Virus genome (UHGV): UHGV-0145886
DNA length: 64,000 bases
Origin: a virus
Direction: 5' to 3' (one strand)
In this document: in pieces, positions 1 to 64,000 of the stretch
Position numbering within the stretch: position 1 is the stretch's first letter
How the letters are laid out: each line of letters starts with the position of its first letter
The notes under the pieces: model-generated
Database searches by the model: none
Told to the model about the DNA's origin: nothing
Seen by the model: the letters and a program-made list of their open reading frames with translations, nothing else
Made by a program: the position numbers and the translations under genes

Positions 1-486
1 CGTTGCGTGCCAAGTAGGTTCAATCTCTTTTCGCGTAAGAGTTTTGATTTTAGAACTACCCATCTTGTGTGCCCACGAGCCATCTTCCATTCGTCTTATA
101 AAGTGGAAGTCATCAGAAGAAGCTCGGAAAAGAACCAGATACTCGTCATCTGCTACCTCCGACGAATAATGAATTTCTCGTACATAGCCGAGCGTATTGA
201 CCATAAAATTAACCATAATACGCCCGCGCACAGTGCAGGCTTCTGCATACCGCTTACCAGAGGTTGAGTTAAAATCAGCAAAGTACTGAAAGTAACAGTT
301 GTCCAGTTCTGCTGACTCATATTCACCGTCATCGGCATAAGGAAAATACCAATCCCGAATCCCCAATGCAAAGCCGCCGCAATTATACTCGAAGTCATAA
401 ATTTCTAACAGGTTCTTTGCTTCTTTGTAAATCTGTTTTCCATTCGCAAGCTCATTAACATAGTCCAATCCTCTGGTCATAGACAT
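1..486 (-). CDS. Hypothetical protein with a possible papain-like Cys/His motif, truncated by the window edge
   Basis: Not in the ORF track. ATG at 486 after an AGGA-type RBS and a sigma-A promoter; open to position 1: MSMTRGLDY...YNCGGFALG...DDFHFIRRMEDGSWAHKMG. Confidence 0.7.
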   Translation of the reverse strand, partial: MSMTRGLDYVNELANGKQIYKEAKNLLEIYDFEYNCGGFALGIRDWYFPYADDGEYESAELDNCYFQYFADFNSTSGKRYAEACTVRGRIMVNFMVNTLGYVREIHYSSEVADDEYLVLFRASSDDFHFIRRMEDGSWAHKMGSSKIKTLTRKEIEPTWHAT

Positions 487-494
487 ATCCTTTC

Positions 495-545
495 CTTCCT
501 TTCATTTTCTATAAATATTATATCAAAGGAAGGGAAAAAATTCAA
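495..545 (-). promoter_or_regulatory. Sigma-A-type early promoter (example of a recurrent class)
   Basis: TTGAAT-17 nt-TATAAT with extended TG, followed by ATTTATAGAAA. Confidence 0.75.
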
Positions 546-988
546 ATTTTTCCTATCTCACGAACCTCTACTATTGGTTCATTAAAGTAGGTCAGTTTAA
601 TTGCATAAGCGTTAATATAAACTTTTTGTCCTTTTGAGAAGAATTTTACTTTTGTCCATTTTTCTTTCGGTACAATCGCACGCAAGTATCGAGATTCATC
701 ATTAAGGTCTTGAAGTATGATTGTATGGGTGTCCTCATCTATATAAGCAAGTTTGCCATTTACAACTGCGTCTACAAACAGGTACTTACAATGCGGCGAC
801 CCGTCCAGTATAAACAGATCCACATAGCTGTTTACATTGTATGTATTCGGTTTATTCTCTTTAATATGTTCTGACTCTTGCGCGCCTTGTAAGTTAGAAT
901 CTAAGACTAACGAAAAGATTATAACCACAAGAAGTCCAAAGAGACAAAACAATAACGCTCTCTTAACTCTTTTCACTACTACCTCCAA
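542..988 (-). CDS. Hypothetical membrane-anchored protein
   Basis: N-terminal hydrophobic helix followed by a beta-rich domain. Confidence 0.6.
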   Translation of the reverse strand: MEVVVKRVKRALLFCLFGLLVVIIFSLVLDSNLQGAQESEHIKENKPNTYNVNSYVDLFILDGSPHCKYLFVDAVVNGKLAYIDEDTHTIILQDLNDESRYLRAIVPKEKWTKVKFFSKGQKVYINAYAIKLTYFNEPIVEVREIGKI

Positions 989-1004
989 CTAAAAAAAGAG
1001 AGGC

Positions 1005-1331
1005 TTAATAAGCCTCCCTCACTCCCTTTACTCCTGTATTGATGAAATTCCAAAGCTCTTCTGCACTATTCAAATATTGAATGCGTCCGTTCCAACTTAA
1101 AGGTTTTCGATTCTTACCAAAACCGTTCTCCCACATCCACCAAAGAATGACATTGGCTTCGTTTGAAGTCGGTGCAGCGGCAAGAACGACCTCTATCAGC
1201 TTGTTTTCCATCTTCTCCACAATTGAGTTGTCTGTAAATTCAATGCCAAGTGTTGCTAATGATTCCCTCTTATCCTCACATTCCTCAATCATTTCAAGGC
1301 AATCATTAAACATATCAAATCCCATAAGCAT
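1005..1331 (-). CDS. Hypothetical phage protein
   Basis: RBS and promoter upstream; WWMWENGFG...SAEELWNFI motif typical of small phage proteins. Confidence 0.65.
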   Translation of the reverse strand: MLMGFDMFNDCLEMIEECEDKRESLATLGIEFTDNSIVEKMENKLIEVVLAAAPTSNEANVILWWMWENGFGKNRKPLSWNGRIQYLNSAEELWNFINTGVKGVREAY

Positions 1332-1394
1332 TCCCTTTTACCTCCCTTTCTCTCCTATATTTCACTTATATTATATCAAAAATGTTTAAAAAAG

Positions 1395-2054
1395 TCAAAG
1401 TTTGTCGATCCCTACGACTTTCCCCTCAAACTTTTCCAAAGAACTAAGCGACCCACTTAGTTGTACTGCGGAAGGCAGACGATTAGTATCAACAATAAAC
1501 TCAATAATATCTCGATTATAGATTGTATATTGATTTGTTGCATTTGTGTCTTTGTCCGCTTTTTGGTCGGCAAGTATTCCAAGGAAGCTTGTACCGTCCG
1601 AGAGATGAATACGATACTTAGCACCAATTTCACTTCCATAATACGAGCCAAGCGCTATACAAAAGTAATTACCAACTCTGCGGCAGCCATTAACATCTGT
1701 ATAAGCTTGTTTCTGCAATTCAAGTTGTGCGCCGCGGGTTATCATTCGATAATCCATATACGACTTAAAATTAGAAATCTCTGACGGCACATGCATTGAC
1801 GCTTTCGATTTTCTTATAGTCGCGCGCGTTGTAGTTTCGATTGCTTTCGTTGTGGTTATAATTTCGGTTTCAGTTTCAGTTTCAATTATAACCGTCTCTT
1901 CCTCGGTTGTGGTTTCGCAGATAGTAGATGTTGCAGTTGTATTAAGCGTTCCATCCGCTGATTTCTCCGCGGGTATCGTTCTCACAGTTGCGGCGGACAA
2001 TAGCCCGCAGATTAGTAAGAACGCACCGAGATAGAGAAAGTTTTTTAGTTTCAT
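1395..2054 (-). CDS. Membrane-anchored/secreted protein with Thr/Glu-rich linker and putative 3D/RlpA-like cell-wall domain
   Basis: Signal/TM helix, T/E-rich linker, FKSYMDYRMIT...IALGSYYG...ILADQKAD; GGAGG RBS before ATG 2054. Confidence 0.6.
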   Translation of the reverse strand: MKLKNFLYLGAFLLICGLLSAATVRTIPAEKSADGTLNTTATSTICETTTEEETVIIETETETEIITTTKAIETTTRATIRKSKASMHVPSEISNFKSYMDYRMITRGAQLELQKQAYTDVNGCRRVGNYFCIALGSYYGSEIGAKYRIHLSDGTSFLGILADQKADKDTNATNQYTIYNRDIIEFIVDTNRLPSAVQLSGSLSSLEKFEGKVVGIDKL

Positions 2055-2093
2055 AGTAACCTCCAATTAGTTGACTTTTATTTCTCCCAATTC

Positions 2094-3824
2094 TCAGTCA
2101 AATATTCTATAATTTGTTAAAAGATTCTTTAAATTTTTAAATTGAAAACCCGTTGAGAAACTTATTGTGTTTAAAAGATTATCAATTTTAGTAGATTGCT
2201 CATCTGTTGGAACATAAGGTGGATTTGTATCTTCTTTTGGCTTCCAATATTGTTTCCAAGGAGGATTCATCATGTTGTCTGTAGGATAAAAATAATCATA
2301 GGTATAAGGTGCTGTTGGCCATGATATGTTCAACGGCGTCTTTGTTATACCATTGTTTTGGCTAATTAATTGTAAAATATGAGAAGCAGGTATTAAATAT
2401 TCACCAGCAATAGAATAAAACAAAACTGTGTCATTTAAGTTGGCTTGTACCGCAAAATTATACATCTCAGCGTAATAAGTTTCAAAAATTTCTTTGACTT
2501 TTTTTTCAAAGGCTGAAGCATTTGTTAAAGTTCGATAGTCTGCCGAAAAGGCGTAGTTGACTATAAAGGACTCCAATGTAGATATGGTTGCATCATCTGG
2601 CTTATTTGCTATTGCACTTGTCGTTTGTAATGCATTTAAAAACTTCTTTGGGGTATTGGTTGTATGCATAATCCCTCGACGAGCTGATTCGAAGATGTCT
2701 AAATTATAGTTCTTAACCTGTATACCAATATCTTTTAATATTGTTACATCTACTTTACTTTGTTGTCTTTGTCCGATGGTCTCAGATATTTTTGAAATAG
2801 CATTTGGAGTTAATCCACCCGCTCTTCGAAGTATATAGTTGTTGATTAGCGCCGTTTGAAATTCACCCAATGCACCAATTAAATAGTTTAAAACGCCACC
2901 TTTCATAAAGAACGCCGCTTGAGAAAACTTTGCTTCTATATTGGTTCGCCAAGTCAACTCAAAAGCTGACTGCAAAGCAACACTTCCACTATGAATGTTC
3001 ATTCCATTAGAGCTTAAAAAGAACTGTTTTATTTCTTTTAAGGCGGAATTAATATCATCAACATTTATAGTGCTACCTGCAGACCCATTTGTAATGCTTG
3101 AAATATCTTCCTCGGTATATTTAAAAGGCGAATTTGGTCCGCCTACCAAAGTGTAGCCACTTTTTAGAGAGCTTTTGGCACTATCAACATCGCCCTCTAT
3201 TGTTATATAATCTTCAATTCTGCGGTCGATATTGTTTAAAAATTCTTTTACCCCGCCTTTATAAGAGGATTTGGGGTCAAAATGTGTGTTGAAAATAAGA
3301 TTTAAAGACTGTTTTATTTTTCCTATACTGTCATCATCAACGCCAATATCAAGCTTAATTTTTCTATGTTTTGGGCTAATAGTTATTCCCTCACCCAAGT
3401 CTTGTAAGCCTTTAAAATCAATTCCTGTTCCGCTGGGGTTTTTTATTTTTACCGTCAACTGAAAGTTGCTCGCAGCCACATAAGATGTCCCAAAATATGC
3501 TTTTAATTTCGCCCGAGCGTTTTCAGACCCAAAGTTCCGTAGAATTTCTTTATCTTGTCCGTATCCTTTCTCGGAAAAAAGATTGCGAAGATTCTCAATA
3601 AATTTTTCGAAGGTTGTACACCCATTAAAATATTGTTGATATATACCTTCTTCTCGTTCTTTCATGTTTGCAATCTGACTTTTTAAGGTGCTGTCGGTCT
3701 TTGCTTGTAAAGCACTGCCTTCGCTCATAAGTCCTGCTAAATTTTTATCTTCACCAAGCTTATGATACCAAGCCTTTGGTTTTGTATGCAAAAAAACCGA
3801 ACGAGCGGCATAATTTTCTCCCAA
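2094..3824 (-). CDS. Large hypothetical protein with a possible PD-(D/E)XK-like motif
   Basis: Long ORF; likely TTG start after GGAGGGAGG; GALGEFQ...KVDVTI...GIQVKNY. Confidence 0.6.
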   Translation of the reverse strand: MGENYAARSVFLHTKPKAWYHKLGEDKNLAGLMSEGSALQAKTDSTLKSQIANMKEREEGIYQQYFNGCTTFEKFIENLRNLFSEKGYGQDKEILRNFGSENARAKLKAYFGTSYVAASNFQLTVKIKNPSGTGIDFKGLQDLGEGITISPKHRKIKLDIGVDDDSIGKIKQSLNLIFNTHFDPKSSYKGGVKEFLNNIDRRIEDYITIEGDVDSAKSSLKSGYTLVGGPNSPFKYTEEDISSITNGSAGSTINVDDINSALKEIKQFFLSSNGMNIHSGSVALQSAFELTWRTNIEAKFSQAAFFMKGGVLNYLIGALGEFQTALINNYILRRAGGLTPNAISKISETIGQRQQSKVDVTILKDIGIQVKNYNLDIFESARRGIMHTTNTPKKFLNALQTTSAIANKPDDATISTLESFIVNYAFSADYRTLTNASAFEKKVKEIFETYYAEMYNFAVQANLNDTVLFYSIAGEYLIPASHILQLISQNNGITKTPLNISWPTAPYTYDYFYPTDNMMNPPWKQYWKPKEDTNPPYVPTDEQSTKIDNLLNTISFSTGFQFKNLKNLLTNYRIFD

Positions 3825-3915
3825 TAACCTCCCTCCAAAAATACAAAGAGGGGAGAAAACTTTTCTTTTTTCTCCCCTCCCTTTATATATAAAAGTAGGC
3901 AAAGCCCACTAAAAC

Positions 3916-4758
3916 TCAATCATCAAGCTTGTTTGCTAAGTTTGCAATAGCTCCTCTTTCCGTTTTATCTAAATAGACCATTCCAAAAAGAGGGTCATCT
4001 TTCAACCTATCAATCATCTTAATAATTCCGTTATCTCTATCATAGACTTTATTATCCGTCTGATGTGTATCCGCATTTATCCAAAGCTCTGACCCCTCAC
4101 CTACACGAGAAATCAATAGCTTCGCAATCTCCGTTGTAATATTCTGCCCCTCACAGACATATACAATCGAGTTCTCAAAACTGCGGCCGCGTATAAAAGG
4201 TAGGGGTACGAGCTCAAGCTCACCCTGCGCAATTAGATACTCGACTCCTTCCGCGCCGCCCAGCTTGTCATAAAATGGCCCCAATGTCCAGCTTAACTTC
4301 TCATAAGCATCGCCTTTTAGATATCCAATATCAGGAACATCTTTTATTGACACATTCGGTCGAATAAATACAAGCTTTTGGAATTTACCAAGCTCGATAT
4401 CGTGTAGGGCTTGGGAAAGCATTAGAATATCTTTGCCCGAACCATATACGCCTCGAAGAAGTTTAACTCCAACCGCTTCATCCTGCAATAGTGCCAACGC
4501 TAATTTTTGTTTAATGTTGCGCGGCTTCAAAGTTCCAATCGAGCGGGAGGACACTATTGGATATCGAACAGGCGCAGGACCATCTGGTGAATTTTTATAC
4601 ACATCAAAAGTTACTCCGTGTAAATCTTGCAAAAGTAAGAACTCATTTGGATTTAAATTTACAAGGTCATTACAATACGCGACAGGATCTGCATAGAACT
4701 GCGCTACATTTTTTTCATCCATTATAAGCTCTCTATAACCTTTATACAGATTATCCAT
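3916..4758 (-). CDS. phoH: PhoH-family ATPase
   Basis: Walker A GVYGSGKD, DIGYLKG, FIRGRSF, EGQN, RVGEGS, Q.D motifs. Confidence 0.9.
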   Translation of the reverse strand: MDNLYKGYRELIMDEKNVAQFYADPVAYCNDLVNLNPNEFLLLQDLHGVTFDVYKNSPDGPAPVRYPIVSSRSIGTLKPRNIKQKLALALLQDEAVGVKLLRGVYGSGKDILMLSQALHDIELGKFQKLVFIRPNVSIKDVPDIGYLKGDAYEKLSWTLGPFYDKLGGAEGVEYLIAQGELELVPLPFIRGRSFENSIVYVCEGQNITTEIAKLLISRVGEGSELWINADTHQTDNKVYDRDNGIIKMIDRLKDDPLFGMVYLDKTERGAIANLANKLDD

Positions 4759-4769
4759 TTATTATCTCC

Positions 4770-5393
4770 TTATAGTAGGGTTTTTATATCATTTACTACC
4801 TCGTGACAAACTCCTTTTTCTAAGGCTTCGTTTGCACGAACATACCACTCACCTGCAATATTATCTGCCAGCTCTTCATCGGTATAATTTGTACTTTCTT
4901 TCATTATGCTACTTAGTTCCTCAACCTGCTCTTGGTAGTATTGAATTTGAGAAAGTATCTCCAAGTAAGAACCGTTAAACGCGCCGCTGCCTTGATGGAA
5001 GAGGAAATATGCATGAGGAAGCATAAAGCGTTTATGACAAGCAAGATAGATATATGCCGCCGCACTGCAACAACTTCCCATATTGATGCCATAAATGGGA
5101 GTCTCACTCATCCGAATAGTGTCAATAATTGTGTAATTGACGTCGAGGTCGCCACCGGGACTAAAGAAGAAGAATTTTATGGGCTTACGCTTCTCAGGAG
5201 ACAAGCGTAAAATTCTATCTTCTCGATTCCACTGGATTATAAGACGGCATATCTCAAGACTTTGACTGTTTATTTCTTCATCTATCCAAAAGCACCTTTC
5301 TCCTTTTTCCTTGTAGAAACTTAGAAGACTGGGTTCGGGTAGCTGGAGATTTTCAACTTCGGTAGGAATTTGAACAATTACAGGGTCAGTCAT
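4770..5393 (-). CDS. clpP: ClpP-like ATP-dependent protease proteolytic subunit
   Basis: FFSPGGD, CCSAAAYI (Ser), LFHQGS (His), EALEKGVCHEV. Confidence 0.85.
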   Translation of the reverse strand: MTDPVIVQIPTEVENLQLPEPSLLSFYKEKGERCFWIDEEINSQSLEICRLIIQWNREDRILRLSPEKRKPIKFFFFSPGGDLDVNYTIIDTIRMSETPIYGINMGSCCSAAAYIYLACHKRFMLPHAYFLFHQGSGAFNGSYLEILSQIQYYQEQVEELSSIMKESTNYTDEELADNIAGEWYVRANEALEKGVCHEVVNDIKTLL

Positions 5394-5455
5394 AGGTTTT
5401 CTCCTTTTTTATTATGTTAAGAATATTATAACAAAATTTTGGGGAGTTTTCAAGT

Positions 5456-5836
5456 TTAGACAATTTCTTCATTAATTGTAACAATACAATTATTTATATC
5501 CTTGGTAGTAGTAACCCATGCGAAATAAGCCATATCTTTTGTGTTGTTCGTTTTATTAAGAGTAAATTCAAGCTTACCATTGGCTATATCATCTATAGCA
5601 TTATTAGTAAAAGCAGTTCCTTCGACTGTTAAATGATGAAAACTTAAATATCCAGTTAAACATTCTGTTCTGTCAGATTTAAAGCACTTAATCGCATTGT
5701 AACTTACCTCTGAGGTACCTGTAAAACGCATTCTCACCCTATCGCCAGCTTTACAAGGTATGAGTCCGGTTATATTGGTACCAATATTATCTACTGGATT
5801 GCCTGATGATGAATTATATCTTTTATTAGGATACAT
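5456..5836 (-). CDS. C-terminal portion of the upstream tail-associated phosphatase protein, in frame after TAG
   Basis: ATG directly follows the TAG of 5837..7459 in the same frame; no clear RBS; sequence continues a YxxQL..S...RY.SSSG...TG.IP.K.GD.VR-type module. Confidence 0.6.
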   Translation of the reverse strand: MYPNKRYNSSSGNPVDNIGTNITGLIPCKAGDRVRMRFTGTSEVSYNAIKCFKSDRTECLTGYLSFHHLTVEGTAFTNNAIDDIANGKLEFTLNKTNNTKDMAYFAWVTTTKDINNCIVTINEEIV

Positions 5837-7459
5837 CTATTGTTTACCAATCTTAGTTCCTGTCATATTTATAGAGTTTGTGAGCTGATCGACATAAGCA
5901 GGAGCTTGTGTAATTGCAGTTGCTGTTATTACAATATCTCCTGTTACTTCTGGGATAGAAACAATCCCGTCTTTATAAAATGTGGACACATCCACACCCC
6001 CCATTGTTATATTTACACTATTAATGCTATATCCTTTATTAGCAATTAGACTTGTTACATAAGACTGCCCATCGATTACATATATACGAGTATTACTGCT
6101 TGCGCATTGTGTAAGATTTTTTGTTATTGACCGTCTTAATATGGTCATATTACCATCAAATACTGCTCCGGTAATATCCATTCCACCCATTGTTACTTTA
6201 ATGTTTTCGATTATCTTCCCATCTGCCGGCAGTATCTTCGCTATATAGGGTTGATATTGTTTCACGGATGCCGCATCATTGTCAGTTGTTATATCAGTTA
6301 GTGTCTTCGTTACTGTATAGGTATTAATATCTGCTGTTAGGATATCCGGTGTGCCATTAATCATCGCTGTTCTAAAAGCATTAATTTTCTCAATTGTAAT
6401 ACCGCATGACACCATATAATTAACTGCTTTGTCTCTAAAAGTAGCTCCTGAATAAGAGTTAATAATATTTATCTCTCTCGTCCATATAATCTCATTTCTT
6501 CGACGGGCTTGATCGTCATTTTCCACGCCGGAATAAAAGCAAGTTAGCTCATATTCTTTATCCATATCTGACTGCGACATACCGAGTATCGCTTCACAAA
6601 GAAAGGCTACAACTCCCGTTCTATCGGCTCCAGCAGAGCAGTGGAAATATGTGGGATGTCCTGCGATTACATAATCAAATAATGGGTCAAAAAGTTTTTT
6701 AATGTTACCACTTGACTTTTGGTAGTTTAAATCATTCCAAGTAAAATCAACATGAAGCATATCTACAGAGTTGCCAAAACCACTTTCGGTTCTACCATTT
6801 AAATCTGAGTCAAATCTCAAATCTATCTCTTTTTCAATCCCAAGCATATCAAGGGCTTGTGTAGTTCCATCTTCGGTTAAAAATCCATAAACCTCTCCAC
6901 CACGAAAAAGCTTACCATATTTTATTGTACCACCATCACAAGACCATCCGCCAATATCACGTACATTATCAACATTTGTCATATAAATCATACGACAGGT
7001 TCCTGTCGGCTTAATGGTGCCTTGTTGAATTATTTTGTTATTAGAGTCAATTACAAAAAAGGTAGAAATTATATTCGGGGTCAAATTGTAAATTTTAATT
7101 GCTCCGGCTTGAACGGCTTTTGTAATGGTATTATTTGTATTACTATCAGTTATAACTAAGGTGCCTGCCTTTTTTATTTGAATAGAAACACCTTCGGGTC
7201 GATTAGAGGAAGTAGTAGTAACATAATTAGGTATTAACGATGTTGTGTAATCGGTTGGATTATAAGTAACTTCACTTAAAAACTTACTAACTTCTGCACG
7301 CTCTTGGCTAAATGTGTAAGTCTCTGTTTCTCCTGAGAGAGCTTTTATTGCTGCCCCCATCTCTCCAATCGTATATTTCGTTGTGCCTCCGTTCTTTTCT
7401 CGAATTGCCTTCGCAATATCCTGTACGGAGGCCTCTTCATATAATTTTTTCGCCATCAA
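5837..7459 (-). CDS. Tail-fibre-type protein carrying a protein-tyrosine/lipid phosphatase (Y_phosphatase3-like) domain and two Ig-like/beta repeats
   Basis: N-terminal IAKAIREKNG...MGAAI anchor; NVRDIGGW, IDLR, catalytic HCSAGADRTG. Confidence 0.8.
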   Translation of the reverse strand: MMAKKLYEEASVQDIAKAIREKNGGTTKYTIGEMGAAIKALSGETETYTFSQERAEVSKFLSEVTYNPTDYTTSLIPNYVTTTSSNRPEGVSIQIKKAGTLVITDSNTNNTITKAVQAGAIKIYNLTPNIISTFFVIDSNNKIIQQGTIKPTGTCRMIYMTNVDNVRDIGGWSCDGGTIKYGKLFRGGEVYGFLTEDGTTQALDMLGIEKEIDLRFDSDLNGRTESGFGNSVDMLHVDFTWNDLNYQKSSGNIKKLFDPLFDYVIAGHPTYFHCSAGADRTGVVAFLCEAILGMSQSDMDKEYELTCFYSGVENDDQARRRNEIIWTREINIINSYSGATFRDKAVNYMVSCGITIEKINAFRTAMINGTPDILTADINTYTVTKTLTDITTDNDAASVKQYQPYIAKILPADGKIIENIKVTMGGMDITGAVFDGNMTILRRSITKNLTQCASSNTRIYVIDGQSYVTSLIANKGYSINSVNITMGGVDVSTFYKDGIVSIPEVTGDIVITATAITQAPAYVDQLTNSINMTGTKIGKQ

Positions 7460-7863
7460 TAAACCTCCTTGGTACCGTCTGGCATCACCGCAAGAACGGC
7501 TTGTATAATTTCTTGTTTATCTTCCTCTGTCCAATAGTCAACGCCTTTGACAGGTGTATCACCTTTTTCACCACGCGATGGTTTTCCCGTGTCTATGTCA
7601 CCAATGTACCAGTTGCCATTCGCGCCAATATGCGGAGTAATACCGCCTGTACCAGTTCCGCCACCGCCGGTTCCATTCGCAAAGAGGTAGTCGAGTGCTT
7701 GTTCAACGGTTACATAGGTGTTATTGTAAAGAACTTTACTTGCGACTTGCCCGCCAATCGCATTTACGGGAAGCCATTTTCCATCTTTTGTTTTTATTTG
7801 TAATATTGGAATATGTCCAGTTGGCATTTTATCACCTCTTTTATAGGATTCGGGTTGAGCCAC
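7456..7863 (-). CDS. Tail fibre/collagen-like structural protein
   Basis: TPHIGANGNWYIGDIDTGKPSRGEKGDTPVKGVDYWT motif. Confidence 0.75.
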   Translation of the reverse strand: MAQPESYKRGDKMPTGHIPILQIKTKDGKWLPVNAIGGQVASKVLYNNTYVTVEQALDYLFANGTGGGGTGTGGITPHIGANGNWYIGDIDTGKPSRGEKGDTPVKGVDYWTEEDKQEIIQAVLAVMPDGTKEVY

Positions 7864-8608
7864 GATAGACTTGAGCTTTTTTGGCGCCTACATAAATCTC
7901 AGAAATGGGAGCGGCACCAGCATATAGGGCAATCGGCGCAAAAAGAGCCGAATAGGTTTTAATATCATTATGGACGCTGAGTTCTGACTCTTTCAAAACT
8001 ACATCACGCGCGGGTGTTGTGATACCATCGGTCCAACAAAGAAAACGACAGTTGGGTTTAGGAGCAGCAGTTATCGTTTGGGTTTTTGTTTGGTTTTTTT
8101 CGGTAATTTCAAAGTTACCCGTACCTGTTACTTCCCCCCACTCAGAGTTATTTGAGAGTCCCTGTATGGTATATATGGGGTTTTCATAGTTGATAGTGAG
8201 TCCTGTGTTAGAATAGGTATATTTTTTACTCACTGTAGTACCATTTTGCCCAAATATCCAAGAAGGGGTTCCTATTGAATAATTTCCACTACCAGATAGA
8301 ACAATTACAGTAGAAATATTAGTGGTATCTGGATTTATAGTTATTGAATGTGGTGTAGGATCTCCCGTAAGAGGTATACCGTTGGAGTCTGTATAAATAG
8401 TTAAATTGCCTATTTTCATTGATATTGGCAATTTACCCAAGCCGCCGCTCTTCTTTATTGTACAGGTCATCGTACCACTGGTCCACTGTATATAACGTGG
8501 AAGTTTAGCATTAGCCAGATCTGTAGCAGTGTTGTTATATGACAGTGTTACTTCATCTACGCTCGAACCTGTTGTACCATCCGGGATCTTAAACTCAAGT
8601 GTTGGCAT
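7841..8608 (-). CDS. Tail-associated protein with InlB B-repeat-like segment
   Basis: GEVTGTG...TITAAPKPNCRFLCWTDG...YSALFAP. Confidence 0.6.
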   Translation of the reverse strand: MPTLEFKIPDGTTGSSVDEVTLSYNNTATDLANAKLPRYIQWTSGTMTCTIKKSGGLGKLPISMKIGNLTIYTDSNGIPLTGDPTPHSITINPDTTNISTVIVLSGSGNYSIGTPSWIFGQNGTTVSKKYTYSNTGLTINYENPIYTIQGLSNNSEWGEVTGTGNFEITEKNQTKTQTITAAPKPNCRFLCWTDGITTPARDVVLKESELSVHNDIKTYSALFAPIALYAGAAPISEIYVGAKKAQVYRGSTRIL

Positions 8609-9686
8609 TATTATCCACCACCAAACTTATCATAGTGTCCGGCGTCCCCTCAGGTGGCGCGGCATTTAAAACTTGGAAAGTACATCCGCCACTAAAAGCA
8701 GTCTTTATTTTCCCGACCATATCCAAATCTGCGGGCTTTGGTAGCGCCTTATCACAACTCCAACTTAAAACCCCTGCTTCGCTAACCGATGGCGTAAACG
8801 TAGCTCCGCGCAAATTCTTAAAAGCAAACATAAACTTCTTTGCTGTGTCTGGACCAGATGCCGTAACAGAAACCGCAGGGGTACCAACATTATCATCTAT
8901 GGCTGCAGTCGGTGCTGTAAATCCTGCGGCGGGTCCTGTATCGCCTTTTTCACCCTTATCGCCGGTCTTGGAAACAAAGGGAAAAGCATAAACAGTTCCA
9001 CCATTTGGACCATCTACTGTTACTTCTACTTTTGTCCAAAGATACTTGTCTTGTCCAACGACATCGGGTAAATCTGTAGAAAACTTATTATCTGCGGGCG
9101 CTTGTGTTGGACTGGTGTGAACAGCATATAACGCTCTTACATTCTTAATGCTCTTTCCGCGCAAATGCTCAAAAGCAAACTGGAAGCCTTTATCTGTATC
9201 GCCACCGACAGGAGTGACTGTAACTGTAGGACTTTCTGCCCAAGTGTCATTTGCAGGAATTGTGGCAGTACATTTGGCATTATCAAAACCTGCGGGTGTG
9301 CCTTGCTTGGCTACAACATAGAAGGTTTTGTTCTCCAAATTGTCAGTGGTCTTAATATCAATCTTTGTCCAAACAAAAGCATTGTCTACTATATTGCTTG
9401 GAGGAGTAGATTGCCAATTAGTAGGCATTACCCCCTGTTGGGTAGAAATACCATAGTGATATTCAAAACCTGTAATTCCATTACCTCTAAAGTCCATCTC
9501 TTGACCATTGGTCTGTATCCAAACATTATACTCCCCATCGGCTTCGGTCGGCGCGTTCTCTCCTACATAAACCCCCGAGATACCTTGTATACCTTGTATA
9601 CCCTGCTTGCCGGGGATTATAGTGGTTTCTGTATAAATTGGAGGCGCGACAGAAATATCAACATAATTAAGTCCCATCTTCATCAA
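8595..9686 (-). CDS. Tail fibre protein with collagen-like and internal repeats
   Basis: GKQGIQGIQG, KGEKGDTG; duplicated WTK...AGF....A...F.F..LRG unit; FTPSVSEAGVLSW. Confidence 0.75.
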   Translation of the reverse strand: MMKMGLNYVDISVAPPIYTETTIIPGKQGIQGIQGISGVYVGENAPTEADGEYNVWIQTNGQEMDFRGNGITGFEYHYGISTQQGVMPTNWQSTPPSNIVDNAFVWTKIDIKTTDNLENKTFYVVAKQGTPAGFDNAKCTATIPANDTWAESPTVTVTPVGGDTDKGFQFAFEHLRGKSIKNVRALYAVHTSPTQAPADNKFSTDLPDVVGQDKYLWTKVEVTVDGPNGGTVYAFPFVSKTGDKGEKGDTGPAAGFTAPTAAIDDNVGTPAVSVTASGPDTAKKFMFAFKNLRGATFTPSVSEAGVLSWSCDKALPKPADLDMVGKIKTAFSGGCTFQVLNAAPPEGTPDTMISLVVDNNANT

Positions 9687-10054
9687 CCTCCTGCGCCGGG
9701 GTTATCTTCAAATAGTGTGCCATTCATTGTTAATGGAACGACTCCTGTTTCGGGATAAATAACTTTATTACCATTATCCTTATCTACCATTTTAATACGG
9801 GTGTCCATATAAAGGGTCTGCCCCGGTTCAAACTTGAGGGTATCCTCTGCTGAAAATGGAACAAGATAAAGACCGTCTCTATCACCTAACGTAACTTCTG
9901 AAGAACCCGAGCTTGTGTATACCTTCTTTACAGTAGAGTCGGTGAGTACGTTTTCAGTAAGATAGGGTTTGAAAATAAACTCAATCTTCTCTATAGAGTA
10001 AGAAGTTTGATTGTTTATCCTTACTGACAGTGAGCAAGGATTTCTTCTCTTCAT
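9683..10054 (-). CDS. BppU-like/tail accessory protein
   Basis: First gene of the late fibre operon; VPFSAEDTLKF...MDTRIK. Confidence 0.55.
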   Translation of the reverse strand: MKRRNPCSLSVRINNQTSYSIEKIEFIFKPYLTENVLTDSTVKKVYTSSGSSEVTLGDRDGLYLVPFSAEDTLKFEPGQTLYMDTRIKMVDKDNGNKVIYPETGVVPLTMNGTLFEDNPGAGG

Positions 10055-10121
10055 ATAAAAACCTCCTTTAAAAAGAGTTCAAGCTCTCTATTTATAAGTG
10101 TCTTATGAGGGATTTGTCTAA

Positions 10122-10150
10122 AGAAAAAAGAGCCAGTTACGGCTCTTTTC
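10122..10150 (-). terminator. Rho-independent terminator
   Basis: GAAAAGAGCCG-TAAC-TGGCTCTTTTTTC. Confidence 0.75.
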
Positions 10151-10233
10151 ATATCTATTTTAAATTAAGATATTCAAACTAATGCGTGCGACCTTAGGTT
10201 TAATGATTTTATAGTTAATTCTCCAATCTTGGC

Positions 10234-10593
10234 TTAAACGTAGAACTCTTTCCAACACTGGTCGCAAGGACCTTCATTAAATACACATCCATCAATTCCT
10301 GTGCCGTAAATATATCTTCGATAAACCATTGGTATAGGACTCGAATATTTAGAGCTAAGCCGAAGCGTTGCGTTAGGAAATTTATCACGAAAATCGGACA
10401 TATAATTTGCATGGTCATCAGCCCATTTACTGACAATATCGACTACCTCTTCGGGATACATACGAAATAGCGTAGTACAAGAATCTTCTCCTTTTTCTTC
10501 TCCAAACTTCATAATAGGACATTCATTACAATAAGGAACCGCATGACACAATTTATCCTTAATTTTTAAAAACTGAATATTAGTCAATTCCAT
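10234..10593 (-). CDS. Cys-rich hypothetical phage protein
   Basis: C..CP, CDQCW motifs; promoter and RBS upstream. Confidence 0.7.
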   Translation of the reverse strand: MELTNIQFLKIKDKLCHAVPYCNECPIMKFGEEKGEDSCTTLFRMYPEEVVDIVSKWADDHANYMSDFRDKFPNATLRLSSKYSSPIPMVYRRYIYGTGIDGCVFNEGPCDQCWKEFYV

Positions 10594-10648
10594 ATTAAGT
10601 CTCCTTCTTTATTTTCTATATATATTATAGTTTAAAAGAAAAGAAAAA

Positions 10649-11404
10649 TCAATTTTCCTCTACCTTACCTGTTATGAGTTCAGCATAAGGAAGATTTTCA
10701 ATCCAGTCACAAAATAGGTGCCACTCATCAAGCTTATGATGACGACGAGACTTGTATATATTGGCAAGCACTTCGTAGTTTAGCATTACAGTGCGGCGCT
10801 GGTTGTAAGAGGTTGGAAGCAACTGAATAAGTTGCCACCAGTATTTTTTATCTTTGGTTTCAAGAAATATCTTACGGTAATAATTTAAAGTATTAACGGT
10901 GGTTTTAAGAAGCTCTTTCCCTGATAGTCTAAAGCCGGAATCTGATTCGTCAGGCGTGCAATTATCCTCATGAGAAACTTTAAGTCCTCTTCCATCTAAT
11001 AGGTGTTCATATGAAAAATCCTCCAGCGCAAACTCCTTCGCATGAATCTTGTGCATGGTAGAACATGAATTAGCAACCGTACCTACCTTGTAAGTATCAA
11101 ATTCCTTCCACCAGTACAGAGGAGCCGTAACATCCACATATACCGTAATCATTCTCATAAACTTACGATGGTCTGTGCCAGCATTGCGAAGACGCTTCAT
11201 GAGGTCGAAGTCGTTTGGGCCGACGTTGTACGTTTTTTCTCGGGTTGTGCAATGGAATGAACTGGAACATTCGTCGCAAAAATATTCTTTATCATTTCCG
11301 CACCCGTATCCACTGTCGCTCTTCTCCCAAGAGTTCATCGGATTCCTCATACCTCTAATTGCGGCTTCCCACCCAACGATCTCTTCATTTTCAATTTCTA
11401 TCAT
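10649..11404 (-). CDS. ThyX/Thy1-like flavin-dependent thymidylate synthase-related protein
   Basis: DHRKFMRMI.V.VD..APLYWWKEFDTYK.GT..NSCSTMHK; LLP.SYNQRRT; HKLDEW. Confidence 0.75.
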   Translation of the reverse strand: MIEIENEEIVGWEAAIRGMRNPMNSWEKSDSGYGCGNDKEYFCDECSSSFHCTTREKTYNVGPNDFDLMKRLRNAGTDHRKFMRMITVYVDVTAPLYWWKEFDTYKVGTVANSCSTMHKIHAKEFALEDFSYEHLLDGRGLKVSHEDNCTPDESDSGFRLSGKELLKTTVNTLNYYRKIFLETKDKKYWWQLIQLLPTSYNQRRTVMLNYEVLANIYKSRRHHKLDEWHLFCDWIENLPYAELITGKVEEN

Positions 11405-12264
11405 TTAATCCGACCTCTTCCCTTAAAGAAATTTAAAATCTTATTTATAATCATATAAACAACTTTCAATGTAACCGCAAATGAAGGCTCTTTAATAGGG
11501 TCATCTTCCTCGTCAAGTCGATTATCATAATCCTCAATGCCGCGAGCTTCGGTAAAACTCATCGTATAAGGAAGTATAAACTTTCCGTTGAAACCCCAAT
11601 CCTCGCCCCAAGAGTTCTGACAGATGAATCCCTCTTTTATCCAACCAATAACCATAATTGCGTGTCCGCCGCAATACTCAGGTTTCTCATCGTCCGTTCT
11701 TAAAATTCCCTCCTCGTCAACATAGAAACTATAACTCCAATTCAATGCGGCGAGTACAGGTCCATAATTATAAATCGCATATTTGATTTCTGCTGGTGAA
11801 TTACAACTAAAATATCGATTAATACGATAGTAATAAGCCTTTTCCTTTTTGGAAGAGGTATTGAGTGCTTCCTCTGCACTCTGATAGCAATCTGGAATCT
11901 CAATGTTGCCGGGACAATCATCATAAACCATATCGCCATATTTCAACGCAGTCGCGCAAGCATCACGCAGATACATACCTTCTCCCGTATGTCCATAAAG
12001 AAGCTTCTGAGTACCATAGATAAAGTTAGTTGAAAGAGTTTTGTCGTCACTCTCAACATCCCCAAGGTGGGACTCCAAAATACTTGACATTGCGTGGGCA
12101 ACACAAGAATTTACCGCGCCCTGATTCTTAACAGGCACATTGACGCCAAAAACAAACTCTTCAGGAAGTGCTGCTTCAAATACAACGCCCGCCTTCAACT
12201 TGTAATCTCGTATATCTTTTTCTTCGGGCAGACATCCACCCATGGGAAATTTCTTCTCTTCCAT
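11401..12264 (-). CDS. Papain-like C1 cysteine peptidase
   Basis: NQGAVNSCVAHA, GGHAIMVIGW, QNSWGEDWG. Confidence 0.9.
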   Translation of the reverse strand: MEEKKFPMGGCLPEEKDIRDYKLKAGVVFEAALPEEFVFGVNVPVKNQGAVNSCVAHAMSSILESHLGDVESDDKTLSTNFIYGTQKLLYGHTGEGMYLRDACATALKYGDMVYDDCPGNIEIPDCYQSAEEALNTSSKKEKAYYYRINRYFSCNSPAEIKYAIYNYGPVLAALNWSYSFYVDEEGILRTDDEKPEYCGGHAIMVIGWIKEGFICQNSWGEDWGFNGKFILPYTMSFTEARGIEDYDNRLDEEDDPIKEPSFAVTLKVVYMIINKILNFFKGRGRIK

Positions 12265-12302
12265 TATAACTCTCCTATTATTTCTTTATAAAAGAAGAGA
12301 CC

Positions 12303-12479
12303 TCAACTTTCATTGTCGGTCTCACTCCAGAACTCTAAAAAATTATCATATCCTTCTTCAGAGCATATAACAATAGAAGGTACATCTTCTATACCATCCA
12401 CAACGACAGGACATCCGCTTCTGAGTTTTGACATATCTTCCTTATCAAGACGGATAAAAAGTTTGTCATATTTCCCCAT
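12303..12479 (-). CDS. Small hypothetical protein (58 aa)
   Basis: Not in the track; AGGAGG RBS; MGKYDKLFIRLDKEDMSKLRSGCPVVVDG... Confidence 0.6.
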   Translation of the reverse strand: MGKYDKLFIRLDKEDMSKLRSGCPVVVDGIEDVPSIVICSEEGYDNFLEFWSETDNES

Positions 12480-12510
12480 TATCTGTACCTCCTATAATTA
12501 TTAATTTTGT

Positions 12511-12561
12511 TTTGGGATTAGTAAAAACAGTATCGCCACGTGAAGGCTCCCAACTGATACC
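12511..12561 (-). ncRNA. Minimal HDV-like self-cleaving ribozyme (theta type) at the tRNA 3' end
   Basis: P1 GGUAUC/GAUACU with G.U at the cleavage site, P2 UUGGGA/UCCCAA, P3 GCC/GGC, L3 UUCACGU, J4/2 CUAA; starts right after the tRNA CC. Confidence 0.85.
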
Positions 12562-12646
12562 GGCACCGGCTGTCAGATTCGAACTGACGTGGAGTTTCCT
12601 CGACGGAGTCAAAGTCCGTTGGTTTCAGCCACTCACCCAAGCCGGA
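12562..12646 (-). tRNA. tRNA-Gln(UUG) with long (type II) variable arm
   Basis: Anticodon arm ACGGA-CTTTGAC-TCCGT; V-arm GAG-GAAA-CTC; T-arm GTCAG-TTCGAAT-CTGAC; acceptor (T)CCGGCT/AGCCGG(T); G73 then CC. Confidence 0.85.
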
Positions 12647-12868
12647 GTATTGTGTAGGTTTTTGTCTCTTCCCCAGATTCAAAAGACTGGTCATTATCGT
12701 TTCCGCAATTCCTTGCGCGGCACAGACCTACAAACCCTTCCGTCTTATACGGTTTTCTCCTAACTACCGAAAAATATCTTGGAGACTTTGTTTTGCTTCG
12801 TTGCCCCAAGCCTCGAAGGTTCCACGAAACAAGGTTTTCGTTTAATCAGTCTCGCGACGACTAACTGT

Positions 12869-12944
12869 TGGAGCACTCTATGTGATTTGAACACATGACC
12901 TGCTGATTACAAGGCAGCGGCTCTGCCAGCTAAGCTAAGAGTGC
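12869..12944 (-). tRNA. tRNA-Thr(UGU)
   Basis: 76 nt; acceptor GCACTCT/AGAGTGC, loop CTTGTAA, T-loop TTCAAAT, encoded CCA. Confidence 0.9.
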
Positions 12945-12948
12945 ATTA

Positions 12949-13020
12949 TGGGAGCAGGGGTGGGAGTTGAACCCACAAAAACAAGCTTATGAGGCTTATC
13001 GGTCACCGTGACTCCCTGCC
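12949..13020 (-). tRNA. tRNA with CAU anticodon (Met/fMet/Ile2) and reduced D-arm
   Basis: 72 nt; acceptor GGCAGGG/CCCTGCT, anticodon arm TAAGC-CTCATAA-GCTTG, T-arm GTGGG/CCCAC, CCA. Confidence 0.8.
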
Positions 13021-13027
13021 ATACTTA

Positions 13028-13715
13028 AACCTTGAAAAAAGCATATCTTATGGACCTTCGTCCTACCCTGCATAGTACGCAAATATATTCAGTCAAAGAG
13101 AAGATAAATCTGAGCCAATAAACCGTCGTTCATTAACTTTTTACCCTAAGAATTACTTCTACATAGCTCTTATGGGATTGGTTACCCATACCTTTCAGCA
13201 TCAATTCAGAACTTTTTATTTAAACAATTTTTCATTAAAAAGTTTAAAACATATTAATCAATACGCCGTTTTGCCTACTCGGAGCTTCCTTACAAGTCTT
13301 ATAGGTCGATTTCTCAACCGTCACAGCAGAAAGGACTTATTGGGAAGAACTGTCAGCAGAGATTAACCTCTGGGAGTTTTCTGACGCAGCAACTGCGACT
13401 CACTCCGCCAGTTCAAATTCAAGGTCTATATTGTTTCCCACACAATACCTAACTTGATTCGGCACAGGTTTTCCGTAAATCCCCTTGTGTCTCTATTACG
13501 TCCCCGACTCATATACTACCTTTATCTACATACTACTGAGCGCCGCACCTCTCGTTTTGGCTATTAACCTCCATCATAATCGTCACCTTTTATGACACAG
13601 CCGTATCCACAAGTATCCTTGCTTCGTATAATATCAACTGACTTACCGGCACGCCTCAGTGTCCGTCTGAAAACGAACTATTCACTGAGTTATAAGATAT
13701 GCTTTTTTCAAGGTT
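13028..13715 (-). ncRNA. Large ornate ncRNA, probably ROOL family
   Basis: 688 nt with no credible ORF, inside a tRNA operon, ends joined by a perfect 24-bp helix (13028-13051/13692-13715); GGGUAACCAAUCCC, GCUCAGA..UAUCUUC..GACUGAAUA and GGACGAAGGUC elements that I recall from ROOL RNAs. Confidence 0.7.
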
Positions 13716-13860
13716 CAAAGAAAGGAAAGGGTTGTTTGCTTTGCGTCTTTATATAGCGTTTCCCACTAAGCCACATATCAGTATAGTTACTGCCGGTGGT
13801 AGTTTAACAACCAAAATCCATGATAACGCTTGGTGTATCCCGCGAGGAGCGGAGTGCAGC

Positions 13861-13936
13861 TGGTAGGAGTAGCGAGATTCGAACTCGCACTGAACAGATT
13901 TTGAATCTGCTGTCTCTGCCGTTGGACTATACTCCC
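13861..13936 (-). tRNA. tRNA-Leu(CAA) with short variable loop
   Basis: 76 nt; acceptor GGGAGTA/TACTCCT, anticodon arm GCAGA-TTCAAAA-TCTGT, 5-nt V loop, A73, CCA. Confidence 0.85.
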
Positions 13937-14102
13937 ATAAAAGTAGCTGCTATTTATGTCAGGATGGGCAGCCACTCCACCCGTGCTTAACGCACTTGCC
14001 GCAAGGTAAGCCTCATTCCGTATATCTTACCAAAGCGTCAGAGAAGAAAGTAATTATAAGTAATGCCCCTATTCCCAAAGTCGCGGTTATTTCTTACCTT
14101 TA

Positions 14103-14144
14103 CTTTCTATAAATATTATACAATTAATTTGGAGAAAGTTCAAA
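14103..14144 (-). promoter_or_regulatory. Sigma-A promoter driving the tRNA/ncRNA operon
   Basis: TTGAAC-17 nt-TATAAT then ATTTATAGAAAG; no ORF follows before the RNA genes. Confidence 0.75.
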
Positions 14145-14556
14145 TTTTCCTTAGGTGCTCTTCCGCAAAACCATCTTTTGTGGTATAGAAAATTTTTGTA
14201 ATTCCCAAATCTCGTATAAGTTGCAGACAACTCGGACAAGGTCGCGCGAGACCCAAAGTTCCGTCACAAAGCTCTCGATAAACGAAAACTTTAAGTCGAG
14301 CAAAATCAATTTCCTTTTTCCCTATCAGAGAGTTTAAAGCAGATACTTCTGCATGGACTTTCGCGGGAAAGCGCACATCAATATTACGATAGTAATTATA
14401 CCGCTGTTGAGTTGGATTTGTCTTATTGGAATTATATCCGCTTGACAATATTCGCTTACCATCAACTACAATACAACCTATCTTTGTGCGCGAGAAGTCT
14501 GATAGCTGACTTACACCGCGCGCGACTTCAAAAAATTTTTTATCTGATTTAGTCAT
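14140..14556 (-). CDS. dCMP/cytidine deaminase-family protein
   Basis: SGYN, VHAEVSAL, ARPCPSC zinc motifs. Confidence 0.85.
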   Translation of the reverse strand: MTKSDKKFFEVARGVSQLSDFSRTKIGCIVVDGKRILSSGYNSNKTNPTQQRYNYYRNIDVRFPAKVHAEVSALNSLIGKKEIDFARLKVFVYRELCDGTLGLARPCPSCLQLIRDLGITKIFYTTKDGFAEEHLRKI

Positions 14557-14612
14557 TTCTTTTTCTCTCACTTTCTATAAATATTATAGCAAAGTTTTAA
14601 GAAAAATACAAA

Positions 14613-15527
14613 TTATTTCCCTTTAAGAAGTTTATTTACTCTCTTCTGAACGGCATAATAGTTATAGCCGGCTTTGGTGAGGTTGTACATTCTCTTTGCA
14701 CCGTTGCCCCACTTTCCTGCGATTACTTCGCGCGCGACTTCATCAACAGATTTCTTTACGGGCTTCTTCTCTGGTTCATAAAGCAACTTCTCAACTTCTT
14801 TCTGGACTGCCGCGTAGTCATACCCAGCATCCTCAAGACGCTTCTTTCTCTCGGCTCCATTGCCCCACTTACCCTGAATTACCTCTTTGGCAATTTCGGT
14901 ATTGCTCTTCTTAGAAGAAGGCGTGGGTGCCGGTTTCGGAGAGGGCGCTGGTGCCGGTGCGGGAGAGCCTTTAAGTTTTAGACCATAATACTTAGCAACC
15001 GCAGTTGCAATGGCTTTCGCGCACTGTTCCTGCCCGCTTGCATAGATAACCTTATCGCGGTCTCCCTTAGTGTCAATGAACACATTTTCTACAAGGAAAG
15101 ACATACATTTAATTTCTCTTACGCATCCAAAGTAATCCTGTCCATTAACAAGCTTTGTCTTTGCGCCTCTATTTTTAAGACCAAGATTAGTAGAAATTGA
15201 TTTACTGATAGCTGCTGCAAGAGCCTTACCTTGCTTGCTGGTATGCCTGTAATAAACCTCGGGACCAGTGCCGCCACCTGCATTAAGGTGAAGCTCCATA
15301 TTAAGGTCATATCCCTTAGAGTTGACGTACTTGATACGTTCTGAAAGGTTCTTGTCTCCATCGTAGTTTATAAGGTCAACAGTGCAGTTGTACTTGCTAA
15401 GTTCCTGCTTTAGACATTTACCTATCGCGCGCGCAAGCTTAAATTCCTGATATCCAGCTGCCACGGCTCCACTGTCATATTTACCAGACTGAGATTTGCC
15501 GTGTCCAATACAAACTGATATTTTCAT
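14613..15527 (-). CDS. Endolysin: N-acetylmuramoyl-L-alanine amidase (Amidase_3) with two CW_7 (Cpl-7) repeats
   Basis: IGHG...DSGA...E, ELHLNA, LVENVFID; Pro-rich linker; two IAKEVI.GKWGNG..R...L..AGY.Y.AVQ repeats. Confidence 0.92.
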   Translation of the reverse strand: MKISVCIGHGKSQSGKYDSGAVAAGYQEFKLARAIGKCLKQELSKYNCTVDLINYDGDKNLSERIKYVNSKGYDLNMELHLNAGGGTGPEVYYRHTSKQGKALAAAISKSISTNLGLKNRGAKTKLVNGQDYFGCVREIKCMSFLVENVFIDTKGDRDKVIYASGQEQCAKAIATAVAKYYGLKLKGSPAPAPAPSPKPAPTPSSKKSNTEIAKEVIQGKWGNGAERKKRLEDAGYDYAAVQKEVEKLLYEPEKKPVKKSVDEVAREVIAGKWGNGAKRMYNLTKAGYNYYAVQKRVNKLLKGK

Positions 15528-15541
15528 ATTTATTCCTCCTT

Positions 15542-15880
15542 TTAGATAATTCCAACACTCTCATATTTGGAAAGAGGGTTCTCGTGGTCTATTAGCACTA
15601 ACTCCATTCTTGCATTAAGGAGCCTAACAAACTGACGAGTAGCCGAATCATTTTTAAAATAAACGGTTACATATTTATGTCCTTTTCCATAAAGAGTGGC
15701 GCCAAGTATATCTCGACAAAAACGAAGATAATTGGCATAAGAGAGTTCAAGAAGTCGAGAAGGTAAAACTCCATAGCTTCCAGAAGTACAAACATCGTAT
15801 TTATCCAAAAACTCTTCTGTAACTTGGATTGAAAGTGCCTTATCGTCATTTATTGCAGGTCTTAATTCAAAATAAGTCAT
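15542..15880 (-). CDS. Hypothetical protein
   Basis: ORF overlapping the upstream stop (ATGA). Confidence 0.65.
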   Translation of the reverse strand: MTYFELRPAINDDKALSIQVTEEFLDKYDVCTSGSYGVLPSRLLELSYANYLRFCRDILGATLYGKGHKYVTVYFKNDSATRQFVRLLNARMELVLIDHENPLSKYESVGII

Positions 15881-16167
15881 ATTTGCATTTCCCCCCAAAG
15901 AATTTGAAGTTCGGCTTCTTCTTCATCGTCTAATATGCATAAATCTCCAAGATTCTTATAAGCGCTGACTTCCTCTACAACAAATTCCGGCAAGTCTCCT
16001 TGATAGCGGATTATTGCTGCCTCATCAACTTTCTTATAGTTCTTATCGACATATTTTGAAACAGTAGATGCACTAAATCCTGTCTCACGCGCAACAGCGG
16101 CATAGGAACCCAGTTTTTGGTACAATTCATTCATCTGAATTATATCTTCTTTGCTTACCTTTCTCAT
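15877..16167 (-). CDS. HTH DNA-binding protein
   Basis: SYAAVARETGFSASTVSKYV. Confidence 0.75.
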   Translation of the reverse strand: MRKVSKEDIIQMNELYQKLGSYAAVARETGFSASTVSKYVDKNYKKVDEAAIIRYQGDLPEFVVEEVSAYKNLGDLCILDDEEEAELQILWGEMQI

Positions 16168-16300
16168 AGTTTCTTCTCCTTTTCTTTTCTATATATATTA
16201 TAATATATAAAAAAGAAAAAATCAATTTTTATTTACCCTTGCTTACTCTCCATCAAAAAGTAGATTTGTTACTTATAAAGTCAACAAGAGCGAGCCAAGA

Positions 16301-16498
16301 TTATTGCTCTATCTTTTGATATAGACCGCAATGGCAGAGTCCAGGTGTGGTCTGCGCGCGGAAATCTTGGCAAGGACATTTGGTCGTTTTATCTTTTATA
16401 ATTGCACAAGGACAGTACCCTCCTGTGGTTTTCAGAAGGGCTCGAATATACGCAACTTGTTCTTTATCATCATTCTCAATTATCTTCAACAGTATCAT
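16301..16498 (-). CDS. Ferredoxin:thioredoxin reductase catalytic-subunit-like protein
   Basis: GYCPC...KCPC...CHCGLY. Confidence 0.85.
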   Translation of the reverse strand: MILLKIIENDDKEQVAYIRALLKTTGGYCPCAIIKDKTTKCPCQDFRAQTTPGLCHCGLYQKIEQ

Positions 16499-17018
16499 AC
16501 CTCTTTGCATATTGATTAAGACTTGCCAAGTTAAGACCTAAAATAGAGTCATAATGAGAAACGTCATCTGGGCGATAACGTCCAAACTTTATAACCATAT
16601 TGGGGGTTTCGGTTAGATTCTGAAAGAGATACTGCTGAGTTATAGAAAGACCTTCCTTTTCTCCTGTTAGCTCCGCTTCAGTATAACCTGTATAAATAAC
16701 AACATCGTCAAGACAATCATAATCATCGCGAAGAAGACTGACCAGTGCGCAGACCTGTTCCATTGAAGTGATAGAATAGAAAGGTTCCAATCCACCAATT
16801 ACAATTGCGTGGGTCAGAGGATTATCAATATAACGCTTAATGATTTCTTTATCGTCATAACTTAGAATTGGAGCTTTTGCGAGAGAGCTGTTTTGGCAAA
16901 CAGCCCTCCCACATTCCTTCTCGCATTTGAAGTCACAGTTTGGAAAGATTAGAAACATTGAAGTTTTTCGATAGTTGACGACATCTTCATCTACCAGTCC
17001 TTTAAGTTTAATCTCCAT
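16476..17018 (-). CDS. nrdG: Anaerobic RNR activase (radical SAM)
   Basis: CDFKCEKEC/CQNS cysteine cluster, GGLEPF, IYTGY, KFGRY, LASLNQY; adjacent to nrdD. Confidence 0.85.
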   Translation of the reverse strand: MEIKLKGLVDEDVVNYRKTSMFLIFPNCDFKCEKECGRAVCQNSSLAKAPILSYDDKEIIKRYIDNPLTHAIVIGGLEPFYSITSMEQVCALVSLLRDDYDCLDDVVIYTGYTEAELTGEKEGLSITQQYLFQNLTETPNMVIKFGRYRPDDVSHYDSILGLNLASLNQYAKRYDTVEDN

Positions 17019-17472
17019 TTTCCGCACCCTCTTTCAAATGTAGCTCAAGAAGTGCAGCTTGGCAAATTTTTATTATACTTATAAGACGAGGAAGCACAAG
17101 ATTAACAAAAAGCTCTTCCTGTTCAGTGGATAAAGGAGTAGGATATTGCTTCTCATCGTCAATAATATTTGCCATTTCAGTAATCTCATCAAGGGCTTTA
17201 TCTAATGTGTCAGCAAGTCCTTCTATTTCAGATTGAAACATTGTTGCTTCGATGCCCTTTCGTGTATCCGTCCAGTCCTCACCAAGAGAACCATCAATAT
17301 AACCTTGAATGCGCGCATTCCTTATCGCTTCTTGTACGTTACCAAAAACTTCGGGATAAAGACTCCCAATTAAGAACTCAAAAGATACTGCGGGATCTTC
17401 TATATCAGAAATCTTCTCGACTTGAGCAATTAGTTTTTTGATTTTTGATAATTTTGTTCCTGCAAGACTCAC
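17008..17472 (-). CDS. Hypothetical protein
   Basis: Coupled to the nrdD stop (GTGA) and overlapping nrdG. Confidence 0.6.
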   Translation of the reverse strand: MSLAGTKLSKIKKLIAQVEKISDIEDPAVSFEFLIGSLYPEVFGNVQEAIRNARIQGYIDGSLGEDWTDTRKGIEATMFQSEIEGLADTLDKALDEITEMANIIDDEKQYPTPLSTEQEELFVNLVLPRLISIIKICQAALLELHLKEGAENGD

Positions 17473-19385
17473 TTGTTCACATCCTCCCATTCTCTCATTT
17501 TAAACTCTTCCTTTCGCGCGCGAGACCAAGTGCGGACGGGGGTATAGAAACCTGCGACACGAGTATACTCTGTCGCTACTGGTTCTCCACAGGCAGGACA
17601 TACGCTTCCATAGAATCCATGGTTGTGTTTACAGGCTTGAATTTTGGTATTGAAAGCAAAATAAGTAAGCCCCTGCGAAGCGATATAATTGGTCATATCC
17701 CAAGCCTGCTCGAAGGAATTAAAAGGCGCATCCAAATTTAGATGTGCAATCGAACCACCGTTGCAATAGCTGTCAAATAGCGCGGCAATTCGTATTCTTT
17801 CTTTCATCGTTGTCTTAATGCCAAGCGGAATAAACTGGTTGCCATACAGAGGCAAATCTTTGACCACCTTATCCGGGAACAGATACTGATCAGCCTGTTG
17901 TAATTTAGCGGCCGCTGACTCACCTGGAATTTGTTCGATAGAAATTTTATAATCTTTGTCCAGAACAAATTGTTCCTTCGTCATATTAATGACCTCAAAA
18001 ATCCTTCGTCCAAAATTATCTGCCTCTTCGGTATAGAAAGTATTATCCATTTCGTCGAGTCGGATATAACCAAAATGCTTCATTGTCTCATATATTCCAA
18101 TGATGCCAATGGTGTTGTATTGGCTTGCCATATCAATGAGTCCATCATCATAGTTTGGAAGAAGCCCTTTCTCACAGTCACGCTGGATAATATGACGCAC
18201 CGTATCAAGCACTCTAAGGTCAAGCTCGGTTCTGTCTCTAAGTCGGCACAAATAATCCTGCTCAGACTCCGACTCATAAGCAATGCGCGCGAGGTTAATG
18301 GTAGAAACCTTAACAGAGCCTACCCTTAGCGCAGTACCGCCAATCGATGAGAAGAAGCCAAGGTCGCGAATATTGCTTTTCAATCTGCAGCAGTTGGACA
18401 GCGAAGTAACTGAGTCACTTGTAAAGAGATTGGAGTCACTCCATTTCATATTATGTCGAACTGCCCATCGCGCAAACTCTTCGTCCTCAAAATGTCCATC
18501 TTTATAGATAAGTGAGATTGAAGAAACCGGATAGGTAAACATATTCTTTGCGCGAATATCTCCCATTTCGGTAAGGAACATCTTTTGAAATTCCATAATA
18601 TCATCCAGCTCATCAATCATAGGTTTTCCATCGGGAAACTCTTTTCCACCAAAAAGAGCAACCAAGTATGGCGTATCGAAGAAATTTACATTCGTAAATG
18701 CACTCTGTATGGAGTCGCGCACAGCCGGCTGATTGACAGCATAAATCAAGCGTTGAATATTCTGCCGCGCATACGTATCTGGAGACTTGGTATAATAATT
18801 ATTAGCTACGTCTCTTGACCAGAAATAATACATATACGGAATCAAATCTGGCAAACCACAGGCGCCGGAAGTTAAATTGCTTGTATAGCTTATAAACTCC
18901 TTAACAAAATCTACAAATGTAGTAAGGTGACGCGCAGGCTCGTAGTTGAAGTTATTTAGAAAGAATAACCCCTCTTTAGCGAGTCGTTCAAGTGTATATG
19001 CAAAACAGTATGGCTTAAACGTAGATGTATCAGCATCATGTAAATACAAGGCGCGAGACCACTCTGCATCTAACCAATCATTTGCACATTGGAAACCATA
19101 CTTTTTATTCAGTTCATAATAAATTTTATTAAATGCAAGAAGCTTTCTGTGCGACTTAGGCATCTCATTTAAGAGTGTCCTCATATCTTTATTGCCAACG
19201 TTGGCACTACCATCAATAGAAGCATCTGCCACAGTCTCTGTATCAATAAAGTTATTAATAAAGTCGGTAAAACTCAACTGCTTGTCACTAAAGCCATTTA
19301 GTTCCGCAAATTCTTCACCGTACTTCTCCTGCATTTTATTATACTGAGTAGTAAAATTCTTACTAAGTCTTACATTTATATTCAA
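17469..19385 (-). CDS. nrdD: Class III anaerobic ribonucleotide reductase, no ATP cone
   Basis: LYLHD, PYCFAY, SNCCRL, EQIPGES, NGGSIAH, C..H...CP.CG, glycyl loop YTRVAGFY; TTG start after GGAGG. Confidence 0.93.
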   Translation of the reverse strand: MNINVRLSKNFTTQYNKMQEKYGEEFAELNGFSDKQLSFTDFINNFIDTETVADASIDGSANVGNKDMRTLLNEMPKSHRKLLAFNKIYYELNKKYGFQCANDWLDAEWSRALYLHDADTSTFKPYCFAYTLERLAKEGLFFLNNFNYEPARHLTTFVDFVKEFISYTSNLTSGACGLPDLIPYMYYFWSRDVANNYYTKSPDTYARQNIQRLIYAVNQPAVRDSIQSAFTNVNFFDTPYLVALFGGKEFPDGKPMIDELDDIMEFQKMFLTEMGDIRAKNMFTYPVSSISLIYKDGHFEDEEFARWAVRHNMKWSDSNLFTSDSVTSLSNCCRLKSNIRDLGFFSSIGGTALRVGSVKVSTINLARIAYESESEQDYLCRLRDRTELDLRVLDTVRHIIQRDCEKGLLPNYDDGLIDMASQYNTIGIIGIYETMKHFGYIRLDEMDNTFYTEEADNFGRRIFEVINMTKEQFVLDKDYKISIEQIPGESAAAKLQQADQYLFPDKVVKDLPLYGNQFIPLGIKTTMKERIRIAALFDSYCNGGSIAHLNLDAPFNSFEQAWDMTNYIASQGLTYFAFNTKIQACKHNHGFYGSVCPACGEPVATEYTRVAGFYTPVRTWSRARKEEFKMREWEDVNK

Positions 19386-19594
19386 GCTTGTACCTCCTGC
19401 CGACTTACCCATTGAACGGCATTTCTAAAATCAAAAATTTCTCCGTCCACTTCAAGATTCGGCGCAGACCTAAACCCTTTCATAAGCATTGTGTCTAAAT
19501 CTTCACAAACTTCATAACTTAGGTTCTTAGACTGGAGCTTGCTTTCCAATATCTTACATTGCGGGCAGTGAGTCGTATATAGAATTATCTTCAA
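19382..19594 (-). CDS. Glutaredoxin/NrdH-like redoxin
   Basis: LYTTHCPQC...SAPNLEVDG. Confidence 0.85.
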   Translation of the reverse strand: MKIILYTTHCPQCKILESKLQSKNLSYEVCEDLDTMLMKGFRSAPNLEVDGEIFDFRNAVQWVSRQEVQA

Positions 19595-19794
19595 TTTTCG
19601 GGTGCCTCCTTATAACAATAAATACAATAACCGCCATCAAATTCATGATGACACTGCTTTTGAAGCTCTGCATTTTCTTTCAAAAGCTTCTGCACAGTAT
19701 TATTAAGAGTAAACTCGCTGGGACGAAAAAGACTTTCGATAATACGATTGTTTTGGTCTATTGTCTGTTTAATCTCGATTTGTGTCATTCTCAA
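19591..19794 (-). CDS. Small zinc-finger protein
   Basis: CHHEF..GYCIYC. Confidence 0.6.
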   Translation of the reverse strand: MRMTQIEIKQTIDQNNRIIESLFRPSEFTLNNTVQKLLKENAELQKQCHHEFDGGYCIYCYKEAPEN

Positions 19795-20911
19795 AGTTAC
19801 CTCCTTTTAGTGTGACTGACGTACAATCATAGAACAACTTAAATAGTTCATAATTATTTTCTCGAACGAAGTTAAAAACTTCAATAACATCTTGTTTTTT
19901 ATGAAGTCCCTCGGCTTGATACCAACCTTTCTCAATGCCATTAATCAATAAATAAAAAGGTCGATGTAAAAAGAACTCATTATCGTTTGTTCGAGGCTGT
20001 GTGGCATATATTTGCCATAAAGACATTAGTTTTTTCCAGTTCGGGTCGAGGAAAAAATCGTCGTCATAATAAAGTCGAATTTTTAACTTATGACTCCGCG
20101 AAAAGATGATTTGCTTAAAAATTCTTGGTAGTCCATTCGTTAAAAAATCATCCGTTGAATACCGTGCACCCGCGGAAATATTATAAATAAGCTGATAGGA
20201 AATGGAGGTTCCTCGAGTCCGCAGAACGAAATCGTGGAACACTTCGTCATCCATTATCCCATCATACTGTAAAGAATAAAATGCAGCAGTATTACGAAAA
20301 TCTGTCCAAGCTAAAAGGTCTTGACCGTCCTTTGCAAGAATTGGAAATTTTGAACCAACTCGCCGCCCCAAAGGTCTATCCGGCATATGGTCTAATAGAC
20401 TATTGATTACATCGCGCGCACCCTCTATTTCTCCAAGATTAGGGTCATGAAGAAATAGACAGTGGCTATTACGAAGCGGCGGCAATTGAGTGGCATATGC
20501 ACTCCAAATATTAGTACCATCAAGCGAGAGTCGTAGGTGAATTGCATTAGTCATTGTTTTAAAAGCTTGAGTATAGAAAGGGTTTTTACAAAACATTGGC
20601 GCAACTCGGCTATAAATACTCGTATCCGCACAACATCGTTCAATATCAGTATCCATTGGAACGTAACGTCCGCTTGAGTAAGCAAGCCCACCTGTAATTA
20701 AATTTGAATAAGATAAAGGATTTGGAATGAAAATACCATCATCATAGTCCTTTCGCAAAAAAGTAGTAGAATAACGGTCTTTTTGGATACTGGGCGTTAA
20801 AACTACTATTTCGTTCTTTCGCTTATAGTAAGTCGCCATTTTCATAAGCTCAAGATTAAAGGGAACATGAACATAGCGTCGAAAATCATCATCATATAAC
20901 GCTATGCTCAT
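19769..20911 (-). CDS. Degenerate radical-SAM-related protein (no CxxxCxxC)
   Basis: IALYD.D...FNLELMKMATYYK...GG...P..IE...D.S.Y and FLHDPNL resemble a phage radical SAM family; cysteine triad absent. Confidence 0.6.
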   Translation of the reverse strand: MSIALYDDDFRRYVHVPFNLELMKMATYYKRKNEIVVLTPSIQKDRYSTTFLRKDYDDGIFIPNPLSYSNLITGGLAYSSGRYVPMDTDIERCCADTSIYSRVAPMFCKNPFYTQAFKTMTNAIHLRLSLDGTNIWSAYATQLPPLRNSHCLFLHDPNLGEIEGARDVINSLLDHMPDRPLGRRVGSKFPILAKDGQDLLAWTDFRNTAAFYSLQYDGIMDDEVFHDFVLRTRGTSISYQLIYNISAGARYSTDDFLTNGLPRIFKQIIFSRSHKLKIRLYYDDDFFLDPNWKKLMSLWQIYATQPRTNDNEFFLHRPFYLLINGIEKGWYQAEGLHKKQDVIEVFNFVRENNYELFKLFYDCTSVTLKGGNFENDTNRD

Positions 20912-23900
20912 TCCTCTTCATCTCCTGCGCGCTCTCGCTTCAAAACTATGCTCCCATCGTCATTAATTATATCGATTTTTTCAACCAAGTGCCAGGGTGT
21001 ACGTGCGTACTTTTTAGCGATAAAGGCATCTCCACGACGGATACCACTTATGATAATTTTTGAGCCACGCGAAAACCAAGACTTCTCCAACACATGCTTC
21101 TTACCATCTTCTCCGCGCTCACTTATCTGCTTATCATAATGCGCGAACACGGGACCAAATACCTTAACTGTAACAACACCTGTAGTTGTCAAAAGAGTTA
21201 CTGAATGTTTATTCTTATCTCTATCCAAGACTGTGCCCGCGATGCGAGAAATTTTATACAGAGGAATATTCTTTCCTTTAATTGTAATTGTTTCAACCAC
21301 TTTTGGGTCTTCGGGCAGAGAGAAAAAGTCAGTACAGTAATATGGAGCAAGATTTATACCCTCAAGTTCGTGAGGATGAGAATAAAAACTGACACTATCC
21401 ATTTCCCATTTACTTAAACTACCCTTACAATATTTGTCCCACATATCGTTTTCAAGACGATTGTTGACTGCATTTAAGAGTTCTTCATTATGCTTTTTAA
21501 CATACGGTCTTACCTTATCCATATAGGAGTCATAAATGGATTTCCATGTGGTCTTTAATATGCCAAATCCAGATTCCGCGCGCGGGTCCTCTCTAAGTTT
21601 ATCCATATCAAAGTTTTTCTCATAGAATCCCAATGCGATATCATTCAAGAGATATATCTTTTTATCTTCATCGATAAGCTTTCTTAGGTATCCGTTATAA
21701 TTAAAAACTCTACGAACCATATCATACTCGTCTGGAATTAAACCAAAATCAATCAACATCCTCATATTTTGAAGCGTGATTCTTTTCTTTTTTCCCGCAA
21801 TTATACCAATATAATCGTGCATAATTTCTGTTCTGTCTCCAAAACAGTCTAATGCGCCCGCTTTAATTAAGTTTATAACTTGCGGCTTCTTCATTTTAAC
21901 ACGATTTAATAAATCTTCCAAGTTCTGATATGGACGATTTTTGATAATCTCACTTACAATATCCGCGCCAACTCTTGTTATACCTGTAAGACCATAACGA
22001 ATTTCTGAATATTCAACATCAGGAGAAAAAGTTAAAGTTGACTCATTAATGTCTGGCGGTACGATTGAAACACCCTCCGCACGCATCTTGCCAATCGCAG
22101 TTGCTACTTTACCATAGTTCGTGCTTTTGACCTTTTTCTTTTTCTTCTCTACTTTTTTTACAGCTTCTTCTTCGTCATCTTCCTCGTCATCATCGTCATC
22201 TTCCTCATCAACAAAACTATCTATTGACGAAGTGACAGTTTCCTCGCAACAAAATTCTAACTCTTCTTCATCTTCATCTTCTTCTCCATTCGTTCCACCC
22301 GCATCATTAATCAAACACGCACAGTCCCAGAGAATAACAGGATACTTAAATGCTAAGTTCATTTCTTGCAATGCAACAAGAGAGTATGATAGAGTATGAC
22401 TCAGATTAAATCCATACCCACGTGATGTAGCGACTAAGACTGACCAGACATAATTACAGAGATGCTCATCCAAACCCTTTTCTTTGGTGACAGAATAGTA
22501 TTCCTTCTCTAACGCCTCAAATTCTGCCGCCTTTTTTTTCGCAATCGACTTTCTGAGTCGATCTGCCCAGTTCAGATCAAAACCTCCGCATTCCGGAATC
22601 TGAACCAGTTCCATAAACAATTCCTGCGCCTCACAGATGCCGTAAGAATTTGACAAGATCTTCTTTAGCAACTCTTGATGTTCTTTCTTAACGCCATAAT
22701 GATCCATCTCATCATACCAAAGAGTTATGTCGTTTTTAAAACGTGCATATTTCGCCAGAGGAAGCTCAGCGCCTTTCTCCTGTGCCATCAATCGAATAAC
22801 CGAGTTCAAGTGCGCCAAGTCATCAACAGACTCGGGATGAGTTAATGCGATACCTTGAATACCGCTTTGCTGCTCCATTTGGAAAAGACTTAGGATGCGG
22901 TGCTCCCATATCATTTTCCACATCTCAGGATTATCACGCTCCAAATTATAAATGCCAACTACTTTTTCATATGTTTCTTTTAAAGTTGACTCCGGAGTTG
23001 CATATCCATACTCAATTAAGAGATCTAACTCATTGTGAATCTTATCCAAACCCTCGATAGACAATAGGTCGTATTTAATCAAACTTACTGACTCTGCATC
23101 ATGGAGGTCGTATGCTGTCACCAATGTATCATCAGGCGCGCGCATGAGCGCAGTATACTCAACCATTGGTTTATCTGTAAAGATAACTCCGCCGGCGTGC
23201 TGACCAAGACGATTAACCAATCCTTCAATACGAAGTGCAACTTCCCAAAGTTCAGGATAATTCTCCGTCATCTCATATACAAACTGCTTAACTGGCGCAA
23301 ATCCAGCTTCCTCGTCTCCATAGAAACACTGTCTTAAACTACGCGGCTGACCACGATCAACCGGAATAAGCGCGGCTATTGCTGATGCCGCATCTATATC
23401 AATACCAAGTCCGCGCGCAGCGGTAAGTATGGCAGATTTCGGCTTTTCTGTACCAAAGGTTGCGACATTTGTGACATAATCCTCACCATAAACCTGTCGA
23501 AGATATTGTAGCACCTTCTTACGTCGACTTCCCTCTATATCAATATCCACATCAAGGACACTAACACGGTCAGGATTCAAAAATCTCCACGATTTTGTTT
23601 GTACCGTCTCCCATAACGGGTTTATCTGTGTAATATCACACAAATACAACAAAATGAAACCAACGCCTGAACCACGGCCTGGTCCTACCAATGTTCCGGC
23701 ATCCCAGCAACAGTCAATTATCTTCTGTAAATTAAGATAATATGAACTCCAATGAGTCTTATTCTTAATTGAAGATGTCCATGTTTTTTCAAGACAGTCT
23801 TCTATCGCGTCATAAGTTTCCTTATTTTGAAGTCTTTCATCACTTTCAACTTTCTCAACAATACAGTCAATTAACTTGCGGTCGCCTATAAAGTCCGACT

Positions 23901-24932
23901 TCTCAAAAGTTTCAAAGTGAGGTATTGCCGCGCGCATTGCAGGTCTTAATATATTCTTCGGATTAAATTCTCTCCAAGATAGAATCGGAATCTCCAAAGG
24001 TTTTGTTAAGTCATAATCATAACAACTTTCTCTAATTGAAAGTATATTGTTGTATGCAGCCTCTAACTCTTCTTTCGTTAAATCAAGATGACTCTCAAGT
24101 TCTTCGGTGTCCATCATATAAGTCGTCAAATAAAAGCTTTTGACTTCTCTATCGCCATCCTGTGCATTAAGAAAAGCTTCGTGTATTGGAGCGTCCTCTT
24201 TCTTTAAATAATGACTATCCGTAGTAATAATATATGGTACACCCAAGCGCTCTCCCATCTCGATAAGCTTTCGATTAACATAAGTCTGCTCTATTGATTC
24301 TGAGGGTTGAAGTTCAAGATAGAAATTACCTTCGCCAAAAAGCCTGTGCAGTTGTATAACCCAGTTATCAATTCTCTCAAGAAGCTGGGTGTCATTTGGT
24401 GTACGAGACGCGCGCATAATCTGTGTCGGCAAGCATCCACCCAAACAGGCAGTGCTCGCAATTATATGACCGGGATTTGCCCCAATAACATCAAACAAAT
24501 CTGAATAATAAGTTGGAACTCGTCTCATCTTACCACGAGATATCCAACTTCTTTTCCAAGCTCTCGTCGAAAGCTCCCTCAACTGCGCATGACCAATTTC
24601 ATCTTTGGCAAGAAGAATAAAGTGATAATATCGATCCTGCCCTGAAATAAAATTATCTTTTGTCAAGCCATCTCGGCAAAGATAAATTTCATTACCTAAA
24701 ATTAACTTAAAATCAGGATTCTTCTCTTTAATCTTTCGATAATATTTCTGCGCTTTAATATGGCAACTCAACGCTTCATGATCAGTTATAGCCAAAACAG
24801 AATGTCCAAGCTCGATTGCATAATCGATTAGCTTGTCTTCTCGAATTATACAATCTCGAAGTCGAAGATTGCTATATTGTGTATGATTTTGCACTAATGT
24901 AAACTACCCGGATAGTTCAAAGTAGTTTTCAT
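20908..24932 (-). CDS. dnaE: DNA polymerase III alpha subunit (5' end interrupted by an 8-nt insert)
   Basis: PHP motifs (AITDHE, GNEIY, HFILLAKD, TTDSHY), GRGSG, RFLNPDR...DVDID, HAGG, KYDLL, YGFN.SH; RBS-led leader MKTTLNYPGSLH at 24932 is out of frame with the main ORF (GTG 24894). Confidence 0.93.
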
Positions 24933-24999
24933 TTAGCACCACCCCCTACCATTTTCTATATATATTATATCACTTATTCTATCAAAAGTCAAGTTAGAA

Positions 25000-25440
25000 T
25001 TAATAGCTATCATAAAAAATAACCTTAATGTCACTACCCTTTGCCATCTCTTGCAGAACAATCTCCAAACTACGAACCTGCTGCTCAAGAGTGGGGCGTA
25101 AGTCTTTATACTCCCAGTTGCTATTCGTCTGGTCATTATAATATTGCTCTGATATTGCACAATGATGAAGGAACCACTGAATTTCTTTGACATCATCGGT
25201 AGTGAGGTCGTAAGAGTATTTATCTTTCCTTTTGTCATCAGGATGATTTTTACGATAAACACTAAGTATAAAGGACTTTATACCATAACATCTTCCCCAA
25301 TAGGTAATGTCATACTCATATCCATATTCACCACTAACTTCTGTTGGCTCAATACTATTTCCAAATACTTTTTCTTGCACCCAACCAAAAACTTCACTAT
25401 GCTCTTTTGTTCTAACAACAATTCCATTCTCAAGTCCCAT
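25000..25440 (-). CDS. Hypothetical phage protein
   Basis: MGLENG...YW...FYDSY family pattern; GGAGG RBS. Confidence 0.7.
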   Translation of the reverse strand: MGLENGIVVRTKEHSEVFGWVQEKVFGNSIEPTEVSGEYGYEYDITYWGRCYGIKSFILSVYRKNHPDDKRKDKYSYDLTTDDVKEIQWFLHHCAISEQYYNDQTNSNWEYKDLRPTLEQQVRSLEIVLQEMAKGSDIKVIFYDSY

Positions 25441-25452
25441 TTTTATACCTCC

Positions 25453-26049
25453 TTACATTGCGCGGGCTTCATATCGAATTTTCCACGCTTCTATTATTTC
25501 GTCAAGAGTTCTTGGAGTATAATCCATCCAAGGCATCATACAACCAACGTTCATAAAATGACCTGTTGCGTAGCCGGGCGCATCATGAGAAATATCAACA
25601 ACTTCTTTTCGGAGTCCTTGAAGGTGATTCTCTTCTATCGTGTTATGAACATGGCCATAAAGCATCCAAAAATCCTCGTTATAAGCCGCACGATAGAAAG
25701 GCATGGGATAGTGACAAAGAATCACATGGCGACCATTATCTTTAATCTCAAGAAACTTTTCCTGTCCAATAAACCCACCAAGTCCACGAGTCTGTTTAGG
25801 AAGCTCTCTATCATGATTTCCCGTAATCAGAACTTTGCGTCCATTAAGTTCTGCGCCCATCTCAAGTGGGTTTACATTTTTCCAACAAAAATCTCCAAGT
25901 ATATACACGGTATCATTCTTACCAACTTTTTTATTCCATCGCTCCGTCATATCGTTCTTCATCATTTCCGTATTTGCAAACGGACGTTTGTCAAACCGTA
26001 TAATATTCTCGTGTCCAAAATGGGTGTCTGCAATATAGAAAATTGCCAT
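25453..26049 (-). CDS. Calcineurin-like metallophosphoesterase
   Basis: ADTHFGH, LGDF, GNHD, CHYP, GHVH, NVG. Confidence 0.92.
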   Translation of the reverse strand: MAIFYIADTHFGHENIIRFDKRPFANTEMMKNDMTERWNKKVGKNDTVYILGDFCWKNVNPLEMGAELNGRKVLITGNHDRELPKQTRGLGGFIGQEKFLEIKDNGRHVILCHYPMPFYRAAYNEDFWMLYGHVHNTIEENHLQGLRKEVVDISHDAPGYATGHFMNVGCMMPWMDYTPRTLDEIIEAWKIRYEARAM

Positions 26050-26120
26050 ATTATCTCCTTCTTTCTCTTTTCTTATATAAATATTATAACAAAAAAATTT
26101 TTAATTTGCAACTTTCAAAA

Positions 26121-26146
26121 GACCACTTGTCATATGACAAGTGGCC
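26121..26146 (-). terminator. Terminator hairpin after recJ
   Basis: GGCCACTTGTC-ATAT-GACAAGTGGTC then TTTT. Confidence 0.7.
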
Positions 26147-26152
26147 CTACTC

Positions 26153-27913
26153 TTAAAATGACAATCGCGCGTCATGAACTTCCGCTTCTTTTATTAAAAT
26201 TTGAGGAGTAACTATTCCACACCACTCATTGAGGTTAGGTTCACCTACCACTTCTATATCAAGCTCTGGGTATCGATTGAGCTTATCAATGAGTTCTTCC
26301 GCGCCATAAGTTTTCACATAAACAATTCCGTTCTTTGAGAAACGAACCGCATTGTGATTTTTACCCATAACTTGAACATCATTTCGATTTATAGTAATAT
26401 TATGGACATATATAAGTGGTGCCGGATTTCCTGTGCCCCAAATTGAGTCGTCTTTAGTTAAATCAGTAATTAATTCTGCCAAATCTGAATCAGTTGCAAA
26501 TCGAGAAAAGTTAATTGGGAAAAAAGCTTCGGTAAAATTATATTCACTTAGCTCCTTATTTGCAAGCTCATGAAGTTTTCGAAGATTCTTTTCTGGTATT
26601 GCACAACCCGCCGCGGACTCATGTCCTTGGACGAAATCAAACAATCCTGTATCATTTAGATAACTTCTAAAATTATTGAACTCACTATTACTAACGCCAC
26701 GAATACTACCTTTTATCATACCGTCATCATTAAGACGGGCTACTATGGTAGGATGTTTGTATTTCTCTGCAAGCTGAGTGGCAACCAGACCATTCAACAC
26801 AGGAGGAAATACATCTTCCTCATCCAAGCGCACGAACAAAATCTGATTCTCTAAAAGGTCGTACTTAAATATCTTGCTCTCGATGCGCGCGACTGCCAAT
26901 TCCTTATCTTTGTTCTGGTGGGTTCGCGCATTCACGCATTCACGAACACTTTCAACAGCGACTTCTTCTACTGTACCTTTTGCGCCCCTTTTATTACAAG
27001 GCACCATCTCATGTCCATTTATAAGTCCAAGGAAAAGACGAGTCTTTTCTGCCTGAGTACCAACTCGTATCATAGCATTTATTAATGGCACGATATAAAA
27101 AGCAACAGTAATTGGAGTCAGATGATTTTGAATTTCGCTCCATGAAGAAGCCATCTGCTTTGTTATTGAATAGGCTTGTTTAATTGCAATTGTTTTGAAG
27201 AAATAATTCTTAACATTAGACAATCCTTTAGTAATAATATAACGATTTTCCATATTCAATACAGAACCCATATCTCCAATTACACCAAGCGCCGCCAAAT
27301 CAATAAGTTCATCTGCAAAATTCGTATCGCAAACCTCATCATAACGCCGGCAGAACTGATATGCAACTCCCGCACCAGTTAAAGCCTTGTTACTATACTG
27401 CGGTGAAAGCTGATTGTTAATTATGACTGCATTATCACTAAATGGAGGGTCTGCTAAGTGGTGGTCTAAGACCAAGCAAGGTATTCCCAATTCGCCCAAC
27501 CGTTCATGATATTCATAATCGTTACTCGAGCTATCAGGAAGTATAACAAGTCCATAAGTTTTCTCTTGAGCAATTATCTTACCAATAATATCTTCCAATC
27601 CGTGCTGTTTACCCTCGTGGAGAATATATTCAATTTCAATCCCGGGTGCATGCTTTTTAATATATTGATAAATAATCGCTGCGGAGGTAAAACCATCACA
27701 ATCGCAGTCAACTACTAAAAGAATTGACTTATTTTCCAGTATTGTGTTTCGAAGCAACTTGACACCTTTATCTATAAACTCAAGATTTGATGGAGATTCA
27801 AGATGCTTCGCGGGCGGACAGAGAAACTCTTCAAAACTTTCAACGCCACGCGCAGCAAGTAAATTCCGAAGATAATCTTGAGTAAAATTTGGATTTTCTA
27901 ACTTAACTTTCAT
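26153..27913 (-). CDS. recJ: RecJ-like ssDNA exonuclease (DHH family)
   Basis: DCDCDG, LDHH, LTGAGV, DLAALG.IGD, P.INA..R, GSIRG, GHE.AAG. Confidence 0.9.
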   Translation of the reverse strand: MKVKLENPNFTQDYLRNLLAARGVESFEEFLCPPAKHLESPSNLEFIDKGVKLLRNTILENKSILLVVDCDCDGFTSAAIIYQYIKKHAPGIEIEYILHEGKQHGLEDIIGKIIAQEKTYGLVILPDSSSNDYEYHERLGELGIPCLVLDHHLADPPFSDNAVIINNQLSPQYSNKALTGAGVAYQFCRRYDEVCDTNFADELIDLAALGVIGDMGSVLNMENRYIITKGLSNVKNYFFKTIAIKQAYSITKQMASSWSEIQNHLTPITVAFYIVPLINAMIRVGTQAEKTRLFLGLINGHEMVPCNKRGAKGTVEEVAVESVRECVNARTHQNKDKELAVARIESKIFKYDLLENQILFVRLDEEDVFPPVLNGLVATQLAEKYKHPTIVARLNDDGMIKGSIRGVSNSEFNNFRSYLNDTGLFDFVQGHESAAGCAIPEKNLRKLHELANKELSEYNFTEAFFPINFSRFATDSDLAELITDLTKDDSIWGTGNPAPLIYVHNITINRNDVQVMGKNHNAVRFSKNGIVYVKTYGAEELIDKLNRYPELDIEVVGEPNLNEWCGIVTPQILIKEAEVHDARLSF

Positions 27914-28959
27914 TTAATAATTCTCCTTTTTGCCAATAACTTTAAAAAGACAGCCTCTCCTTGGTCTACTGGGCTATCTTTTTTCCGTGTCAGTCCAGAA
28001 TCATCATATATAAAGGAGAAGGTAGCATACTTGTTATATTTCTTACAAATTCCATATAGTTTATTAAAATAATCCTCATGATGAGGTTTTTCCTCGTTGT
28101 CTAAGCATAAACAAATTTCTTTTGGGTTACATTCGCGCATTAGCAAGTTCAACTGATATTTATTAAAGTTAGAACCACAAATTGCTGCGCCGCAGTTTGG
28201 AGTATCGAAGTCTTCTAATTTAAGAATAGACTTCTCTCCTTCCATAATAAAAGCTATCCCATACTTTTGTATGTTTGCTTTTGTGTGGTTAAGCCCATAA
28301 AGATTAAGGGAAAGTCGATGTGAATACCATTTCTGCTCAATCTGAACTGGCATATATTTACCAATGTTCTCAACTTCCCACTCATTTAGCGCGCGACCTC
28401 TAATTCCAACTAAATTCCCATTCACATCATAATGAGGAATAATGATTTTATTTTGAGAAGAAGAAAAAAGTATATTGTATTTATCCATGGCGGACTTGGA
28501 AATACCTTCTTCTAACCACTGCGCGGGATAGCATTTTTGAAATACATCCAAAATGCCCTTGGGATAGGTGGGCAAGCTTTGTGTGCGAATAATAGGTGCG
28601 TATTTGTCTTTAAGAAACTGATGAGGTTCTACTCCAAAGTTCTCTCGAATAAGACCTGATGCACTACAATTGCGCACGACCTCATAAATATCAGAATACC
28701 AATCATAATCGATATTCCTTGTTTCATAGTAATGCTTTAGGAAAGTAAAAATACTCATTGGACCACATTCAGTATAACAATAAAATAGATGAGTATTTTT
28801 ATAATAATAAAGCTTAAAACTACCATCGCGCGCATTATGACAAATTGTGTTTGTGAGAAGAAAGCTATTTGTTTCTTGTACTTCGTCCGCACCTAATTCT
28901 AATAAAAGTCCTTTAACTTTATTCGAATCGAGCTTATCAACTAATTCTTTATAATTCAA
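27910..28959 (-). CDS. DNA primase
   Basis: Zinc finger TICH...CYTEC; IIIP...G.RGR, LYGL, EGEKS, TOPRIM CLDNE, KDSP.D. Confidence 0.88.
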   Translation of the reverse strand: MNYKELVDKLDSNKVKGLLLELGADEVQETNSFLLTNTICHNARDGSFKLYYYKNTHLFYCYTECGPMSIFTFLKHYYETRNIDYDWYSDIYEVVRNCSASGLIRENFGVEPHQFLKDKYAPIIRTQSLPTYPKGILDVFQKCYPAQWLEEGISKSAMDKYNILFSSSQNKIIIPHYDVNGNLVGIRGRALNEWEVENIGKYMPVQIEQKWYSHRLSLNLYGLNHTKANIQKYGIAFIMEGEKSILKLEDFDTPNCGAAICGSNFNKYQLNLLMRECNPKEICLCLDNEEKPHHEDYFNKLYGICKKYNKYATFSFIYDDSGLTRKKDSPVDQGEAVFLKLLAKRRIIK

Positions 28960-30527
28960 GACTTATCCCCTTTCAGTTCTAAGTTTAACTTTTCAATATA
29001 ATCAATAACCTCTTGTTTTTGCCCCTCTTCCCAGCTCTCAACATCAAAAGCATATTCATTAAAGAACTCGTTAATTGGCTCCATTTGGCTATTGGTAATG
29101 AATAAATCTTCTTTTCGCATTGTGCCCATATCAAAATAACTCCAAATACGAACTTGCGACCACTGTCCACTACGTACCTTAAACACATCTGTGACTATGT
29201 TTGGTTCAATCGTTGCCAAATTTTGAATTAACTCAAGTTCTTCCTTGGTCGGACGCGCCATAATCGCGCCATTATCAGCTTTGTTAATAGTTGAACGACC
29301 GCCCGCGAGAGAAGCTTCATTGCGTATAGAAGTATTATTATCTGCATTTGCATTAACCTGAGTTGATGTAAAAACCGCAACATCAAGTTCTATTGCTAAA
29401 TCTTTCAGTGCAGTTGCGAACATCAACAGAGCTTCATCATTTCGAATATTAAAGCCTCGAAACTCACCAAGAAGTGCCGGACCAATAAAGATATAATCAT
29501 AGAAAACCGCCAAAGCTTCATAATTTAATAGCTCTTCTCTCACAACTGATTTTATCAACTCAATTGTTGGGTTCGGAACACGAATCATATGAAAGTTGTT
29601 TCGATACTCCTTGATAATCTTGCGCGCCTGCTCTACAAGAACTTTCTCTTCTTCTGAAAATCCACCATATTTGAATCGGCTCTCATTAATACCCGTAAGA
29701 TACGCAATTATCATACGAATAATCTGCTCGGGTCTCTGCTCTGTCATTATAAACAGAATCTTTTCCGAAGAACCAATTTGCTCCCATTCGCACGTCTTGT
29801 CATTATACCGAAAAGGAAATGCTAAATAACACGCATCACTAACCGCGGATCTTGTCTTACCAACACCACTTCCGCTACTACGAATTGTCAAAGCTCCTCT
29901 TTCGGCGCCATTAATAACTTGTGAATAAATTTTTCCCTGTACAGGAAGTCCAATAAATGAAGGATTGCCAAAACCATCAATAACTTCATCAATCTCTTCG
30001 CCAATATCCCAAGTCTGGACTTCTTCTGTTTTTGAGTATTCACTTTCAATGCGCGCGAGCTTCTTTCTAATTGTATTTGAGATATCCGTAGTCGTTAACT
30101 GCTCGAACTTCTCATTTACTTCTTGCGCGCGTGGGTTAAAGGTATCTTCAATATAAAATTCACTTATGTCAACGCCTATCTTTTGATAAGCATTTAACAT
30201 ATTAAATTTCTTTAACTTGTTGTAATAATACGGAAAGTTTTCCTCGTTTGAAAACTCTTCAACATCTTGAAGATACTCAATTCCATTATTAGTCTCAAAA
30301 CTGTTTTTCGCTGTTTCGTTCGTTGACAAACAATTCTCAACATCAAAAGCTGAAATCTTTTTTGCGCCTTGTGAGTACAACTCCCAAATTGCCGAAAACA
30401 AAAATTTCTCAAATCTACTTTGAAAATCATTCGGGGTTAAATAATACTTATCTGATTCTCCTAAATACTGTGGATGTTTTAAGAGACAACCAAAGATTTG
30501 TTGTGTAATTCTCTTATCAACAATCAA
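28956..30527 (-). CDS. DnaB-like replicative helicase
   Basis: SGSGVGKTR, FIMTEQ, FYDYI, LKDLA.EL...STQVN, KADNG, KVRSG. Confidence 0.9.
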   Translation of the reverse strand: MIVDKRITQQIFGCLLKHPQYLGESDKYYLTPNDFQSRFEKFLFSAIWELYSQGAKKISAFDVENCLSTNETAKNSFETNNGIEYLQDVEEFSNEENFPYYYNKLKKFNMLNAYQKIGVDISEFYIEDTFNPRAQEVNEKFEQLTTTDISNTIRKKLARIESEYSKTEEVQTWDIGEEIDEVIDGFGNPSFIGLPVQGKIYSQVINGAERGALTIRSSGSGVGKTRSAVSDACYLAFPFRYNDKTCEWEQIGSSEKILFIMTEQRPEQIIRMIIAYLTGINESRFKYGGFSEEEKVLVEQARKIIKEYRNNFHMIRVPNPTIELIKSVVREELLNYEALAVFYDYIFIGPALLGEFRGFNIRNDEALLMFATALKDLAIELDVAVFTSTQVNANADNNTSIRNEASLAGGRSTINKADNGAIMARPTKEELELIQNLATIEPNIVTDVFKVRSGQWSQVRIWSYFDMGTMRKEDLFITNSQMEPINEFFNEYAFDVESWEEGQKQEVIDYIEKLNLELKGDKS

Positions 30528-31105
30528 TTCTCTGCCTCCATTTCTATCATATCAAGGGAGTATTTCTTTTTCTTTTTGGGAGTTTGTTTTGTCTGCGTTT
30601 TAATGCCACGCTTCCGCTCAGCTTCTGCGCGCAACCTAAGTTGCTGCGTAATTCTTTCACAAATACCTTTCTCTCTTCTTTCTCTTTCGACCCAATAACC
30701 ACACCCCTCATCATAAACATATGGAACAATACCAATTCCACCCTTAGCTTTATTTCTTGGGGCTTTTTGTATGTCATAGTAATACCTTAAAGAAAAATAA
30801 ATTCCCTTGGCGGTCATATTCTTTTTCAAATAGTTTTCCCACTGCTTTTTAAACTTAATAAAGTCAATCTCCATTAACATTTCTTTTGTTAAGAACTCCC
30901 AAGTGTAGTCGAGCCATTCTTCATTTCCTTTACTGGCATGGAGGTTGTCTTTTTCTGCTACCCAACTATTGTAACAGTCTGTATGATAAAACCATCCTTT
31001 CGACCGCATCAGCCAGTCCTTACCCTCTTCTGTCGTATTTCTATCTATCTCTCCACCACAAACTCGGCAATGTACGATTCCTAATTTCTTTGCCAATAGA
31101 AACAC
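30524..31105 (-). CDS. Zinc-binding protein upstream of the helicase (possible loader)
   Basis: CRVCG...HTDC; GIGIVPYVYDE. Confidence 0.6.
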   Translation of the reverse strand: MFLLAKKLGIVHCRVCGGEIDRNTTEEGKDWLMRSKGWFYHTDCYNSWVAEKDNLHASKGNEEWLDYTWEFLTKEMLMEIDFIKFKKQWENYLKKNMTAKGIYFSLRYYYDIQKAPRNKAKGGIGIVPYVYDEGCGYWVERERREKGICERITQQLRLRAEAERKRGIKTQTKQTPKKKKKYSLDMIEMEAEN

Positions 31106-31214
31106 CTACTTTCAACTTTTCTTCCATATATATTATACCAAAAAATTTTCGAAAATGCAAATTTAAAAGAGCCGACTTACATAAGCCGGCTCTTATATAT
31201 ATTAAAGGAAAGAA

Positions 31215-32189
31215 TTATTTAAGAAGAGACTTCATTTCACCGCAAACTAACTCGAAAAGGTCTTTCTGATCTTCGGTTATTTCAGAGAGCTTCATCTTTC
31301 TACCAAAAATCATCTCAACCTTTTTAAGGACTCTGGCGGCATTGTCCTCGTCCTGTTCAATGAGCGCCTTCCAAAGCTCAAAAGCTTCAGCTCTTATATC
31401 CTCATAAGAACGCTCTTCCATCTTCGCACCAGTAGAAGTATTATCCACCAATACTGCTCCATCTTTGTTCGCCTGTTCCTCGATGGCATCTCCAATTGCA
31501 GATACCAACTCCTTATAGCCAAAAGGAATCTTTGGCGATAAGTAAGGCAGACGCGAACCTGCGAGAATTGTAGGAGTCGCGCGCGTCAACAGAGTGCGCG
31601 TACAATTTCCCTTTTTATCCCACTCACAATTAATATAACCTATAATGTCAACAAGGCGATTGACAATTTCTGCTGCTCTCGCGGGCATAGCAGGTGAGAT
31701 ATGCTCGATGGTATTACCATCACCGGCATCTTCGTTCTTTATCTGGCTATGGCAAATACAAATTATACCATAACCAAGCATCGTGATTTTACGCAGGCAT
31801 GACTCAAACTCGCTCTTGAGCGCGGTATAGCCAGCACCGTATGGTATCTCGCCAATCTTCTGAACGCCATTCTGAAGACAAATATACTTCTCACAAAGGC
31901 TATAAGCTTCACCAACTGTATCGATGGTAATAGTATCATATATCTCCTTTGCTTCAGGCTGCTCAAGCTGACGAAGAACCTGCTTGAACTCAACCCACTT
32001 TTCGATAGGCTGTGCGCGAACGCCAGACAGGAAGTTAGTACCAATCTCAAAGCTGAGGATTAGGTTCTTATCCATCTGCGCCGCAAAGGTAGTCTTGCCA
32101 CATTTCTCAGGACCGTAAATGCAAATATACTTGCCTTTAAGATCCCTTGAAATAACACTCGGCTGAATATTAAGAATATCAATTCCCAT
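31215..32189 (-). CDS. AAA_24/Sak4-like NTPase (recombination)
   Basis: YGPEKCGKTT, IDTV, GAGY, ICHS, AGSR. Confidence 0.85.
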   Translation of the reverse strand: MGIDILNIQPSVISRDLKGKYICIYGPEKCGKTTFAAQMDKNLILSFEIGTNFLSGVRAQPIEKWVEFKQVLRQLEQPEAKEIYDTITIDTVGEAYSLCEKYICLQNGVQKIGEIPYGAGYTALKSEFESCLRKITMLGYGIICICHSQIKNEDAGDGNTIEHISPAMPARAAEIVNRLVDIIGYINCEWDKKGNCTRTLLTRATPTILAGSRLPYLSPKIPFGYKELVSAIGDAIEEQANKDGAVLVDNTSTGAKMEERSYEDIRAEAFELWKALIEQDEDNAARVLKKVEMIFGRKMKLSEITEDQKDLFELVCGEMKSLLK

Positions 32190-32207
32190 TATTATCTACC
32201 TCCTTGA

Positions 32208-33095
32208 TTAAAAACCAAGTCTTGAGGCGTCTGCTGCGGGTGCTGCGGGTGCTCGTTTTGTCTTGGGTGCTGTACGAGTCTTCTCTTTTTCTGCGGCGAG
32301 CTTCTCATCTCTCTTCCTCAGTCCTTCCTCTATCATCGAGAACTCATAACCGGACTCGAGGGGGAAATCACCGCCAGTTATGATAAGCTCACTAATAGAA
32401 GTCGTAGTGGTTTTCTCTTCCGGATCACCGAAAGCGGTCTCAATAACCTTGGTCTCGGTCTTAGTTGAGAAGTTGAGCTTGCCACGGAAAGGAACTGTGT
32501 CGCGGGGCTTCCAGTTATCCATTATGAAATCGATAGCCTTAGGACTCTCAACATAGAAAGGCATAACATCAACAAGACCACCCCACTGAGGTATGCACAT
32601 ATTTATACGAAGTCTACCCGTCTCAACGCCCTGAGAGTCAACTTCATTACAAGTCTGACGAATCATTCCGTCATACTCAAATACGGCGCCCATCTTCATA
32701 TCATCTTTACGAATCTTTCTGATAAAGCTGCCCTTAACCTGCGGGTAAGAATTAAAACGATTATCTCTGCCATAATACTCATTCATCACGAGCTGACCAG
32801 ATATACGAACGGCATCTGCCTTATCCTCGCCGCCACCAGCCGCAATCGAGGTATAACCGAAAACTTCTTTCCAGCCCTTGTAAGCGGGATTCTCGCCACC
32901 ATCTTTCTTGAGCTTATTCGCATAAACATGAATAGGAATCTCAAGAACCTTCTCTGCCGCACCGATTTTCTGAACGACCTTAACAGTAACAGAACCTCTT
33001 ATATAGTCGTTCTTTCTGCCATCTTTCTCATAAGAACCTTCTTCAAGATTATTTTCACTCAAAAGTCCGATAATTTCTACTGAATTGCTTGCCAT
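32208..33095 (-). CDS. Single-stranded DNA-binding protein (putative)
   Basis: Tandem OB-like beta pattern; position next to Sak4-like gene; C-terminal tail ending in F. Confidence 0.7.
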   Translation of the reverse strand: MASNSVEIIGLLSENNLEEGSYEKDGRKNDYIRGSVTVKVVQKIGAAEKVLEIPIHVYANKLKKDGGENPAYKGWKEVFGYTSIAAGGGEDKADAVRISGQLVMNEYYGRDNRFNSYPQVKGSFIRKIRKDDMKMGAVFEYDGMIRQTCNEVDSQGVETGRLRINMCIPQWGGLVDVMPFYVESPKAIDFIMDNWKPRDTVPFRGKLNFSTKTETKVIETAFGDPEEKTTTTSISELIITGGDFPLESGYEFSMIEEGLRKRDEKLAAEKEKTRTAPKTKRAPAAPAADASRLGF

Positions 33096-33169
33096 TTTCT
33101 TTTTCTCCTTTTTAATTGGTTCTTATTTGGTCGCCCGAAGATATACCTCGGGCGACATAAAAGTTAAAC

Positions 33170-33436
33170 TTACTCCTCGTCCTCAGAGGGAACGAAGTCA
33201 CGACCAAGATCAGTCAGAACAACATAGGTGACAGGCTTCTCCTGACCATCGACAGTGACCTTCTCTCTATCGACAAGACCCTTGGCGTGAGGACCCTTGC
33301 AGCCGAGAGCGGTTACAGTACCATTGATAGACTTCTCAGTCTTGTTGAGAGCGGTTGCAAGCTCGGGAATCGAGACACGACCACCATTCTCCTTAACATA
33401 GTTGAATACGAGAGTTGCGTTTTCAGTAAGCTTCAT
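33170..33436 (-). CDS. Winged-HTH DNA-binding protein
   Basis: IPELATAL..TEKSI.GTVTAL...KGLV.RE...VLTDLG. Confidence 0.75.
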   Translation of the reverse strand: MKLTENATLVFNYVKENGGRVSIPELATALNKTEKSINGTVTALGCKGPHAKGLVDREKVTVDGQEKPVTYVVLTDLGRDFVPSEDEE

Positions 33437-33611
33437 TTTTGTTTACTCCTTTTTTTGTTTAATAATTTTTTTATTCGAAGTCATCTCTGACTTTCTATTA
33501 ATATTATATAAGTATTTTGAAAAAAAATCAAACTTTTATTTTCAGGTAATTTTTTATAATGTGTTCACATCAATAGCTGTGTATTTTTCGTCTTTACTTA
33601 CATAAATATTA

Positions 33612-35963
33612 TCAAGATTTATATAGTCCTACAACAGACTCAACTAAAGTTTTAAACTTAATTGATTTAACTCCTTGTGCGTCTTTAAGTTGGAGGGGTA
33701 TTGACTCACAATCCAGACTTATTTGCGCGCGGGACGTTATTATTGTAATTTCTTTATCAGTAGATTGAAGCGGTAAGAAATCAATCATATAATCAGAGTC
33801 GGAAAGTTTTTGCGGCTTTCCTCCCTTATTACCACGTGACCCAAGGCTAAATTCATTCAATGGTGTACGCTTTGTATATCCTTCACCCGTTATAAACAGA
33901 AGTGATTTTGTTTCAACAGGAATCGGACGCACAGAAACTACATTGTCGCCATCGTTTAGTTTAATACAACGAACTCCTTTGGATACTCGGCTGACCGAAC
34001 GAACCTCCGCAATATCGCAATACAGGAATTGACCTAACTCAGTTAAGACTCCAATTTTATCCTTCCCATCAAGGAAAGCACAACAAATCTCGTCTCCTTC
34101 GTTCAACTCTATTGCTTTCAACAAGCCACTGCGATTCATTTTATACTCTGAAAAAGCAGAGCGTTTTATAAGTCCTTTTTTTGTGAAGAAGAGAATATCA
34201 CTATCGATATCCTTTTTGTCCAAACTCATAACCGCAACAATGTTCTCTGCGCCTATTATTCCAAGAGAAACCGTAGAGAATTTCTCTCCTACAGGTAAAA
34301 GAGAAGCTGAGCGATGGAAAAATTCACCATTCGCCGTGAAGAAAAGAATCTCATTCGTGGTGCTCGTAGATAGAGTATCAACAACAAACTCTTTGGGGTT
34401 TAGTTTGAACTTAGTACCCACGCCGCCCCTTTTTTGAGTATAAAGAGTTGAACTTTCTTGTACGAAAAGATTACCTTGATTAGTAAAAGAGACTAAAAGT
34501 TTCTTTTCCTCAATAGCTTCGTTTGCCGTTTCGCTTAGGTTAAGAATCTTCGTGCGACGGCTGTCACCAAACTTAGTAGCAACCGCGCGCAAATCTTTCT
34601 CAATCTCTTTTTTAAGCAAATCAGAATTATTAAGAATTTCTTCAATTCGAGCTTTCTCTATTAGAAGGTCTTTTTGCTCACTTTGGAGCTTAGTTACTTC
34701 CAAATGTGCAAGGCGCGCGAGCTTTATATCCAATATTGCTTTTGCTTGAATCTCGTCAATCGAAAGATATGATTGAAGTTTGGTCGAAGCTTCTTTTGTA
34801 TCTTTAGCACTTTTTATGATTTTAACTACTTCATCGATTGAAGCAATAGCAAGTAGAAGCCCTTCAATAATATGAAGTCGTTTCATAATCTTGTCCAAAT
34901 CAAATTCATAACCACGCGTATATACAACAATCTGATGGTCAATATAAGACTGTAAAAGCTCTCGCCAAGTCATAACCCTTGGGAACCTGCCGTTTTCCAG
35001 TACCGTTAGATTAATACCATAATGATACTCGAGAGAGGTATTCTTATAGAGATATCTTAATACGATGTCTGGGTTCGCACTTTTCTTTAAATAAATTTTA
35101 AGACAAGGTGTTAATTTGGTAAGGTCATTATATCGTTCAATACCGGGGTTTTCTTCGCTTTCAATAATTTCGTGAAGCTGCGCGCAAATAGTATTGGTAT
35201 AAACACTATACGGTACTTCGGTTACGATGAAACAACGCTCTTTGGAATCATAGGAAACCATAGCTCTCAACTTACAAGCCGCACCCGACCCTTTTTTAAG
35301 ACTCTCTTTTACAGCAGTTTCGTTAAGAAGATATCCTCCTGTTGCAAAGTCAGGACAGCAGTAAATATCATCATACTCACAATCAGGATTCCACAAAAGG
35401 CGAATAAGAGCCTCATTGATATCTTGAATACGAAACTGCGGTAGATTACTACTCATACCTATACCAATACCCGCGCTACCATTTACAATATTATAGAAGC
35501 CTTTAGTAGGAAGAACCGAGGGATATTGCTCGGTATCATCATAGTTATCGCGCCATTCTTTAATTGTGTCTTTATCTATGTCTCGAAAAAGATATGATGA
35601 AAGTTCGCTAAGACGAGAACTGGTATATCTGGGTGAACTCCAGTTTCCCGTTTCTGTCGGCTGACCAATACCACCCTCAACCTCAATTAAAGGATATCTC
35701 ATAGCCCACGGTTGCGCGGCGCGCATTATTACGCCAACACAACTGGAATCACCATGGATATACATCCTCGATGCGCTACCTACTGCCTTGAGAGTTTTCT
35801 TCATCGGCTTAGAGTGAAGAAACTTATCCGTATACAGGCAATAGAAAATCTGACGAGCTGACGGCTTCAGACAATCTCTTGCATCAACCAGTGCGCGCGA
35901 CTGTAGAACAGCGCCAGAGTATTGGATAAAACTTTCTTTTATAACTGACGTTAAATCTTCCAT
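33612..35963 (-). CDS. gyrA: Type IIA topoisomerase subunit A (GyrA/ParC-like)
   Basis: DCLKPS.R, HGDSS, catalytic PRYT, NG..GI.IGM, PDFATGG, beta-pinwheel repeats incl. QKRGGVG. Confidence 0.92.
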   Translation of the reverse strand: MEDLTSVIKESFIQYSGAVLQSRALVDARDCLKPSARQIFYCLYTDKFLHSKPMKKTLKAVGSASRMYIHGDSSCVGVIMRAAQPWAMRYPLIEVEGGIGQPTETGNWSSPRYTSSRLSELSSYLFRDIDKDTIKEWRDNYDDTEQYPSVLPTKGFYNIVNGSAGIGIGMSSNLPQFRIQDINEALIRLLWNPDCEYDDIYCCPDFATGGYLLNETAVKESLKKGSGAACKLRAMVSYDSKERCFIVTEVPYSVYTNTICAQLHEIIESEENPGIERYNDLTKLTPCLKIYLKKSANPDIVLRYLYKNTSLEYHYGINLTVLENGRFPRVMTWRELLQSYIDHQIVVYTRGYEFDLDKIMKRLHIIEGLLLAIASIDEVVKIIKSAKDTKEASTKLQSYLSIDEIQAKAILDIKLARLAHLEVTKLQSEQKDLLIEKARIEEILNNSDLLKKEIEKDLRAVATKFGDSRRTKILNLSETANEAIEEKKLLVSFTNQGNLFVQESSTLYTQKRGGVGTKFKLNPKEFVVDTLSTSTTNEILFFTANGEFFHRSASLLPVGEKFSTVSLGIIGAENIVAVMSLDKKDIDSDILFFTKKGLIKRSAFSEYKMNRSGLLKAIELNEGDEICCAFLDGKDKIGVLTELGQFLYCDIAEVRSVSRVSKGVRCIKLNDGDNVVSVRPIPVETKSLLFITGEGYTKRTPLNEFSLGSRGNKGGKPQKLSDSDYMIDFLPLQSTDKEITIITSRAQISLDCESIPLQLKDAQGVKSIKFKTLVESVVGLYKS

Positions 35964-36026
35964 TTAGCTCTCCTTTCCTCAATTTCTTTTAATATTATAG
36001 CTTAATTTTAAAGTTAAATCAATTTT

Positions 36027-36281
36027 TTATGCTCCATGACAACAAAAATGAAGTCGTCCTTGACAGTGAACGTAAGGTGTACCTTTCATCCCCTGACAGG
36101 TTCCATTTTTGACATTCTCAGCTTCAGGGCGAAAATAAGAACACTTACCATTACCACTGAGGTAGTTTTGAATTTGTTCTTCGGAGTGACTTGCACAACA
36201 AACTTTCTCACCCCAAGAAGTCCATATTACTTTTTGAGTAAGGTCTAATGGCACTTCTTTGCCACATATTGGACAATTCAT
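36027..36281 (-). CDS. Cys-rich small protein
   Basis: CPICG, CC..H, C..F. Confidence 0.6.
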   Translation of the reverse strand: MNCPICGKEVPLDLTQKVIWTSWGEKVCCASHSEEQIQNYLSGNGKCSYFRPEAENVKNGTCQGMKGTPYVHCQGRLHFCCHGA

Positions 36282-36568
36282 CTTAATCTTCTCCTATCTT
36301 TTGTTCTCTCATAAAGGCTTACAGTACGCAGAATTATTTTTTGAGCAAAAGTAAGGCGAAACCCACACAGTTCATAAAACTCAATAAGATGCGTTTTATA
36401 AATTTTTATCCAATCTTCACTTATTAAATTCTCGTCTATTTTTTCTTCAACACCTAAGACTGCTCCTACATCTGGTTTAGACTGTAGTTCAATCTCACAC
36501 CGCGGGCATACCTGCCGCCCCTCGGGAACTATTTCTCCGCAACAAACGCATCTGTCTGCATCAGCCAT
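36278..36568 (-). CDS. Zinc-ribbon small protein
   Basis: CVCCGEIVPEGRQVCPRCE. Confidence 0.75.
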   Translation of the reverse strand: MADADRCVCCGEIVPEGRQVCPRCEIELQSKPDVGAVLGVEEKIDENLISEDWIKIYKTHLIEFYELCGFRLTFAQKIILRTVSLYERTKDRRRLR

Positions 36569-36728
36569 TGTTATTCCCTCCGTCCATTTTTACGCCGCAG
36601 TTCAGGCAGTAATCCGTGATTGTCCTCACAATCACTCCTTGCCCACACTGGTATCTCGCAAATGGCAGCCATGTTCCACTGCTGGTACGTTGCGGTGTGT
36701 CTGCTTCATAAACTCTCCACTCAGCCAT
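36561..36728 (-). CDS. Zinc-ribbon small protein (partly degenerate)
   Basis: MAEWRVY...YCLNCGVKMDGG; ATG overlaps the upstream gene end. Confidence 0.55.
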   Translation of the reverse strand: MAEWRVYEADTPQRTSSGTWLPFARYQCGQGVIVRTITDYCLNCGVKMDGGNNNG

Positions 36729-37071
36729 TGTTGTTACTACCTCCGTCCATTTTAGCACCGCAGCGTGGACAATAACTTGGCAATTTGTATCTATCATTGA
36801 CAATTTTGTCACATTCACTGCAAGTATAGTCAAAATAAACACAATAATAATCGTCTGGCTGAAAACTATCGTTATCTTTAATCCATTCACCGTGTTTAAC
36901 CTCTTGCACATCAGCGACAGGAGCTGACTTTACACAAAGGTCTACAACAGTACCGATTGCATCGCTACGAATTATCCTCTCGTAGTTTTCACCACAATCA
37001 TTATACCAAGGAGACTTTTTAAGTTCTTCTATTTCCGCTAAAAGCAAATCACGGTCAATATAATCGCTCAT
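36721..37071 (-). CDS. Zinc-ribbon phage protein
   Basis: YIDR..LL, ADVQEVKHGEW, CSEC, YCPRCGAKMDG. Confidence 0.8.
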   Translation of the reverse strand: MSDYIDRDLLLAEIEELKKSPWYNDCGENYERIIRSDAIGTVVDLCVKSAPVADVQEVKHGEWIKDNDSFQPDDYYCVYFDYTCSECDKIVNDRYKLPSYCPRCGAKMDGGSNNNG

Positions 37072-37084
37072 TTTTTATACTCCT

Positions 37085-37327
37085 TTACTTAACTTCTCTC
37101 CAATCAATTCTTTGTCCACAACGCACACAATACTGGTACCATGCATGTAAGTATTCACCGCAATGTGGGCAATGGAAATCTCCATAATAGATTTCTACGG
37201 GAAGTTCTCCTTTACTCTTCCGAATTATCTCATAAACCTTTTCTTTTGTACAGTTTGTGCCCTTCTCAAAGAACTTTGATATCGGTTGAGATAAAACTTC
37301 TTTTATTTGTTTTAATGTAACTTTCAT
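37085..37327 (-). CDS. Zinc-ribbon small protein
   Basis: CPHCG...YCVRCGQRIDW. Confidence 0.75.
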   Translation of the reverse strand: MKVTLKQIKEVLSQPISKFFEKGTNCTKEKVYEIIRKSKGELPVEIYYGDFHCPHCGEYLHAWYQYCVRCGQRIDWREVK

Positions 37328-37398
37328 TACTCTTCCTCCCCTTTATAATAAAATTATAACAAAAAAAGGAAGGAAAATCAAATTCCCTCCCTTTAATC

Positions 37399-39258
37399 TT
37401 ATTCTCGTATCATAGAGAAGTCTACGTTTTTAAATATAAAATCCGTTCGTGGCTCTACATCTTTACCCATCAGATTGTACAAGAGGTCGCGCGCGTCTGG
37501 TGAGGTTTGGAACATATCAAATCGCTGATTTTTAGCTGTAAACATTGAATTGTATGCTTGCTCCGGAGTTAATGAACCAATACCTTTATTTCTTTGAATA
37601 ACTCCTGATATATGTCCGCGCGCAGCATCCATTTCTTCATCTGTAAAATAATAATTTTCGGTTTTTCCATTTTTAACAATGTAGAGAGGCGAACGTAACC
37701 ATCCGAGTCTTCCCTCTTCAATGAACTGTGGAGCCAGATACTGCAGCGCTGCCATCAAAAGTAGTCCAATATGATAACCATCTGAGTCAGAATCGGTACA
37801 AACACCAACACGTCCATATCTCAGTTTGCGACTATCATAGTGTCCCGGTACAATATTTAACGCGCTCAAGAGAAGTTTAATCTCTTCATTTTGGTAGATT
37901 TTCTCTTCATCATTAGACAATGCATTAATAATTTTACCACGTATACACATGATACCATAAGTCTTTTCATCACGCGCGACTCCTACTGAAGCCATAGCAG
38001 AATTACCTTCAACAATTAAAAGAGTTGCATCTTGTCCAAGAAACTCTGCATCCTTGAGCTTATCACTTGCAATATATTTTTTCTTTTGAGACTTTTCGAC
38101 TTCTTTTTGAGCTTCAAGAACTTGCTTTCGCGCACGCTCAGCCGCAAGTTCAGCTTTCTGCTCTTTTGCAAGTAGGTCAAGAACTCGTTGAAATTCATCT
38201 GCGTGCTGTTGTTCAAAGCTTTCAAGCATTTGAGTAGTTGCGCGCTGACACAAACCCCTTAATTCGATATTATTGACTTTGGTCTTTGTCTGATTCGCAA
38301 ATGAGGGATTCGGAACTTGGCAACTTATAGCATATAAAAGTCCCTTTCGAAGAACCTCGGGAGGCGCTTCACCTTTAAGCTTCTTCTTAAAGAAATTTGT
38401 AAGAGCAGTTTTTACGCCAGTTAAACTTGTACCGCCCTCAACATTTTCAAGTCCATTTGTAAAGACATAAGAGGTTTCTGAACGACTATCAGTCCACTCC
38501 ATAGCTATTTCTGCGGTTATATCGCCCTCTTTTAAACAAATGCTTAGAGGAGTCTTATTCAATGCCTTTCCGCCTTTTGCTTTCATTAAATCTACAAGAC
38601 CATTTTTGGAATAATAAGTAACTTTTTCTCCTGTTGCTTTATCTTCAAGTTCGAAAGTTAAACCTTTGCAAAGATAAGACCAATCTTCGCACATCTTTTT
38701 TATATCTTTAAAATTAATATTAATTGGCTCGAGGTTGTAAACTTCCTGTGAGGGAGTAAATTGAACAAAAGTACCTGACCATGCGGTCTTTTGATCAATT
38801 ACTGTTAAATCTTGCTTAACACCATTCACAAGTATCAAAGTAGCTATTTTCCCGTCACGCTGACTCCGCACAAAGAAGTAATCTGATGAAAGGGCGACAC
38901 CTTTAGCTCCAATTCCGTTCATTCCCGCCACATTCTGGTAAGTTTTATCATTAAACTTACCACCGCTATGCGGCATCGTATAGATGGCTTCGAGTGCATC
39001 AGTACCGTCTTCACGTAACCCAAAAGGAACTCCACGACCAAAATCTTGTACAGTAACCGTATTGTCTTTATCAAGAGTTACGCGTATTCGATCACCATAA
39101 CCCATCGTATATTCATCAATAGAATTTGTTATTATTTCACGCACACACTGGAGAACACCTTGATTATCCGCGCTACCCATGTACATAGACACTCTTGAAC
39201 GTATAGCGTCTCGGAAGGATAAAGTTTGGATACTGTCAGCATTATAGTCTTGGCTCAT
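37399..39258 (-). CDS. gyrB: Type IIA topoisomerase subunit B (GyrB/ParE-like)
   Basis: EIITNSIDE, DFGRGVP, HSGGKF, GMNGIG, VEGNSA, RGKI, TDSDSDGYHI, KGIG. Confidence 0.92.
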   Translation of the reverse strand: MSQDYNADSIQTLSFRDAIRSRVSMYMGSADNQGVLQCVREIITNSIDEYTMGYGDRIRVTLDKDNTVTVQDFGRGVPFGLREDGTDALEAIYTMPHSGGKFNDKTYQNVAGMNGIGAKGVALSSDYFFVRSQRDGKIATLILVNGVKQDLTVIDQKTAWSGTFVQFTPSQEVYNLEPININFKDIKKMCEDWSYLCKGLTFELEDKATGEKVTYYSKNGLVDLMKAKGGKALNKTPLSICLKEGDITAEIAMEWTDSRSETSYVFTNGLENVEGGTSLTGVKTALTNFFKKKLKGEAPPEVLRKGLLYAISCQVPNPSFANQTKTKVNNIELRGLCQRATTQMLESFEQQHADEFQRVLDLLAKEQKAELAAERARKQVLEAQKEVEKSQKKKYIASDKLKDAEFLGQDATLLIVEGNSAMASVGVARDEKTYGIMCIRGKIINALSNDEEKIYQNEEIKLLLSALNIVPGHYDSRKLRYGRVGVCTDSDSDGYHIGLLLMAALQYLAPQFIEEGRLGWLRSPLYIVKNGKTENYYFTDEEMDAARGHISGVIQRNKGIGSLTPEQAYNSMFTAKNQRFDMFQTSPDARDLLYNLMGKDVEPRTDFIFKNVDFSMIRE

Positions 39259-39279
39259 ATTTTTACCACATCTCCTTAC

Positions 39280-39585
39280 TTATATTTCGTCTTCGTCCTC
39301 TTCTTCCAGCTCGTACCAGCCATCCCATCCGTTGCCCGCAGGTCGCCAATACTCACCATCGAAGATATACCCTTGGACATAGGTATTAAATTTTTTTGTA
39401 ACGACTATTATATTCTCATCTAAAACTGTCACATTCTCCTTGCCCCACATTGAAATAGCAGCTTTTGTGTCTTTTTCTGAGTGATAATACCACCTCTCCT
39501 TTTCAATAGAAGTGCTAAATATACTTCCAATTGGATAGACTCGCTGTAATTCCTCCAAGGTTTCAAACTCAGTTTTCTTTATCAC
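39280..39585 (-). CDS. Hypothetical protein
   Basis: GTG start after AGGAG RBS and a promoter. Confidence 0.55.
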   Translation of the reverse strand: MIKKTEFETLEELQRVYPIGSIFSTSIEKERWYYHSEKDTKAAISMWGKENVTVLDENIIVVTKKFNTYVQGYIFDGEYWRPAGNGWDGWYELEEEDEDEI

Positions 39586-39675
39586 TTGTTTTCTCCTTTC
39601 TATATTTCTAATAATATTATAAAAAAAATCAGAGGAAAAATCAACTTTTCCTCTGATCATTTATTTATTTTAAGA

Positions 39676-40107
39676 TTATGCGGCTACTTCCTCGAAGTAA
39701 CTTCCCACAAGTTGAGAAGGAGTATAATATAAGATTGTGCCTTGACCATTGTCGTCGTCTCTTATGCACTTATAAATCTTATCTCCCTCTTTGTAGTATT
39801 TATCTTTATAATATCTCATGCCTACTTCTGCAGTAATAGGATTGTTAAGAGTACCTTCTTCTTCAGGCTTTGCAACCACTTCCCAATGCGCGGTTGTTAC
39901 ATCGGGTGTCCAATTAGGTACGCCGCCAGTAACTGCATTGTAACATTTATAAAGCTTGCCCTTATACCTGCACCTGTCACCTACATTGTATGCAGTTGGT
40001 TCCCATGCAGGAAAGAGTTCAATACTCTCAAGTGCCTGTTCATCCGGAAGCAAGGCCGCCGCGGACTCTATTTTTTTTCTAAATGCCAATGCTTCTGCTC
40101 TTGTCAT
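39676..40107 (-). CDS. Carbohydrate-binding (CBM5/12-like) tail accessory protein
   Basis: FPAW...Y.VGDR.RY.GKLYKC...WTPD...W; GTL.NPI. Confidence 0.8.
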   Translation of the reverse strand: MTRAEALAFRKKIESAAALLPDEQALESIELFPAWEPTAYNVGDRCRYKGKLYKCYNAVTGGVPNWTPDVTTAHWEVVAKPEEEGTLNNPITAEVGMRYYKDKYYKEGDKIYKCIRDDDNGQGTILYYTPSQLVGSYFEEVAA

Positions 40108-40397
40108 ATGGCTTCACCACCAGTTATTATTAATAAAGCTTCGTCAGTAGTAATTTCATCATCGGTGACGACTCGATAATTTTTTGTAATTGTGGAATCT
40201 TGTTCTGTCCAATAAACTTCAACATACTGATTTGATTCCAGCGTTGGGTATTCTACTTCCACAATAGGTTTATAGCCAAGCGTCAATATTTTTTCAGCGG
40301 GTGGGTTCGTAATTATTTCCCCATTTTCTTCATACCAACCGGAGAAAAGCACAGGATTGGTGTTTTCATCAATAAACTTATAATAATTTATAATCAA
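40104..40397 (-). CDS. Tail fibre assembly/chaperone-like protein
   Basis: ITNPP...LGYKPIV...P; C-terminal TTDEALLIITGG. Confidence 0.6.
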   Translation of the reverse strand: MIINYYKFIDENTNPVLFSGWYEENGEIITNPPAEKILTLGYKPIVEVEYPTLESNQYVEVYWTEQDSTITKNYRVVTDDEITTDEALLIITGGEAI

Positions 40398-41028
40398 GAT
40401 TTAAACGCCCCTTATTATAAAAAGTTTGTTTCGAGACTCTATCATATAGACAAGGCGTAGAGGAAGCATCTAAACAAGGTTGAAAGTCTCGTACAAGGGT
40501 CTGACCATCCCATATTTTCATCCAGTAAATTCTTTTAGTACCGTCATCACCCTTGTGAACCTTAGTTCTGGTACTGGAGGATGTTCCGAATATAAAAATA
40601 TCTCTATGAGAAGTAAATCTGCTAGAAGAATAGGTCTTCTCTATAACTCCATTTATTATACATTGTTTATTCGTAGTCTTACTGTGGAATTTTAGTGCAT
40701 GGTCGGTTGGATTTTGAAAAGGTTCTCGCCCTGATCCAATCGTCCAACACCAGTTATTAGATGACTTCGTATTATAGGAGAGTAGACCAAAAGAATAGAT
40801 ATTAATAGAGTTCTCACCTTGGTAGAAAATTACATAATTATCAGTAATGGTACTACGGTCGACATACCATTCTCCTTCAACAGTAAGGTTAGAAGATGCT
40901 TTAATACCTGTATCGAACCACTGTTTTTCAGATGTTGACTCTAAGTATTCTACAGCCATATAATTTTTAGGAAGTCCATAATCAATCTCGCCCATCATGG
41001 CTTTACGCTTTTCCTCAAGACAGTTCAT
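40378..41028 (-). CDS. Lectin/ConA-like receptor-binding domain protein
   Basis: VEYLEST..QWFDTG...IYWMKIWD...VRDFQPC...LYDRVSK.FY.N. Confidence 0.7.
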   Translation of the reverse strand: MNCLEEKRKAMMGEIDYGLPKNYMAVEYLESTSEKQWFDTGIKASSNLTVEGEWYVDRSTITDNYVIFYQGENSINIYSFGLLSYNTKSSNNWCWTIGSGREPFQNPTDHALKFHSKTTNKQCIINGVIEKTYSSSRFTSHRDIFIFGTSSSTRTKVHKGDDGTKRIYWMKIWDGQTLVRDFQPCLDASSTPCLYDRVSKQTFYNKGRLNLDYKLL

Positions 41029-41759
41029 ACCCAAACGCCCCTTACTACTGCATTATAGCCAAAATAGTCTCTCCAAAAGACAATATTATAATACTTGCCT
41101 GCAACTGGTACAAATTGACCATTTTTTATATCAAAACCACTCCAAATTATGCCCGTTGGATAGGTAATTGCCGTCGCCGTTGAACCAGACTTAAAAGAAA
41201 GAGAAGAACGATAAAAAGGAGTGCCTAATGAGAGTCCGCCGGGGAAAGAAATTGTGAGAGAAGCCACTTCATCTCGTAGAAAATCAGTATTATTGGTTAA
41301 TTCAATGGTTGTGTTATCTTCTTCATTTATGGTAACTTTTTCTTCAATATCTTTTTCATTATACCTAACAAAACTCGTAGATTTACTAAAGAGATCTAAT
41401 ACGTCTTTGTTTGAGTGCGTATGTGCCTTCTCATTTAGTGTAGTATATTGGGTATTAAGAGTATTAATATCTTGCGTAAATGCTTCCTGATTCGATGCGA
41501 GCGTAGAAATATCCGTCGTGTTCTTTTTGACCTTCGCGTCCATCGAACTAACGGTGCTGCTAAGAGTGTCGATATCAGTCTCAGCTTGAGTTTTCGAACC
41601 AACCAACGCATCAAGCGCGCCTTGTGCATTTGTAACACCTTCCAAGTTTGCATTTGTGTAGCTTACCTCGGAGGCAGTTGTTGCGCCGCCTCCTTTTAGA
41701 GTAAAAGCTACGCCATTGTAAGTTACTGATTCAACGGTTTTACTTGTATCAAGGCTCAT
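41025..41759 (-). CDS. Tail fibre-type coiled-coil protein
   Basis: VSY.N....NAQGALD.L; coiled coil; HTHSNKDVLD; ITYP.GI.W..P.AGKYY.I.F. Confidence 0.65.
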   Translation of the reverse strand: MSLDTSKTVESVTYNGVAFTLKGGGATTASEVSYTNANLEGVTNAQGALDALVGSKTQAETDIDTLSSTVSSMDAKVKKNTTDISTLASNQEAFTQDINTLNTQYTTLNEKAHTHSNKDVLDLFSKSTSFVRYNEKDIEEKVTINEEDNTTIELTNNTDFLRDEVASLTISFPGGLSLGTPFYRSSLSFKSGSTATAITYPTGIIWSGFDIKNGQFVPVAGKYYNIVFWRDYFGYNAVVRGVWV

Positions 41760-41962
41760 TCATCAACACCCCCGACAATAATTCGAAGTGCATCACTATC
41801 AGTACACTCCATTATCTCATCCGTCTCTATATAAGTATAGCCAGAAGTTGGAAGGTCTACTGCTTCACAATAAGTTTCTTCTGTACCAACTTTTTTTATC
41901 ATTTTGTTCTCGTCACTATATGTGCGAACAAGACCGTTTGAAAGTGTCTCAGTTTTTATCAT
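41756..41962 (-). CDS. Small tail accessory protein
   Basis: LVRTYSD...Y.EAVD...YTY.ETD. Confidence 0.65.
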   Translation of the reverse strand: MIKTETLSNGLVRTYSDENKMIKKVGTEETYCEAVDLPTSGYTYIETDEIMECTDSDALRIIVGGVDE

Positions 41963-41963
41963 A

Positions 41964-42845
41964 TTAGCTTCCCTCCAATTCTGAAATAGGTTTAATCTGG
42001 TTGGCAAAAGTTACCCAGTTGGTTGCGATTTTATAAGAGTCTACAAGATTATCGGGAACATAAATATAGCCGGTGCCAGCGGCGATTTTTGTACTATCGA
42101 AAGCATTAATATTTTTAAGAACACAAACATTTGAGTTTCTTAAAATTAAGGTATCTAACTGTCGAGCGTAAATAAAAGCACTACTTTCAATATTATTAAC
42201 AGATAAGAAATCTATTTTTTGAATAACAGTATCTCTAAAAGTAAAAGACATTATAGTTGTAACCAACGGTAAACTTACTTGAGATAATTTACTACATCCC
42301 CAAAAAGCGCTACCAAGTGCACCAGTTCCAAGAGTATGACATGAAGGCAATGACACAGCTTCTAAGTTGCTACAGCCATAGAAGGAGCTACCACCTGCGA
42401 CTTGACAATGAGGAAGGCTTATGGCTTTAAGTTTGGTACATCCATGAAAGCTCTTATAGCTAATATTTATGACATTTGGAAGATTAATGTCTGTTATTTC
42501 AGTGCAATTTGCAAAAGCATATTCACCAATTTGTGTAACTCTATCATTCGTATAAGCCCCGCTAATCTCTCTTGTTATTAAGCTATCAAGCTCATTGGCA
42601 TTTGATCCGCTTGCATCCGTAATTACCAGCTCAGAATTTCCATCATCGAGCAAATTCTGTACTATATTATAGGCTCCTTTCTGTCCAATAAGCGCCAGTA
42701 TTGCTTCTACTAACTCGTTTATTGACATATTCTCAGTAGCCAAATCAGTGTTATCCTTTAAATAATCCGCAAGTGCCTTTTTAGCATTTGTTATTCTCGC
42801 TATTTGCTGACCTATCTTTGAATCTGCTGGCGCAATTGTAGCCAT
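41964..42845 (-). CDS. BspA-type leucine-rich repeat (LRR_5) protein
   Basis: I...AF.GC..L..VSLP repeats; IYVPDNLVDSYK.ATNW cap. Confidence 0.88.
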   Translation of the reverse strand: MATIAPADSKIGQQIARITNAKKALADYLKDNTDLATENMSINELVEAILALIGQKGAYNIVQNLLDDGNSELVITDASGSNANELDSLITREISGAYTNDRVTQIGEYAFANCTEITDINLPNVINISYKSFHGCTKLKAISLPHCQVAGGSSFYGCSNLEAVSLPSCHTLGTGALGSAFWGCSKLSQVSLPLVTTIMSFTFRDTVIQKIDFLSVNNIESSAFIYARQLDTLILRNSNVCVLKNINAFDSTKIAAGTGYIYVPDNLVDSYKIATNWVTFANQIKPISELEGS

Positions 42846-42872
42846 TATCCTTTAACCTCCTGAGTTTCGACT

Positions 42873-44360
42873 TTATATGGCCGCAAGAGCCATTTCAATA
42901 TCATCAGTAAGTGATATGGTACCGCCAGAAGTCTTGCCCGCAGGAATTGTATAAGAAGTAGTAGTCAAACCATCAATTGTTGCAGTAATAGCACCATTAT
43001 CAGCCATAGTACCAGTAATAACAGTGCCTTCGGCATCCACTATCTTCTTACCGACAAGAACATCAGCGGCTGTTGCGGTAACCCCAGTAATATCCTGATA
43101 GTCAGCAGGGATGGCTGCAACCGTAACCTTATCAAGGACCTTACCCTTGGTGGGAGTGATTGTCTGCGCGGTCTTAGTGGGGGTAGCAGTCTTCTGCTCA
43201 AGAACAATAGTAACCGCACCTTCACCACTGTGGTGGCCTGCTGCAATTATAAATGACTGGTTATCAGCAGTAGCATCAAGAGTCTTAGTAACGGTACCAT
43301 TGTCTGTCATAGTACCGTCAATAACAGTACCATCTGTGCCAACAATCTTCTTACCAACAAGGACATCCCCTGCGGCAGCAGTTACGCCAGTAACATCTTG
43401 ATAAGCAGGAGGAATAGCGGCAACGGTTATCTTATCAATGACCTTGCCCTTAGTAGCAGAAATAATTTGCTCCGCCTTTGTGGGTGTAGCTGTTTTAGAT
43501 TCAAGTACAACTGAAACAGCGCCCTTACCACTATGATAGCCAACAGGTACGGTATAAGTTTGATTGCCAGTAGAAGTATCCAAAACCTTTGCTACTGCAC
43601 CATTGTCGGTCATTGTACCTTCAATAACAGCACCGTCAGTACCTACGATATTCTTACCGGTAAGTACATCTGCTGCTGTTGCAGTAACACCGGTAACATC
43701 CTGATATGCAGCGGGTATTGCAGCAACAGTAACTTTGCTGAGAACTTTGCCTGCGGTAGGAGTAATATCCTGTGCTTTCTTTGTAGGAGTCGCTGCTTTC
43801 TCTTCAAGAGTTATCGAAACAGCGCCCTTACCATTGTGTATGCCTGCAGGTACGGTGTAGGATTGATTATCTGCAGTCGCGTCAAGTGTCTTTGTAACTG
43901 CGCCGTTGTCTGCAAGAGTACCTGCTGCAGTAGAACCATCTGCCTTAATAAAGACCTTGTTCGCGCGGACATCTCCTTCCACAACTGTAACAGCACTGAC
44001 GTCCTGATAGTTTTCAGGTATAGCTTCAACCGTTACGGAAGAAAGACCATAGTTACCTGCATCAGGAACTACTGACTGCTGTTCTTTAGTAGGAGTAATT
44101 TTCTTTGTTTGAAGGGTGTAATTACCACCACCCGCAACACCTTTAACAGTACCACTACCATTGTGATAACCTGCGGGTATTGTATATGTTTCACCTTCCT
44201 TGACGTTTGCATCGACTGCGCCTTGATTCTTAATCGCCGCAGCCTTTGTAGCCAAATCATCAAGTTTATCTGTGCTTGTAGCAATTCCCAGACCAACTTC
44301 CCATGTTCTTATCTTATTTCTCGCTTCTTGTAGTCTGGTAATTTCAGTTTGTGTGCTCAT
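42873..44360 (-). CDS. Repetitive tail fibre/adhesin protein
   Basis: Roughly 100-aa unit (TM.DNG...YT.PAG.H.G.G.V...TPTK..Q...GKVL.KVTV.AIP..YQDVTGVTA) repeated about 4 times. Confidence 0.8.
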   Translation of the reverse strand: MSTQTEITRLQEARNKIRTWEVGLGIATSTDKLDDLATKAAAIKNQGAVDANVKEGETYTIPAGYHNGSGTVKGVAGGGNYTLQTKKITPTKEQQSVVPDAGNYGLSSVTVEAIPENYQDVSAVTVVEGDVRANKVFIKADGSTAAGTLADNGAVTKTLDATADNQSYTVPAGIHNGKGAVSITLEEKAATPTKKAQDITPTAGKVLSKVTVAAIPAAYQDVTGVTATAADVLTGKNIVGTDGAVIEGTMTDNGAVAKVLDTSTGNQTYTVPVGYHSGKGAVSVVLESKTATPTKAEQIISATKGKVIDKITVAAIPPAYQDVTGVTAAAGDVLVGKKIVGTDGTVIDGTMTDNGTVTKTLDATADNQSFIIAAGHHSGEGAVTIVLEQKTATPTKTAQTITPTKGKVLDKVTVAAIPADYQDITGVTATAADVLVGKKIVDAEGTVITGTMADNGAITATIDGLTTTSYTIPAGKTSGGTISLTDDIEMALAAI

Positions 44361-44372
44361 TAATTAGCCTCC

Positions 44373-44846
44373 TTAAATTGTCGCCAAAAGTGCGTTTATA
44401 TTGCCAATTTCTGTAAAAACTGCTGCAGAAGTAATTGGCTTGGTATTATCTTTATCTACTGAAGTAGCGGCATCAACAGAAAGTCGATTGCCTTCAAGTT
44501 TAAGTCCATCTCCGATTGTATAACTGGTGCCCCCGCTACTGAGGTCTTTTCCATCATAGGTAAGCTTACCGTCTACATCATCAAGTTTGTTAAGTACATC
44601 CTGATTGGTATGAGTGTGCGCCTTTTTAGTGAGTTCTTGAATTGTACTATCAATTCCACTAAAATTTTCCTCACTTGTTAGCTTGGATGCTACAAGGTCA
44701 TCAAGCGCAGCCTTAACATTAACTACATCCGCTAAATGTTCGTTGGAATAGCTAACTCCATCTGCAGATGATGCTCCACCACTGCCACCACTATGTTTAT
44801 CGGTGTACGTCTTAGCGAGTGCAAGAGTTACGACATCTAAACTCAA
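44373..44846 (-). CDS. Tail fibre-type protein
   Basis: DVVTLALAK.YT; HTHTNQDVL; YTIGDGLK...DNTKPITSAAV..EIGNI. Confidence 0.7.
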   Translation of the reverse strand: MSLDVVTLALAKTYTDKHSGGSGGASSADGVSYSNEHLADVVNVKAALDDLVASKLTSEENFSGIDSTIQELTKKAHTHTNQDVLNKLDDVDGKLTYDGKDLSSGGTSYTIGDGLKLEGNRLSVDAATSVDKDNTKPITSAAVFTEIGNINALLATI

Positions 44847-44872
44847 TTCTCTTCACCCCTTTTTAAATAGCA

Positions 44873-44968
44873 TCATATCTGACCGAGTATTTTGGATAAA
44901 AATACCAATATGGCTTTACCGTAAAGTCCGATCAGATTTAATAAATTGAATAAAACTGCTTCTAACAT
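44873..44968 (-). CDS. Small hydrophobic peptide (31 aa)
   Basis: Not in the track; GGAGG RBS; MLEAVLFNLLNLIGLYGKAILVFLSKILGQI. Confidence 0.45.
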   Translation of the reverse strand: MLEAVLFNLLNLIGLYGKAILVFLSKILGQI

Positions 44969-45011
44969 TTACCATCCCTCCATTATTACTAAAAAACTGG
45001 AGCTTTTCTTT

Positions 45012-45203
45012 TCACATTTCGTACCATTTTCCGTCATTTCCCATGATAAAAATTTGCTTTGTGGAAATAACGTAAACTTTATCACCAAAGGCAATATTCT
45101 CATTTTGAGTCAGTGCTGTCTTGTCGGCTTCTTTCATACAATACCATAGTCGATCCTGCACGTTCGCTCGCGCCCACGATTGGGCAAGGACATAACCATC
45201 CAT
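45012..45203 (-). CDS. Small structural accessory protein
   Basis: GDKVYVIST...MGNDGKWYEM; first gene after a late-type motif. Confidence 0.65.
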   Translation of the reverse strand: MDGYVLAQSWARANVQDRLWYCMKEADKTALTQNENIAFGDKVYVISTKQIFIMGNDGKWYEM

Positions 45204-45281
45204 CTTCTTTCCTCCTGCTTAATAATAAATAAGAGAAGTACCTTCTCTACATTTAAGTGGTAAAAGGACTTCTCTTATTTG

Positions 45282-46328
45282 TTATTCCCAGTCTACATAT
45301 TTTTTCTTCTTCTTCGGCTTCGGTGTTGTCCAAAGCAAAAAATCCATCGCACGAGTCGCAGCAACGTATTGTATTCGTTTTTCCTCGGGGTTCCAGTTCT
45401 TTGCGCCAATTACAACTACATACTTAGCTTCAAGTCCTTTTGAGGTATGAATAGTTAGAATCTTAACCGTATCTTGCGCCATTTTCTTTGCAAATTCTTC
45501 TTCTGATATTTTCGCGCGCTTAAAGGTATCACAGGGTATCCCACGCATTGTAAGATAGGTCAAAATACTGTCTAATTCTGCATTTGTACGAGTTAACACA
45601 AACCAGTCTTTATAATGTCCTCGTTTAAGAATGAGGTCAGCGATAACCTCTGGATCATATTCAGCTCTTGCTACTATTCCCTCGGTATCTCTCATTGGAA
45701 AAGAATCGTCACAATACTCGTCTCCTGCTTTACGAATTAACCCCTTTGCATAGGTGAGTATTTTTGATGCGTTTCGATAATTCTCATTTAGATGGTAAGT
45801 AGTAACACCCGGCGCGTCGGACAAGCCTATAAGCAAGTCTGGACGCGCGGAATTAAACTCATAAATACACTGTCGGAAGTCTCCAACTAAAAAGAAGTTC
45901 TTCGGTTTTATCATATCAAGCAGAAACTCAAACTGTATCTCACTTGAATCCTGTGCTTCATCAAGAAGTAGATGTTTAACAGGTGAAATAACTACAGGAT
46001 TCTTTTGTATAAGATTAAAGAGTCCATCAAAATTCTCTTTTGCTATATATGAGTTTGTATTAATTCCATGGGAGGTTAATATCTTGTTTGCATAGGAATG
46101 AACCGTACCAATGAAAACCGAGGTATTGCCAAGTCTCTTTCTCATTTCCTCTGCCGCGGCGTTGGTAAAAGTGATAACCACAATCTGCGCGGGGTCCTCC
46201 CCTTTCTCAAGAAGATAACGCACTCGCTCAGTTAGAACACGAGTCTTTCCAGAAGCAGCACATGATATTACTACCACCTTATCATGAGATGTCTCGACAA
46301 TTTCTTTTTGCATTTTACTAAGTTCCAA
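45282..46328 (-). CDS. UvrD/Rep-like SF1 helicase
   Basis: AASGKT, ITFTNAAA.EM, DEAQD, GDFRQCIY, NYRN, RTN, TIH.SKGLE, YVAATRA. Confidence 0.92.
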   Translation of the reverse strand: MELSKMQKEIVETSHDKVVVISCAASGKTRVLTERVRYLLEKGEDPAQIVVITFTNAAAEEMRKRLGNTSVFIGTVHSYANKILTSHGINTNSYIAKENFDGLFNLIQKNPVVISPVKHLLLDEAQDSSEIQFEFLLDMIKPKNFFLVGDFRQCIYEFNSARPDLLIGLSDAPGVTTYHLNENYRNASKILTYAKGLIRKAGDEYCDDSFPMRDTEGIVARAEYDPEVIADLILKRGHYKDWFVLTRTNAELDSILTYLTMRGIPCDTFKRAKISEEEFAKKMAQDTVKILTIHTSKGLEAKYVVVIGAKNWNPEEKRIQYVAATRAMDFLLWTTPKPKKKKKYVDWE

Positions 46329-46334
46329 ACTTAA

Positions 46335-47375
46335 TTAGCCTCCCTTTTTCAAATTATAACCATAAACATTCGATTCATACAAGTCTATATAAAATTTCTC
46401 TCGTTCGGAAAGTTTATCTTTATCTACTTGTTCCAAAACTGTAAAAGTAAAATCGCCCCAATTACCGTATAAAGCTTCATGTATCTTTTGTTTTGAAACA
46501 GTACCAATATTTAAAGATGTTTTGATATGCTCCGCCCAGCGTTTTGAAATCTCGGCAGAAGTTTTACCTACATATTTCTTATGCGACTTTTGATTCTCTA
46601 TACAATAGATTACACTGCGCGGGACACTATTACCAAAAAGTGTATTGATCATATCATTAAACGGTTTTTGAAGAAAAGCCGACCATATCAATTTATAAAT
46701 AACGGTTTTTTGATTGAAAGTACGGCTTAGCTCAAGAAGTCGATCAATATCTTCTTTTTCAGAAGAAGAAAGTTGTAGCATATGACTGGCTTTCTCGTTT
46801 TCCAAAAGTTCTTCTTGACGTCTCTGCTCATTTATTGCTTCACATTGCGCGCGATAATCTTCGATTGTGTTCTGGAAAGAACCAATAATCTCTAATGCTT
46901 CTGTCCGTGCAAACTCTGCATCTGCTTTGTGCATTTCAGCAACCATATCATAAGCTTCTGTCAAATCTTTTAGATTTTCTATATAGGTATCTGAACGACT
47001 TTTGTGTTTTTGTTTTTCTTTCTCCCACAGATAGTTGCCATAACTTGACACTTCCTGTTGGATAAGTTCTTTTTCGCGTTCTGCCTCGGATTGTCTTAGG
47101 TCTCGCGCGCATTGTAAAGCAACTTGTTCTTTTGCTTGTTCATTTTGAAGTCGTAATAGTTCAGTTTTATTAATATTTAACTGGTCTTGCAAGTTTGCAA
47201 GCTCAAGTTTAGCTTCGGCACAGTCTTCTTTAACTTTCTTTAAAGATTCAACCTTTTCATTAACCCGTTTTTCTTTTTTCTTCTTACGAATCCTTACTAA
47301 GTCTATTATAAAGATTCTCAAAGATATTCCAGCTAATATACATAAAATAATTAAAATAAAACTATATTTATCCAT
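46335..47375 (-). CDS. Membrane-anchored coiled-coil protein with C-terminal GIY-YIG nuclease domain
   Basis: N-terminal TM helix, coiled coil, VIYCIEN...YVGKT...RW.EH...EREKFYI...GYN. Confidence 0.8.
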   Translation of the reverse strand: MDKYSFILIILCILAGISLRIFIIDLVRIRKKKKEKRVNEKVESLKKVKEDCAEAKLELANLQDQLNINKTELLRLQNEQAKEQVALQCARDLRQSEAEREKELIQQEVSSYGNYLWEKEKQKHKSRSDTYIENLKDLTEAYDMVAEMHKADAEFARTEALEIIGSFQNTIEDYRAQCEAINEQRRQEELLENEKASHMLQLSSSEKEDIDRLLELSRTFNQKTVIYKLIWSAFLQKPFNDMINTLFGNSVPRSVIYCIENQKSHKKYVGKTSAEISKRWAEHIKTSLNIGTVSKQKIHEALYGNWGDFTFTVLEQVDKDKLSEREKFYIDLYESNVYGYNLKKGG

Positions 47376-47458
47376 TGCTATTCTCCTTTTTTCTCTTATA
47401 ATAATTATAAAAGAAAAAGGAAAAGAAGTCAAATTTCCACCTGACTTCTTTTCCTTTC

Positions 47459-47800
47459 TTACATTTTTCTTTCGTATAATGGGATTTTCTGAATCTTATT
47501 ATACTGATAATAAATATTCTTTATAGAGTTACGACAAATTTCCGCATTAAAATTTTCAACGATATCAAAACGTTCTTGAAGGCTGTCAACTTTTGTAGTG
47601 AGATTGTCAAGAGTTCCCTTAATCTCTGTTATCTCTTTTGTTTGTTTTTCATCGCTCTTCCTTATTTCTTCTGAGTGCTCATCAAACAATTTTTTAAAAT
47701 GCTTGTTTTGGAACTTAGTTACGATTCCAATAGCACTCACAACACTAAGGATGACCCCCAGCAAAGAGCCAATATCTTTTACCACATCAAAAAAATCCAA
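47459..47800 (-). CDS. Holin-like/lysis-associated membrane protein (possibly C-terminally truncated)
   Basis: N-terminal TM, coiled coil, RNSIKNIYY.Y...IPLYE. Confidence 0.55.
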   Translation of the reverse strand: MDFFDVVKDIGSLLGVILSVVSAIGIVTKFQNKHFKKLFDEHSEEIRKSDEKQTKEITEIKGTLDNLTTKVDSLQERFDIVENFNAEICRNSIKNIYYQYNKIQKIPLYERKM

Positions 47801-47853
47801 CTACTTTCCCCCCTTCTTCGGGTCTCCGTAGTTAAGTAGTAAAAAATCACCGA

Positions 47854-48249
47854 CTATATTCTATTTTCATGCTTTCGCCACAAATCATCATTATGCCAAA
47901 TTGACTGAACTTCAAATTTCTGTTGGAAAATGTCTCGACTTGAGGTTAATCTGTCCAACTCCCAATATGGAATACGATAAAGTCGAAGATTGTGAGTGAG
48001 CGCATATTCGTTCTTTTGTCGATCATGTCCTTTCGTTTTAAGAAAATCTCGTTGAGTTTTCTGAAAGAGAGAAACTCGCTGAAAGTGCTGCTCGCCGTCA
48101 TATTCAATCAAAACCCCCAATGCGGGCAAGTAAAAATCGTAACGATAACGACCACCGCGCAAGTCAGCGAACTCTTTCTCTCTCTCAAATTTTAATCCAC
48201 CTTTTCGAAGCAAATTAATAATAACTTGCTCACCCTTCGAGGTCTTCAT
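47854..48249 (-). CDS. Vsr/DUF559-like PD-(D/E)XK endonuclease
   Basis: SKGE..I, RYDFYLP...IEYDGEQHF, D..KN.Y....L.RIPYW. Confidence 0.85.
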   Translation of the reverse strand: MKTSKGEQVIINLLRKGGLKFEREKEFADLRGGRYRYDFYLPALGVLIEYDGEQHFQRVSLFQKTQRDFLKTKGHDRQKNEYALTHNLRLYRIPYWELDRLTSSRDIFQQKFEVQSIWHNDDLWRKHENRI

Positions 48250-48523
48250 GTAGCTTATCTCCGATTAAACTATTAACATAATCAACAAACTGATCACGAA
48301 CCTGCTTAAGCTGTTCTATGGTGAATGTTTTAAGAGATGAACCTTTGGGCAAATAGATTAGATTATCAATATTCTCTGATTGAAGAGCGTACATATGTTC
48401 AAGTTCAGCCATATTTAAATCATTAATATCATAGTAGACAACATGGAAGCGCTCATCTTTTCCTCTCTTATATCCAAGGTCATATGCCGTTTCAGTTGAA
48501 CTGAAAACTTCTCTATTACTCAT
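48230..48523 (-). CDS. Hypothetical protein
   Basis: Coupled ORF (TAATG). Confidence 0.6.
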   Translation of the reverse strand: MSNREVFSSTETAYDLGYKRGKDERFHVVYYDINDLNMAELEHMYALQSENIDNLIYLPKGSSLKTFTIEQLKQVRDQFVDYVNSLIGDKLHEDLEG

Positions 48524-49641
48524 TATATATTACCTCCAAATACTTTATCCCAAGTACAATCTTTTATTGTTAAGTCGTCTCGAAAATCAACCAGTTTTGC
48601 ATGACGAAGACCATTAGTTCCTTCCATGACCTCCATACAACTTACCTCAATGCATCGACCCTTGTATTTGTCCGGATTCGACTTTATTTCCTCAGTGAGA
48701 TTACTTAAAAGTCCAATAGGTACAACCTTATCTCCTTTAACCACGCCTATCTCTAACGATGCAGCCCAGTCATAATAATAACCTTTTGTAACAGGTTCAA
48801 TAAGTCCATACTTCCAATAATCTGTATAATGATCTCCCTCGAGAAGTCTTTCATCAGTTTTAGAATTAACCCAATATTTCCAAGATTCAACTTCTTTTCC
48901 AGTATAAATCTTGGTTGGACGGGTAAAATGTCCTGTAAAGAAACAGTCAATAGTCTGATTTATTTCTTTCTTTATTTTAATCGTCTGCCGCGCAGGTGTA
49001 CGTTTTTCATATATAGGACAATATTTATTGGTTATAACTGCGCCTTCACGACCTGACTCAAGATACTCCCCAATCTTATCCCAAAGCTCTGCACCTCTAT
49101 AATAAGTTGCATACTCAACATAGGGAATACTACCAAGGGTCTCAGGCAGTTTATTTACCGCTTCAAAACGCTTCTCGGCAGGACGCTGCATCCAACTCTT
49201 ACCATCCCACGCGCAAATATCAAATATATAAAAATGAAGCTTCTTTCCTGCTTCCTGTCGAGCAAGACACTTATCTTTAAGGCAACCAAGCAAAGAGGTA
49301 ACTTTTCTTGAGCCCTCATCACCCGGCAAATAAGCTTCACAAAGAAGCACTGTTCCGTTTGGAAGAGCCTCCATCAAAGACTGAACCTGCGGCACCCACT
49401 CAATCTTGTCAACAGCTTCTCCTTTGACATTATGATTACGCGCAATCATCATCACATTACCATCTTCATCTTTGCAGAGACGCTGGAAAAAGCCATCTAC
49501 TTTTAATGCCCCATAGTAGTCTCCCGAAAAAATAAGATTCTTAATCTCCTGTGCTTTATCATGTGCATAATTTTTGGGAAAGCTCCAATACTTCATTGCC
49601 TCTATATTGCGAAAATCAATGCCATCTACGTATCCGTACAT
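48523..49641 (-). CDS. ATP-dependent DNA ligase
   Basis: KVDG adenylation motif, E.Y, FYIFDI, EG.V, IKIK, LRHAK..FRDD. Confidence 0.88.
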   Translation of the reverse strand: MYGYVDGIDFRNIEAMKYWSFPKNYAHDKAQEIKNLIFSGDYYGALKVDGFFQRLCKDEDGNVMMIARNHNVKGEAVDKIEWVPQVQSLMEALPNGTVLLCEAYLPGDEGSRKVTSLLGCLKDKCLARQEAGKKLHFYIFDICAWDGKSWMQRPAEKRFEAVNKLPETLGSIPYVEYATYYRGAELWDKIGEYLESGREGAVITNKYCPIYEKRTPARQTIKIKKEINQTIDCFFTGHFTRPTKIYTGKEVESWKYWVNSKTDERLLEGDHYTDYWKYGLIEPVTKGYYYDWAASLEIGVVKGDKVVPIGLLSNLTEEIKSNPDKYKGRCIEVSCMEVMEGTNGLRHAKLVDFRDDLTIKDCTWDKVFGGNI

Positions 49642-49790
49642 CTTTTTTCTCCTTTCGAAATTCCTTTTATATTATTATATATTATATTATATATATTATA
49701 TTATATACAATAAAATTACAAATTTTTACTTACTATTTTTTTTACAATAATACCTACAATGCAGTTTTACCACCGTGCAAACCGATCTAC

Positions 49791-50327
49791 TCATGCGTGT
49801 GCGCTATCCTCAAAAAGAGAAGCCAAAAAATCGACAGCTTTCTCTCTTAGCTCGTCTATCGTTCCATTATTCTCAATTATCACATCGTACTGATAGTTAA
49901 GTACCTCGCTATCTGCATGGTTTGAAGTTTCTTCAAACTCCACACTTGCGCGCCTTACGAGTAAAGTCGTAGCCCCGTACATCTCTTTTAACCTCTGTAT
50001 TTCCTTTGGTTCTCTTACGTCAACAAATAAAACAACTCTATCTGCCAACGAATCGCCGCAAGTGAAAGTTTCTTGAATTTGCTGAACTTTTTCTTGAATC
50101 TTCTTCATCGGAATATCATCCCAAGTTGTCAACAAATCCTTCAAATCACTTAGAAATTTACGATTCTCTGGCGTTTTCTCACCATTCCAGCCACACTGCT
50201 GCGCGATTGTCTTTACATAATCAATCGATGAGTAAATATAACAATGCGCACGACCTAATCCCATGCATAAAGATTCAAATGTCGATTTGCCGCTTGTCGG
50301 CTTACCATTAACTACTACTATTTTCAA
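49791..50327 (-). CDS. Deoxynucleoside monophosphate kinase-like protein
   Basis: NGKPTSGKST, WNGEK...RKFL, DVRE..E, NHAD, YD.IIENNGT. Confidence 0.85.
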   Translation of the reverse strand: MKIVVVNGKPTSGKSTFESLCMGLGRAHCYIYSSIDYVKTIAQQCGWNGEKTPENRKFLSDLKDLLTTWDDIPMKKIQEKVQQIQETFTCGDSLADRVVLFVDVREPKEIQRLKEMYGATTLLVRRASVEFEETSNHADSEVLNYQYDVIIENNGTIDELREKAVDFLASLFEDSAHA

Positions 50328-50737
50328 CTTTCAGAATCCTCCTTGTGATAACAAAAGAACTCGTTATAAATTCTTTCATAAAGATTAAATCCATCTTTCT
50401 CATAGATATAGCCATAAGCATTTTGAGTAAATTCAAGCATATTATTTATTTTATTACTGTAGTAATCTGTCTTTGCGTCTCGAGGAGATTCACGAATTAG
50501 GTCTCCACGCTTGGCATATCTTTTTAATTTCCAAAACTTATAGGGAGACATAGCTACATGAACTTTACATTCTCTATTAATATTACTGCAAAGTATACCT
50601 TGGATAAAAATAAATCTATCTTTCTTATTTTTCCAATCAATTTTTCCTAAATATATGTCGCCATCTTCTCGATAAAAGCCTTGAAGATTTGCCATTACAG
50701 CAAGACATACATTATTATATAGTATTTCGTCTAACAT
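50324..50737 (-). CDS. Hypothetical protein
   Basis: AGGAG RBS and promoter upstream. Confidence 0.6.
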   Translation of the reverse strand: MLDEILYNNVCLAVMANLQGFYREDGDIYLGKIDWKNKKDRFIFIQGILCSNINRECKVHVAMSPYKFWKLKRYAKRGDLIRESPRDAKTDYYSNKINNMLEFTQNAYGYIYEKDGFNLYERIYNEFFCYHKEDSES

Positions 50738-50887
50738 AAATTAACTCCTTTTATATATATTATTTTGTCTTACTTTCTATATATATTATACTAAAAAAGA
50801 AGATAAACTTCAAATTTTCTGCTAATTCCATATCAACTTTGCTTAAAATCCACTTATAAATGAAACCTAAGAAAGGAGGTTGTATAA

Positions 50888-51172
50888 ATGGAAATGATTA
50901 CACTTATACTTACTATGAGCACTGTCTTGTGGTATGTAATCGACCGACTCAAGGCTGTCTGGAGTGATCTAAGCTTTGGCAAGTATATCACCATGGTTAT
51001 TGCCACAGCAGGTTCTTTTGCTCTTGCGTTCAGCTTCAAGCTTGACCTCATCTATGCTCTCGAACTTGTTGAGAACATAACTCCTGCGGGCGAAGTCCTC
51101 ACCGCTCTTGTTCTGATGTCAGGTTCCAGTGCGGTATCCGAGATTATAACTCGAATCAAAGGCGAACAGTAA
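50888..51172 (+). CDS. Holin-like small membrane protein
   Basis: About three hydrophobic helices, G.VLTAL..SGSS.V.E; AGGAGG RBS; terminator follows. Confidence 0.7.
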   Translation: MEMITLILTMSTVLWYVIDRLKAVWSDLSFGKYITMVIATAGSFALAFSFKLDLIYALELVENITPAGEVLTALVLMSGSSAVSEIITRIKGEQ

Positions 51173-51177
51173 AATTA

Positions 51178-51215
51178 GGGTGCGCTCATCATTGATGGGC
51201 GCACTTCTTCTTTCT
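51178..51215 (+). terminator. Rho-independent terminator
   Basis: GGGTGCGCTCATC-ATT-GATGGGCGCACTT then CTTCTTT. Confidence 0.7.
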
Positions 51216-51327
51216 AAAATTTGAAAAGAAGAAAAAAATTTGGTATACTTGATATAGAAAGGGATAAAACAGGATTTGGCGATTATGCCTTTTATAATTA
51301 TTGAAAGTAATGGAGGAAAAAGGATTA

Positions 51328-52305
51328 ATGGATAATGAGAAAATTCTTGAGTTTGGTTCAAAAGATAACTACCAAGTAAAGACTACTGTTGATGGTGCTA
51401 CAGACGAGATGGATGAAGTGCCTGATGAGATTGCGGCGATGGCTAATCTTGGTTCTTTTCTTGCTCTTGACGATGAGCGTTTTGCAATATTGGCTCCTGT
51501 CGTTCTTGAACAACTCGAGCGCAGCCTACAAAACACTAATGTGCGCCGCTCTCTCTATATTAACTTTATTTCCAGTGGTGGGGATATGGATAATATCAGA
51601 GATTTCTATTCAGGACTTATTAGTGCCATCGAAGAAGAAATGGGCGAGTTAAACGAACAAAAGAAAGATTTCCTTAAAGTTATGGTTAGCCTTATGATAA
51701 ATGGAATTGAGACGGCTGGCGCAGAATCAGAACGTCTTATAATGATTCCAATTGAGCGACTCAATGATAATGTAAAAATACCCACCTACGCGCATGATAC
51801 CGATGCAGGCATGGATGTCTATGCTCTTGATGATTATACGATTGCGCCCGGTGAGACAAAATTGATTCCAACAGGTTTTAAGATTGCAATACCTGCTGGC
51901 TATGAACTGCAAGTGCGTCCCAAAAGTGGAAGATGCTTAAAGACGAAGCTTCGTATAGCCAATACACCGGGGACGATTGATGCAGGCTATCGCGATGAGG
52001 TTGGCATTATCGTAGAAAATGTAGAGTCTCCTATCATGGATATTGCGTATGAGTTCGATGCAAATGGACGACCTATTATTACATCAATTCTTCATGGCGC
52101 ATCATACACAATTGGTAAAGGTGAAAAATTTGCACAGTTGGTACTAAGTGCTGTTCCCAAAGCAACTTTTAAGGAAGTTTCTAAGATAACAGAAGCTGGC
52201 GACAGGAAAGGAGGATTTGGTTCGAGTTCAATCTATGCCAAAGACGATAGTCGTTACGGTTCTGACCTCGGAGGCAACGACTCCCGTGAGCAAAATAAAA
52301 ATTGA
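51328..52305 (+). CDS. dut: Trimeric dUTPase with long N-terminal extension
   Basis: AGMD, IPTG, RPKSG, GTIDAGYRDE, AQL, RKGGFGSS. Confidence 0.92.
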   Translation: MDNEKILEFGSKDNYQVKTTVDGATDEMDEVPDEIAAMANLGSFLALDDERFAILAPVVLEQLERSLQNTNVRRSLYINFISSGGDMDNIRDFYSGLISAIEEEMGELNEQKKDFLKVMVSLMINGIETAGAESERLIMIPIERLNDNVKIPTYAHDTDAGMDVYALDDYTIAPGETKLIPTGFKIAIPAGYELQVRPKSGRCLKTKLRIANTPGTIDAGYRDEVGIIVENVESPIMDIAYEFDANGRPIITSILHGASYTIGKGEKFAQLVLSAVPKATFKEVSKITEAGDRKGGFGSSSIYAKDDSRYGSDLGGNDSREQNKN

Positions 52306-53041
52306 GGAAATTCGTGCGGAGCTTGAACAAGAGAAATGGAGTCTTATTTCTAATTCATACAAGAATTTGGATAGTGAGCTAATTGTCGAGTGTCCCGAAG
52401 GACATCGCGTATATTCAACTTGGAAAAAGCTCCGCGTTAAGAAAGAGTGTCCTGTTTGTAAGCAGAATATTTTTACTGATAGAACAACAAAAATAATCCC
52501 AAAAAAGAAAGATATTTATCGTGTTTTGGCACTCGATCAAGCAACTTATGTAAGTGGATTTAGTATATATGATGATAAAAAATTAATTCGATATGGTATT
52601 TTTGAAACTGCGTTGACCGAAGAAATAGCACGTGATGATGCTATACGAAAATGGCTTATTTCAATGATAACAAATTGGAAACCAGACCTTGTTGCAATAG
52701 AGGATATCCAGATGCAGCAGCTTGGAGGAAAACAAGTTTATGGAAGTGATAATGTCGTTGGAATCCAGACTTTCAAAACTCTTGCTCATCTCCAAGGAAT
52801 ATTGATGGAAACTTGCTATGAGATGGGCATAGATTTTCTTCTTTGTCCCACACCTACATGGCGCGCGCACTGCCAAGTTAAGGGTAAGACACGTGCTGAT
52901 AAAAAGAGATCACTTCAACTTTTGGTGAAGGAATGGTTTGACGTTTCTGTTACAGAGGACGAAGCTGACGCGATTGGTATCGGCAAATATGCGAGTGAAA
53001 CTCACACTGCGCGCAAGGTTGAATGGCAAGACTGGGAATAA
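52286..53041 (+). CDS. RuvC-like Holliday junction resolvase with N-terminal zinc finger
   Basis: CPEGH...CPVC; LALDQAT, AIEDI, DEADAIGI; GTG start after GGAGG. Confidence 0.85.
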   Translation: MSKIKIEEIRAELEQEKWSLISNSYKNLDSELIVECPEGHRVYSTWKKLRVKKECPVCKQNIFTDRTTKIIPKKKDIYRVLALDQATYVSGFSIYDDKKLIRYGIFETALTEEIARDDAIRKWLISMITNWKPDLVAIEDIQMQQLGGKQVYGSDNVVGIQTFKTLAHLQGILMETCYEMGIDFLLCPTPTWRAHCQVKGKTRADKKRSLQLLVKEWFDVSVTEDEADAIGIGKYASETHTARKVEWQDWE

Positions 53042-53113
53042 ATGTCCCGAATTTTGTATAAAATTTAAGACAAATAAAAAGAAGAAGGCCGACTATTGCC
53101 GACCTTCTCTTTC

Positions 53114-53425
53114 TTACTTATTCATTTTATAGATATCTTGCATCATTTTAATGCGGGCAGTCTCATGGATATAATCCTCTTTAAAATCGTTCCACATTTC
53201 AACGAGTGCTTCAGGCGGAGATTTTGTCTTTTTAAAATCTTCTATTAATTTTACCATTTGAGCGTAGAGTTCGCTTGCGTGACCACATTCTTCTGTGGAG
53301 AGTTTGTAATAGGTATCGGCTAATTCGGAATAATCCGATCGATACCGTGTCGCGCAACAAATGTACTTCTCTGCATCTTCAAACTCTTCTTCTATCTGCT
53401 TTCTAAGATGAAGTATAATCTTCAT
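53114..53425 (-). CDS. Ferritin-like four-helix protein
   Basis: EEFEDAEKY...LSTEECGHA (ExxH). Confidence 0.65.
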   Translation of the reverse strand: MKIILHLRKQIEEEFEDAEKYICCATRYRSDYSELADTYYKLSTEECGHASELYAQMVKLIEDFKKTKSPPEALVEMWNDFKEDYIHETARIKMMQDIYKMNK

Positions 53426-53426
53426 A

Positions 53427-53843
53427 TTACGCCAACCTCGTTATAGTAATTGCCGCATTTGAATAAGTTGCTTCTACGCCAGTATTTTCGACCGTCAAAG
53501 TCAGGGGAGAGTTTGACTGAATAGCGCAACAATTGGGGAGGACTTGTACAATTGCGGTAAAGCTTAAATTTCCAATGTCGGTTGCTGCTGTTGAGTTAGA
53601 GGTTGATATGGCTCCGGGAATTGCAGAACCGTTGCCATTTAATTGTACCGTAACATTACCAGTAGCAGTCGCCGCGGCACTTGCATTAAAGTGTACCATA
53701 TAATATCCGGGGCGTTTAAGCTGAATTGAAGGGGTGCCCGCGGAATGTGACACAGTACAGCCGGTTAGAACACTGTTGACGTTAAAGTTTAGATTAGAAT
53801 TTGCAGCTGCTGTTTGGGCGGTAATTGAATACGTATAAAGCAT
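53427..53843 (-). CDS. BclA-C/C1q-like beta-sandwich protein
   Basis: PGYY.V.F.......V.VQL..NG..IPGA...; NAAITITRL. Confidence 0.65.
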   Translation of the reverse strand: MLYTYSITAQTAAANSNLNFNVNSVLTGCTVSHSAGTPSIQLKRPGYYMVHFNASAAATATGNVTVQLNGNGSAIPGAISTSNSTAATDIGNLSFTAIVQVLPNCCAIQSNSPLTLTVENTGVEATYSNAAITITRLA

Positions 53844-53864
53844 TTCGGTCTTACCTCCCTAAGG

Positions 53865-55502
53865 TTATGCAGAGTAGCAGCTACCACAGGTGCTACCAAG
53901 AGTAGGTGTAGGGCCTACTGATGTGTAAGGTGAGCAAGCAAGATATGCCGGAACGGGGCAGGGACGAAGTGCATTAATGAGAGTAGCATTCTGAGTCTGC
54001 TGAGAGAGCTGGAATCTTGCAGTTTGGAGATCACGGTCGGTATCGGCGAGTTTATCGCGGAGGGCCTGAGTTGTGTTCTCATTAATAAGCGCACGAGTCA
54101 GTGCTCCCTCATTGTGTATTGCAGTCGTAATCTCGCAAGTGTTTTTGTAGTTCTCTGCTCTGACGTTATCCACGTTGCGGTTGATCTCGCAGCAGCAGTT
54201 CTGTTGGGCGAATCTGTTGTCAGCAAGTGCGGACTGGACGCCGAAGAAACCATCCTTTAGACTGTTATTGGTTGCATAGAAACCATCACAGATTCCATTG
54301 GTAATTCCGCGCAGTTGGCTGTTGATGTCTTGATTGTTGAAGCCTTCGAAGAGATCGGAGCGGGTAAGGGCACCCTGCATCGCAGCATCTCCATTGCGGT
54401 TCCAACCATTAGCGCCGAACATCCACATCCAGACGAGATAAATAAACTTTATGTTACGAAGTAATCGTTTCCATTACTTCTCTTTATATCACTATAAAGA
54501 ACAGACTATATCTTCTTCTCCATTGAGAAGCCTTGCGCTTCCATTTAAGGGAATTTTACCCGTTCACTTGAGCCGTACTCCTATTGCCGTATTTCACGGC
54601 TTAGCTATTATTTTATTTAAGGATGATTAATAGCATCAGGATAGTCGTTGAACCTTTCATCTTTTGATGACTTGGCTGCTGATTGTCTTTATAAGAGTTC
54701 CCAGCAATTCACAAGGTATCATTTAAGCATCACTGCTTAAAGCCCCATTATTTACCATTTGTAGAGTAATATAATCTTTACTTGTTTGCTTTTTGGAAAA
54801 GTCATGATACTGTTTTAGCACTTCATAATCTTTTCGATAAATCCACTGATAACCTCTATATGAAAAGTGCTTTCTACCATCATATTCTTTTCCTCTCCAA
54901 AAGTTTAGACATTTTAGAACCGATGAAGTACCACCATCTACGCTCTTCGCGGCAGCAATGCTACTTTCATAAGTACCAACTATTTCGCCTTGTGCATTTA
55001 ATTGAAGAATATAATCGATAAAGCGTGGTGCTTCTTTGCCTTTTACGCCATACATTGGATTGTCCTCGCCATTTTGGCTACTTCCTCCAGTGTTTTGATT
55101 AAACCCTTTTTTATAGCTATCAAAAAGATTAATATAAAAAATTTCTCTTTCATCGAGCTTGCTTTTAGGACACTGTTCTAAAATTTCATAAACAAAGCTA
55201 TCTTCACCATATTTGTCATAGGTTCTCTGCATATGTTTATTATAATGCACACCCTGCTTTAATTCTCTTCTATGGGTTGCCCAACGACGAGAGATAGCAG
55301 TACTTTGTCCTATATAAACTTCTTGAGTGGCTAAACAAGTAATTTTATAAATGCCAGTCATTTTCCTCACCTCATAAAACAAGTGGGAAAATGATGAACA
55401 AACTCTAAAAATTTAGGTCTTTTGTTTAGGATTGTTCATCCAGTTGTTCTCATCGTTCTTTGATAGGGCCATTACATCTGCTGCAGATAATCCATCTGTC
55501 AT
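53865..55502 (-). CDS. Intron-split gene (exon 1 55428-55502, exon 2 53865-54446), conserved Cys-rich coiled-coil phage protein
   Basis: GGAGG RBS; spliced frame MTDGLSAADVMALSKNDENNWMNNP|FIYLVWMWMFG...AQQNCCCE...LSQQTQN...LRPCPVPAY. Confidence 0.85.
54447..55427 (-). mobile_element. Group I intron (IA-like), 981 nt, with homing endonuclease in the P1 loop
   Basis: Exon ends U, intron ends G; P AAUUGCUGGGAA, Q AAUCAGCAG, R GUUCAACGACUA, S AAGAUAUAGUC; P3 CCUUGUG/CGCAAGG; P7 GACUA/UAGUC; IGS UGGGG pairs UCCU|A; P10 GGUAAAUAA/UUAUUUAUC. Confidence 0.92.
54723..55361 (-). CDS. GIY-YIG homing endonuclease with NUMOD-type C-terminal domains
   Basis: MTGIYKIT...VYIGQS...RRW..H; ERE..YI; GEDNPMYG; GAGGTGAGG RBS. 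Confidence 0.9.
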   Translation of the reverse strand: MTGIYKITCLATQEVYIGQSTAISRRWATHRRELKQGVHYNKHMQRTYDKYGEDSFVYEILEQCPKSKLDEREIFYINLFDSYKKGFNQNTGGSSQNGEDNPMYGVKGKEAPRFIDYILQLNAQGEIVGTYESSIAAAKSVDGGTSSVLKCLNFWRGKEYDGRKHFSYRGYQWIYRKDYEVLKQYHDFSKKQTSKDYITLQMVNNGALSSDA

Positions 55503-55551
55503 ATTGTTTATACCTCCAGTATTAAATTATTTTTTATCCCTTATAAAGGGA

Positions 55552-55719
55552 TTATCTTAATTGCTGAATGAAGTTTAAACCAGCAGAGATATCGGCTTCT
55601 GACATACCTTGCGCGCGAGCCTGTTGAACAAGTTGTACCAGAACTTGATCCGGCAAACGCGAGGCCATTTCAGTGAATTGCCGCTGGTTTATTTGAGGGA
55701 GATTTGGATTAAAATTCAT
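55552..55719 (-). CDS. Small Gln-rich protein (55 aa)
   Basis: Not in the track; AGGAGG RBS; MNFNPNLPQINQRQF...LVQQARAQGMSEADI. Confidence 0.7.
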   Translation of the reverse strand: MNFNPNLPQINQRQFTEMASRLPDQVLVQLVQQARAQGMSEADISAGLNFIQQLR

Positions 55720-56089
55720 TTGTCTTTTTACCTCCTATCTTCTTTTCAATCGAATCTAATCGCGCGCATACAGAATCAAACTTAGAGGAGAATTGGGAGA
55801 GATCAAAACTTGAGGATGTTTGCTCTGTAACAGGCGGCCGCGGTGTAGGTTCAGCTTGTTTTCCCTCATAAGGAGTCATACGGTAGGTAAGAAAAATTGG
55901 ATTACCGTTTTGGAGAGCTTTGATGTAAAGAAGCCCCTCGTTTGCGCAATAGGCAAAAGACAAACCTGCGCCTATTGGTATATTTGCAACTTCAAGAGAG
56001 TTATTTATCATATAGACGCTCCCTTGTGGTTGCGGGAAAAGTTGCGCTGGTGTTGTAGGTGTGTAGTGTGGTAAATATTGATTAGCCAT
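55709..56089 (-). CDS. Pro/Gln-rich protein, first gene of the five-gene cassette
   Basis: AGGAGG RBS; N-terminal P/Q-rich segment, LYIK...NG, C-terminal coiled coil. Confidence 0.7.
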   Translation of the reverse strand: MANQYLPHYTPTTPAQLFPQPQGSVYMINNSLEVANIPIGAGLSFAYCANEGLLYIKALQNGNPIFLTYRMTPYEGKQAEPTPRPPVTEQTSSSFDLSQFSSKFDSVCARLDSIEKKIGGKKTNEF

Positions 56090-56227
56090 TTTTTAACCTC
56101 CTTTTTCACCTTTCACTATTAAGTAGCATTATTTTAAAAGGAAATAACCCTTTTCGTACCTCGGAGACAAAGTTCTCTGTTTTGTACAAAAAGGGTTATT
56201 TCTTTTTATGCAATTTTCACAAGAAAT

Positions 56228-56623
56228 TTACTCAACGGGCGTCTCGTCTTCATCGACGATTATGTCCATGAGCGGAGCCAAATCTTCGAGAGAAATTTCA
56301 AGGTTTTCGAACTCTCTAAGGTCAAAGGTGTACGGGACATCGACTTCGAGCTGATTGAGTTCTGATACTTTTTGATTTGCATCTTGAATATGTTCCTTTT
56401 GGATGATGACATTTGTGCCATCTTCGGAGAGGACATAGGAACCATCTTCTTTCTTTTCGGCATATTCGTCGAGAATTTGACGGAAAAGATTTCGATAGTT
56501 TTCAGCTTCATTAGAGACAAGCTCGGTAAGTTTTAGAAGCCGATAAGCGGTTTTTATTGGAAGATTTTTAGATTTTAGGTTCTTGATTGCCTCTTCCATG
56601 GCAAGAATTTTTTGAATACGCAT
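56228..56623 (-). CDS. DUF1617-like tail-associated protein
   Basis: LPIKTAYRL.K...YAEK.EDG...ELN.LEV; typical position downstream of Tal. Confidence 0.6.
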   Translation of the reverse strand: MRIQKILAMEEAIKNLKSKNLPIKTAYRLLKLTELVSNEAENYRNLFRQILDEYAEKKEDGSYVLSEDGTNVIIQKEHIQDANQKVSELNQLEVDVPYTFDLREFENLEISLEDLAPLMDIIVDEDETPVE

Positions 56624-56635
56624 TTTAAACTCCTT

Positions 56636-59600
56636 TTACTGATCAGCGGCATCATATACGAACTTTGTATTTGATATGTGAAGAGTTCCTAACCACTTGG
56701 CTTTTTCATAAAAATTTATAATTATATGATTACTGATTCTTGGATGAGAAGATATTCTTACTCGAACGTCAGCCGAACTAAAAGGTGTTTGTTCAGCTAT
56801 TTCTCCTGATGGAGTATTAAATAAACAAAACTCGGCGGTAGGCACTTGCTCTGTATATGTACCAAGAGTAGTTTTTCTGACTACTTCCAAGCTGGCAGTA
56901 CATTCAACATTTTTTAAGGCTAATCTTGCTGGATATCGAGAGCCAAGCTGATAACTACTTAATTTTAAACTATATTTATTGCCTATAAATCTCATACCAT
57001 CATAAGAATTAAACAAAGATACACTATAATTATCTTGATAAGGTTGAGGTATACCACAGCCAATCATAGTGCCTACTCCTTGCTCACTTGCTTTTTGAGT
57101 AGAATATGCTCTCATTGAATAAGCCCCGGAAGCCTCAAGAGATGAATTACCCGAAAGTAGCAATAAGCCCGGTGATTGTATCATACCTACAGCTGTACCG
57201 TTACTATTAAAACTAAAACCAATAACGCCTTCATATTGACTACCGGTTAAATCGGTTGTGGGCACCAAAAAAGTACCACAAAAATCATCGTACTGTTGAT
57301 CCTCTTGAAAACTTTTCAGCAATAAATCCTTATATTTTCCTTTTATTCTTAAATTGCCTGTCATCTTGGCAGTACCATCTTTATTAACGATAAAGTTATC
57401 ATTTGCATTGAAAACTTGGTCATTGTCCAAAACACCAATTTTAACCTTAGTGCTTGTTCCTGTACCAATCGATAAACTTTGCCTTAACCATAAACTTCCA
57501 TTATCAATCGTTTCCAAAACGGGCGTTCCATCATTATCACAAATTCGTATACCGTAATTTCCATTGTTGTTTAAGCGACCAATTAAAACCTTATCTTTAT
57601 CTCCCTTTTTAACGACAATATCATACTTATTATTAATCTCAATAGAACCAACAACATTATTACTACTATCTTTCTGTATTGAACGTATAAGCAATCCCGA
57701 CCAAGTCAATGAGAACATTGAATTGCTTCGAACCTCTTCTTCATTTGCAGGAACAAAATTCGTATTATCATTATCATTACCATTATTATACCCATAAATT
57801 CCAAATTTGTCAAATCTTACGAATCGATTCATTTTCAAAACTGGATTAGATTCAGGTGTAAGATAGTCTTTTCCACTCCAATAAGCAGTAATGCCATTTG
57901 TATCCCAACGGAATGCTGGTGTAGTACCATCCATAATCGTAATCTTCGAAGTCGAAATCGAACCTGCACTCAAGAATTGGACTCCAATTTGTCCAGCTTT
58001 CATCATTGTGGTCCACGTCTCGCCACCATCGTCACTAAATACTATGCCGCCGGAGGTTATCTTGAGTTTTTGGTCAAGATTTTTCAAACTTGTTAATGTT
58101 ATGCCAGTATTATCCTGCACAACAGACTCGTCAGTTGCTTTTGTAACAATATCCTGTGCGGCGAGTAAACTATCTTGGAGTATATCAGCTTTTAATTCGC
58201 CCTTCTCATTTACCACGCCCGCAGCACGATTATACCCACCTTGAACAAATTGTAAGGATTGAGTAGTTGCATTAATGCGCTGGAATAAATCCTCAAACTG
58301 GGTTTTATAGTTTTGAACCGTAATCGTATCCTTGTCTGGTTCATCAAAATTTATGCTAATTTCAGAGATAAGAACTGCCTCTTTATAGGGAGTCCGCTTC
58401 TTATCAATTTTTGAGTAGTATTCATACCCAAAAAAGTCGGGGTCTTGTATATAAGTAGTATCGCCGACATGGAATCGGCGGAACTTAAACTCTGGAAGCT
58501 CACTTACACGAGTAACCGCAATATCATACTGAACCTGCGGGCGACTACTTGTGTATGCAACACTCAATGCATCGTAGTAGTATATATTCGGATCAATATA
58601 ATCTTCAGAGTTCCACGAACCCTCTTGAATATAAGTTGAGTATTTGTTATAAAACCTTTGGTGGAGTTCTTTTATTTGTTTGAGAAGGGTGTCGCGTAGT
58701 GTGGTGTTATCACTAATGGCAGTTTGTAATGTCGCTAAAGCTGCGTCAAGTTTGAGACAGATTGCTCTATAAGTAGCAATATCACCATCAAGGTCTTTTA
58801 TAGTTTTAATTAAGTCGGCATTTTGGTCGGAGGGAGCGAGTACAGAAGTTGTTCCACCACCGGTAGGGTTAGGTTTAGAAATATACTGCTTAATTTGTTG
58901 TAAAGCTTTCTGTATTGAAATCCATTTACCTTTTATTAAAAGGTTTGATTGATCTGAATCGTCAGCTTTTGGATTAGGAGTTGTAGTCTTTGTTCCTGAC
59001 ATATCGCCTCCTAATGCAGCCAGCTCATCAATCAACTCATCGCGTTCTTTAACAACGCAAGCAAGCAGCCCCTCATACACAACTGACTGTTGAAGAAGTC
59101 GTGTTTCTTGGTTCCGCAGTAGTATTGCCTTGTCTGCGGCGGTTAAGTATTCAATATTATACTTGTGAAGTTTCGTATAATATCCAATATAGTCATCGCT
59201 TGTACCAGAATAATACAAGTCTCGATTTAGCGTTTCGCCGTCAAGCAAACCTTGGTTTACATAATAGTCAAAATTAAGTACGAAATTCTCTCGTGGGTAG
59301 TTCTCCTCACTATCAACAATAGAGCAAGTTCCATTCGGCGCATTCTCATTATAGTTTGCAAGTACGATAGTCTTTGTGACAAGTTCAGAGGAAGATTGGG
59401 TGCGACGAATTGTATTAAGATCAATACCATAGGTGAAGCCATAGGACAGTTGCTGTCCAATTTTTTCGGAAAAATAAACGGTTTTCCTCTGTTTACCCTT
59501 GGAATCGCGTTTGATTGACCCATCTGCGTTGTGATAAATTTTAAAGCGCGCCCAACACTTAAATGTTTCTGCAAGTTCTTGGAGTAAATTAAAACGATTT

Positions 59601-61450
59601 GATTGTTGTCCATAGATAGTACGGACTTTTTCAAACTGACTATACTCGCGATCTGTTGCGCCTGCACTCTTAGCCCAGCCGCCATAGACAGGTTCGTATA
59701 GTGGACAAGGAATTTGTGCTTTATAAATATATGGGGCCGTTCCATCAGAATTTGATGTGCCTTCGTAGTAATAGTAATAGAATTTTTTCGCAACATCAAC
59801 TGTATTTATGTCATAGAGGTTATTATTACCTTGACTGCCGGCACCACCAGTGATACCTTGAAATAACTCATAAAGTCGAGTTTCAAGAATTTTTAGGATA
59901 GTTTTACTCACATTTGTGCTGGTGATAATTAACTGAGCATCAGATAGAAAATTTTTTGCTAAAGCCTTAACGCACATCAAAGTGCCGCTATACCAACTTA
60001 CTCCATCGGAAATTTCAGGCTTTGACAAATTAGTTGTACTAAAATAGACAATGGGATTACCCTCGGAATCTTTTTTAGTTTTGCTTTGAATTAATACTTG
60101 AAGACCCGTCACCGTGCTGCTATTTAATCCAAGACTAAAACGAAGTTGTTGTCCTTCGAAGAATCCGCTTGACAAGTATTGCGAAGCACTCGAGAAAGTG
60201 TCATTAACGAGTTCTAACCCCTTTTTTAATACTGCACTTAGATAAGAATGACCTTTATATGTTGTCAAATTAGTATTAAGTCCCAACTTTGGAAGAAGCT
60301 CAATTTTGAGGTCTGTGCCTTTCCAACCAGTTGTATCTTTAAAGTCCTTGTTATTTGAAAGCAAATTATTAACAAGGTCCGATGCATCGTAGTCATAGTC
60401 AACATAACCAAAAATACGCTTATCGTCTGCAGTAGGATTTGAACCTTTTAACTTGTATACATTAACATAACGCTCTAAGTTTGCATCGTAAGTTGAAAGC
60501 TGCTTGCGGCAGTATACATTACCACGATATCGATTGGAAACATAAGCTTCTTTACTAACTGTAAAGACAGTTCTTAAACTACCTCCAGAAGTACCGTTTT
60601 GGGGAACCTTAAATTGATAATTACTACCATTTATAATCCATTTTCCACCAGTTATCAACCAATTGCAATCCTCATTAGTAATCACCATACTACTAAACTC
60701 AGTCGTATACTTAGGCGCATAGATAAATTGGATTGTAGTCATATCTGCAATTTCATCATCACTATGCGGCACCATTGAGTAAGGAAGATAGCAAACCGCG
60801 TTTTTTGGTACTTTTTCATTCTTATCCTTAGTTATATTTAAAAAACCATCTGCAAAGCTACCGCCAAGAACATCAGTGTTAGTGGCTTTGGCTTCATATA
60901 AAGCTTCTTCCTGCGTTTGAAGTAAATGGTCTGTATTTTTCTCATCTAACTGCCAGTCAGTTCCATCCAAGACCGCAGTTGCAAGTTCATAAATAGTACC
61001 TTGGTTATTATTTGCTTCATCACTAAAGTTAAGCTCAAAGCCACTCTTACCAAGCTCATTTATAAACAAATCCTCGCAGGTATACGTAACGGTGTTACTA
61101 TCAGAATCCTCAGATATATCTTTAACTACGAGGTCATACCACTTATCATTTATATCTTCTTGTCCATTATCCCAATAAGCTTTGACCCTGCGCTCATTCA
61201 CAAGCAATTTAACAAAAGGATTGTCTATTTTTTCTCCTGTTGTTATATCAATATATGACAAATAAAGTTTGAAAGTAAGCGTATGCGTTCCGTTTACATT
61301 TAAAACAAGATTTGGTTCTAATGCGCGCGAGCCATCAGTCATAGTGTTCGAGCCAATTACACAAAGCTTCTTCTCTTCGTAATGGCTATCCATTAATCCC
61401 GAGGCAGCCACAAAGCGGTCTTCCCAAACACTTATTTCATATTTGTTCAT
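56636..61450 (-). CDS. Tail spike/Tal (minor structural) protein
   Basis: 1604 aa after Dit; SNRFNLLQELAE.F.CW.RF, NFDYY, QEGSW....Y.D, QNYKTQFEDLFQRI, FSDDGGETW. Confidence 0.8.
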   Translation of the reverse strand: MNKYEISVWEDRFVAASGLMDSHYEEKKLCVIGSNTMTDGSRALEPNLVLNVNGTHTLTFKLYLSYIDITTGEKIDNPFVKLLVNERRVKAYWDNGQEDINDKWYDLVVKDISEDSDSNTVTYTCEDLFINELGKSGFELNFSDEANNNQGTIYELATAVLDGTDWQLDEKNTDHLLQTQEEALYEAKATNTDVLGGSFADGFLNITKDKNEKVPKNAVCYLPYSMVPHSDDEIADMTTIQFIYAPKYTTEFSSMVITNEDCNWLITGGKWIINGSNYQFKVPQNGTSGGSLRTVFTVSKEAYVSNRYRGNVYCRKQLSTYDANLERYVNVYKLKGSNPTADDKRIFGYVDYDYDASDLVNNLLSNNKDFKDTTGWKGTDLKIELLPKLGLNTNLTTYKGHSYLSAVLKKGLELVNDTFSSASQYLSSGFFEGQQLRFSLGLNSSTVTGLQVLIQSKTKKDSEGNPIVYFSTTNLSKPEISDGVSWYSGTLMCVKALAKNFLSDAQLIITSTNVSKTILKILETRLYELFQGITGGAGSQGNNNLYDINTVDVAKKFYYYYYEGTSNSDGTAPYIYKAQIPCPLYEPVYGGWAKSAGATDREYSQFEKVRTIYGQQSNRFNLLQELAETFKCWARFKIYHNADGSIKRDSKGKQRKTVYFSEKIGQQLSYGFTYGIDLNTIRRTQSSSELVTKTIVLANYNENAPNGTCSIVDSEENYPRENFVLNFDYYVNQGLLDGETLNRDLYYSGTSDDYIGYYTKLHKYNIEYLTAADKAILLRNQETRLLQQSVVYEGLLACVVKERDELIDELAALGGDMSGTKTTTPNPKADDSDQSNLLIKGKWISIQKALQQIKQYISKPNPTGGGTTSVLAPSDQNADLIKTIKDLDGDIATYRAICLKLDAALATLQTAISDNTTLRDTLLKQIKELHQRFYNKYSTYIQEGSWNSEDYIDPNIYYYDALSVAYTSSRPQVQYDIAVTRVSELPEFKFRRFHVGDTTYIQDPDFFGYEYYSKIDKKRTPYKEAVLISEISINFDEPDKDTITVQNYKTQFEDLFQRINATTQSLQFVQGGYNRAAGVVNEKGELKADILQDSLLAAQDIVTKATDESVVQDNTGITLTSLKNLDQKLKITSGGIVFSDDGGETWTTMMKAGQIGVQFLSAGSISTSKITIMDGTTPAFRWDTNGITAYWSGKDYLTPESNPVLKMNRFVRFDKFGIYGYNNGNDNDNTNFVPANEEEVRSNSMFSLTWSGLLIRSIQKDSSNNVVGSIEINNKYDIVVKKGDKDKVLIGRLNNNGNYGIRICDNDGTPVLETIDNGSLWLRQSLSIGTGTSTKVKIGVLDNDQVFNANDNFIVNKDGTAKMTGNLRIKGKYKDLLLKSFQEDQQYDDFCGTFLVPTTDLTGSQYEGVIGFSFNSNGTAVGMIQSPGLLLLSGNSSLEASGAYSMRAYSTQKASEQGVGTMIGCGIPQPYQDNYSVSLFNSYDGMRFIGNKYSLKLSSYQLGSRYPARLALKNVECTASLEVVRKTTLGTYTEQVPTAEFCLFNTPSGEIAEQTPFSSADVRVRISSHPRISNHIIINFYEKAKWLGTLHISNTKFVYDAADQ

Positions 61451-61464
61451 TTAACTGCCTCCTT

Positions 61465-62508
61465 TTAATAATAAAGATAATCATATTCAAGTTTTTTAAT
61501 CGGGTCTCCCTCAACGTCAGTGTATGTTGCCAAATACATTTCTGGACAATCGAATGAGGTTGGTATTGTAAAGAAGTCTCCATCTTTAATAAGACTGTTA
61601 TAAATCTTGCCGGTAGGTTCCTTTATCTGACCATCTTTGGTTGCTGAATAGCCAAGCAAGAGGTTTGACTTCACATCGATACAAATAAATTTATTATCAC
61701 CTTGGTCTTTTAGGGGAATCATTCGATCTACCGCAGAGTCATGAAAATTCAAGACCTTTCCCACCATAATAGGACTTATGTCTTTCGGATTTCGCTGCAG
61801 GCAAAGAGTCTTAACAGGGAACACTCCATCCCGCAAAGTAATAAAAAGTTTAAAATCCGTTTCAAGGTCTCCCGCATTGTAAACCCTTATACCATATTTA
61901 GGAGCACTTGTAGGAAATTTCTGAGTCTTGTCATAGTCTCCCTGCTGCATTAACATATTACTACTTTCGCTCCACTCATCTCGATTCGAAGCAAAACCAA
62001 CCCACTCAGGGATTGAATACTCTCCATTCGAGCGAAACTCGTTTAAATATTTAAGCCCCTTTCCATTAATATGTCTATTCCGTGCGAAAGGTGAGTAAGC
62101 TGTAAACTCCAATGTACCCTCGCCCTTATAAACTCTCTGACCTTTTTCATCAAAGCAAATATAAGTAAGTTGTGGTTCACCTGTCGGTTTAACCAAATAC
62201 TCTTTATATGGTCGCTCATCAAAAACTAATGGTACAATATCCTTGCATGCCATCGCGCGTCGTAGATTGCGAAGCTGAGTCTCTGTCATCGAGTCATACG
62301 CAATTGGTATTGAAAATGGTTTTTGAGAATAATTTGACTTCCAGTAATACATCCCATCCCCACCGGGCACTTGCGCCGTAGCGTCTGAGAAGCTGGGGAG
62401 CAAACCCTCATTGAATCTGCTCCCATCACTTGTTCTCAGGATACCCAGTTTGGAAGAATGGAAGTTTCCTATGGAAAAGCCAATAAAATCGCCTTTTAAA
62501 ACTTCCAA
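61465..62508 (-). CDS. Distal tail protein (Dit-like)
   Basis: DFIGFS...S.LGI.R; VPGGDG.YY; LVFDERPYK.Y; F.AYSPFA; N.GDLET. Confidence 0.8.
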   Translation of the reverse strand: MEVLKGDFIGFSIGNFHSSKLGILRTSDGSRFNEGLLPSFSDATAQVPGGDGMYYWKSNYSQKPFSIPIAYDSMTETQLRNLRRAMACKDIVPLVFDERPYKEYLVKPTGEPQLTYICFDEKGQRVYKGEGTLEFTAYSPFARNRHINGKGLKYLNEFRSNGEYSIPEWVGFASNRDEWSESSNMLMQQGDYDKTQKFPTSAPKYGIRVYNAGDLETDFKLFITLRDGVFPVKTLCLQRNPKDISPIMVGKVLNFHDSAVDRMIPLKDQGDNKFICIDVKSNLLLGYSATKDGQIKEPTGKIYNSLIKDGDFFTIPTSFDCPEMYLATYTDVEGDPIKKLEYDYLYY

Positions 62509-62521
62509 ATCTCTTCCTCCT

Positions 62522-64000
62522 TTATCTCTTTAGGTTTATCGTTCTTACATTACGATAATTTGCATCTTTTGTAATTTCCTTCTTAATCTTTCTTACGAGC
62601 TGATCTACATCATAATCGTTCGAAAGTCTGTCTACTTGTATGTCGATATCGTAATAGTTATCTCCATTATTCTCAGAATTACTATTACCGAGACCTCTGG
62701 TTTTGGTTAATACTTCGCCAAGGATATCGCGCAATTGTAAGAAGTTTTGTGTGTCGCGCGCATTCAAAACAGCTTCAGGTTTTGATTTTGTACCGTCCAT
62801 CCACGCGGGGCCAGTGAAGTTGGCAAGTCCACCCTTCTTGTAGGCTTGCAACGCAGCCGCAGTGTACCAACCAGTCCAACCGGAGGGACTATTGCTTGTG
62901 CCGATTAAGTAAGGATACTTCGCACCCTTGCGTATCTTGAGGATTTTTCTATTGGAAAGACCCTTTGCCGCGCGGCCACCTGAACCGTCGGATGCCGCAT
63001 TACCAAAGCCAACGGTACGAACTCGAGTACCAACAGCCAATGTTTTCGCACCATTAGAAGTTGGGTTTTTCTTCGGTGTTTGGGACTGCGGAGTTTGGGT
63101 TTTGTTGATGTCTGGATATGAAGTAGAAGGCTTATAGGTATTTTTACCTGCATTTTTAGCATCGAGATACTGTTTAGCGAGAGTCGTATTCATGTTGCGC
63201 TGTTCGATAGCTTTCGCACGCTCTTCTTCGGACATTTGGGTGTATTCGTAGTAATCGGCTAAAATTCGTTCAAGTTCAGAACCTTCGATAATCTTGCCAT
63301 CAGGACCCCAACCCTCTTCCATGAGGACTTTAACTTGTGCCCACAATGCGCCTGACTCTTGATCTTGCTCAAGTTGCTTTTGCATGATTTCGAGCTGTTT
63401 CTCACGAACTTTTTGGGCTTCATCGTTTTGCTCTTCAAGCTCGCTTATCTTTTGGTCGATAAGCTCGTCAGTATAATCTCGACGCATTTGCTCGACATCT
63501 TTGCGCGCGGCGATTATGTCAGCTTGAGTTGAACCTGTGTCACGCTCCATACGGAATAATTGTGCATCTTTGTCGGCAATTTCTTTTTCCTTTTCGGCAT
63601 TGTCACGATCCTGACGCTGTTTATCGATGTACTTGCGAAGGGCATCAAGTATATCGGATTTTGCTTCAGCAAGAGTTGAGATGTATTCGCTGTACTTATC
63701 GATTTCGTCTTGACGTTGCTTGATGAGAGCATTGTAAACGTCTTTTTGAAAATCAATGTATTCATCGCGTCCGCGCTGAGTAAGTTCGTAGAGTTGGTCT
63801 TCGATTTCCCAAAGAGCATCTTCTGCACCCTCGATTTCGCCTTTTAGTTCTTCGAGCTTGCTTACTTGCTCTTCGATTCCTTTGCCGATGTCCTCATTTT
63901 TGTTCTTCTTTATAAGGTCGTAATTAAGGACAACATTGCCCGTTGACATATCATAGTGGGCATATTTGGAATATTTATTTTTATTGAGCTTTTCAACATC
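62522..64000 (-). CDS. Tape measure protein, C-terminal part (5' truncated by the window)
   Basis: Open to the window edge; long coiled coil; YKKGGLANFTGPAWMDGTKSKPEAVLN; upstream of Dit. Confidence 0.85.
   Translation of the reverse strand, partial: DVEKLNKNKYSKYAHYDMSTGNVVLNYDLIKKNKNEDIGKGIEEQVSKLEELKGEIEGAEDALWEIEDQLYELTQRGRDEYIDFQKDVYNALIKQRQDEIDKYSEYISTLAEAKSDILDALRKYIDKQRQDRDNAEKEKEIADKDAQLFRMERDTGSTQADIIAARKDVEQMRRDYTDELIDQKISELEEQNDEAQKVREKQLEIMQKQLEQDQESGALWAQVKVLMEEGWGPDGKIIEGSELERILADYYEYTQMSEEERAKAIEQRNMNTTLAKQYLDAKNAGKNTYKPSTSYPDINKTQTPQSQTPKKNPTSNGAKTLAVGTRVRTVGFGNAASDGSGGRAAKGLSNRKILKIRKGAKYPYLIGTSNSPSGWTGWYTAAALQAYKKGGLANFTGPAWMDGTKSKPEAVLNARDTQNFLQLRDILGEVLTKTRGLGNSNSENNGDNYYDIDIQVDRLSNDYDVDQLVRKIKKEITKDANYRNVRTINLKR

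Follow-up and report, generated by a model that had tools for sequence, protein, structure and literature searches.

The 64,000-nucleotide stretch of DNA analysed here, which we call the window, comes from the virus genome UHGV-0145886. Its genes (Pol III alpha, gyrase, NrdD, an amidase with CW_7 repeats, and tail genes) are those of a tailed phage, and the CW_7 amidase together with the Shine-Dalgarno sites suggests a host among the Bacillota. A contig from one of the sisters bears the title human gut metagenome, the best-matching sequencing runs are from wastewater, and six RNA runs contain 0.09-0.19 of the sampled words. Coding densities of 0.884 (code 11), 0.909 (code 15) and 0.905 (code 4) indicate the standard code. 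Recoding under code 15 with an amber suppressor was considered and rejected, as the gain from code 15 is under the 5-10% given in PMC10879173 and no suppressor is found among the four tRNAs of the window; in this phage, which is not recoded, TAG terminates one of the 39 minus-strand ORFs of at least 150 aa. Elsewhere in the window a group I intron (54482-54772, minus strand, Rfam 93 bits) overlaps a GIY-YIG endonuclease ORF (54723-55382, minus strand).

The features of interest lie in and downstream of a cluster of non-coding RNA genes (Table 1). Three of the four tRNAs, those called Thr, Met and Leu, encode CCA and carry no ribozyme fold, and on this point descriptor and sequence agree with the original prediction. 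The tRNA called Leu from its CAA anticodon has a short variable loop, which is unusual for leucine tRNAs, and the amino acid that it is charged with is uncertain. The tRNA-Met(CAU)-like gene may be a pseudogene; its D arm is shrunken, its discriminator is C73, and it scores a low 32 bits against Rfam. Between tRNA-Thr and tRNA-Gln is a non-coding spacer of 222 nt (12647-12868, minus strand) that has several hairpins and is up to 97-98% conserved in the sister loci described below; it has no Rfam match and weak folding z-scores. ROOL RNAs are often found near phage tRNA islands (PMC12286853), and the one in this cluster carries an insertion of about 70 nt. Sisters have lost ROOL, tRNA-Met, tRNA-Thr and the spacer in varying combinations, while the Leu and Gln tRNAs stay, and contigs in runs X2 and X5 skip 12651-13717. 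The presence of ROOL does not track with that of the ribozyme among the sisters.

Table 1. Features at and around the tRNA-Gln locus, with the metallophosphoesterase considered in connection with end healing.
Feature	Position	Strand	Basis
Papain-family (C1) peptidase, in both allele types	11401..12264	-	Pfam PF00112, E 2.8e-14
Segment of ribozyme, leader, ORF58 and spacer; in CCA-type sisters replaced by A76 and a spacer of ~30 nt	12265..12561	-	Sister comparison
ORF58, 58 aa, always inherited with the ribozyme	12303..12479	-	10/10 ribozyme sisters, 0/14 CCA sisters
Minimal HDV-like (theta-type) ribozyme fold, 50 nt, predicted cut 5' of G12561	12512..12561	-	Descriptor, covariation, near-identical published read
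Predicted catalytic cytosine (C75 equivalent), first base of J4/2	12521	-	Descriptor
Encoded C74-C75 between G73 and cut site	12562..12563	-	Sequence; contigs of runs X2, X3
tRNA-Gln(UUG), long variable arm, U1.U72 mismatch, G73	12564..12646	-	ARAGORN 12562-12646; Rfam tRNA 50.7 bits
tRNA-Thr(UGU)	12869..12944	-	Encoded CCA
tRNA-Met(CAU)-like	12949..13020	-	Encoded CCA
ROOL RNA in the same non-coding RNA cluster	13033..13713	-	Rfam RF03087, 276 bits
tRNA with CAA anticodon (called Leu)	13861..13936	-	Encoded CCA
Repeated phage promoter-like motif, likely transcript start	14106..14143	-	9 copies vs 0.02 expected; sigma-70-like site
Calcineurin-like metallophosphoesterase, possible but unlinked end-healing enzyme	25453..26049	-	Pfam; PHROG 547

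A theta-type fold with a U.U in P1.1

The original prediction was of a theta-like HDV fold fused to the 3' end of a minus-strand tRNA, and every element was found at the position claimed. Read along the minus strand, tRNA-Gln ends in G73 at 12564, followed by C74 and C75 at 12563 and 12562. P1 then pairs 12561-12556 with 12534-12529 (6 bp, the G12561.U12529 wobble and five Watson-Crick pairs), J1/2 is 2 nt long, P2 pairs 12553-12548 with 12517-12512 (6 bp), and P3 pairs 12547-12545 with 12537-12535 (3 bp) around a 7-nt L3. P1.1 has one standard pair only, C12542-G12528, adjoining the unpaired U12543 and U12527 (a U.U). The P4 helix is absent, with six unpaired bases leading from the P1.1 G to the catalytic C. 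The order of the nested double pseudoknot (P1/P1.1/P2/P3) is that of HDV, and the predicted features of this order, a G.U at the cut site, no P4 and a candidate C12521 are all borne out by the descriptor fold. An HDV-like ribozyme must have a P1 of at least 6 bp opened by G1 (PMC8495972), and here G12561 opens a P1 of 6 bp with the G.U at the cut site. Two features of theta ribozymes, the minimal form without P4 and a cut within 5 nt of the tRNA 3' end, are both present, the predicted cut being 2 nt past G73.

The HDV-like descriptor search proposed in the original prediction, run on both strands of the 64 kb, gave 12561-12512 as its sole match; with A, G or T required in place of the catalytic C it gave no match at all. 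We considered the possibility that this match is a chance sequence with no catalytic role. No Rfam ribozyme family matches the RNA, whether at the gathering score or at E values up to 10, and the folding z-score of the region is only 0.21, in a simple model that leaves pseudoknots out. Against chance, a slightly looser descriptor gave seven matches in 1,693 dinucleotide shuffles of the window, or about 0.004 per window, and the fold sits exactly at the end of a tRNA. The fold is also conserved and has a near-identical catalogued read, and among 26 same-length U.U-type members two-sided changes occur in 12 of the 17 pairs, with a covariation score of 0.73 compared to 0.18 for shuffled and at most 0.14 for slid alignments, although these members were picked by descriptor and the pairing is thus partly by construction. 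The equivalent of C12521 is invariant in alignment A2, whose members had been selected for that C. We regard a chance match as next to impossible. On the evidence of the sequence, the 50 nt behind tRNA-Gln are a real theta-type ribozyme fold, and a variant that apparently lies outside the published motif.

Theta ribozymes have been described as tRNA-associated minimal HDV-like ribozymes of gut Caudoviricetes (Kienbeck et al. 2024, PMC10879173). Four of them cleave in vitro, a C-to-U change abolishing cleavage; CCA is encoded in 4.5% of the theta-linked tRNAs, and in 77% the cut lies no more than 1 nt from the predicted end (PMC10879173). The window RNA shares with them the nested double pseudoknot without P4, a G1 at the tRNA 3' end, the C-U-A-A junction, the P1 and P3/L3 sequences of catalogued members, a tRNA lacking the full CCA, and a tailed phage as its source. 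It differs in its P2 of 6 bp, its cut after CC, the standard code and the lack of any suppressor tRNA found, and above all in P1.1, where the window has C-G and U.U while every row inspected in the published table has two pairable positions. From these rows the published theta motif appears to require two P1.1 pairs, and the refined theta search motif, which is the operational definition of that paper, does not match the window ribozyme, with its U opposite U. The exact window sequence has no match in the supplementary tables of PMC10879173 that were searched, and four U.U-type motifs have none in the published tRNA-linked table, where a two-pair control has 14. A singleton read in Supplementary Data 2 of the same paper departs from the sister allele at one base, with G in place of U in P1.1. 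The assignment to the theta class thus holds for the minimal fold and the position at the tRNA end, whereas the U.U apparently places the RNA outside the published motif, and by sequence it is better called a theta variant than a strict member.

A U.U in P1.1 is nonetheless compatible with activity, to judge from relatives, because the CPEB3 HDV-like ribozyme (PMC4836649) and the Ackermannviridae HDV-like ribozyme (PMC13635239) both have U.U at this place and are active, the latter fast. In CPEB3, C. briggsae and Ackermannviridae ribozymes alike, P1.1 is made of one standard and one pyrimidine-pyrimidine pair, and the ribozymes are active (PMC4836649, PMC13635239). Those of CPEB3 and C. briggsae differ from the window RNA in having a P4 helix, and the Ackermannviridae RNA is described as retaining these elements; the term "tRNA" appears nowhere in the available text of PMC13635239. 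The drz-Mtgn-1 type of minimal HDV-like ribozyme, as presented in PMC10879173, resembles the window RNA in lacking P4, in its size of about 50 nt and in its phage origin, but has a P1.1 of two pairs and is not described as tRNA-linked in the available text.

The U.U core is not peculiar to this phage. We surveyed IMG/VR with patterns restricted to a standard T arm and to two types of P3, taking the matches without correction for relatedness; among the matches listed, 157 of 311 sequences had a tRNA arm and the full fold, giving 100 unique tRNA-ribozyme pairs. The U.U type accounts for 49 of these 100, seemingly missed by the published motif, and the theta family may therefore be much larger than catalogued. 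Our literature search, which covered few subscription journals, found no paper on the U.U subtype or on the discriminator rule described below. U.U-type theta ribozymes also stand behind tRNAs in seven GTDB contigs (L414, L416, L417 and L419-L422), titled Melainabacteria, Gastranaerophilales, Oscillospiraceae, Clostridium, Eubacterium, Bacteroidales and unnamed bacterium; these are possibly phage contigs inside bins.

Cut offset and the discriminator base

With N73 placed from the T arm, the distance from tRNA to cut site follows the discriminator. Among the IMG/VR matches listed, the cut comes directly after the discriminator in 45 of 48 pairs with A73, and for U73 directly in 11 of 33 and after an added C in 15 of 33; seven further U73 pairs from 15 GTDB loci comprise two direct and five with C. 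For G73 we ran two complete targeted IMG/VR scans (loci analysed, 29 of 29 and 83 of 84), yielding 35 unique pairs. The cut follows G73-C in 27 of them, is direct in five, follows AC in one and falls at -1 in two, which are probably misregistered. The reactivity of HDV ribozymes with the nucleotide at -1 is reported as A>C>U, with G poor (PMC8495972), and the offsets run parallel to this preference. The relationship is a strong tendency, with the five direct G73 pairs as exceptions; a C is frequent after U73 as well. An absolute rule, that G never stands at -1, was suggested by a first sample (0 of 18 direct among the matches listed) and was abandoned upon the five direct cases of the targeted scans. 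Fisher p-values take no account of relatedness and were given no weight.

The theta paper attributes offsets of 1-5 nt to error in tRNA prediction (PMC10879173). We suggest instead that the encoded C74 in most G73 tRNAs would keep the poorly cleaved G off position -1, although C74 may also be what is left of a CCA, or may assist another enzyme. The rule should be useful wherever tRNA ends are made with HDV ribozymes. A different arrangement is seen in tRNA-Cys, where four of the five pairs among the matches listed (L024, L205, L270 and L142) have the full CCA, with the theta cut 1-2 nt beyond it.

Alternative endings of one tRNA gene

Using the peptidase as a query, we collected 27 related loci, of which 24 have the tRNA-Gln and three do not. 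In 14 of the 24, G73 is followed by CCA and there is neither ribozyme nor ORF58; in the other ten, G73-C is followed by the ribozyme and ORF58. CCA and ribozyme are thus mutually exclusive in 24 of 24 loci, none having both or neither, although several of these loci are duplicates and the two clades amount to one evolutionary contrast. The tRNA-Gln is 99-100% identical across the sister loci of both clades, and tRNA and ribozyme show 97-100% conservation from one clade to the other, compared to about 75% identity for the peptidases. Since each of these sisters has on this tRNA either the ribozyme or CCA, the ribozyme would seem to be a dispensable alternative to an encoded CCA.

The flanking genes, by trees of the deaminase and the peptidase, put the window in the CCA clade, and yet it has kept the cassette. 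A recent gain from the other clade was considered, but the window's ORF58 is as divergent as the peptidase (76-77% identity to nine of the ten ribozyme sisters). It is 97% identical to that of L316 alone, which is itself a mosaic. Given this divergence, retention of the cassette in the window and later loss in the CCA sisters looks at least as likely as gain. The spacer of the CCA alleles aligns about equally well with the ORF58 leader and with the peptidase leader. The sister ribozymes of L329 and L330 (around 2694-2750) have a short tandem duplication at J4/2-P2, and with it two candidate catalytic Cs.

The original prediction had the tRNA ending in CC before the ribozyme. This is so in the window and is not the norm of the lineage, all ten ribozyme sisters ending in G73-C. 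The CC end occurs in one of the 100 survey pairs among the matches listed and in none of the 35 G73 pairs of the targeted scans, which disposes of the idea that CC is a conserved design. Assembly error was likewise rejected: contigs of runs X2 and X3 span the junction without gaps and differ only outside the element. With the CC allele present in at least two other public assemblies, CC is a rare but real allele. With the extra C, the acceptor 3' strand is repeated in tandem at the junction, perfectly over 6 nt, and for this reason slippage suggests itself as the origin of the CC end.

The second C may be costly. In a model of nested pairs only, the slipped acceptor, at -24.4 versus -25.4 kcal/mol, comes within 1 kcal/mol of the native one, and the slipped pairing has a probability of 0.62 in the window compared to 0.00 in L317, which has the one-C allele. 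The slipped acceptor stem takes G1 and G2 from P1, the modelled pairing of which is 0.03 in the window and 0.56 in the one-C allele, again for nested pairs with pseudoknot and modifications left out. A slipped stem is thus predicted to weaken cleavage of the CC allele, and since P2 is also one pair shorter (6 bp, compared to 7 bp in the ten sisters), the window allele may be slower than the one-C allele. A C at -2 is moreover reported as poor for HDV cleavage (PMC8495972).

Taken further, these figures would describe a weakened or decaying ribozyme, in which the extra C pairs the tRNA 5' strand with G73-C-C-G1-G2 and blocks P1, host nucleases do most of the 3' trimming, and the locus is en route to the CCA-only state of the sisters. 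The placement of the window with the CCA clade in both gene trees fits such decay, as do the slipped stem and the shorter P2. We think it possible but unlikely. The bases of the catalytic core are all intact, the allele recurs in other assemblies, and the tRNA presumably folds before the ribozyme is synthesised, with L-shaped stacking that lies outside the model. A broader reading joins several of these observations: the lineage would be moving from G73-C with ribozyme, by way of G73-CC with ribozyme as in the window, to CCA with ribozyme and ORF58 deleted; the spacing would be a tuned code set by the discriminator and no prediction error; and CC would be a folding switch, its slipped stem holding the ribozyme off until the tRNA folds and so linking what becomes of the downstream mRNA to the release of the tRNA. 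As a whole we find this quite doubtful.

A single ribozyme of this sort would by itself be an ordinary example of the kind described in 2024. What this work adds is one tRNA in matched CCA, C and CC alleles, along with a spacer that depends on the discriminator. That theta ribozymes have a role in maturing tRNAs has so far been proposed from their position and from cleavage in vitro, and natural alleles of one tRNA that end in CCA, in C plus ribozyme or in CC plus ribozyme make that role directly testable.

The acceptor stem and G73 of this U1.U72, long-variable-arm tRNA-Gln are the same as in L388 and L409, and one pair off in L204. L388 and L409 are amber-suppressor tRNAs with theta ribozymes in other phages, a hint that tRNA-Gln(UUG) and the suppressors share ancestry.

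End healing and the downstream message

The explanation that we favour, with a probability of roughly 0.7, is that the 50-nt HDV-like fold cuts itself off between 12562 and 12561 and that the resulting tRNA, ending in CC-cyclic-phosphate, is healed and completed with A by host enzymes. Transcription would begin at the promoter motif near 14110 and run through the tRNA/ROOL cluster; the tRNA would fold, and the ribozyme would then cut 5' of G12561 in a Mg2+- and C12521-dependent manner, releasing tRNA-Gln with its CC-cyclic-phosphate end. Host enzymes, for example an HD-domain CCA-adding enzyme, would remove the cyclic phosphate and add the A. The second C of the window would be an uncommon product of slippage, with a probable cost in cleavage rate.

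The products of HDV chemistry end in a 2',3'-cyclic phosphate and a 5'-OH (PMC8495972), from which we infer that the tRNA 3' end would need both healing and completion of its tail. A tRNA with a cyclic phosphate cannot be charged until healed, and tRNA released by HDV needed T4 PNK in vitro (PMC12381190). Those engineered tRNA-HDV fusions follow the scheme predicted for the window, with a 3' end formed by the ribozyme and a cyclic phosphate that has to go before the tRNA can be charged; they differ in having the whole CCA in the gene and T4 PNK provided, while the window tRNA would need A76 added and no PNK was found. The HD domain of the E. coli CCA enzyme removes cyclic phosphates (PMC6961547). 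We scanned five sister genomes (89-97% complete, about 95-103 kb) for PolyA_pol, AAA_33, the DRB0094 ligase, HD, RtcB and RNA_ligase, and there was no match in any of the five, with controls that worked; healing would thus have to be done by host enzymes. Among theta phages, by comparison, 20.6% have a CCA enzyme and 54.5% a DRB0094 ligase (PMC10879173).

The phage does encode a calcineurin-like metallophosphoesterase, and this superfamily can open 2',3'-cyclic phosphates (PMC2190708). Together with the requirement for T4 PNK in vitro (PMC12381190), this raises the idea that cleavage is a timer, the tRNA being parked as an unchargeable cyclic phosphate until a healing enzyme appears. The metallophosphoesterase is 13 kb away, however, and occurs in all five sister genomes, of both allele types, so that it does not track with the ribozyme; and since the Gln(UUG) tRNA duplicates a host tRNA in a phage of standard code, there is no code switch to time. 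We consider a timer very improbable, and prefer healing by the host.

The genes downstream invite a different question, whether the cut serves the message. A 15-nt promoter-like motif has nine copies in the window, all on the minus strand (508, 10615, 14106, 14574, 16188, 24955, 26074, 33494 and 50776). A scan for sigma-70 promoters and terminators performed at chance level. Because one copy lies at 14120-14106 and the next at 10629-10615, with none in between, a single transcript is probable, one that starts with the first tRNA and takes in the ribozyme, ORF58, the C1 peptidase and the gene behind it. Co-transcription of tRNA-Gln with these downstream genes is at least plausible from the sequence. 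ORF58 begins 33 nt past P2, and its frame stays open at about 77% DNA identity; it has no family or Atlas match and two homologues, neither of them named.

It is conceivable, then, that the ribozyme mainly serves to give the ORF58 mRNA a defined, structured 5'-OH end, tRNA trimming being incidental. The two go together in the window and in ten of ten sisters and are both absent in 14 of 14, ORF58 starts close behind P2, and the promoter motif is absent between 14106 and 10629. The same fold, however, stands at the ends of many types of tRNA with offsets tied to the discriminator base, and where the ribozyme is lost a CCA is encoded. In Bacillus, the 5'-OH product of the glmS ribozyme is degraded by RNase J1 rather than protected, which also speaks against a benefit to the message. 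We judge this improbable, and continue to regard maturation of the tRNA as the more probable function. The original prediction had the cut release the downstream mRNA as well; the peptidase and the gene after it do not depend on the ribozyme for this, since the 14 ribozyme-free sisters keep the peptidase behind a tRNA ending in CCA.

The C1 peptidase that had been expected downstream is confirmed by its Pfam match. The gene after it (11404-10649), originally taken for ThyX-like, has no match in Pfam, NCBIfam or the PDB, and the sole lead to its identity comes from the ESM Atlas, through a cluster with Thy1 in 10% of its members.
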